From Ramazzottius varieornatus (taxonomy: Eukaryota; Animalia; Tardigrada): a DNA stretch of 38,828 bases. Below the pieces are notes generated by a model. That model was not told where the DNA came from and ran no database searches. It worked only from the letters and a program-made list of their open reading frames with translations. Each line of letters begins with the position of its first letter. Position 1 is the first letter of the stretch. The stretch lies in contig BDGG01000025.1 in assembly GCA_001949185.1 (NCBI GenBank), positions 67,522 through 106,349 of the forward strand, given 5' to 3'. The position numbers and the translations under genes are program-made. This document shows, in pieces, positions 1 through 38,828 of the stretch.

Positions 1-216
1 ATTCAGAATGAGGCGATGAAGTTTTGTTGCCGTATTGCGTCACTCTGGGTACAGTCCGTACATTTACTCCCTCAGGCGTACCTCCATATTGGCGAAGCAA
101 CAATACTGACTGTTAACGGTCGATCAATTAATCAACTGGAAACCAGATATCAAGCGACTCGAAGTTGCGTTACGGTACCAAGTTCACAGGTTGTTAGGAT
201 ACGTATGAATCACAAC

Positions 217-286
217 GAAGGCAAAGTTCAGTTTAGCATGAAGGCAAAGTTCAGTTTAGCATGAAGGCAAAGTCGCGTGAAGGCAA
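217..286. repeat. Short tandem repeat, 23-bp unit GAAGGCAAAGTTCAGTTTAGCAT (2 full and 2 partial copies)
   Basis: Units start at 217 and 240, with partial copies at 263 and 279. A related AGGCAAAGTTCAG occurs near 2098. Confidence 0.75.
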
Positions 287-639
287 TGCATACCAAGCCA
301 GAGAGAATACAGTATCTGGAGGCAAACAGGAGGGACGTGTGAGGGATGGTTCGGCATCGGTTAAGACCCGAACACAGATCAAGCGTTTGAGTGGAGCTGT
401 CTTGCAGAAGAAATGCGCTGCGTGCGTTGGCAAAGCTGTCACCCGCCCCAGTCGGGTGGCATCTTGCAGTACGTGTTATGGAGAATTTTGTTGGCCGTGT
501 ACCAGGTAAGGGGTGGACTGGTGACCTATTGTTTGGCGGTAGGGAGGTCGCGAAACATGCCGAGGTGAAGCAGACTTCGAGACGTCTCGTCAAAGTAATG
601 GTATAACCAGGAAAAGCGGTAAGTTCGAAAACACAGTGA

Positions 640-1702
640 AACATTGGTCCCCTGAAAATCACAACATCGCATATTCAGAACCAAGAAATCTTGATTGAGA
701 AAATCTGGCCCGTCCGACCTCTCTTCCATCATCTCAGGGGCGATTCATGAACGAAGATTTGTCTCCATCTTTTCCTCTAGCACCTTCGCGCAGCGCTCGT
801 TCCATGAACTCTGCTCGTCCATACCGATGCTGAGAATGTGGCGGTAAGCGAGGGAGGGTCCTTTGGCTGGAGATGTTTGAGAAGTAGACTGACGAAGACA
901 AGTTTTGTCCTCGGCACGTGCGAGTTGGTCACTGAAGGCCGCTCCGAAGGCATGTGCAGAAAGTCGGCAGTCTCAGCGTAGTCAGCCGCCATTTGTGGTG
1001 GTGGTTGCCGCCATGAACAGTGTGGATACTATGGAAGGCCGAGTACTGCAGACCGTTGTCCCAGTGGGCATACGCTTGTCGTCCGCGACACTTTCGTCGC
1101 TGCTTCCGCAAAGTGCAGCGGTAAGAAGTAGCACCACGACGAGGACCACGATACCCACTGCTACACCGACGATAACGTGACTAGAGCACGGAATCTGGCC
1201 GCATGCGCTGCACTGCAGCTGTGCTGCAGCACAGCTGCAGCGCGTGAACTGACGAAATTTGTGCGGCACAGCACAGCATACAGCAGAAAGCCATAGACTA
1301 CCGCGCAGTTGCACCTACCGAAACCTAACAAAAATTACAGTTTTTGAACATTCGAACGTCAGCCGTCTCAGCTTTGCCGTACTTTAGGGCAACGTTCTCC
1401 AGGTTGACTACCGATTTCGCTGACTGAATTAAAAACCACCTCAATACATCGGCATTCCGCGCAGTTGCACCAGGTCAACGTGCATCAGCAGCACAGCTGC
1501 TTAGCCACTGGGCATGAAAGTTGTGCAGCACAGCGCAGCGTACAGCGCCCTGGTAATGTGCGCAGCACAGTTACAGCGTACTTTTGGACCTGCGGCCCAG
1601 TGCTTTAAACGTGACTTTGGGTTGGGGTAGATTGGGTGACCGTGAGATCGTCCTCGGGTTCGCCGATGATCACAACGACTAACGTTGTGTCACTTTAGGA
1701 GC
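640..1702 (-). pseudogene. Degraded 3' exon of a single-pass (type I) membrane protein, interrupted by a MITE
   Basis: Removing the 1182-1607 element and one TSD gives SDTTLVVVIIGEPEDDLTVTQSTPTQSHVIVGVAVGIVVLVVVLLLTAALCGSS (stalk plus TM helix). It is preceded by a splice acceptor (ttctttttccag). There are in-frame stops and frameshifts. The downstream boundary is approximate. Confidence 0.5.
1182..1607. mobile_element. Non-autonomous hAT-like MITE (426 bp)
   Basis: Perfect 8-bp TSD AACGTGAC at 1174-1181 and 1608-1615. Imperfect TIRs TAGAGCAC..GGCCGCA / TGCGGCCCAGTGCTTTA. Subterminal GCAGCACAGC/CTGCA repeats. Confidence 0.85.
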
Positions 1703-1777
1703 CTGGAAAAAGAACAGTTAGGATTACAAGCCAAACCCAGCGCGAAGAAAACCATGGTTGGATCACGCATTGTTCCA

Positions 1778-1834
1778 TGGGAGCTTGGTAAAGAAACGCT
1801 ACATCGTTTTCCCAAGTGGCGCATCGTTTTCCCA
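1778..1834. repeat. Partial copy of a GGGAGCT...TTCCCAAGTGGCGCA MITE family
   Basis: Shares TGGGAGCT and TTCCCAAGTGGCGCA with the copies at 10089-10213 and 11099-11202. Confidence 0.55.
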
Positions 1835-2335
1835 CTAACGTTGGAGATTTCGACTACCCTCTGAGTTCGGCTTCTGAAAGCTTTTACTGTTGTCGCCGAG
1901 GGAGGCTAAAAGGGAAGAAAACGGGAACTGGGATGATGGCAGCGCGTATCCCAAGTTCCCAACCATTGAATTACTCCCGGTGACTCAGAATACAATGCTA
2001 TAGCATTATTTCTTTCTTTTATGACCTACTTTCGCTTCTCCTCAGTCACATTCCATTCACAAGCTTGTCTCCACTAATGCTGTACTTTGCCCTTCACTAG
2101 GCAAAGTTCAGCAAAAGGGTTCAAACACAAACCTACGAACAAAACCAGCTCCGCAACGACAGCTCGTGCCCAAAAATCCCATGTTAGACCACCTGAAGTG
2201 GTTTGGCATGGGACAACATGGGGTATCAAGTCGCATGCAAGGTTGTATTACTAAGCTCTGCGAGCATTACGTAATAGCCTCACACCGAATCGGTGACAAC
2301 AATACAAACGAAACGACCCAGTCTTTCCACACCTA

Positions 2336-2695
2336 AGCTCTGTTTCACCAACGATAGACCCCAAACTTTCCAACGNNNNNNNNNNNNNNNNNNNNNNNNN
2401 NNNNNNNNNNNNNNNNNNNNNNNNNCTTGATTGACCGGAACAGCTCCGCTCCTGTACTCGGGCCTGATTTACGCGTACGACTCCGTACAGGGTCGTACAT
2501 TAAGAGAGTCAAAGATCTTATCAGTTGATCTTCCCCGGTAGCGGGATGATCGAGAGGTAATCTCAACTTTCGGGAACGGCCATTCGATGGCCGTTCGAGC
2601 TGTTTGAACGTCCAAAGCCAAATCCGGGCAGAATTGGTGTGCAGGAGACTCACCGTTTGCAAAGTCTTGGGGTCTATCGTTGGTGAAACAGAGCT
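2336..2695. mobile_element. TIR element (MITE) with TA flanks; spans an assembly gap
   Basis: ~40-bp TIR AGCTCTGTTTCACCAACGATAGACCCCAA at 2336, with its inverse ending at 2695. TA on both sides (2334-2335, 2696-2697). True length is unknown because of the N run. Confidence 0.8.
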
Positions 2696-2933
2696 TACGT
2701 ACCGCGATTCATGACATGTGTTGTCGTGCATTTGTCCGTGAGCGTCCAGACGACTGCGATGATCGTAGGTGTTCGGCTGCATTATGCGTTTCACTATTGT
2801 TCTATCAATATTTTCAGGTTCTGAGCTTCGGCCGGCACTCCCTTTGCAAATTCTACAAATCGCGGAGACCGGCTATCTGGTCAATTTGCTTGAGTAACTT
2901 CGACTAACGTTGCTCGAAAAGCGAGTCCATCTC

Positions 2934-3088
2934 CAGAGCCTGCGTAACGTACGATCAAAGCCCCGGCCGACACGGCCCTGAGTCAGCGTGCCCCTTCAGG
3001 AGAAACCTCGAACCTTGGGGGGGGGGTTGCGCACGCTGACTCAGGGCCGTGTCGACCGGGGCTTTGATCGTACGTTACGCAGGCTCTG
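2934..3088. mobile_element. Young hAT-like palindromic MITE (155 bp)
   Basis: Near-perfect TIRs of ~58 bp starting CAGAGCCTGCGTAACG. Perfect 8-bp TSD TCCATCTC at 2926-2933 and 3089-3096. Confidence 0.92.
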
Positions 3089-3463
3089 TCCATCTCAGCT
3101 TTCGACGAAATGCAGTAGTAACGTCTATGCTTCTCTAGTTTGGCTTGAAGCGGAAGCATCCGTGTTTTCTATTGATACTCGATTAGTTGATGATTATCAT
3201 CGTTTACAAAACATTTCTGCTGTGAAATCGCCGGTGATACGCAGAGCGGCAGGTTAACTCTCATCGATGAACTTCCTACCAGAAGGCAGACCGCTTATCG
3301 AATTTCAGTAAGCGTACACATGCATGTACGCGTGCCATCTTGTATATGTGCCACGGTATGGTTGTGAAGTCAAATATTGAATGTGGCTTGTTAAATTTGA
3401 CCCATTCTTATATGATCGATCAGGTTTCTCCGGTAGTGACCGTGTACTGCCGAAGTTTGCAAG

Positions 3464-4477
3464 ATGATGCAAGTCGAGACTAGAGACTTTGCGGAACTTA
3501 TGCGTCTTTTGGCGATCCATTCCCCGCATTCCCACGGTGTTTACAGCCTCGTGCGAGAAAAAGTGATAAGCCGATTTGAATGGCCTGAAGTCTCGTTCGT
3601 TGTCGACTCATTCCCAGACTTTTCGGTCTGCATAGCCCGTGCGAGCTTCAAGCGTACGCAGGTAACTCACCTAGTAGTCGTCGCATCTATTGCCTTCCAG
3701 GCTGGCGGAGACATGGAGTCTAGCTCTCAAGGTCGTCCTGGAAAAGACAAGTGGTTTTTTCCCAGGAAGTTCCGCCATTTATCAATGATGCCGGAGTGTG
3801 CATCTTTTCGAAAGACCCGAAAAAACTGCAGCGACTTTTGGACGACCCTGAATGCCTGGGCTGGGGCCGCAGGCTGTTTATCCGCGGTGCCGCATATCCG
3901 ACAGATGTACAGTTGGTCCTCAAAAAAGCCGTGAGTTTAAGGATGGAACAAACGTTTTTCAGCCCGGGTGTCTGCGTGCGGTTAACCCCCGCCCATATTG
4001 GTTTCTCGTAAGACAATATTTTCCTGAGTAGGAAACTACCCCCAGTAAGTGACCCAACAGTCGTTTTGTTCCCAGTAACGCCCTGCCTGACGAATTTCAT
4101 TTGGGAAGTTTGAAGGTGGAGCACGCCGAAAAATTTACCGCGGAGATTCCACATGGTAGTCCGAGTAACATACCCAATCTCACGCTGTTCTTCCGATACA
4201 TCATCAAACATTACCCTTCCGCGGCCATATTTCACGAAGACTGCCCCGCACCTGTTGCATACATCTCTTATCGCCCGGAAGGGTCCATCGAGGAAAAGGT
4301 TTATTCCAGATTGTTTGCTACGAGCTCTTGAAAAAGTTCCGGGAGCTGGGAGATGAGTATGGCTACGCCTACGTTTCCCCTGATAACTACGCTTCGCTGA
4401 ACGCCATGAAATCACTTGGCGGAGAGGTCGTGGAAAACTACGAAGCACTGTGGGTAGAATTCGCTCCGAAACCTTAG
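3464..4477 (+). pseudogene. Glycine N-acyltransferase-like (GLYAT/FR47-type GNAT), frameshifted
   Basis: Predicted exons 3464-3661, 3766-4007, 4076-4477. FVVDSFPDF resembles GLYAT VVDKWPDF. The C-terminal HRGKGL (GNAT motif A) and DNYASLNAMKSLG (motif B) lie in a different frame after 4285-4290. Confidence 0.75.
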
Positions 4478-4923
4478 ATTGCTGATCTTCCTGTCCCGAA
4501 CCGAGAAATGCATCAGTAGCTGATCATCACCAAGCAAAGTACGGTCTAAAAATAGCTGAAAACGACGGACGAGGAGCGAGGTCTTACTTCGCTCAGCGTA
4601 TAACTTTGTTCACCTACGTCATTTGTACGTCACAAAGCCAAAGAAGCCTGCGCATAGCTCGTGACGTATGGAGAGCAGAGTTGTACGCTGAGCAAAGTAA
4701 GACCTTGCTCCTTGTACTCTTTGTACGGTACAACTGCAACTTCAGATAACGTTGATACCTGTACAGCAGGAACACATTATTCCTTCACGAACTGTCTTAT
4801 TCTGTTCCTTCTTGCGTTTTCTTCTTTAGTTTTCGCATCCATCGTGTACCTGTACAAGAAAACTGACAGTGTATGGAAAGAAAATCAGGCAGATGAGTTT
4901 GAAAATACCTAGCCTGCTAGCGC

Positions 4924-7100
4924 TTACGAAGACGGTTTCGGTTCTCCCATGTCCTCGACCATAGTCAGCAGCTCCGCGTTACCTTCGGCTCGAAGTTTCT
5001 CCATTCCCCCCGCTTCTCTAAAGACCACAAATGAACTTTGATTATCATCAGACAAGCCGTTCGAAGTTTCGGGGCAGATTGCGTGTCAGCCAGAACAAGG
5101 AAATGCGCAGCGGTGCCCAGCATCACTTGAGAGACCAACAAGGCTTCGCAATAACCCTTCAGCAACGGAAACTGGTACAGTACTTATCAGCCGCGATGAG
5201 GAGAGGTTGGGCTAACTCTTCCGGCACCGTTTTTAAGCCGCCGTAGACAAACAACAAGAGTACCTCAACCATCTTTGAGTTCATATCGGGCAACACACAA
5301 CGACCACTTGCTGCTTCTTTGGAGTTGGGGATCAGCATGGCGGCGAAGTATCCAGAGCGAGCTCGAAGAACAGCACGATGTACATCGAACTCCTCCTCGT
5401 CTCTACAGACGACCGAAGTCAGCTCCTTCTTTTGTTCGGTACAACTTCATAAAGTCGGAAGCCATCTTGCCCTCCTGTTCAAGACTGGGGAACTCTGGCA
5501 CCGTGGGGGTGATGTACGTTGTCGATGCTTCGTGGACATACTCGAATGTCACTCGAATGTCGAGCGCATTCTGGTACAGCAAAGGAGACTCGTCGGATTT
5601 TGGATTCCAGATGCCTTCGTAGGGAATGTGAACAGAAATGCGACCACGACCATCCTTCATGGCAATTTGCTGCGTCAAGGCCATCGCTTCCTTTTGAAAA
5701 TCATCGGTTCCCTGGTAATACACTTCTTTCCCGACATCATCCAGCACACGGTAATATCGTAATCTACGTCACCCCCTCAGATTTCGCCCCACGATAGCTC
5801 ATTCGACAGAACTCGACGAGCTGAATCGAACGGTCGTATCCGTTTTTGATAAAATGCATTTTGGGAGGACCGCAGACACGAAGAAAAATGCCTGTGATTA
5901 GAGCTTAGGATGGNNNNNNNNNNNNNNNNNNNNNNNNNNNNNNNNNNNNNNNNNNNNNNNNNNTAGAGTTGCTGGAAATTTTCCATTTCCTGAATAAATC
6001 TGCGATTGGCTCAATTCGACTACTTTGTTCAGCCTCTTTACCGGTTGAATGCACGCAGTGCAAAGTTTCGTCAACCAAGCAGTCTTGTAGTTGTCCAGCG
6101 TTCGAGTGCATCCAATCAAGTTAAACGGTGACAGAACCGCTGTTTTTAGGTGCGTGTCGTCATGTTCTGATGCCCACTGCACACCTGCGCTCGACGCCTG
6201 TTCCTTCATTCGCCAAATTCGCCAAAAACTAAGAATTTCCAGCAAGTCTACTTTGCAGTCTGCATTAGAGTTGCTGGAGATTTTCATTTGACTAGTGTAT
6301 CGTTCTGTTTTGTCACGATTGTTTCTTGTCAGCGTAGAAAAGAGGGTTGCAGTTTCTTCCTCCGCATAACGTAATTTATGTGTGCTGGTGCGCGTCGGGC
6401 TGCAGTAGGTAGGTGCATGTCGTAGTTTAGTGCCGCGCTCGGCATGCGCTCCTTCATTCGCTAAATTCGCCAAAATCTGACTATTTCCAGCAACTGTACT
6501 TCGGGAAGAGATCACCACTGCAACGGAAACGTGTCTTCCGGCAAAACTAATTTCTTCCCCCTGACTCCAAAATACGTTCTACCGGAAAACGAATGCGGCT
6601 ATTCGACTCAGCTAGTCGAGATCGTTCGAATGAGCTATCAAGGGGTGAAATCTGAGGGGGTGACGTAGATTACGATTATACCCAGCACGCTACAGAAAAA
6701 AACACATTCAGCTATCTCACGTTCGTTGCGAAGATCTAATGAAGCCCAGAACTCCGTTCCTGTAGGGCTTCAGCATTCGCTTATATTCTACTCACCCGAA
6801 CTTCCATCTCACTGGGAGTGGCGTGTTGAAGCACGTGGATACTTCATCAAAGTACCTACCCCACCGAAAATTCCGTGACTTCGTGCAGACGTTCAAATGA
6901 AAATGCACCCTCCGGTGTTCGTCGTTGCGTTCGGGAACTACAGAAGAAGTACCAAGGCTACAATAGAAATCGCCAGTCATGTGGATTTCTCAGGATTCGT
7001 GGAAGGCCTCTAGCACGCCGGGATGATTCACGAACTGGAAAAAGTTGGGGATCTTCCAGTCAATCGATCCACTTGCCACTTGTGGGCATACTCCGACAAC
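4924..7100 (-). pseudogene. MATH-BTB (SPOP-like) protein pseudogene
   Basis: BTB motifs ADF..VC.DEEEFDVHRAVLRARSGYFAAML, LLIAADKY and LKGYCEALL..FLVLAD...APKLRTACL. MATH-like upstream exon (HFHLNVCTK..PVRWKFG|VLDD) with an intron at ~6690-6795. Several frameshifts and a TE at the exon start. The 5' boundary is approximate. Confidence 0.8.
5750..6682. mobile_element. Non-autonomous long-TIR DNA transposon (Merlin- or MULE-like); spans a gap
   Basis: ~100-bp imperfect TIRs beginning GGTA (shared core ATCGTAATCTACGTCACCCCCTCAGATTTC). 8-bp TSD CAGCACAC/CAGCACGC at 5742-5749 and 6683-6690. Internal direct repeats at about 5963/6266 and 6203/6452. Confidence 0.85.
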
Positions 7101-8016
7101 CATCCTCTTCGGAGGGACACTGGTGTTCATCGCAGTTCCCGCAGGCGAAATCGGCTATTAGATATCCCACATACGGAAAAACAGCTGCAAAATCTTTCAG
7201 CAAAGAAGATGGATCAGATAAGGTTGACGGGGAAGTCCAGAGTTACTGTGATCTGACTGGCAGTGACTGCGAGTTCGGGAACGAAAACAAAAACTACGAG
7301 GTGGGAAACCGGTGTCGACCCAGCGATGGACGGATGATTTACCCAGTGAAATACCGAGAGCACAGAACGGCTTCTCAAGTCAAGATCAAGTGCAGCCCAG
7401 TTTAGAGACGGCAATCAATCAATCAATGTTTTTTTTAACGCGGTTGCAGGGAGATTGTGGTATTGAGGGATTGATTGATTGATAGCTGATACCAGGCGAC
7501 CGTGGCGTCACGACTCTTCTCGCTGATTGTTGCAAGTTGATTTCGTAATCATAGCCGCTCTTCACGCACACAGTCACACTTCGCTAGTCTAGAAAAGTTT
7601 TAACACGCGTTGATTGTCTGTCAATCAACTCAAGTGACGTTTTCGCACGCTGGAGGAGTCGAAGTACGACACACTTTAGCGAATATCAGCGAGTCATAGC
7701 AGGACTTGTATCTATGCAATATGCATACGAGCCACGTGCCGATTGTGAAGATCATCGCAGTGACACGTGGGACGTATAGAGTCGTACAAGCTGCGTGGCT
7801 CTCGCACAGCAATCAGCTGTTTGTGTACGACACTCGTATGAGTCAGAACGCGCATGAATTTTGCCGGGGATAACGGGTAAAGTGGAATTAATTTTTCCAG
7901 ACTCTACGCTTCGCAGTTCACAGTTCACACTAAGTTCTTCTCTGACTCCGGAGAACAGCTGAGAAGACTTCTCTGCTTTCGCTAACGCAGTTCTCCTCGA
8001 CTGCGACGATTCTAGG

Positions 8017-11000
8017 ATGGAATCAAGGATATTCTGTGGACAACGCTCTCTGGGATACGTGTGTAACAACATTCCTCTGCAGATTCGCTACATCAAGAAA
8101 CATCGCGATACTTTTATCGTCACCGTCGTTGGCAAACGCTTCTACACTTATTCTGTAAGTCTCAGAGCCCTTGCTTCCGTCCGTTCTCCTGTACAAATCT
8201 GTTAACCCTTCGTGTGCTGACAGGCGGCCAAACTTCACCTCTACAGTATCAGCGAGTTTCATCCGACAGACATTGTCGCTCTGTCCGTCGACCCACGCTT
8301 CGTCTACACTGCCTGCAAAGACGATGTTAGAATATTCAAACGTGGTGTCGAACCTGATTTCGTCTACCCCATACGGAACGTGATTCATCTCTTACCTTTT
8401 GGAGAACTCGTAGTGGCTGTGGCCGAAAATACTCTGATCGTTTTCGCCAGAGAAAGCGGAGGTTAAGAAAAGTTGTATTTGGTCCTGATCAACTTGCGCG
8501 CTAACGTCATCCGAAGTGTGTACATTTCATAATGGTGCCATGACGTGCTGCGCAAGTTCTGAAGACTCCATAAACTAATTTTTGCGTTCGGTCAATCAAC
8601 AATCAATGCATAGTACGGTATACAACGTTCGTTACTCACTTCCGGTCAATTTTGCGTTGGTTTTTCCAGAGAAATATTTGGAAATTCCATTCGCCGAGTC
8701 ATCCTTCCGAATTACATGCCTTATTCACCCAGTAACCTACCTCAACAAGATTCTCGTTGGAAGTCAGCAAGGTTCTCTACAGCTATGGAACATCAACTCC
8801 GCTGCGAAAGTCTACGAGTTTCCTGGTTGGGGCAAAGCAGTGGCCTGTATGGAACAGAGTCCAGCCCTCGATGTCGTCGCTGTGGGCCTCGAAGGCGGCG
8901 GTATCGTTCTTCACCACTTGAAGAAAGATGTAACGATCATGACTTTCAAGCAGGAATGGGGAACCGCCACCGGAATCACCTTCCGAACAGGTAAAAACCG
9001 CGTTATGAGTGGGTAGTGTAGAAACCAGGCATCTTTGTCAGAAGCAGAATGTCAAGAAGGCATGATTTCTGTTCACGTCACCCAACTTTCGGATTTTGTT
9101 CCAGATGGACCCAGTTTGATGATTACCAGCAGCAATCTCGGTCATCTCGGTGTATGGAACTTGGAGAATCGCCTTCCCGTGGCACAGAAAGAGAACGCGC
9201 ATGCCGCTGCCATCACTGGTCTGAAATGTTTCCCCTCCGAGCAGATTTTCGCCACGTCTTCTCCGGACAACTCCCTTCGTCTGTGGATCATGGATGACAA
9301 CACGGCGGGGATGAGACTTCTGATGTTCAAAGAAGGTCACGCCGAACCACCCAACCGCATCCGCTTCTACGGTAATCGTGAAGCTAACAAACTGTGTAAT
9401 TTTGATATTCCATCGTCAAGGCCTTCGAATACATTAGGTTCGTTATTCTTATAGGTGACGAAGGGTCTGTGACCCTCAGCGCGGAAAGGTCCATAAGGTC
9501 GAATCACCTTCAAGTTGAAATGCTCAGTTTTAGCTTAGGAAGAGCTTCATTCAACAAGAAAGCAGCCAAGAAGAAAGGTGGTCTTTTGTAAATAGACCAT
9601 TTTCATTATTTCGAACGGAATTTCTGACTATTTTTTGAAGGTGTGGCAAGAGACGACAACGTTATGCCTGCCATCGTCGAGTTCGCTGCGGAAACCATGC
9701 GAGAAGGCGGTTGGGAAAGCGAGGGTGAGCACGGGAAGGAACAGGCAAATATCGTGGCCATCCACGAGGGAGTGCGACAAGTGACGACTTGGAGTTACGG
9801 CAGGAAGACCAAGTGTTCGTTCCGGTTCCTTCATCCGCGTTTCGCTAAGAACATCAAAGTTTTACCCACGGTAGTTTATTTTTCGGTTATTTTGGTGGAG
9901 TGTTTTCGTGCCGAATATGTTCCGTTTTTCAGTGCGTGGCGATCACCGTGGATGGGAATTTCTGCCTTATCGGGTACAACACCGGTCATGTGGACAGGTA
10001 TAATCTCCAGTCCGGCATACATCGGCAAGCTTATGGAAACCCACTCGGTAACTGTGTCTTGCTCTTAATGGGCCAAAGGAAGTTGGTGTGGGAGCTTAGT
10101 AAACAAACCTGACCTGATCGTCTTCCCAAGTGACGCACGTTTTTTGTCTTATTGGTTGGAAGAGTGCGCCGCTTGGGAAAACGACCTAATCAATTTTGCT
10201 TGGGGAGCTCCCATATGACCTTCTGGTTATTGATTATTGGTGGAACTAATTTCCTGTTGGTTTGTTACAGCGCATGATTTTATGGTCTCCGCCGTCTCGT
10301 CCGACAGTCTGAATGAGCAGGTTTACACCTGTGGTGGGGAGAATGAAATGAAGTTCTGGAGCTTTAGGACCGGCAGGCTCATCGCCACTTTGATGCTGAG
10401 CAGTACAGTCACTTCCATGCTGACCTACCGAGAGAAGTACGTCTTTTGTAGCTGGCAAAATTTAACGGAAAGGGAGTCAAGACAAGACAGAAAGAAAACA
10501 TTAAAACATAAATCAGAAGTAAAATACTGGTGGTTTATTTCCAGTGCAATGGCCGTGGTTGCTTTGAGCGACTTTTCTCTTCAAATCATCGACATGGACA
10601 TCCGCAGAGTAACGCGAACCTTTGCCGGCCATAAGGCTTCCATCACGGACATGGCTTTCAGTCCCGACGGTCGATGGCTGGTTTCTGCTTCCAAGGACTG
10701 TTCCATCCGCGTATGGGACCTTAGTTCTGCCAGGTAGCTTAACCCTATCACATACCTTGTTCACAAATATTCCTACTTTTCGACATTGTCGATCGAGATG
10801 TTCTATTTTTGTTCAGCTTGATAGACAGTTTCCGGACACTGACGCCCTGTGTCAGCTTGGCCTTCTCACCAACCGGCGAATATCTCGCCACAGCTCACGA
10901 GGAGGACGTGGGCGTCTTCCTGTGGACCAACAAGACTATCTACACACCCACAACGCTCACTGCCATTCCAGCAGATAGCGAACCCGAACTGCTCAGGCTA

Positions 11001-11953
11001 CCCGGAAGCACCTCACGAACAGGTAAAGCTCCTGCCTTCTGCACGGCGGAAAATCGGGGCGAAATTCCTCGGAAATATGCATTCCAAAAATAGAGTACGG
11101 GAGCTCGGCAAACGAGCTCGACCAGATGGCTTTTAGCCATATTACTGAGAAAGTGCGCCACTTGGGAAAATGATCTGCTCGACTATCCCTGTCGAGCTCC
11201 CAAACGGCTTTCGGTAGTGTTCGTCGAATCACTCATGATTTAAAATTTCATCTAGATGAAATTGTACCGATGGAGGATGAGGAAATGCCCATCGATGTCA
11301 CCTACACATCTCCCGCCCAACTGGCCGACCACCTGTTGACGCTTTCCCTTCTCCCGGACTACCGATGGAAGAACCTGGCTCAACAAGACCTCATCCGCGA
11401 GCGGAACAAGCCTCGAGAAGCCCTGAAGCTCCCCGAAAAAGCCCCGTTCTTCCTACCGACCATTCCTGGTCTTGACGGACTCAAGTTCGACCTAAGCCAG
11501 AAAGAGAACACAGCCGAATCCACTACCAAGAAGAACACCAAGAACGTTTCTAGTTTATTCGGTAACAACTCTCCTTTTTACGAAGCTCTGTTGAGAGCTG
11601 AAAGTAGTCTAAAGCCTTTTGAGATACTAGTCGAATTATCGCCGTCGAGTGTGGAGACGGAAATGAGGAGGTTGTCACCGGAGAGTGGCGGTTCAGTGAA
11701 AGCCCTGGAAGGCTTCCTGAGGTGCGCGAGTGCGGCTGTCCAGGATGGACGGAATGGAGAGCTGGTTCAAAGTTACATTGACTTGTTCTTCAAGCTTCAT
11801 GGAACGTGTCTAGCGGACGAAGCGGTTAGCGAAAGGGTGGTGGACCTGGTGAAAGACCTGAGAAGTAAAGTGAGCGAGAGCGCGACGAATTTGGAGAATT
11901 TGTTAGATCAATCGTTGAACGTTGTGCTTTTTCTCAAACATGTGGCTTCGTAG
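8017..11953 (+). CDS. WDR36: WD repeat-containing protein 36 / UTP21 (SSU processome), about 11 exons
   Basis: N-terminus SRIFCGQRSLGYVCNNIP; HPVTYLNKILVGSQQGSLQLWN; GHKASITDMAFSPDGRWLVSASKDCSIRVWD; Utp21 C-terminal LLTLSLLP..RWKNL...IRERNKP...PEKAPFFLPT. Canonical GT-AG introns. Confidence 0.96.
10089..10213. mobile_element. Palindromic MITE in a WDR36 intron
   Basis: Ends TGGGAGCT / AGCTCCCA, with internal inverted TTCCCAAGTGACGCAC / GTGCGCCGCTTGGGAA. Confidence 0.65.
11099..11202. mobile_element. Second copy of the same MITE family, in the last WDR36 intron
   Basis: GGGAGCTCGGC ... GTGCGCCACTTGGGAAAA ... GTCGAGCTCCC. Confidence 0.6.
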
Positions 11954-13516
11954 TTTTCTACCTTGACCAGACGACACGGATAATAAAACTTAATACTTTG
12001 ATTTATCACCTGGTGTTGGTACTTAAAGAACCTTGCCAGGTCATTCGGTATCCACGTAGACGTAGGTTCGTTACGACATCAATCGTGCCATACAATTGTG
12101 TACGGAATAATTACTTTCTGTTGCAAATATGAATATCGTGCTTTAATTAGACAATAATGCGCTCAGAAACTGCTCTTTTGCAGTAAACGTCGAAGGACCT
12201 TACACAACAGCAGCATATTATCTGGGAGCTGTACATCCTCAGCGTACAAGATCGTCATTTTGACTGGGGCAGCCTTCCAGCCATTAACGGTCTAAAAGTG
12301 CGCCACTTGTGATAACGGTCTTGTATGCTTTGTTTGCAAAGCTCCCATCTTTTCGCGCTGAAGGCGTGGGACCGGAGCGATACGGAAATTCGCGTCAAAC
12401 ATCAGCCAAGAAGTTCTCATCCACATGCGGCGATCGGGGCGTCTTTGCCGAGAACCGTCCGTTCCGTTTGCAGCCACATCTGGGTGGGTTCCCGAACTTC
12501 CTGCACGTACCTCCAGCGCAACTTCCGTTTCATGAGCCACCCCAGCCGATGGAGACACAACCCGCCTCTACTGTAGAAAACTGGAGCATGAGCCCGACAA
12601 ACAAAAGAAGAGCGCAGCACATCCATTTGGTGTCGGCCATCTTACGCTGTTGGATTACTCTGCCAAATTGCCGTGAAGTACGATTGTACGATGAACGAAT
12701 ATACGGGAAGGTTCAAGGCGAACTCAAAAATGAGCAGTGGAGAATAAGAAATCGTTATTAAGCTGCTTCACTCAACATGGAGCGCTTTTGTATTGTGGTA
12801 GGTGGCTCAGGCGAAACCGTTATTGGGGGCGGGGTTGTCCAAACAGATAACTCCGAAAGTGATATCTGGCACACTGCCTCCGTACCAGACAACATTTGCG
12901 CATTCGCTTATGGATATCAGACGCACCTTCTGTTTACTCGGGGACATACCGGATCTTCCGGAAACACAATCCGTTACTCCGTTAACAGCGACAGCAACTT
13001 CCGGCTTCTGCGATGTCCAACGTTGCCCTCACGGAAAGTGATAAAGAGCGGTTCCTAGTTGAACAGTCTTCGACCCGTGTAGGCCGGCTATGGTGATCAT
13101 CATTAGTCTCGATCAGTGTACAGGCGCCTCGCGCCAACGTTAACCAGACTTCTCGAAGTTCTAGAGCAGAATGTTTGCCAGCGAGGGTAAGAATGACCAG
13201 TGTTCCCCCCCCCCATATATCAACTTGGCGGCTGTCTTTCTGCAGCCATGTTAGCGATTAATTTTATCTGTCGCTGGTCGCTGCGGCAGTTAGTGACCAC
13301 GTTCCCAGGTACTCTGCCACTTCTCCTAACAAGGCGAAACTCCTCCACGGTTTTCGCGTCCGGGACCACTATGTCGCACCATTTGTGCTCCCGCTATTCG
13401 GTATGGCGGTGGAGTACCCAGGAAAGTGAGATGCACCGATCGTGGACGGGAAATCTTCACGAAACACGACGAAGAAATGATGGGATCGAGCAGTTTGTCA
13501 TTCTTAGCACACTGAC

Positions 13517-13546
13517 TACAGTACAGTACAGTACAGTACAGTACAG
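13517..13546. repeat. (TACAG)6 microsatellite
   Basis: Six perfect pentamer copies. Confidence 0.9.
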
Positions 13547-13983
13547 CGAAGGGCTGTGGACCGAAGGCACGTGTACCTGTTAGCAAGAACCACTTGTCCT
13601 GTATGTTGGCTCCTAGAAAAGAATAGAAATAAGTCCGAACAGGTCGGAGACGCAGAATCTTCTGGACTCTGGTCTACCTGCTGATTTGTAGCCAACCAGT
13701 CATGCGTTTGATGTTGCATGACGTCAGTTTTGGAACGACGTTGTCTGGAAGAGCTGGGATGAGTCATACAAGTTTCGTTATTCGACCGAAGAACTTAGTT
13801 GTTTTGAACCTTTTCGTCACGATTCACAGAGACAGAATTAATTGATTTTCCGATTTTCATCTTCCTTTCTGTGTGAGGCAACCTGACCTTCGCAGTGCTC
13901 TTTGATCCTAGGAGAGCCGTTTGGTAAGGAACGCCGTGTGGAGGGAGCGGAACGTCAGAGGCAAGAAATCGTCTGCATTCACG

Positions 13984-16724
13984 ATGCCTTTCTTCTCCCA
14001 ACAATGGGAGGAAGTCCTCAGCTGCTCCGTCTGTAATCGTCGCTTCGATGTGGTACGAATTCCCACAAGTTTGGTGTGCGGACACACCATCTGTAATGTG
14101 TGTATCTCTTCACTCCACTTGGGATCGTCAACAATATGCCCGTTGGACCAAGTCGACCAGAAGCTCATCGTGGCATTCCTGCCTCCCAACACTCCCATGC
14201 TCGAGTTGCTTCAACTGGACTGGCGGCACTCCGTAGCGCTTCAACACCGCTCCATGATGTCCGAGAAGATTTTCGACGACGATGAACAACAGAAGGATTA
14301 TAGATTTGCTGTGGGAATTGTGGAACGTCTAGCGCAGACTATCGTCGCTTCGTCAGGTAAGCTAACGTGCCCCGCTAAAGTCGCGCACTTCATTAAGAGT
14401 TACTGTCAGCTTCTGCGCTAACAGTCATGACTTCGGGCGCGAATTTGTGAAGCTTAGTTACTTGATGAGGTTTTTAGGACTTCGTGGACTAACTGATTCT
14501 GTTTTCTTTGCAGTGGTGAATAAATCCATACAAAGAAAGTTGCTGACGCTGTTCCAGTGCCAGTTTTTCGTGGAAGACGGTCGGACGAAGGCAATAAAGG
14601 CTTCAAGGTGCGACACAAAGTTTATTGCTGGAATGTTGTTTTCTGATTCCCCAGAAGTCAAAAGAGTTGTCTGGAGGGTTTGATGGGTGAACTAATCTCT
14701 GCGAGAGGAAAAAAACATTTTGAGGGGCATATTTTTTGTAAATTTGCAGATCAATATGTGAGCGGATCGTGATGGAGCTGATCCTTCACCACCAGAACAT
14801 GCAGCAGCTCACTACTCATCTTTGGACGGCAGTTCGCGCTCGCGGTTGCCAGTTCTTGGGTCCAGCCATGCAGGAAGAAGTCCTCAAGCTCGTTCTCCTG
14901 GCTTTAGAGACTGGCACAGCATTGAGTCGGAAAGTGCTCGTCATGTTTATTGTTCAGAAACTGAAGCCACAGTACGCGCAAGCATCCAAGACTAGCGTGG
15001 GTCACGTCGTGCAGCTACTCTACCGCGCTTCCTGCTTCAAAGTGTCCAAACGAGAGGGTGATTCGTCTCTGATGGAACTGAAGGACGAATTTAGGACTTA
15101 CGATGCTCTGAGAAGAGAACATGACGCGCAGATTATTCAGATTGCGCAGGAAGCTGGCTTGAGGATCGCTCCGGAACAGTGGAGTGCGCTATTGTATGGC
15201 GATCAGCAGCATAAATCGTTTATGCAGTCCATCATTGACAAGGTGACCCATTCACCGATTCCTTCTCATTTATTTTGGTTCTTTTGACCAGAAATATAGC
15301 TGAGAATGATGAGCTTAGGCGTCCGGAATTGAACTGGGAGTTCGGCCACCAGTCTCGACTAGTTCATTGTTTCAAGTGGCGCACGCTCTCAGCCAAGAAT
15401 GCTGAAAATGTGCGTCACTTGTTGGTTGGAGGTTGTTTGCGGATCACCCATTTCATTTTGGTCTCACATCAATGACAAGAGTGTTCTTTCTGCTTTACAG
15501 TTGCAGACCAACCAGTCCTTTCCACAGAGTGTTCAAGAACTCCTCATCGCTGTTCAGCGTTCCGGTGATCCCGACAGTCTGAACGGCCTGAAAGAACCAT
15601 TGGACTTCATCGTCAGCCTCGAAGCGGAAGTAAATTCTCCACCGACGCTCCAGCTCCTCACCTCGCTCTTTTCGCATCTTTTCCAGGTCGTCACCATCTA
15701 CCTCCAGTTTCTCACCGACGTAGCACAAGCTCGGGAGAACGCTCTACATTCCCGGTCTAGAAAAGCCCACCTCACGCACTCTCCCAGTTTCCCTATTCTG
15801 GAGGACAGAGCCAACCAGATGAACCAAGCGAGTATACCTAGTCAATCAAGCCATTGCAGTCAGTTCAATCAACCGAACGTTTTACATCGGAACTTCCATC
15901 AACCGTTGACTGCTTCGCGCAGTCTTCCGCCCACAGATGTTTTGGCAAACGGTATCAGGAATATGGAGCTGAGTAATGGAACGAACAGACATACTTCGGT
16001 CTTTCGACAGAGTCCCCTAGCCATGAACTCGCATCGTGATGTGCCTTCTTTCCCTGCTTCTGGTTCCACTCCTTCGTTTCCGCGTCAAGCTTCGCGAATG
16101 CAATCCAGTCCGTTGCAGACCTTGAACCACATGTTTCCGCCGCAGATTAACTCTCAAGGCTTCTTTTCGTCGTTAAGAAATGGGAATGGAAAACAGTACG
16201 AGTCAGGCCAGGAGTTTTCTTCCAGCGCCGGAAGTTCACCTAGAACGCAACCGGAAGTGTCGAGGGAGTTCTTCCGGCAGCCCCTGTCGACGACATGGAG
16301 CACACCGAACACCAATCTGAAGTTTGGAGACGAAGCAAAAGGCTTCTCGTTGGAGTTCAAGACTTCCATGTCGAGCAGTACGCTCATGGAAGATTTTAGG
16401 AAGTGGCGCGACGACACTCCTTCGTCCAATGGGGTAAGATACTTTGCTGTACTATCTTTCAGACTTCTTTCAACAATATCTCCGTTATGGTTTTAGATGC
16501 ACCGAATTTCATCCTTCTCGGACCAGCTTTCGACTTCGGACAGCAGTTACGGATCTGATGGTTTTCGCTCTTCTCATCCGCCTCTCAGCCGTCAGTACGC
16601 GTCTTTTGGATCTTCTGCCTCAAGTTCAAGTCATCCTTTCCGCTCTCTGGTATCTCACGGTGATGAAGCGACCTCTTCGCCAGTCTCAGATCAAAACGGA
16701 TTGAGTAACGGCTGGCTTCTGTGA
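13984..16724 (+). CDS. RC3H1: Roquin-family RING E3 ligase / RNA-binding protein (RC3H1/RC3H2 homologue), 5 exons
   Basis: [17 protein letters not shown]...CGHTICNVC...CPLD RING. Highly conserved ROQ domain ([30 protein letters not shown]...[22 protein letters not shown]). [29 protein letters not shown]. Ser/Pro-rich tail; last exon 16497-16724. Confidence 0.95.
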
Positions 16725-17146
16725 AGAATGGACCGTAATTTCCCCATATAGTTTATTCATATCTTGTTTTGGTGTTTAGCTTTTGTGATCATCCGTCGCC
16801 TTTTGGCAGTTTTTGTGTTGCACAAAACATGACATTTAATTGTGCTCCCTTCTTATTTGGATTTCCTTGGTGCGCGGTTCATCCACAGCTTTTGCTGTCC
16901 TGCCGAGGCGTTTTGTCCCAAGTTGTGGCTTACATTGCACTGTATGCTTTTTAGTGGGCTCATATTGGGTTCTCCGTGGTTTATTGACCATCTCTTCGGT
17001 TGAAGTAGGCTGGTTTTTCTTTTAACTTCTCTGGACGAGACCTGCTGTTCGTCTTGTTTCAAGATGTCTTTCTCATCCATATTCTGTCTGCAGTAAATTA
17101 TCTGAACAGTGAAGAAAGCCCCACTCCAAGCTCACCACTGGCTCGC

Positions 17147-17249
17147 TGACGTCACCACTTCCGGTTGCTCTGATTAGACTTGAATTCCACAATACTACTC
17201 CACAAGTTCGACTCAACCACAATGCTGTTGATTGGCCGATTTTGATTGG
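17147..17249. promoter_or_regulatory. Candidate BET1 promoter motifs: CRE, ETS and two inverted CCAAT boxes
   Basis: TGACGTCA 17147-17154, ACTTCCGG 17157-17164, ATTGG at 17231 and 17245; about 430-530 bp upstream of the BET1 ATG. Confidence 0.35.
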
Positions 17250-17675
17250 CTGGTCTGGTCTATTCCTGACTCCTAGTGCTGTCCAGGTAAACATTCAGGT
17301 GAAGGGATTGGGACGCAGTCGAGTTTTCACTTGGCTTGCCAAAAAGTCCATCCCTCGATCAAAACCAACGCTAGCAGTCATATGTTTCGGCATTCGATCA
17401 GCTAATCAAGTCATTCGCTTTTGGGACAATTTTGCTGAATTAATCATGACTCAGCGATTTTGCCAGGCCATTCTGCATTTCACGGAATGTTTACCTGGAC
17501 AACACTGCGGACTCCTGAGAAAATATTTTCAGAATTTCCAAAAGTTTCTTCGAAATTCTTCCATCAGCGTCTTTGGGGTGGCTGTGCTTTCCCATGCTGT
17601 CAGCGCTGTTATCTCTGGTACTATGTTTCTTAACTTGGACCACTGAACTCTGGCACGAACAATTATCGGTACACG

Positions 17676-18276
17676 ATGTATCGCTCATCAAAACTACGTA
17701 AGTTGCGTCGTTGCGAGAATGTCAGTCGCTATTTCATTTGCGTGTTCAATGACACATACTCCATTCCCCTTGCAGAAACCAGACAGTCGATCCCCTACGG
17801 CGATGGTGCGCCTTCAACAGAGCCCAACAACGGGATGCGGAACCGTAGTCTGTTCGATCAGCAGAACGAAGAAGTGACCAGTGCACTAGGACAAAAGATC
17901 TCTGCGTTGAAATCTGTAAGGCTTGTAGTTTCCTTGATTGTTGATTGATGAACAGATTATGTACCCACCTCCGTAGCTGACTATTGATATCGGGAACGAA
18001 GTCAGGAGCCAAAACAGGATGCTTGGCGAAATGGTACGTTTGCGGGCGGAGAGACTCTCTTGCACTGTACAGGGTCCATCGCGAAGATTCTGTTACTGAT
18101 TGAGACTGCATTTTTCGTAGGACTCGGAGTTGGACACGTCATCGGGCTTTCTGGGCAACGCCATGTCCCGTCTAAAGAAGCTCCAGCGTGCCAACGGTGG
18201 ATCTATCACATGGAAACTCCTCGGCTTTGCCTTCTTAGTTTTCATAGTGATAGTTTTGATTATAAAGTTTAAATGA
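17676..18276 (+). CDS. BET1: BET1 homologue (ER-Golgi Qc-SNARE), 4 exons
   Basis: Spliced product contains FDQQNEEVTSALGQKISALKS|LTIDIGNEVRSQNRMLGEM|DSELDTSSGFLGNAMSRLKKL and a C-terminal TM (WKLLGFAFLVFIVIVLIIKFK*). Confidence 0.92.
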
Positions 18277-20697
18277 AGATTTTGGTGAAGTTCTCCATGT
18301 GGTTTGGTGGAATACCACTCTGTCTTTCCGATTTTGTCTTGTCCGACTCGCGAAACATTTCTTTTCTTTACACCCTTCCATTACAGTTTTTTTTACTCTT
18401 TGGAAAGCAGTTGATAGTTGCCCGAACCAGAGTGATGCACGTGCAGAATGTACTAAAATTCTGATGGAAAATCACGAGGAGAGTTGGATGACGTACGATT
18501 TCTCCACTGGGAGTGGATAATGTAACTCCGCCCGAATAGAGGTGAAAACAGAAATTTCAAAAATATAGCTACTCGCCTCATTGGTCAACATGAAAATGCA
18601 TCAAGTCGAGGGCGGATCAGCTATGTGCACGGGGCGTGACTTACCTGTGAATGGTGAATTGCGGAGCTCCATCGAACCGACAAGGCAGAACACGTTTACT
18701 TAGTGAGACATCACTCCATTTACTTTAGACTTACACCATCTATTATTTGAAATTACCGGATCAACTGGAGACAGAACAGGGTAGATAAGTGATAACGAGA
18801 TAACAATAACTTGACTTTCGACTTCACCAATGTGAGTGATTTTATTTGCCCATGGGAAACTTTGCAATTTGGCGATTCACACATGAAACTTTCTGCGATT
18901 TTCCAGATTTCTCTCTTTTGGATTTTCGAGCAAGCACATTTTTCGCCTTGCTGGCAAAAGCTTTGGACTTACGCTCTGCCATGCGCTGCCTCTTCAGAGA
19001 ATTCATCCAGTAGGAAGAAAACTCCACAACGAAGAAATCTCTGTTTCTGCAAGTAAACTACATACAGCAAGCGCTAAGTCCTAAAGTAAGCCTCGATCAT
19101 CTGAAGTAAAGAGTCTTTTCAGATTTTCCAGCGTGGGAGTTTTTGTATACGGATGGAGGTGATACGAGGTTGAGTTTCGATCTTTTTAAGGTATTGTAAC
19201 GTTACTAACAACTAACTAATGCTTCAGCTGAGGTCGCGACCAGCAGCTGCCCATAGCACTTACTCTAGATTACAATGCGGTGTCTCGAAAAACACCGCAT
19301 TGCCCTCATCCCTATCTGGAAAAAGTTCTGCTCGATACTGGAATTAAATATCAATTAAATTTTTTAAAATAATTAAATCTCAAATTCTTTAAAGAAACGA
19401 AGCCATTACATTGGGGCGGTCTTGAAGAAACTCTGGTTTCAGAGCGATGTCGGCAATGAATGGCATTTTCTGGAACGTGTAGCCTGAAAACAGAAGAAAA
19501 TAATATCAGTGAATTGTTACAAGTAACGTCTGGATGGTTGACGCACTTGCTGCTGCGTAAGTCCCTCAAAACGCGCCGCTTTTGCGTAACCAGTGATGAT
19601 TGGTTGCCCAATATGTGCAAATACTTGCTAAGTAAAGCTCCACCCATGCGCAGCTCTATGTGCATGCACTAGTGCGCATATCCTGCATATGTTTCCCAGA
19701 CACACGCATGACGTCTCGGTCACGTGCTCTAGTCGCTTATGTTGCACACGTGACTTGTGACGTCGTACGCAGCATCAATGGGTAACAGCACTTGCATGTG
19801 TGAAAATGACAAGATTTCTGTATACGTTCATGTACTACGAACACGTAAAATGGATCAGCTACACACGTGTGTCACTGTGAAGGCACTTGCCGATCTGTGA
19901 TGAACTGAAAGAAGACGGAAAAGGCAGGGACGAGTCGCGGTGATGGACTTTCAGACAGTAGCTGCAGACGGTGATGAAGTACTTGTCCAGAGCGAAGATG
20001 TTCAGGATAATCTGCAAATAAAAAGCTGGTGTACTTACTGTATGCAATCACGACAAATCCAGTTAGCAGTCTTACCATAAGCTGACAGGAAGGGAAGAAG
20101 ATCGAGGTTGGTTCCGCAAACAGACACACAGGAAAAAAACGTTGTTCGTGAAAACGCGCGAACATTGCGTCATACGGCACAGCCCTGTTAATAGCTCCTT
20201 AACAGGTTCGTGCCAACCAGAAGTTTATGTTTAGGAGAAGCTGGGAATTATAACCTGTCCGAATAGATGTCTGATTGGTTTGGTCGAAGTTTGCCATATC
20301 AGACAGTGTGTGTAGGATCGTGGTCTTAAGTGTTATTCGAGTACAGTTTGTAACACACAATTAACTCTACTACTGTATTAATTATTCTACCGGCCTGCAG
20401 TGGCCGCACATGTTTTTTCCTTTGAGCAAAAAGATAGCCCTCAAAATCTAACATTTAAACGGAACAACGGATCCGGCAGAAAGTTGCTGGACAGAGTGGG
20501 AAGAAAAGTCAAAGCTGCGTCAGTTCACTGAGAGCAATGCTGAACACTAGCCAGAAAAAACTTGCTGCTTTCTCCACTGGTAAGAGAACCCCATAGCCTG
20601 CCAAACCCAACTCTCCGCGTGATTGTGCCATGCTGTCCAATGCTATAAAGCCTGGCATGGCAAACAGCTTCGGCACTTGTATCACTCTATCCGAACA

Positions 20698-21772
20698 TAG
20701 GGTTGTTAATATCCAGTCCGACATCGGATGGATCCGCATGAATCCGGATAAAAGTTGGATTGGATAGGCATTCTATTCTTCCCGCTGTTGATAGAGATCC
20801 TATCCATTCGGATGGGATCCGGATGAGCTCTCCATCCATCCGACTTTCTATCCGGATAGAACCAAAACTACTAACGCGCAATCAGACAGTCCAATACACC
20901 AGAGGGTAATCTGACAGAAATTCGCAATCTCTCTGCAAGCTTGTTTGTTGAGCGTAGTTTTGTTTACGAAAATCTCTGTCTTGTCACTTCCGGTCGGATT
21001 GCGCGAATCGATCTGCTAACTAGAATGATGTCCCGGCAGCTTGACTGTTTATTGAAAAAATTATAATTTGTCGGAGTAAAATCGACTTGAACCGTCAAAG
21101 ACGAGTAAAGATCTAGTTTGGTGTGTTGGTGTTATTATAGGCGCAATGGCGACGAAACTACCCTGACAGCTCCTTCCGCTGTTAAAACCCATCTGTCTAT
21201 CCGAGAACGGTCGGGCCTATGACTCAAGTGAATGAAGTCGAAGCGTTCTTCTCGAACCCCGAAGAGCCAACTGAAAGAGACGTTTTGCAGTCTCGGGATT
21301 TGTCAGAGAAACGTTACCCCGATCTGTGCCGTGTACCAAAAGATATCTTGGCCGTTCAGTCTTCTTCCGTGCCTTCAGAAAGTTATTTTCTACCAGTGGT
21401 TGGTACATTACTGCCCTACGAAATCGATTAGAGCCGGAAGCCTTACGGGCTATGTTGTGTTCAAGGTCTTCGGATTTAATTTATGAGTATATGCAGACTA
21501 TGTTGACGGAGGATTATTAAATTGTATCGTCTATGCTGTCCGGCAACACAGCATGTCAACACCTACGAACTATAATTCGTTGTGTCATCTGTAAGTCTCT
21601 AAGCCAAGCTTCGAGTTTTTATCCGGATAAGATCCGGACCATCCGGATAGAAGACCTATCCATCAACAACGGATTCGGATGGAAGTTCTGTCCATCCGAC
21701 TGCTTTCCGGATCCATCCGGATCGACATCTGATCCCATCCGGATGACTGTGATACATCCGTTAACAACCCTA
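20698..21772 (+). mobile_element. Internally deleted hAT transposon retaining a decayed C-terminal dimerisation domain
   Basis: TIR TAGGGTTGTTAA / TTAACAACCCTA. Degenerate 8-bp TSD TCCGAACA/GCCAAACA. Many subterminal ATCCG/CGGAT repeats. 21219-21470 reads RYPDLCRVPKDILAVQSSSVPSESYF and, frameshifted, RNRLEPEALRAMLC. Confidence 0.88.
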
Positions 21773-22731
21773 GCCAAACAAACGAAGTATTTACCAGTCT
21801 TACTTATATACTCGCAAAACGTATCTCGTTTGTTGCGCGAGCTCCGCCCAAAAGGCTGGCCTTCCAGCGGAGCTTCAGAATGAATCATAGACCGCTTGCG
21901 TCATCGTAGAAAGCTGTTCAGGCATTCTAAAGCCCTTAAATTGGGAAAACTATGGCAAGCCTGAGCCTATGGCGGAAAGATCAAAGGATGGGAATCAAGG
22001 TTCATTCACATCTGACGTATTAAAAAACCCCAGACCTGTTACCACGCCCATTGACCAATAGACAGAAAGAACGGGCCAACAAACCAGCTGCGATTGGGCG
22101 GTCAACCTATCAATGCCAATGGCTAGTATCGGTGGTCAATCATAGCAAAATCAATGGCCGAAGCTTAGTGATCAACCTACCAAGATCAATGGTCAACCAC
22201 TAGTGGTCAACCAACCTACCCACCCACCCTGGCGATTTTACCACTGCACGATCATCTACTTTCCTACCTAGTTACACAGCCGCGTCGCAGCCGATTGCGC
22301 AGCAGGCAGCACGAGTTCCGCCATACCCTGTCGGTCGTACCATTGTTCGACCGGCAGGGTCCTGAGAGTAATCAATTGTTTGTTAATCAACTAGCTGTTT
22401 TCGCCAGTTGATTCGTAGAAATTTGATTGATCCGACACAAAGTCATGATTCAGCAAGAACTAAAAAAATGGTAAAAACCAGAAAAAAATCGGGGAATCAT
22501 CCTGAAAAAAGGATAGTGCAGTCTGGAGCTCGAGCTTTCTGTGTTGTGTTTGCGATTCATAGTCCCCTTGGGTTCTTTGAGTTGACACTGCTCTCGGGAG
22601 TCGGCACGCGAGATCACGGAAAGGCGTGCGCTTCTCCACGACCCACCCTGCTGTAATGTACGAGCAGGTTCTGAGAACTGAGAGAGCTGCTAGACCTCCA
22701 AGACCTTTGCAAGGAGTCGAGCCGTCCGAAT

Positions 22732-24956
22732 TAGAGCCCTGCAGCAGCACGCAACAACCGTTCTGCAACTGCTCTGCATCCAGTTCTTTCGAACTGCAAC
22801 TGCACTGCACTGCATTTATTCTGACCGAGGGAAACCTTATGTATGTCATCTGGCTGAAGCTTGGCTTTGAAAACATTCAAAGCGTGGACTTGGCTCTGAT
22901 GTCATCGTGGTCCGATGGGTGAATATGCTCGAAGTGCTGGATAAGGTTATGGTAGACAGGAATCACCAGATGGATAGTTGGGTTTTTGGAAGCGGAAAGT
23001 ATTTCCGTCGCAGGCTTTACAGGCGCGAACAAGTCGTGCATCTCTTAGATCCTTTCTCGGTCCGGAAGCAGATTAGCCTCTTCTCTTTCCAAAAGCACTA
23101 CTACCAGCTCGTCATACGCACTGAGTACTGAAGCTAACATGTCGATCATCGAATGCCACCTGCAAAATCGGAAATCAACATACTTATTTCTGCCCAACCA
23201 TTTTTTCGGCGCTCCTATAGCATGCACTTACCTCGTCTTTCTCTCTTGTTTCAGCGTGGTCTTCAGGTGCTTGACAATGGCTGCTCTTTTGCTTCATTCC
23301 GGAGGTCCAAGGCAGGAATGGCGGCGGCAGGTATCACGAAATCGGACTTTCGGTTAGTGTTGAAACAGTTCCTGATACCCGTGTTCAGCTGGTGGCCAGC
23401 ACATGTAATGCGACTTAGGATTGGCTTGTTCCGTAGAGTAAACGCTGCTTCGACATTGGAGCCTGCATCGGTGACGTAGATGAAGTTCTTAAGCTCTGAT
23501 TCCAGTAGCTTGATCGTGGCCAGCTTGCGAAACAGAAACGCGCGAACTATCTCCGCAGTTTTCCGGTCCATCGTGTCCCATTCAGCACATAACAGCAACT
23601 TTTCTTAAAGCACCGATCCTTTGAAGTAATGTGCGGTTACACCTGCAACAGCAGCAATAGATGTAGCAGTAACATGCGCAATAAAATGCTATAAGAAAGC
23701 GAAATAGTAAACCATAGAGTTAAAATTACCGAGGTAGTTAAAATTCCCAAAAATCCAAAGTTATCCCACCTCTCTGCACTGTCAGAATCGGCTTCGTTTC
23801 AGCTAGCAACTTCTGACGCAGTCTTTTTGCTTCCTCCCCCACGTATCTGCTGACAGTGGTCGGATCGGGCAAGAGTTTTCAGCCGTAAATTTACCGGAGG
23901 AGTTGTATTTGAAGGCAACGTCTATAACTTCGTCGATCAGGTCCTTGAAGCCTTTCCCCCTGATTTCTTCAAAGCTTTTGTTGTCTCGGGCGCAGTATCG
24001 GGCACAAGCTTGCGACACCTTCTGCTTCGCCGCTTCGGGGATGGAGTTGGGCAACGTACTGACAGCAAAGCCGGTGATAAGGGGTTGATTGTTTGCCTTG
24101 CCACAAGCGCTGATGTGACGCTTGTACACCACGGTACCCGATGTTCGCGAATACTTGAAGATCTGGCGGCATCGTAGGCAGATGATGTAGCCCAAAGGGC
24201 ATCCCTAGGCTTCATCCTGCAGCTTCCTAAAGTAGCTCCAGAACTTGGCTCCATTCCTTCTTTTAGACGGATCAGCATCAGCAGCAACAAAACGCTTTTC
24301 CTTAACAGCTCTTTCTACATCTTTGATGGACATTTTACTGCAAAGTTTTGTATTAGAGCTCTGATTCTTTCGCAAGCTTCAATATACTCTGGCATATGGG
24401 ATTGGCAGTGTTACCTTGCTTCCAACTGGACAGCAGTCTGTCGAACACGATCCGGGTTGTCATTATCAGTTTCCGATTCTGCAGCGCTGTTCTCACCATC
24501 AGCGAGCGACCCTCTCTCAGCTTCGTCCCTCTCGAGATCCTCCTCCATACCTTCAGCACTCATCCTCACTGCTCTTTTCAAAGTAGGAGCTCCAATATAC
24601 GGAATATCAAGCGAAGAGCACACTGGTAGATCGGTGAAGAAAACGGAATTAGAGCTCTGATGTGAATTCATCAAGTTATGCAGCCTGTTGTAATCGTGTG
24701 ATTGCGATGCAAACCTTTCTATCTGAAATTCAGACAGTGTTATTTTAATCATAATAATAGGAAATCAATTGTAATAATTAGAATCAGAGCCCTGCAACAG
24801 TAGCGAAAACCCGTGCTGCATCTGCACTGCATGCGGTTTCCCGGAACTGCAACTGCACTGCATCTGCATTTTTTCATCGTTTCAGCGACTGCAACTGCAC
24901 TGCAATGCAGTAAAATGCAGTGCAGTGCAGAACGTACGGCATGTTGCAGGGCTCTA
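22732..24956 (-). mobile_element. hAT (hobo/Hermes-like) transposon with a degraded, intron-containing transposase
   Basis: TIRs TAGAGCCCTGCA / TGCAGGGCTCTA; shared flank TCCGAAT. BED finger (FWSYF...CLRC...KRHISAC), Hermes-type CARDNKSFEEIRGKGF, TLDFW, YLG|VTAHYF, VTDAGSN and CAGH. Stops and frameshifts; C-terminus missing. Confidence 0.92.
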
Positions 24957-25517
24957 TCCGAATACCGTCTGTTTCACTCGAAATTTTGGTCAAAGAACAG
25001 AACACACTCAGGAGAGCCCAAATCCAGCATTCAAGAATCTTTGCCGCATGGTTCCAATCAGTGGATCAAAATCATAGGCTTTCGGAACCCTCCAACCCAC
25101 CTCTGGGCTCTGGCATGTACGTGCGCAGTGTCCCGTTGTAGCACTTGTTCGTCGACTTGCACATGCATACTAATGCATGGACTGCAAAAGGACGGGCTGG
25201 GATGCTGGTGCGTTACTGCACTGCGAGCCATTCAAACATTCAAACTGTTTTTTACGGAAACCTAGTCGCGACGATTGATTGTGATGGTGAGTTGATCAAA
25301 CAACATCAATCGTTTGTCCGTGAAAAAACTGCGCTGTCGCAGCGCTGATTCGCACCTTTTGCAGCGCCTGACGATCTGTCTACTGCTCTTCTGACTACCA
25401 GACTCTGTTAAAGTTGTACTAATCGACCGCGTCTTGTGGAACGGGACAAGAAGAGTTCATGACGAGAGTAGTTGGCATCGAAGCCCTCTCCGCAGGCAGG
25501 ACTTAGAAGGATGGGAG

Positions 25518-26692
25518 ATGCCGCCGTCACCTGTGATTGTCGTATGCGCAGTCACACTGATTTCCGTTTTAGTGAAAGTGCTTTTGATATACAAGGTAAG
25601 CACTGTCTGTTATGTGTCCCCTTTTGAAAAAGGACAAGTCAAAGCAGCTTCTCGGCCCTAGAGGGAGAACGTCCTGGACAATGTACTTTCTTTGCCCGAC
25701 TGCGCTCAACTCGTGACTTCCGGTCGATTGAAGATACCCTCATCTTTGTCCAGTAAGGGGTGTCTGTCTTCTCAGTGCTTAGTCCAGCATGCTCAAGCTC
25801 TGCTCTGGAACTTTCAGATTGGTGGAGTAAGGTAGATCTTTTCCCGTCACACGCAGGAAAGGAAATCGTCCGACCAGTCCTGTTCGATAACATCCCAGCA
25901 GTTCTCAAGCTAAAACGCCTACCTGAAAAGTGTCTTTCTATCGCCGAAACCATTCGAGGCACCCAAACTACACCTCTCGAACATGTCAGACGGTCCGTCC
26001 AAGCAAATTATCATGAAGGGGTAACGGAGCCTTTACTGAACAGGATTGAGTCAGAAGATTTGGAATCGATATTCTGTCGACTACAGCAACCCGAATACTT
26101 CTTCCTCTTATGGGCATCCCTACTGAAACGCTCCTCACCGCACTTTCCTCGACTGCTCGGAACATGTGGAGAAGTTTATATTGTTGAAAACGTGGAGGAA
26201 GTCCTGAATGAGGAGTTCATCCGGTCTAAAAGCTGGAACGAAATGCAACCTGTGATAAACAGTTTCATTTCCCTGACTGAGCATTTGAATCATGTTTCGA
26301 TTCAACTATGTGATGTGAAGTTGGACAACTTCGGCTGGGATCCTTCCACACAAGAAGTGAAGATGGTCGACTTGGACACGGCGTTCTTCACGGGCTCCTT
26401 ACAGGAGCAGTTTCGCGAAAGACAGTGCGTGTCCGATGAAGATTGTCATCTGTTCTCCTGTCGTGGTTGCTGCGACGTGCCCAACCGGAAGTGCCTCGTA
26501 AAAATAGCGGACAATAATTTGGTGAGGATCTGCCGAGAAATTTTCGCGCCGAGATTTATGGAGATGGGCTTGTTTTCTGGTGCGCCGTTAGCGAAGAAAG
26601 AGAGGTTGTTTAAGTTGGCGAAGAACTGTGGGCGATTCCAGATGGACTGGTCGGACTTCCGGTCGGCATATCAGCCGGAAATAGCACAATAG
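25518..26692 (+). CDS. Divergent protein kinase domain protein (FAM69/DIPK1-like, PIP49_C), N-terminal signal anchor
   Basis: HFPRLLGTCGEVYIVE, LCDVKLDNFG, VKMVDLD and Cys-rich CVSDEDCHLFSCRGCCD...C...NNLVRICREIF. Hydrophobic first exon 25518-25595. The join between exon 1 and the main ORF (25760-26692) could not be resolved. Confidence 0.8.
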
Positions 26693-27194
26693 TACCGCTA
26701 TAGCTTTTATTTTACCGTACCCAGCGATGGACTTCTCACTACCGACAGTGGTTGCAGTATTATACACAGCTATGATAATGCCTTTGTTGTATACAAATCG
26801 TTCGATCTTTGGGGGCAAAGGATATTGTTGCTTTTTTCTCCCCCAGATCAGGTTTTGACTGTGTTACGTCCTGTGTCATGTCACAGTAGCCACCGGAACT
26901 TCGCAGTATCACACGGGAGATATCTTATCACGTATCCTATCTGGACCCATCACCATTTCTTGCTCAAAAGGGAAGGTCGGAATAGAAATTTGCTACAGAC
27001 CGAAGGGTCAAACAATGAACCAGAAGATGAAGCTTTGTCGGACAAAGAAATGGGTGATATGTTCATTTCCGTCAGCTGAGCATCCTGGATAGATTTTGCG
27101 ATGCACCTAGAGCGTAAAATGTTTTGCCCGATCAGTTTTGGCAACTGCACTTTCTAAAATTTCACAAATTGAATGATGGTCAACACATTACTCA

Positions 27195-29429
27195 CCGGTG
27201 TAACGAGATACCAGGAGTAATGCCAACTACCGCGACCGCAATAAGCTCTGTTTCAGTGGCAGTAAGTCCCGTTCTCCGATAGATGGGTCGATTTCCGTCA
27301 AGACCACATCGAGGTTCGTTCTGTGGCGGACCTTGACCGCGCCACGAGAGGTTTCTTCTGTACGGTAGCGATGTCGTTTGTGGTTTTCCATGGTACAATT
27401 CAACGTTCTGCGGAAAGAGACAAGTGGAACAAAGATTCTGAGAGACCCGGTCACGACAAACGTACCTCGAAGGACTCGGAACTGCAGTTAAACGGTATCA
27501 GGAGGTATTGATAGTTCGGCAGTCTGATACCGTCTTGGTCGAAAACAATGTTTTCCAAAGATGCGTGATACGCACGGTTGGATAGCTCTCTTATGATGCT
27601 AGTTCCTCGCAGACCAGAGAAAGGCGCGACCGAGAGGTTCTTGCTCGCAAGGTCAAATGCCACGTACGAAAACAATTTCTGGGCTACAGGAAACATAACG
27701 CAGACTGTCGACAAAATGCTGTGTACTTTTTCCATCAGTCCAACGGTCTCACATGCCAGCAGTGCCTCTCCCGGAACCTAAAGCTTAGTGTAGTGTGGTG
27801 GTCGGTAAACTTGCGAACGTGCATAAATCTGCACATGTCAATGACTTAGTGTTGAATGGTCCCCGCATGTCGGAAATGTTTTTAGCTTTAGGTTCCGGGG
27901 GAGTGCCCTGTTCACTGTGTCGGAAGGTAGGTTGTTCATCAGTAGCTGGGTATCCACGACGATGAACAGCAAACTGCGAAGTGATTCTCGGGCTATCTAT
28001 ATGTAAAGAAGATTCACGGGAGGCATGGTCGAGACACAGTTCATATTAAGCGGGGCTTAGTAGCTAGTAATGAACTTTGCATAGGTAATGGGCTTTGATT
28101 GCGGCAAAATACAGCCTAGCTTTCCGCCGCCCCCGAGACTCGGCACACATAAATAGTCCCTCTCAGCCATTTTCCTCCTGTGGGCTTCGACCTGTGGAAC
28201 ACATTGTTGTAGTACAATATCACTAGAACTAATGCGCAGAGGTCGATTCTGTGATAATGCGAGTAGAGATTGCTCGACCTTACCATGATCCGGCGGGTGA
28301 CCACATTATCCGCAAAAATGAAGACCACTGAAAAGAAACTGACTTGATCATTGGAAGATCTAAGTCATTCACATGCGACTGAAAGTTTGATCGATTGACC
28401 AACCCAGATACGACGCGACCTTCAAAGAACGGAAAACAAGTTGACAGTACCATAAACCAATGGCGACCGCGACCCTTATTTCTGGCGTGGGTTGCAATCA
28501 AATCGAAAATAGTTGATGAAAAGCTTTCCGGTGAAGCGCTGTCAAAGTTGACGTCGTTCACGCAGGAACGCCTGTCAGATTTACGGAAGAAACTTCTGAC
28601 ACCAGAGCAAATCACTCCATAAAACGGAGTAGCGTGGTCGTTGGTATTGCATAGTAGAAATATGTTTGTCCACCGAAACTCCGCCATTAGTTTCTCGAGA
28701 AAGCTGTTGAGCACCCCATTATCCGTTACGCTTGTCGATATGACAGTGGGGTACCTTCTCTTTTCTCTTAGCTGGGGTGAGCTCCCGCTTCTGAAAAGAG
28801 TGAACTCATATCCAGCGGGAATATCGACGAAATTCTTCGTGTAATTCCTACAGTCTTACATCGTGACAAGCGGAACATTCCACTCTAAAAAACCAAAAAG
28901 TAAAGGTCGTCAGAGCATGACTGTGGCTACAACCACGATCAGTGATCCGTGGCGCCACCTCAAAAATCATAGCCACACAACCCAGAAAGGAAACACGGAC
29001 AGACCTGAATATTGGAAATCGGCAAAAAATCTCGGGATAATCGAGTCAGCACGCACTGTGTCAGCTACTATTAAGCGCCCATAACGATTCAATACTGTAT
29101 TGTATGCCAATGGAGGTAATTCGTACTGGGCGAAACAATAATCAGGGTTTTCCGAGGATGCAAAGACCAGTAGTAATACAAGCTAAGTTAGCAAGGTCCA
29201 CGACGTTCCCCGTCAAAGTTACACACGACGTGATGTAGGGTCGCGTGACGCTCTCCAGCTCGAAGTGCAGAATATTGAAGTACTGGATATTTGCTTCTTC
29301 GACAGCCAGTTCGCAGAATTGAAGAAAGCACTGTTGTTGAAACGGGGCGAAGACTACAAGAAAAACCACGCCAGCAACCATTGGGGAAATTCCATTCCGC
29401 AGTGCCGTCAAGCTATTGTGGAAGTTCAT
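27195..29429 (-). pseudogene. ANF-receptor-family (natriuretic peptide receptor / receptor guanylate cyclase-like) ectodomain plus TM, degraded
   Basis: QLREKRRYPT, LMAEFRWTNIFLLC, ARESLRSLLFI, IVFDQDGIRLPNY and SWRGQGPPQNEPRCGLDG, followed by a TM-like stretch. Frameshifts, stops and an exonic MITE. No cyclase domain recognised. Confidence 0.7.
27767..27901. mobile_element. Small unclassified MITE (135 bp) with a 6-bp TSD
   Basis: Inverted CCCGGAACCTAAAGCT near both ends. AGTGCC at 27761-27766 and 27902-27907. Removing it restores the receptor frame (DTVNRALLACETVGLMEK). Confidence 0.75.
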
Positions 29430-30126
29430 TTTGCATGGATGGTTGTGGGACCGGGTTTAACTTACGGATAAAGGAGACCTATATCGCCAGTAAAATGCGA
29501 ATAACATCGGTCTCCGAAAGAAACCCGTCGGCGGAAATGAATTTTGCCGGTACGATAGCAGCGCGATGGTTCACGCGGTTAGTGGCGCGTTCGCTGTCAA
29601 GTAACACACCGTTTGACCTTCTGCCAGTATTCCATGATTTAGGTTAGTGAGTACATTGACACACCCGTGTGAATGAAATCAATATCCTGATTATTCTTAC
29701 GGAGAATATAGATATGACTATTCATTTTGTTAATAATACATGTGGTTTTGAGAGCGTGCTGACTTTTCTACCCCGGCACATGCCTACGACCGCGCCACCA
29801 GCGGATGTTGCAAACGTCCTTCTGGAACACCTCATACCAGGAATAACGGATCAAAGGGCAAACCTCACTTCCCAATTCTCCGAGGACAGCCAAGGTCAGC
29901 TGGACTCTGAATGGAAAATGCTCATGGATTTACAATCTTCATGGTATTTGAAGTTCCTCGTTTACCAGGTAAAACCCTAAGTCTTTAGGAACTTGACGTC
30001 ATTCGGCAATCGGCATGGAAGAAAGAATGTATTCTCAGTTTTCTCTCATTTTTGAAGCCCTGTTGTCGCTTGAGGCGAGGTTATGTTTCAGAAAGGGTTC
30101 GACAACCGCGAATTGAAAACCATCTA

Positions 30127-32616
30127 CGAGGTAAAACCAGCGAACTTGTCCATGCAAAAAAAGCCAGTCGACAGAGGCGCGCATGTCGCGTTTTCTGGTC
30201 TATGAGGGTACGTCACTGGATCGTTAATGAGCTGCACACCACCATGTCTTCGCTGAAACCAGTTGGGTGACATATTTCCGTCGCGCTAACAATATGCGGT
30301 ACGGTAATGCAACACTGCCAGTTTTCATAAAAGAAATTTGCAAGCTTCTCGAGCTTGCTACGTTTATTTTCGAAAGGGATTACCACAAAATGCCTCAGTC
30401 TAAGCTTTGCACAGCAGCAGAAGTTAGCAAACAGATCATGGATGCTGCCATCCAAGCGGTGAAAACGGAGGAAATGAGCCAGCGATTGCCAGCTAAGGCA
30501 TATGGTGTGAGTCGCAGCACGCTGAGGAATCGCCTCCAGAATCGTCACACGGGACATCAGGGTGGACAAACGAAGTTTTCCCCGTGAATGGAAACGGAGT
30601 TAGTGGAGCTACTGAAAGCATGCTGTGATATGGGGATTCCTCTAAATCGATATCACTGCTACCAGCTCTTCTCGGAGGTAGCGGTTGAACTCGGTAAGAT
30701 TGGCAACTACTGTTATCCCCTTTGACAGTTACTTGCCAGCTAAATATCCCTTTCTTTGATTACAGGTCTGCCGAACATTGCCTGTAACGCTCAGTCGTTT
30801 CGAAGCTTTCTTGATCGTCACGACGAAATTTCTCTCCGCATTACGCATGCCTCGAACCGGAAACAAGACCGAGAGTGGACAGCGGAAGTGTGCGAGGAGT
30901 ACATCTCGAAGTTGCAGAAACTGTATGATGAAGGATTCCTTAATACACCGGAGCAAGTCTGGAACTTGGACGAGACAACATTTGATACTACCAACTTGTT
31001 CGACAGGATGGTCGGGAGGAAAGGAATGAAGCAGATTCCGTCTCAGTACAACGGAACCGCAAAGGAGTGTGTCACGGTGCTACCATGTGGGAATGCTGCT
31101 GGACTCCAGCTCAAGCTTCTGGCCTTATACTCGGGCAAGTTGCACCTCAAGTCTCGTCTGGAAGACACTTTTAACATGTGTTACCATGCTGTAAATGAAT
31201 CCGGATACATGGACCAGCTGATCTTCGCCAACTACATCAAGGAAGTCGTTTTTCACGAGGTAACAGCGGTGCTGGTAAGTTTCGCTTATATTGTTGTGCG
31301 ACGTCGGACCATTTCAGGTGCAATTGTGAAAATTGTTCTGAAAAATGAAGATGCTTGTGACGTCAGTCGTCATGCCCGTTATGATTAGGGATTCCCTTCT
31401 TGATTTGTTTATTTTCTAGAAGGTAGGACGGCCACTTCTCTCATGTGAACAACCTTCTACTTGTTCGATATTGCCGAGAGTTTTTCCGGAGACAGGCAGA
31501 CGTGTGGAGATCTTCTGTTTTCCGTCTGGCCAAACTTCTCGCCTTCAACCTTTTAACGTGGCAGCATTCGGCGGAATTAAATACAGATGGAACAAGTACC
31601 TCCGTGATCGGCGCGTCAAAACAGGTGGACCGGTATGTCAGGGAATCAGTTTGTATGTTTTTTACGAATTGAAAGTTTGAAATATTACACCTGATTGTCT
31701 TCTAGGTAACGAAGGATACCGTGCTTTCCCATCTGGTCATGTTGTGGTTTCGAACGGACGGGTTTCCGCCGGAGTTCGCTTTCAACGCCGGGACAAACCT
31801 GAAGTCGGGCTTTGCACAATGTGGCCTCTTCCCATTCAACCCCGACATGATCCGACAGTCAAGCCTTACACCGATCCGTCCATCCTTCAACGCGGAATCC
31901 GTCAGGTTCAGTCAGAGATAAACCACGACAAGCTGGTTGGAGTGCTGCGCGCAGAGTACGGTATTACTGACGCCGATGGCTTACAAGAGGTAAAAACATG
32001 TGTCGAGAACGTTCTCAAGGGTCTCACCACCGGTATGGTACTTGCGGGTGCAATGGCAAAGACACTCATGGCTGAAGCGCCTAGGAAGAAACGTCTGGGA
32101 AAGAACACTATACTCAGACTGAAAGCTGGTGCTCTGATAACGTCGGACGAAATGGTGACAGAAATCGAAGCGGAATCTGCCAGAAAGAAAGCCGTCCAAG
32201 CTGCTGCTAAAGCCGCCAAATCATCAAGAGCACCTAAGCGAAAGGCACCGGAACCTGAACCAGTGTTAGAGCCTCCCGGAAAGAAAGCCTCGAAAGCTAC
32301 AACAAAGAAGCCACGCAGGAAGTGATATCCTTCTTGATTCACCGTGGCCTTCCAATGATGTTCACCTTTTACCTCCCATGTTGAGAAAGACTAAAAGATG
32401 CTCGCGGAAGCATTTGTACTGTATAATGGCAGGATAAATTCTGCGGAAAAATAGTTAGGTCACACCGCACTTCGTAATAGTTACCGTACGTTTGGGGACA
32501 GATACCACGAAATAGTTGCGGTAAATGTGGCAATAGACGGTGCTTCCACCACGCGGCCTTAAAGTGGACAAGTTCGCCACGCGATTTTGCATGGACAAGT
32601 TCGCTGGTTTACCTCG
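30127..32616 (+). mobile_element. pogo-like (Tc1/mariner superfamily) transposon, 2490 bp, defective DDE_1 transposase (30390-32325) with 3 introns
   Basis: TIR CGAGGTAAA(A)CCAGCGAACTTGTCCATGCAAAA at both ends with TA TSD. Psq-type HTH (AKAYGVSRSTLRNRL), VWNLDET, DGHFSH, LQPFN (D to N) and NLKSGFAQCGLFPFNP. Stop at 30585 and frameshifts. Confidence 0.95.
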
Positions 32617-32770
32617 TAGTGATATAGTTCAGATTGTCCTGTACATGTTCACCGGCAAAACTGGCTTGAAAACTTTCATAGTTTTGGATAGATAAAATTT
32701 TGAAGTTGGTCGGATACCCGGAAGCAACCTCTCTGTCATTTTTCGGACAGAGAGACTTGTCAGTCGGAGT

Positions 32771-33781
32771 TAGACCTGGCAATGGTGTGGTTTTACCACA
32801 CCACACCGAAAAAACCACACTTTTTGGTTTCGGTGTGCGCAGAACACCAAGTCGAAAAAAGTGGTGTCCGTTCCACACCGAGTTTTCGGTTTCGGTGTCC
32901 GAGAACACCACATTACACCAAACCGAAAAACTTCTGGTGCACCATTTTATAGGAAGGCATGCCTTGATCGTGAGCTAAAGCGGAGCATGACATGCTTTGA
33001 GTGGCCAAACATTCAGGGAAAACCGACAGGACCAGTAGAATTAAGCATACTGACGTCAGGTTTAGCTTCGGTGTATGCATTGTTGTCATTCGGTGTCTGT
33101 TCGTACATCTGTGTCATTCGGTTTCTGTTTGTACACCAAGGTTTGCTGCCTAGCGGTTATCAAGTAAAAAGTTTTGCTTTTTGGTTTGGTGTGGTGTGGT
33201 GCACCAAAATAGTGGTGTTCGATTCACACCACACGGAAAAAAGTGGTGTGACTTTCGCACCCAGTGGTTTCGGTGTGGAAGAACACCAAGCCAAAAAACA
33301 CGACACCACACTTAATCACACTTAATCACACTTTTGTATGGTGAGCCGGGCGATTCAAAAGTCCACAGTACTTTCACCGCGGGTGCAAGCGCCGAGAAAC
33401 TCCATGCGCGAAGAAATACTTTTTCTGCGCATCCACCAGCGGACTATGACGACTATGACGTTTTTCCACGCATCCATGCGCGGTTTAACTGTTTCTCCGC
33501 GCATGGATGCGCGGAAAAACTCGACTTTATCCGCGGGTGTATACGCGGATAAAGTATTTCTCCGCGCATGGAGTTTCTCTGCGCATCCGCGCGCGGACAA
33601 CGTCGAGTTTTTCCGCGCGTACACCCGCGAACAAAGGCATTTCACCGCGTGTGCATGCGCAGATAAAGTCAGTTCATCCGCGCATCCGTGCGCGGAGAAA
33701 CAGTTGAACCGCGCATGCACCCGCGGTGAAAGTACTGTGGAGTTTTGAATCGCGCGGCTCACCATACTTTTGCCAGGTCTA
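32771..33781. mobile_element. Non-autonomous hAT element carrying a nested element
   Basis: TIR TAGACCTGGCAA / TTGCCAGGTCTA. Perfect 8-bp TSD GTCGGAGT at 32763-32770 and 33782-33789. Subterminal CACACC/GGTGTG repeats. Confidence 0.93.
33337..33766. mobile_element. Nested palindromic MITE, IS3EU-like termini (430 bp)
   Basis: TIRs of more than 50 bp starting TATGGTGAGCCG and ending CGGCTCACCATA. 6-bp duplication CTTTTG at 33331-33336 and 33767-33772. Internal CCGCGCA repeats. Confidence 0.8.
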
Positions 33782-34010
33782 GTCGGAGTCTCTGCTTCAG
33801 TGCTTCGTAAACCAGCCTAGCCTTCCGTTTCGCCATACCTTTACGGCCCTGTATGAACACTGACGCCGCCTCGCCTACTGACATGAATTCATTCTGTCTT
33901 CCAGTGTTTTGGTTTGGTCAGAGTGATATCATTTCGGTTTGGTTAATTTGTATCTTTAATCCTTCCCCGCTCTCAAGACTTGTAGATTTTGAATTATCTC
34001 TCTCTCAACC

Positions 34011-35420
34011 ATGGCTGACACTCAGAACCCGATGGGACAGATTCCCGAGAAGCAGCAGAACATCATCAACGATACCTGGTCACAGCTGCTTGGCGCTGAA
34101 GGAGGCGTCCAAAATCTGGCCATGAGTTTAGTCAAGAGGTTGGTTGCTTGATTAGTTGATTTATTGCTTAGTTTCCGTGCCGTTTGTTATCCTGATAATC
34201 GTCGTGTTTCAGCTTTGCTGCGTCTCAGCTGGGAGGTCAAGGTGGTGCGGGAGGTGGAGGTGACTCGATGAGCCAACTTGGAGGCATGTTTGGCGGTGGC
34301 GCTGGTGGACAAGATAGTGCAGCAGCAGGACAAGCTCCGGCTGAAAGCGATACTTCCACGACCAACACTGCTTCCGCTCCGGCTGACACTGAACAAGGCA
34401 GCGGGGATCAGCCGAACGATCAGTGGTACGAGTATGGAAAGATGGCTGGAGAGTGGGTGAGAAATGCCATGGGAGGAGGCGCAGGTGGTGCAGCTGGAGC
34501 AGCGGGAGAAGTTCCGGCCGGAGCGGCTACCGCGTCTCCGCAGACGAGTCAAACAGGTGGTCAGGCTCCTGGAGGTAGTGGACTCTTGGATCAGCTTGGC
34601 GGACTAGGGGGTCTAGGGAACATTGCTGGACAGTTCCTGGGTGGTGGTGGAGGTCAGGCAGCCAGTGGTAGCGGCGGAGGCGGACTGGGAAACATTCTGA
34701 CGTGAGTATCAGATGTTCACCTGAGACTATTGTTTTGACGTCATCTTCTTGAAATTTCGATAGTAAACAACCTACTTTAGATGTTCGCGTACAGTGTGAC
34801 GTCATACGCAAGTGGAACAGGGAAACGGTTGAATGTTGTTTTACCGTGTGCTCTTGCAGGGCGGTTGGTGGGCTCGGTGGATTAGCTGCACTAGCTGGAA
34901 ATCTGAAAGATCCAAGTAGGTTTTGTGCTAAAAGGAAGAATGCATTGTTAGAGAGTCATGCACAGATCGATTTCTTTCTTTGTGTGGTAGACTCCTTGTT
35001 GAATTTCTTCATGAAGACTCCCGTGGCAAATGCCGCTTCCAACCCGGATAATTCCTCACGCGATATTTATAAGGTATGCGTGCACATTATCTCGGTATAG
35101 TGTTGAAAGGGTTGTTTAACGATCAAAGAGCAAGGCTGAACCGAACAGGCAGTGACAAGAGGAATTTTTATGATCGATAAATAGTGACACTGAAATATGG
35201 AGCAGAATTCTACGTGGAAAATTCCACTTAGTACGTCTTCCTGACGATGAATAAATTTATCAGCATTTTCCTTTCGCTGTAGATCATCAAGGGCACAATT
35301 TTTAACTTGCTGGGTTCCAAGCTGCCAGCTGAGAACTTCCAGCAGAATCCGGAAGCCCAGTCGGCTTGGAAGGGGTACTTGGGCGTCATTGCCAATGCCC
35401 TTCACAAAATGTCTACGTAG
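34011..35420 (+). CDS. Divergent globin-like protein lacking heme His residues, with a large Gly-rich insert; 297 aa, 5 exons
   Basis: Exons 34011-34138, 34213-34701, 34860-34915, 34991-35073 and 35283-35420 join without stops (894 nt). A/B-helix-like PEKQQNIINDTWSQL..VQNLAMSLVKSF; EF-like GNLKDPNSL; G/H-like DIYK|IIKGTIFNLL...PEAQSAWKGYLGVIANAL. Confidence 0.72.
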
Positions 35421-35899
35421 CACTCGTCAAGTCCAGCGCTTTGCGAACGCCGGCCGTTTCTATTTCCCTCTGTAAACACTAACCATCACCGAAATCCATT
35501 CCCTAAATTTTCCTGAAGAATGTAGCATGGTTGCAGTGTTGTAGCGTGTTTTACCCTGTCTCCTTTTGCACGTATGATCTGGCATTGGTTTTTAGTCTCA
35601 GGCATTTTTCTTTTGGTTTCTACTGGTTACTTTTTACTCTCGGCGTGTATTATGGAAAGCTAGAATCGGGTCACAGCATATTCAACATGAGCCAACAAAA
35701 ACTTGGCAAAGTTCGGAATAAAGTTTCGCTTGACTGTTTAAGATTTGAGGCGACATACGGGATAGTTATTTTTCTCCCGGTGAAATAGTTTCGTCTGCGG
35801 TGATTATGTTGAAAGACCAAGGGGGATTTTGAATCATCCGTAACCAAAAACCGGTCAACAAAATGCATTTTGCGGTAATGCGAGTATGCGGCATCCGTT

Positions 35900-38485
35900 T
35901 CAGGCGGCTGCGGCAGTTTCGGGTTCTTCACTCTGGGCTTCATCCAGAGAACGTCCGCTCTTCGGTAGGCGGACTTTCCACCTCCTATAATTCGTCGAGG
36001 GGATATCCTTGCATGGTATTACCGGGTTGGTCCTACAGGAAGAAGTTCAGGCTTTCTTTGCCGTTGAGGCTGTTTTGTTCTGGGCTTACTTGGCATCCGG
36101 AAGTAGGAAAGCGTGTGGCTGGACTGCTTCCATCACTGGGGTGTTATCGCAAAGTATTCTAGACATTGTGGTACTTCTTATGGCTTCGACTTGCTCTGAA
36201 AAGTGAGGTGAGTTAGGAGCAGTTGTTTGATCACTAGGACCCAGGACATAAAACCTTGAGCCGAGGGGGGCGGGTTGATGCTTACTGTCGGACATAGACG
36301 AGGATAGAGGGAGGTCGTTCTCGTACCAAAACCTGTCTCCGAATCTTAGCCTTCTGAATTGGTCAGCAATGATACAGGCAAAGGTGGGACCGACCTGCCC
36401 ACCCGTAACGTGGTTCTCGGCCGTACCGGCGATGTATAAGTCCACGTCCTCGATATCACTGCAACGTGAATCTGATACTACACTAGTATGTTGCAAAGAT
36501 AATTCAATCATAATTCAAACTGTAGCTGTTCAAGAAATTTATTTGAAAACAGTTTCTTGAAGGATCTTTTTCTATCGTCGTCTGGCTTGTCTTATCAGAA
36601 GGGTCGCAGCGGTGTACACAGATATTTCCTACAGTATTCTGCGGGCATGGTCAACCAGCTTGTGCTTTGGAAATCAAGACCTACGAAATTTACTTGTATT
36701 GGTCCTCCATTTTGTCGGCGATATCAGTGGGTATGATATTCATAGCCCTTAATTCGTCAAAGTTCGATGCAGTTGGCAGCCCGCACAACTGTCGCCATTT
36801 CATCCAGCCAGGAATACCATGGTCGCGTCCCCGCTGAATATTCAGTGCAGTCAGGTCCAGACCAAAGGCGTCGCCAGGTATCTCAAAGAGATGATTTGTC
36901 AGCTCGTCGACGAAGTTATTATCGATCTCTTGTGTGGGTGAGGACACCATGCCGAGGATGACTTCATCGAAAGCGTTCTTGTCGTACAAGGCAAAGGGAT
37001 GAAAGAAGGTGGTCTTGAGGTTCTCGCTTCCACGGAACTTGTAGTCTTTGTCGGACCGTCGGAAAGCGTTCTGTACCATGGTGTGACCAACACGGTAGGC
37101 GGCAGTGGCAAACTCGTTCAGGATGCCGGGGTGCATGGATATGTTGTACTCGCGGAAGCGACCGGTGTTGAGCAACCGAAGGTTCCATTTGTCCAACATT
37201 TGGTCGCCCAGCAAAACTGGCAAAAACTCCTAACAGTCATATCAAATTACGTTCTAGCAGAGTAGCTCGATCAGTTTTGGTGCCATAACATGTCCATATG
37301 ACGCTGGGTTCTTCTAATTGGCACTTCCGAGGTATGTTCCGAATTGTTGAGGAAACGAGTTTTTGCTGGAGGGGTGTCAGTCGAACTCTCCAGACCGCTA
37401 ATGCAGTTATCTGGAGCATGCCCTAAACCATCGAATGCTGGAGATATGCGAGAAACGAATGGATGGGGAAATTTTGGCGGAAATGTCCATGTAGGGAAGA
37501 CAGCTGAAAGAGAGTTTTCTGCACCAATTTTCTATGCATGGTTTGCAGTACGGGCCGAATCAGCTGTTTCCGGGACGCAGTTTTATTTCCTTTATGACTC
37601 ACCGAAAACCTTGCTGACATACTATTCTACGCGAAGGTGCGCGCCAAGCCAGTTTTTCTTCCATACATGGAACGGTGATGAGCTACTTTTCGGACAATGG
37701 TCAAAGGCTCATTACCGTGTCATCTGGTGTCTCACTTCGAATTTGGATGTGTCTTCATGAGCTTTGAATGCCCATGTTCTTAGAGGGGTGAAAACTCGCC
37801 CTGTCGGGGAAGTGCCAAATAGCAAAAACCAGCACCATATGCATACTACAGAAAGTATCGTTCGAAGATCGCTTGAGATATTTTTTCTACAATCTCTCTG
37901 TGGTTCTGTATGTTGGTGTGGTTCTTACACTGTAAGTGATGTGTTGAAGTTGAGCGACGGTGATATGGCGAGCTTCGTGGAAGAGTTTCTGGTCTCTCCA
38001 GTGTGGGTTGAATTCGTGAAGAATACTTGCGATACGGTTGTGATGACGCAGCCAAAGAGTTTGAAATTCGGCAATACCCAGCTGTAACAAAACTTAATGT
38101 AGCGAAAACAACATCGTCCGAACGAAATGACGTGGGAATAAGAACACAATCTGAAAGCGAACAGGGAACTTTCGCTTTTCTGTTGACAGACTTACGTGAA
38201 CGTTGGCCCGACTGTCACCTGTCAACCAAAATGAGGAAATAATATCAATATTCTGATATTCTGAAGAAATGTCTTGATGTCAAATGTGTCAAACGTAGTC
38301 TGGCTCTGAGGAAAAGCTTAAGACTGTGAAGACTAACTTAGTACAGCAATGAAAGTGTACAAGAGGTTTACCGGCCTTGAAGCACATTTTGTTCTCGTTG
38401 GCGTCGATGCATTCGGCGTTTTTGGGATTCTGAGGCAGTAGCATGTAGTGCGGATCGTCTTTCGGTGAAAAGAACTTCAGCTGAC
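35900..38485 (-). CDS. Animal heme peroxidase (peroxidase-cyclooxygenase family, chorion peroxidase/peroxinectin-like); 5' exons not found in the window
   Basis: Exons 38372-38485, 38196-38218, 37929-38081, 36694-37229, 36286-36458, 36090-36195, 35900-36032. Motifs CFKAGDSRAN, HHNRIA, NEFATAAYRVGH (proximal His), LNIQRGRDHG and GPTFACIIADQF..LRFGDRFWYE. Confidence 0.93.
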
Positions 38486-38828
38486 CTACAGCGAAAAAAC
38501 AATATTTTTGTCAAGTATTAAGGGATCAACATTGTATTTTAGTGCTCGGGCACATTGACGAGGGGATTATGCCTGTCCTCCGCCTTCCCGGAATATTCTG
38601 GTATGATAGAATGGTAGAGAAGAGTCTGCTCCATCATCTGAAACTGGCGTAGACTGCCGAATGAAATCCTGGAAGCCTATACAGGAACCGGAAGTGACGT
38701 CAAAATCTGGGCGGTACATAGTTAGTCAATCAAGCGGTTTGATTTCCATGTGGTTGATTCGTTGCTGATTGACAGAGCTACATCGTGCTTCAGCATGCAA
38801 GCTCATCACTTCTGTTATTGAGAATCCC

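What the first reader, a model, noticed from the sequence alone, without database searches (positions are those of the whole stretch)
34011..35420. Hidden His-less globin-like gene with a ~150-aa Gly-rich disordered insert
Seen: five GT-AG exons splice into an intact 297-aa ORF. Its N-terminal ~45 aa (QQNIINDTW...LAMSLVKSF) and C-terminal ~95 aa (NILTAV..GNLKDPNSLLNFF..DIYKIIKGTIFNLL..PEAQSAWKGYLGVIANAL) resemble globin helices A-B and E-H. Known: animal globins keep ancient introns at B12.2 and G7.0. Here intron 1 is phase 2 at the inferred B12 codon and the last intron is phase 0 directly after YK (inferred G5-G6), which independently supports homology. The C/CD/D region, including the usual Pro C2 and Phe CD1, is replaced by Gly/Ala/Ser/Gln-rich sequence. 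The only His lies 5 residues from the C-terminus, so there is no F8 or E7 His. Inference: a repurposed non-heme globin scaffold displaying an intrinsically disordered loop, possibly for stress protection, condensate formation or lipid binding. The ORF track does not reveal it.
Basis: partly seen in the sequence, partly recalled or inferred. Interest (0 to 1): 0.88.

Follow-up and report, generated by a model that had tools for sequence, protein, structure and literature searches.

The report
Heme-less globin relic with glycine-rich loop

Summary
Window 34011-35420 (+) carries five GT-AG exons. The product is the 297-aa GenBank entry GAV09702.1, "hypothetical protein RvY_19195" of Ramazzottius varieornatus, so the gene is annotated, not hidden.

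The globin reading is supported by three kinds of evidence:
- AlphaFold models of this protein and its 182-aa paralogue hit only globin-fold chains at ranks 1-39 and 1-35 of 48,161 PDB chains (Z 9.0-6.2).
- A seven-sequence family profile finds cytoglobin in the PDB (E 0.007).
- All four introns, in phases 2, 2, 1 and 0, coincide with four of the five introns (B12.2, E13.2, an EF-corner intron, G7.0) of genuine heme globin genes in the same genome.

Exon 2 normally encodes helix C to E12. Here it is 54-163 codons of Gly-rich, predicted-disordered sequence with no detectable similarity to globin exon 2. No His is conserved, and the F8 position holds Ser, Gly, Asn or Ala.

Two paralogues are each conserved in three eutardigrade genera. 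Function is unknown; binding or self-association without heme is an inference. Other unchecked notes in this scan report His-less globin-fold genes elsewhere in this genome.

The parts
33883..34010 (+). 5' untranslated region (minimum extent)
   Evidence: Transcript contigs begin at 33883 (X3) to 33947 (X6).
34011..34138 (+). Exon 1: start codon, globin helices A and B up to B12. It ends with 2 bases of a codon (phase 2).
   Evidence: Translation and joint. Similar to exon 1 of real tardigrade globins, with the exon ends coinciding (HMMER 12.9 bits, P 4e-6; hhalign P 7.6e-5).
34139..34212 (+). Intron 1, 74 nt, GT..AG, phase 2; equivalent to globin intron B12.2
   Evidence: Spliced out in 4 of 4 runs. 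Real globin genes L007, L008 and L011 have a phase-2 intron at the aligned codon.
34213..34701 (+). Exon 2: 163 codons of Gly/Ala/Ser/Gln-rich sequence, predicted disordered, with hydrophobic LGG(L/M)..F-type motifs. It sits where globin exon 2 (helix C to E12) would be.
   Evidence: Translation. pLDDT is below 50 over residues 52-199. No similarity to real globin exon 2 (hhalign P 0.9). Composition and motifs.
34702..34859 (+). Intron 2, 158 nt, GT..AG, phase 2; equivalent to the E13.2 intron of tardigrade globin genes
   Evidence: Joint. The codon aligns to cytoglobin G87 = E13. L007, L008 and L011 have a phase-2 donor in codon E13.
34860..34915 (+). Exon 3: remnant of the C-terminal half of helix E and the EF corner (ends ..NLKDP)
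   Evidence: Translation. Model helices 201-207 and 210-218.
34916..34990 (+). Intron 3, 75 nt, GT..AG, phase 1; equivalent to the EF-corner intron of globin genes L007 and L008. It is in frame and stop-free but is spliced out.
   Evidence: Joint in 4 of 4 runs and no contig covers it. L007 and L008 have a phase-1 donor after NLDDV / SLDDT. Column equivalence comes from cytoglobin and L011.
34991..35073 (+). Exon 4: helix F and the FG region to G6. The F8 position holds Asn/Ala, not His.
   Evidence: Translation, alignment to cytoglobin, spacing argument.
35074..35282 (+). Intron 4, 209 nt, GT..AG, phase 0; the ancestral globin intron G7.0
   Evidence: Joint in 3 of 4 runs, with low-depth contigs inside the intron. 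HMMER aligns IYK|II with cytoglobin YFK|IL. Real globins L007, L008 and L011 have a phase-0 intron there, and the exon starts coincide.
35283..35420 (+). Exon 5: helices G (from G7) and H, and the stop codon TAG at 35418-35420
   Evidence: Translation. pLDDT 87-95. A paralogous exon lies at G000:C9, 50% identical, E 2.7e-8.
35421..35652 (+). 3' untranslated region (minimum extent; two contigs run past 35900)
   Evidence: Contig ends.

Best explanation
RvY_19195 is an expressed member of a small tardigrade gene family that descends from a heme globin gene. The family has two paralogues in this genome, each with orthologues in Hypsibius and Paramacrobiotus. Helices A, B, the end of E, F, G and H are kept and are predicted to pack as a globin sandwich. 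Exon 2, which in the parent type encodes helix C, the CD corner with Phe CD1, helix D and E1-E12 with the distal His, has been turned into Gly-rich disordered sequence: 54 codons in the short paralogue and 163 here. The proximal His F8 is replaced by a small residue, and no His, Cys, Met or Tyr is invariant. The protein therefore almost certainly does not hold heme in the classical way.

Shown here: the splicing, the conservation pattern, the predicted fold, the intron correspondence and the loss of the heme residues.

Inferred, at about 35-40% for this mechanism: the six-helix remnant works as a stable scaffold. A long flexible loop leaves it at the end of helix B and re-enters at about E9. 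The loop's repeated hydrophobic LGG(L/M)AGQFLGG-like motifs mediate weak multivalent binding, either self-association or binding to a partner or a hydrophobic surface, rather than gas chemistry.
For: - Splicing: four GT..AG joints in contigs of 3 runs and three joints in a fourth, from four studies.
- Identity: the product equals GAV09702.1.
- Family: orthologues are P0004 and P0005. The paralogue is P0006, with orthologues P0011 and P0013/P0012. The paralogue gene has the same five exons and the same phases.
- Conservation: the N- and C-terminal parts are conserved while the middle varies in length and sequence.
- Fold: the AF2 model of P0006 has pLDDT 81 and pTM 0.75. The P0001 model has its core at pLDDT about 84-96 and its loop below 50.
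- Fold search: VIA-align against 48,161 chains puts only globin-fold chains at ranks 1-35 (Z 9.0-6.2) and ranks 1-39 (Z 8.9-6.2). These cover chain residues about 1-146 and include tardigrade Kumaglobin 5ziq at Z 7.7 and 8.3. The listed Foldseek rows are globins except one.
- Sequence: the family profile against the PDB gives 9 globins among 14 hits. Cytoglobin scores E 0.007 over E12 to helix H, and Lucina HbII/III match helices A-B.
- Exon 1: against real tardigrade globin exon 1 it scores 12.9 bits, P 4e-6, and hhalign P 7.6e-5.
- Introns: all four coincide in codon and phase with B12.2, E13.2, the EF phase-1 intron and G7.0 of genes L007 and L008.
- Exon 2: no similarity to real exon 2.
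Against: - No Pfam globin hit at E<=10, either for the whole protein or exon by exon.
- phmmer of the single protein against the PDB finds no globin.
- Profiles of either sub-family alone find no globin, so the sequence signal depends on the joint profile.
- Foldseek E-values are weak (0.2-1.3). Z of about 9 is in the range that helical models can reach by chance, according to the tool's own note.
- The C-terminal exons are not significantly similar to the tardigrade globins tested (P 0.008-0.3).
- The structures are predictions from seven sequences.
- Nothing here bears on function. Absence of heme binding is inferred from residues, not measured.
Confidence: 0.8

Rival explanations
1. It is still a heme or tetrapyrrole protein that uses unconventional ligands (Lys, Met, or a residue in the loop), with the Gly-rich loop acting as a flexible distal lid.
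For: The globin sandwich is predicted with high confidence. K43 and K140 (P0006 numbering) are invariant. The short paralogues are Met-rich (15 Met in P0006).
Against: No His, Cys, Met or Tyr is invariant across the family. The F8 column holds Ser, Gly, Asn or Ala. Phe CD1, E7 and E11 belong to the exon that was replaced. The only His of the window protein is not conserved.
Confidence: 0.06
2. It is not a globin relative at all. It is an unrelated lineage-specific helical protein that AlphaFold happens to pack like a globin, and the intron matches are coincidence.
For: There is no Pfam hit. Sub-family profiles find no globin. The Z-scores are middling for an all-helical model. The protein atlas gives nothing.
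Against: Four of four introns coincide in codon and phase with introns of real globin genes of the same genome. By my rough estimate that has a chance of about 1e-6 even allowing one codon of slack. Exon 1 is significantly similar to real globin exon 1. Cytoglobin is the best PDB sequence hit. The top of the fold-search list is uniform.
Confidence: 0.06
3. It is a decaying globin duplicate, a transcribed relic with no function of its own.
For: The catalytic and ligand residues are lost and one exon has degenerated to low complexity. No function is known.
Against: The ORF is intact and correctly spliced. The two paralogues are each kept in three genera. The folded parts are 73-75% identical across genera over the C-terminal 98 residues while the loop drifts. 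That is the pattern of purifying selection on the scaffold.
Confidence: 0.05
4. It is a DUF937 (YidB-like) protein, as UniRef's name for the paralogue suggests.
For: UniRef labels P0006 'DUF937 domain-containing protein'. The atlas structure list contains a DUF937 cluster at TM 0.23-0.28.
Against: PF06078 does not match P0001, P0004, P0005 or P0006 at E<=10. A six-frame scan of the genome with PF06078 does not touch either locus. The label probably reflects the Gly-rich stretch.
Confidence: 0.02

Closest known systems
Heme globin genes of Ramazzottius varieornatus of the L007/L008 type (G000:C13 about 938 kb and C17 about 95 kb)
   Same: Exon 1 is similar in sequence. Introns lie at B12.2, E13.2, the EF corner (phase 1) and G7.0 in the same codons and phases. 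The spacing from E13.2 to the EF intron is identical at 12 codons.
   Different: The real genes keep Phe CD1, His E7 and His F8, have a 37-codon exon 2, and have one more phase-1 intron (after ALDSIV / AMDVII). The family has a Gly-rich exon 2 of 54-163 codons and no heme residues.
Cytoglobin and other animal 3-on-3 globins, including tardigrade Kumaglobin (PDB 5ziq)
   Same: Best sequence hit in the PDB (E 0.007). Predicted fold matches at Z 6.8-9.0 over the whole chain.
   Different: There is no heme-ligating His, no C-D region and no first half of helix E. Pfam PF00042 does not match.
Degenerate arthropod globins: hexapod androglobin domains lacking E7 and F8, Puriana HbL2 (Met CD1, Val E7, Val F8), and Daphnia HbLs with Tyr or Val at F8 (PMC7457136)
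   Same: Animal globin derivatives that have lost the residues needed for classical heme and O2 binding, with an alternative function suspected.
   Different: Those keep a full-length, recognisable globin sequence. Here a whole exon's worth of the fold is replaced by a disordered loop, and the family is duplicated and conserved across tardigrade genera. That survey listed only three tardigrade globins.
Bacterial non-heme globin domains (RsbR N-domain 2bnl, PA3967 1tu9, Bacillus anthracis pXO1-118-type sensors; PMC8717448, PMC7457136)
   Same: A globin fold used without heme. These are the functional precedent for a binding or sensing role, including fatty-acid binding.
   Different: Independent origin. 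The RsbR domain matches only at Z 4.7-5.2, against 8-9 for animal globins. Those domains have no Gly-rich insert and no introns.

Membership tests
Globin (heme-binding globins, Pfam PF00042) | 3-on-3 alpha-helical sandwich fold | tested here: met
   Tested on AF2 models only. Ranks 1-35 and 1-39 of 48,161 chains are globin-fold proteins, Z 9.0-6.2, with 108-134 residues aligned over the whole chain. Helices C, D and E1-E8 are missing.
Globin (heme-binding globins, Pfam PF00042) | Sequence match to the family model above its curated threshold | tested here: not met
   No PF00042 hit at E<=10 for the exons, P0001, its orthologues or its paralogue. The locus is not among the genome's PF00042 matches. 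There is only a marginal profile hit to cytoglobin, E 0.007.
Globin (heme-binding globins, Pfam PF00042) | Proximal histidine F8 | tested here: not met
   The F8 column holds Ser124/Gly125 in P0006 and Asn238-Ala240 in P0001. No His is invariant in the family.
Globin (heme-binding globins, Pfam PF00042) | Distal pocket: Phe CD1 and His/Gln E7 | tested here: not met
   The exon that encodes them is replaced by Gly-rich sequence with no similarity to globin exon 2.
Globin (heme-binding globins, Pfam PF00042) | Ancestral intron positions B12.2 and G7.0 | tested here: met
   G7.0 is supported by the HMMER alignment to cytoglobin and by coinciding exon starts with real globins. B12.2 is supported by HMMER and hhalign alignment to real tardigrade globin exon 1. 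An ungapped alignment to vertebrate globins would put intron 1 three to four codons later, so the assignment needs a 3-residue AB-loop insertion. Both aligners introduce that insertion.
Globin (heme-binding globins, Pfam PF00042) | Binds heme | not testable with these tools
   Needs recombinant protein and spectroscopy. The residues predict that it does not bind heme.
Descent from the L007/L008-type tardigrade globin lineage | Shared lineage-specific introns (E13.2 and the EF-corner phase-1 intron) | tested here: met
   Same phases. The spacing is 12 codons in both P0006 and L007. Column equivalence is supported through cytoglobin and L011 (hhalign P 0.017).
DUF937 (PF06078) | Match to the family model | tested here: not met
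   No hit at E<=10 in four family members. The genome scan with PF06078 does not touch either locus.
Bacterial non-heme sensor globins (RsbR-type) | Closer in structure to RsbR-type domains than to heme globins | tested here: not met
   2bnl scores Z 4.7 and 5.2, against 8-9 for animal globins.

The most novel reading that the evidence does not exclude
The family is a previously unrecognised class of tardigrade protein: a heme-free globin remnant whose exon-sized Gly-rich loop, with repeated LGG(L/M)AGQFLGG-like stickers, drives reversible self-assembly or hydrophobic-surface binding. Such a role could matter during desiccation. It would be an instance of a folded enzyme-like domain converted exon-wise into a scaffold plus disordered region.
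Probability: 0.15. Interest if true: 0.85.

Novelty: new variant of a known kind. Interest (0 to 1): 0.64.

Why it matters
Globins are one of the best-studied protein families, and animal members that have given up heme are rare and poorly understood. Here the loss is unusually clean. One exon, the one that builds the distal heme pocket, has been swapped for a disordered loop, while the rest of the fold and all the ancestral splice sites are kept. The result has been duplicated and conserved across tardigrade genera. That gives a directly testable case of how a folded domain is repurposed. It also adds a candidate to the small set of tardigrade-specific proteins with long disordered regions. 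Finally, it shows that intron positions can establish homology where sequence models such as Pfam fail.

Tried and rejected
**Searches that found nothing**
- Pfam exon by exon and on the whole protein found nothing. NCBIfam found nothing meaningful.
- phmmer of P0001 against the PDB gave only CbbX at E 0.4.
- The protein atlas for P0001 and P0006 gave scores below 0.8 and TM below 0.3, which is uninformative.
- Sub-family-only profiles against the PDB found no globins.
- hhalign of the family against the single-exon globin at L004 was not significant.
- The family's exons 3-4 and exon 5 against the matching exons of L007, L008 and L011 were not significant by HMMER.
- Family exon 2 against real exon 2 was not significant.
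- The DUF937 lead from UniRef's name was not reproduced.
- The metagenome scan for relatives found none.
- Searches for the locus tags in papers and in supplements of two tardigrade transcriptome papers found none.
- A DNA-level search for tandem duplication in exon 2 found only short degenerate GGN-type repeats.

**Steps that could not be run**
No orthologue DNA was available, so there is no dN/dS and no cross-species intron check.
- The joined (spliced) model was never typed or submitted. I searched with exon 2 by reference, which returned the database's own identical record, and I used that id.
- Exons of the real globin genes were handled one by one and never joined.

Full report
**1. The observation**

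The sequence at 34011-35420 (+) contains five exons: 34011-34138, 34213-34701, 34860-34915, 34991-35073 and 35283-35420. They are bounded by GT..AG introns of 74, 158, 75 and 209 nt, in phases 2, 2, 1 and 0. Together they give an open 297-codon frame.

I laid the assembled contigs of four public runs from four studies on 33700-35900. X1, X2 and X3 show all four joints exactly as predicted, and X6 shows three. There are no mismatches. The runs' type is only a guess, but contigs that lack all four introns are spliced transcripts. They start at 33883-33947 and run to at least 35652.

No contig covers intron 3. Low-depth contigs lie inside intron 4 and look like unspliced precursor.

**2. Identity**

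I did not type or submit the joined model. A search of 1.84 billion cluster representatives with exon 2, given by reference, returned a 297-aa protein that is 100% identical over residues 44-205. It is GAV09702.1, "hypothetical protein RvY_19195" of the tardigrade Ramazzottius varieornatus. The genome is 55.8 Mb in 200 contigs. The gene is therefore publicly annotated but uncharacterised. I found no paper that mentions it.

**3. The family**

- Orthologues exist in Hypsibius exemplaris (BV898_10927, 255 aa) and Paramacrobiotus metropolitanus (280 aa, misnamed "calpain clp-1-like").
- The genome has one paralogue, on contig 9. It has the same five exons and the same intron phases.
- Its product is RvY_13526-2 (182 aa), with orthologues in the same two genera.
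- Across the seven sequences, the first ~45 and last ~90 residues align well. The middle varies from about 40 to about 150 residues and is Gly-rich.
- H293, the only His of the window protein, is Arg in both orthologues. No His, Cys, Met or Tyr is invariant in the family.

**4. Is it a globin? Negative results**

- Pfam, NCBIfam and a single-sequence search of the PDB give nothing.
- The protein atlas gives nothing.
- Profiles of either sub-family alone find no globin in the PDB.

**5. Is it a globin? Positive results**

- *Sequence.* The joint seven-sequence profile finds 14 PDB sequences at E<=10, and nine of them are globins. Cytoglobin is best, at E 0.007, aligned from E12 to helix H. Lucina hemoglobins II and III match helices A-B.
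- *Models.* AlphaFold2 on the family alignment gives a confident model of the short paralogue, with pLDDT 81 and pTM 0.75. Its helices are 13-29, 34-52, 93-104, 110-121, 126-129, 132-150 and 160-181, and residues 54-87 are disordered. The model of the window protein has the same core and a loop (52-199) below pLDDT 50.
- *Fold search.* Against 48,161 representative PDB chains, aligned without Foldseek, ranks 1-35 for the paralogue and 1-39 for the window protein are all globin-fold proteins from animals, plants, fungi and bacteria. Z is 9.0-6.2, 108-134 residues are aligned, and the alignments span essentially the whole globin chain. The hits include tardigrade Kumaglobin.
- *Foldseek.* All listed rows but one are globins, but with weak E-values of 0.2-1.3.
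- *Caveat.* The tool itself warns that Z of about 9 can occur by chance for helical models. What counts here is the uniformity of the list, not the score.

**6. Introns, the strongest evidence**

I read the genuine globin genes of the same genome that a six-frame PF00042 scan had located. Three of them (loci L007, L008, L011) keep Phe CD1, His E7 and His F8.

The junction DNA of L007 and L008 shows five introns:

| Intron | Phase | Position |
|---|---|---|
| B12.2 | 2 | Before (Y/F)F..P |
| E13.2 | 2 | In the codon after KAHGTTVL, six codons after the distal His |
| Extra intron | 1 | After ALDSIV (L007) / AMDVII (L008) |
| EF-corner intron | 1 | After NLDDV / SLDDT |
| G7.0 | 0 | After ..AFE / ..AFA |

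L011 has three of them: B12.2, E13.2 and G7.0.

The family's four introns have phases 2, 2, 1 and 0. They match as follows:

- **Intron 1.** HMMER aligns the family's exon 1 to L008 exon 1 at 12.9 bits (P 4e-6 for one comparison, four comparisons made). hhalign aligns it to the three-gene exon-1 profile at P 7.6e-5. In both alignments a 3-residue gap falls in the AB loop and the exon ends coincide exactly. This resolves an ambiguity, because an ungapped alignment to vertebrate globins would place intron 1 three to four codons after B12.
- **Intron 2.** Its split codon aligns with cytoglobin Gly87 = E13.
- **Intron 3.** Its split codon follows (N/G)L(K/D)(D/N)P. This aligns with the codon after NLHDP in cytoglobin and after NLEDG in L011 (hhalign P 0.017). 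That is the split codon of L007 and L008.
- **Spacing.** The distance between introns 2 and 3 is 12 codons in both the short paralogue and L007.
- **Intron 4.** It follows IYK / IFS, aligned with cytoglobin YFK|IL, which is G7.0. The last exons start in the same column as those of the real globins.

Four of four introns shared in codon and phase with one lineage of real globin genes is very hard to explain without common descent. My rough estimate of the chance probability is about 1e-6, allowing one codon of slack. This is an inference, not a tool result.

B12.2 and G7.0 are the recognised ancestral globin introns, and central E-helix introns vary between lineages (PMC7457136).

**7. What changed**

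In the real genes, exon 2 has 37 whole codons. It encodes B13 to E12: helix C, Phe CD1, helix D, the distal His E7 and E11. In the family, the exon between the same two introns has 54 codons (short paralogue) or 163 codons (window gene). It is 31% Gly and 17% Ala in the window protein, is predicted disordered, and shows no similarity to real exon 2 (hhalign P 0.9).

The loop carries copies of a hydrophobic motif resembling (L/F)xxQLGG(L/M)AGQFLGG. There is one copy in the short paralogues and about two to four in the long ones. In the long proteins, the retained end of helix E itself resembles the motif. There is no recent DNA tandem duplication.

Counting from the shared introns, the proximal His F8 falls on Ser124/Gly125 in the paralogue and on Asn238-Ala240 in the window protein. 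Classical heme binding is therefore very unlikely, though this is inferred and not measured.

**8. Mechanism**

The following points are shown:
- The gene is expressed and correctly spliced.
- Its scaffold is under conservation while its loop drifts.
- The predicted fold is a globin sandwich lacking the distal half of the pocket.

The following is inferred. The remnant is a stable six-helix scaffold presenting a tethered flexible loop, and the loop's hydrophobic motifs mediate weak multivalent contacts. These could be self-association, a partner protein, or a hydrophobic ligand or surface in or near the vacated pocket. I put about 35-40% on this mechanism. Bacterial non-heme globin domains that bind fatty acids or act in stress sensing are the functional precedent (PMC7457136, PMC8717448), but they are not relatives: RsbR scores only Z 4.7-5.2. 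I could obtain no data on regulation under desiccation.

**9. Rivals**

- *Unconventional heme binding.* No conserved ligand exists.
- *No homology, model artefact.* The introns and exon-1 similarity contradict this.
- *Decaying relic.* Two paralogues conserved in three genera, plus expression, contradict this.
- *DUF937.* This comes from UniRef's label for the paralogue and is not reproduced by PF06078.

**10. Novelty**

Degenerate animal globins are known. Examples are hexapod androglobin domains, Puriana HbL2, and Daphnia HbLs with Tyr or Val at F8 (PMC7457136). That survey listed only three tardigrade globins.

In the literature I could search, I found no description of a globin derivative in which a whole exon's worth of the fold is replaced by a disordered Gly-rich loop and which is duplicated and conserved in a phylum. 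I class it as a new variant of a known kind.

Other first-stage notes in this scan report further His-less globin-fold genes elsewhere in this genome. I did not test them.

**11. Limits**

- The structures are predictions from seven sequences.

Noticed in passing
window 36089-37223 (- strand): Two ORFs match the animal haem peroxidase family (PF03098, E 2e-27 and 3e-48). The gene is convergent with the globin-relic gene, and transcript contigs of X1 and X3 run past 35900 towards it. A heme enzyme next to a heme-less globin is probably coincidence in a compact genome.
   Followed up: partly
window 11270-11950 (+) and 25760-26689 (+): ORFs with a Utp21 domain (E 2e-46) and a FAM69/PIP49 protein-kinase domain (E 3e-34). 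These are ordinary neighbouring genes.
   Followed up: no
window 34916-34990: Intron 3 is 75 nt, in frame and without a stop. It would add 25 residues, including one His and two Cys, if retained. A genomic ORF from a close relative (P0009) is also open through it. No transcript contig retains it. By my estimate, about 30% of 25-codon stretches are open by chance.
   Followed up: partly
window 35074-35282: Low-depth contigs (X1, X2) lie inside intron 4, and the X6 contig runs from exon 4 into it. This is probably unspliced precursor. Retention would stop the frame after 8 codons and remove helices G-H.
   Followed up: no
L007 (G000:C13 about 938 kb, -) and L008 (G000:C17 about 95 kb, -): Genuine globin genes with two micro-exons of about 20 and 18 nt that encode E14-E19 and the EF corner. 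That gives five introns in a ~150-codon gene. Exon-level scans miss such micro-exons easily.
   Followed up: partly
P0006 / P0005 (database names): UniRef calls the paralogue 'DUF937 domain-containing protein', and RefSeq calls the Paramacrobiotus orthologue 'calpain clp-1-like isoform X3'. The DUF937 name was not reproduced by model searches here. The calpain name was not tested and found no Pfam support. Both probably reflect the Gly-rich stretch.
   Followed up: yes
window 34349-34396 region of exon 2 (protein residues 113-128): A Trp/Tyr-rich segment inside the loop (DQWYEYGKMAGEWVRNAM) is identical in a 66%-identical relative's exon (P0002). AlphaFold draws it as a helix at low confidence. 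In the other genera the same columns hold the QLGGLAGQFL-type motif.
   Followed up: partly
fold-search lists: Spider-silk spidroin domains (2lyi, 9lif, 6tv5, 7a0i) appear just below the globins at Z 4.5-6.1. This is a shared helical arrangement in another Gly/Ala-rich protein class, with no evidence of kinship.
   Followed up: no
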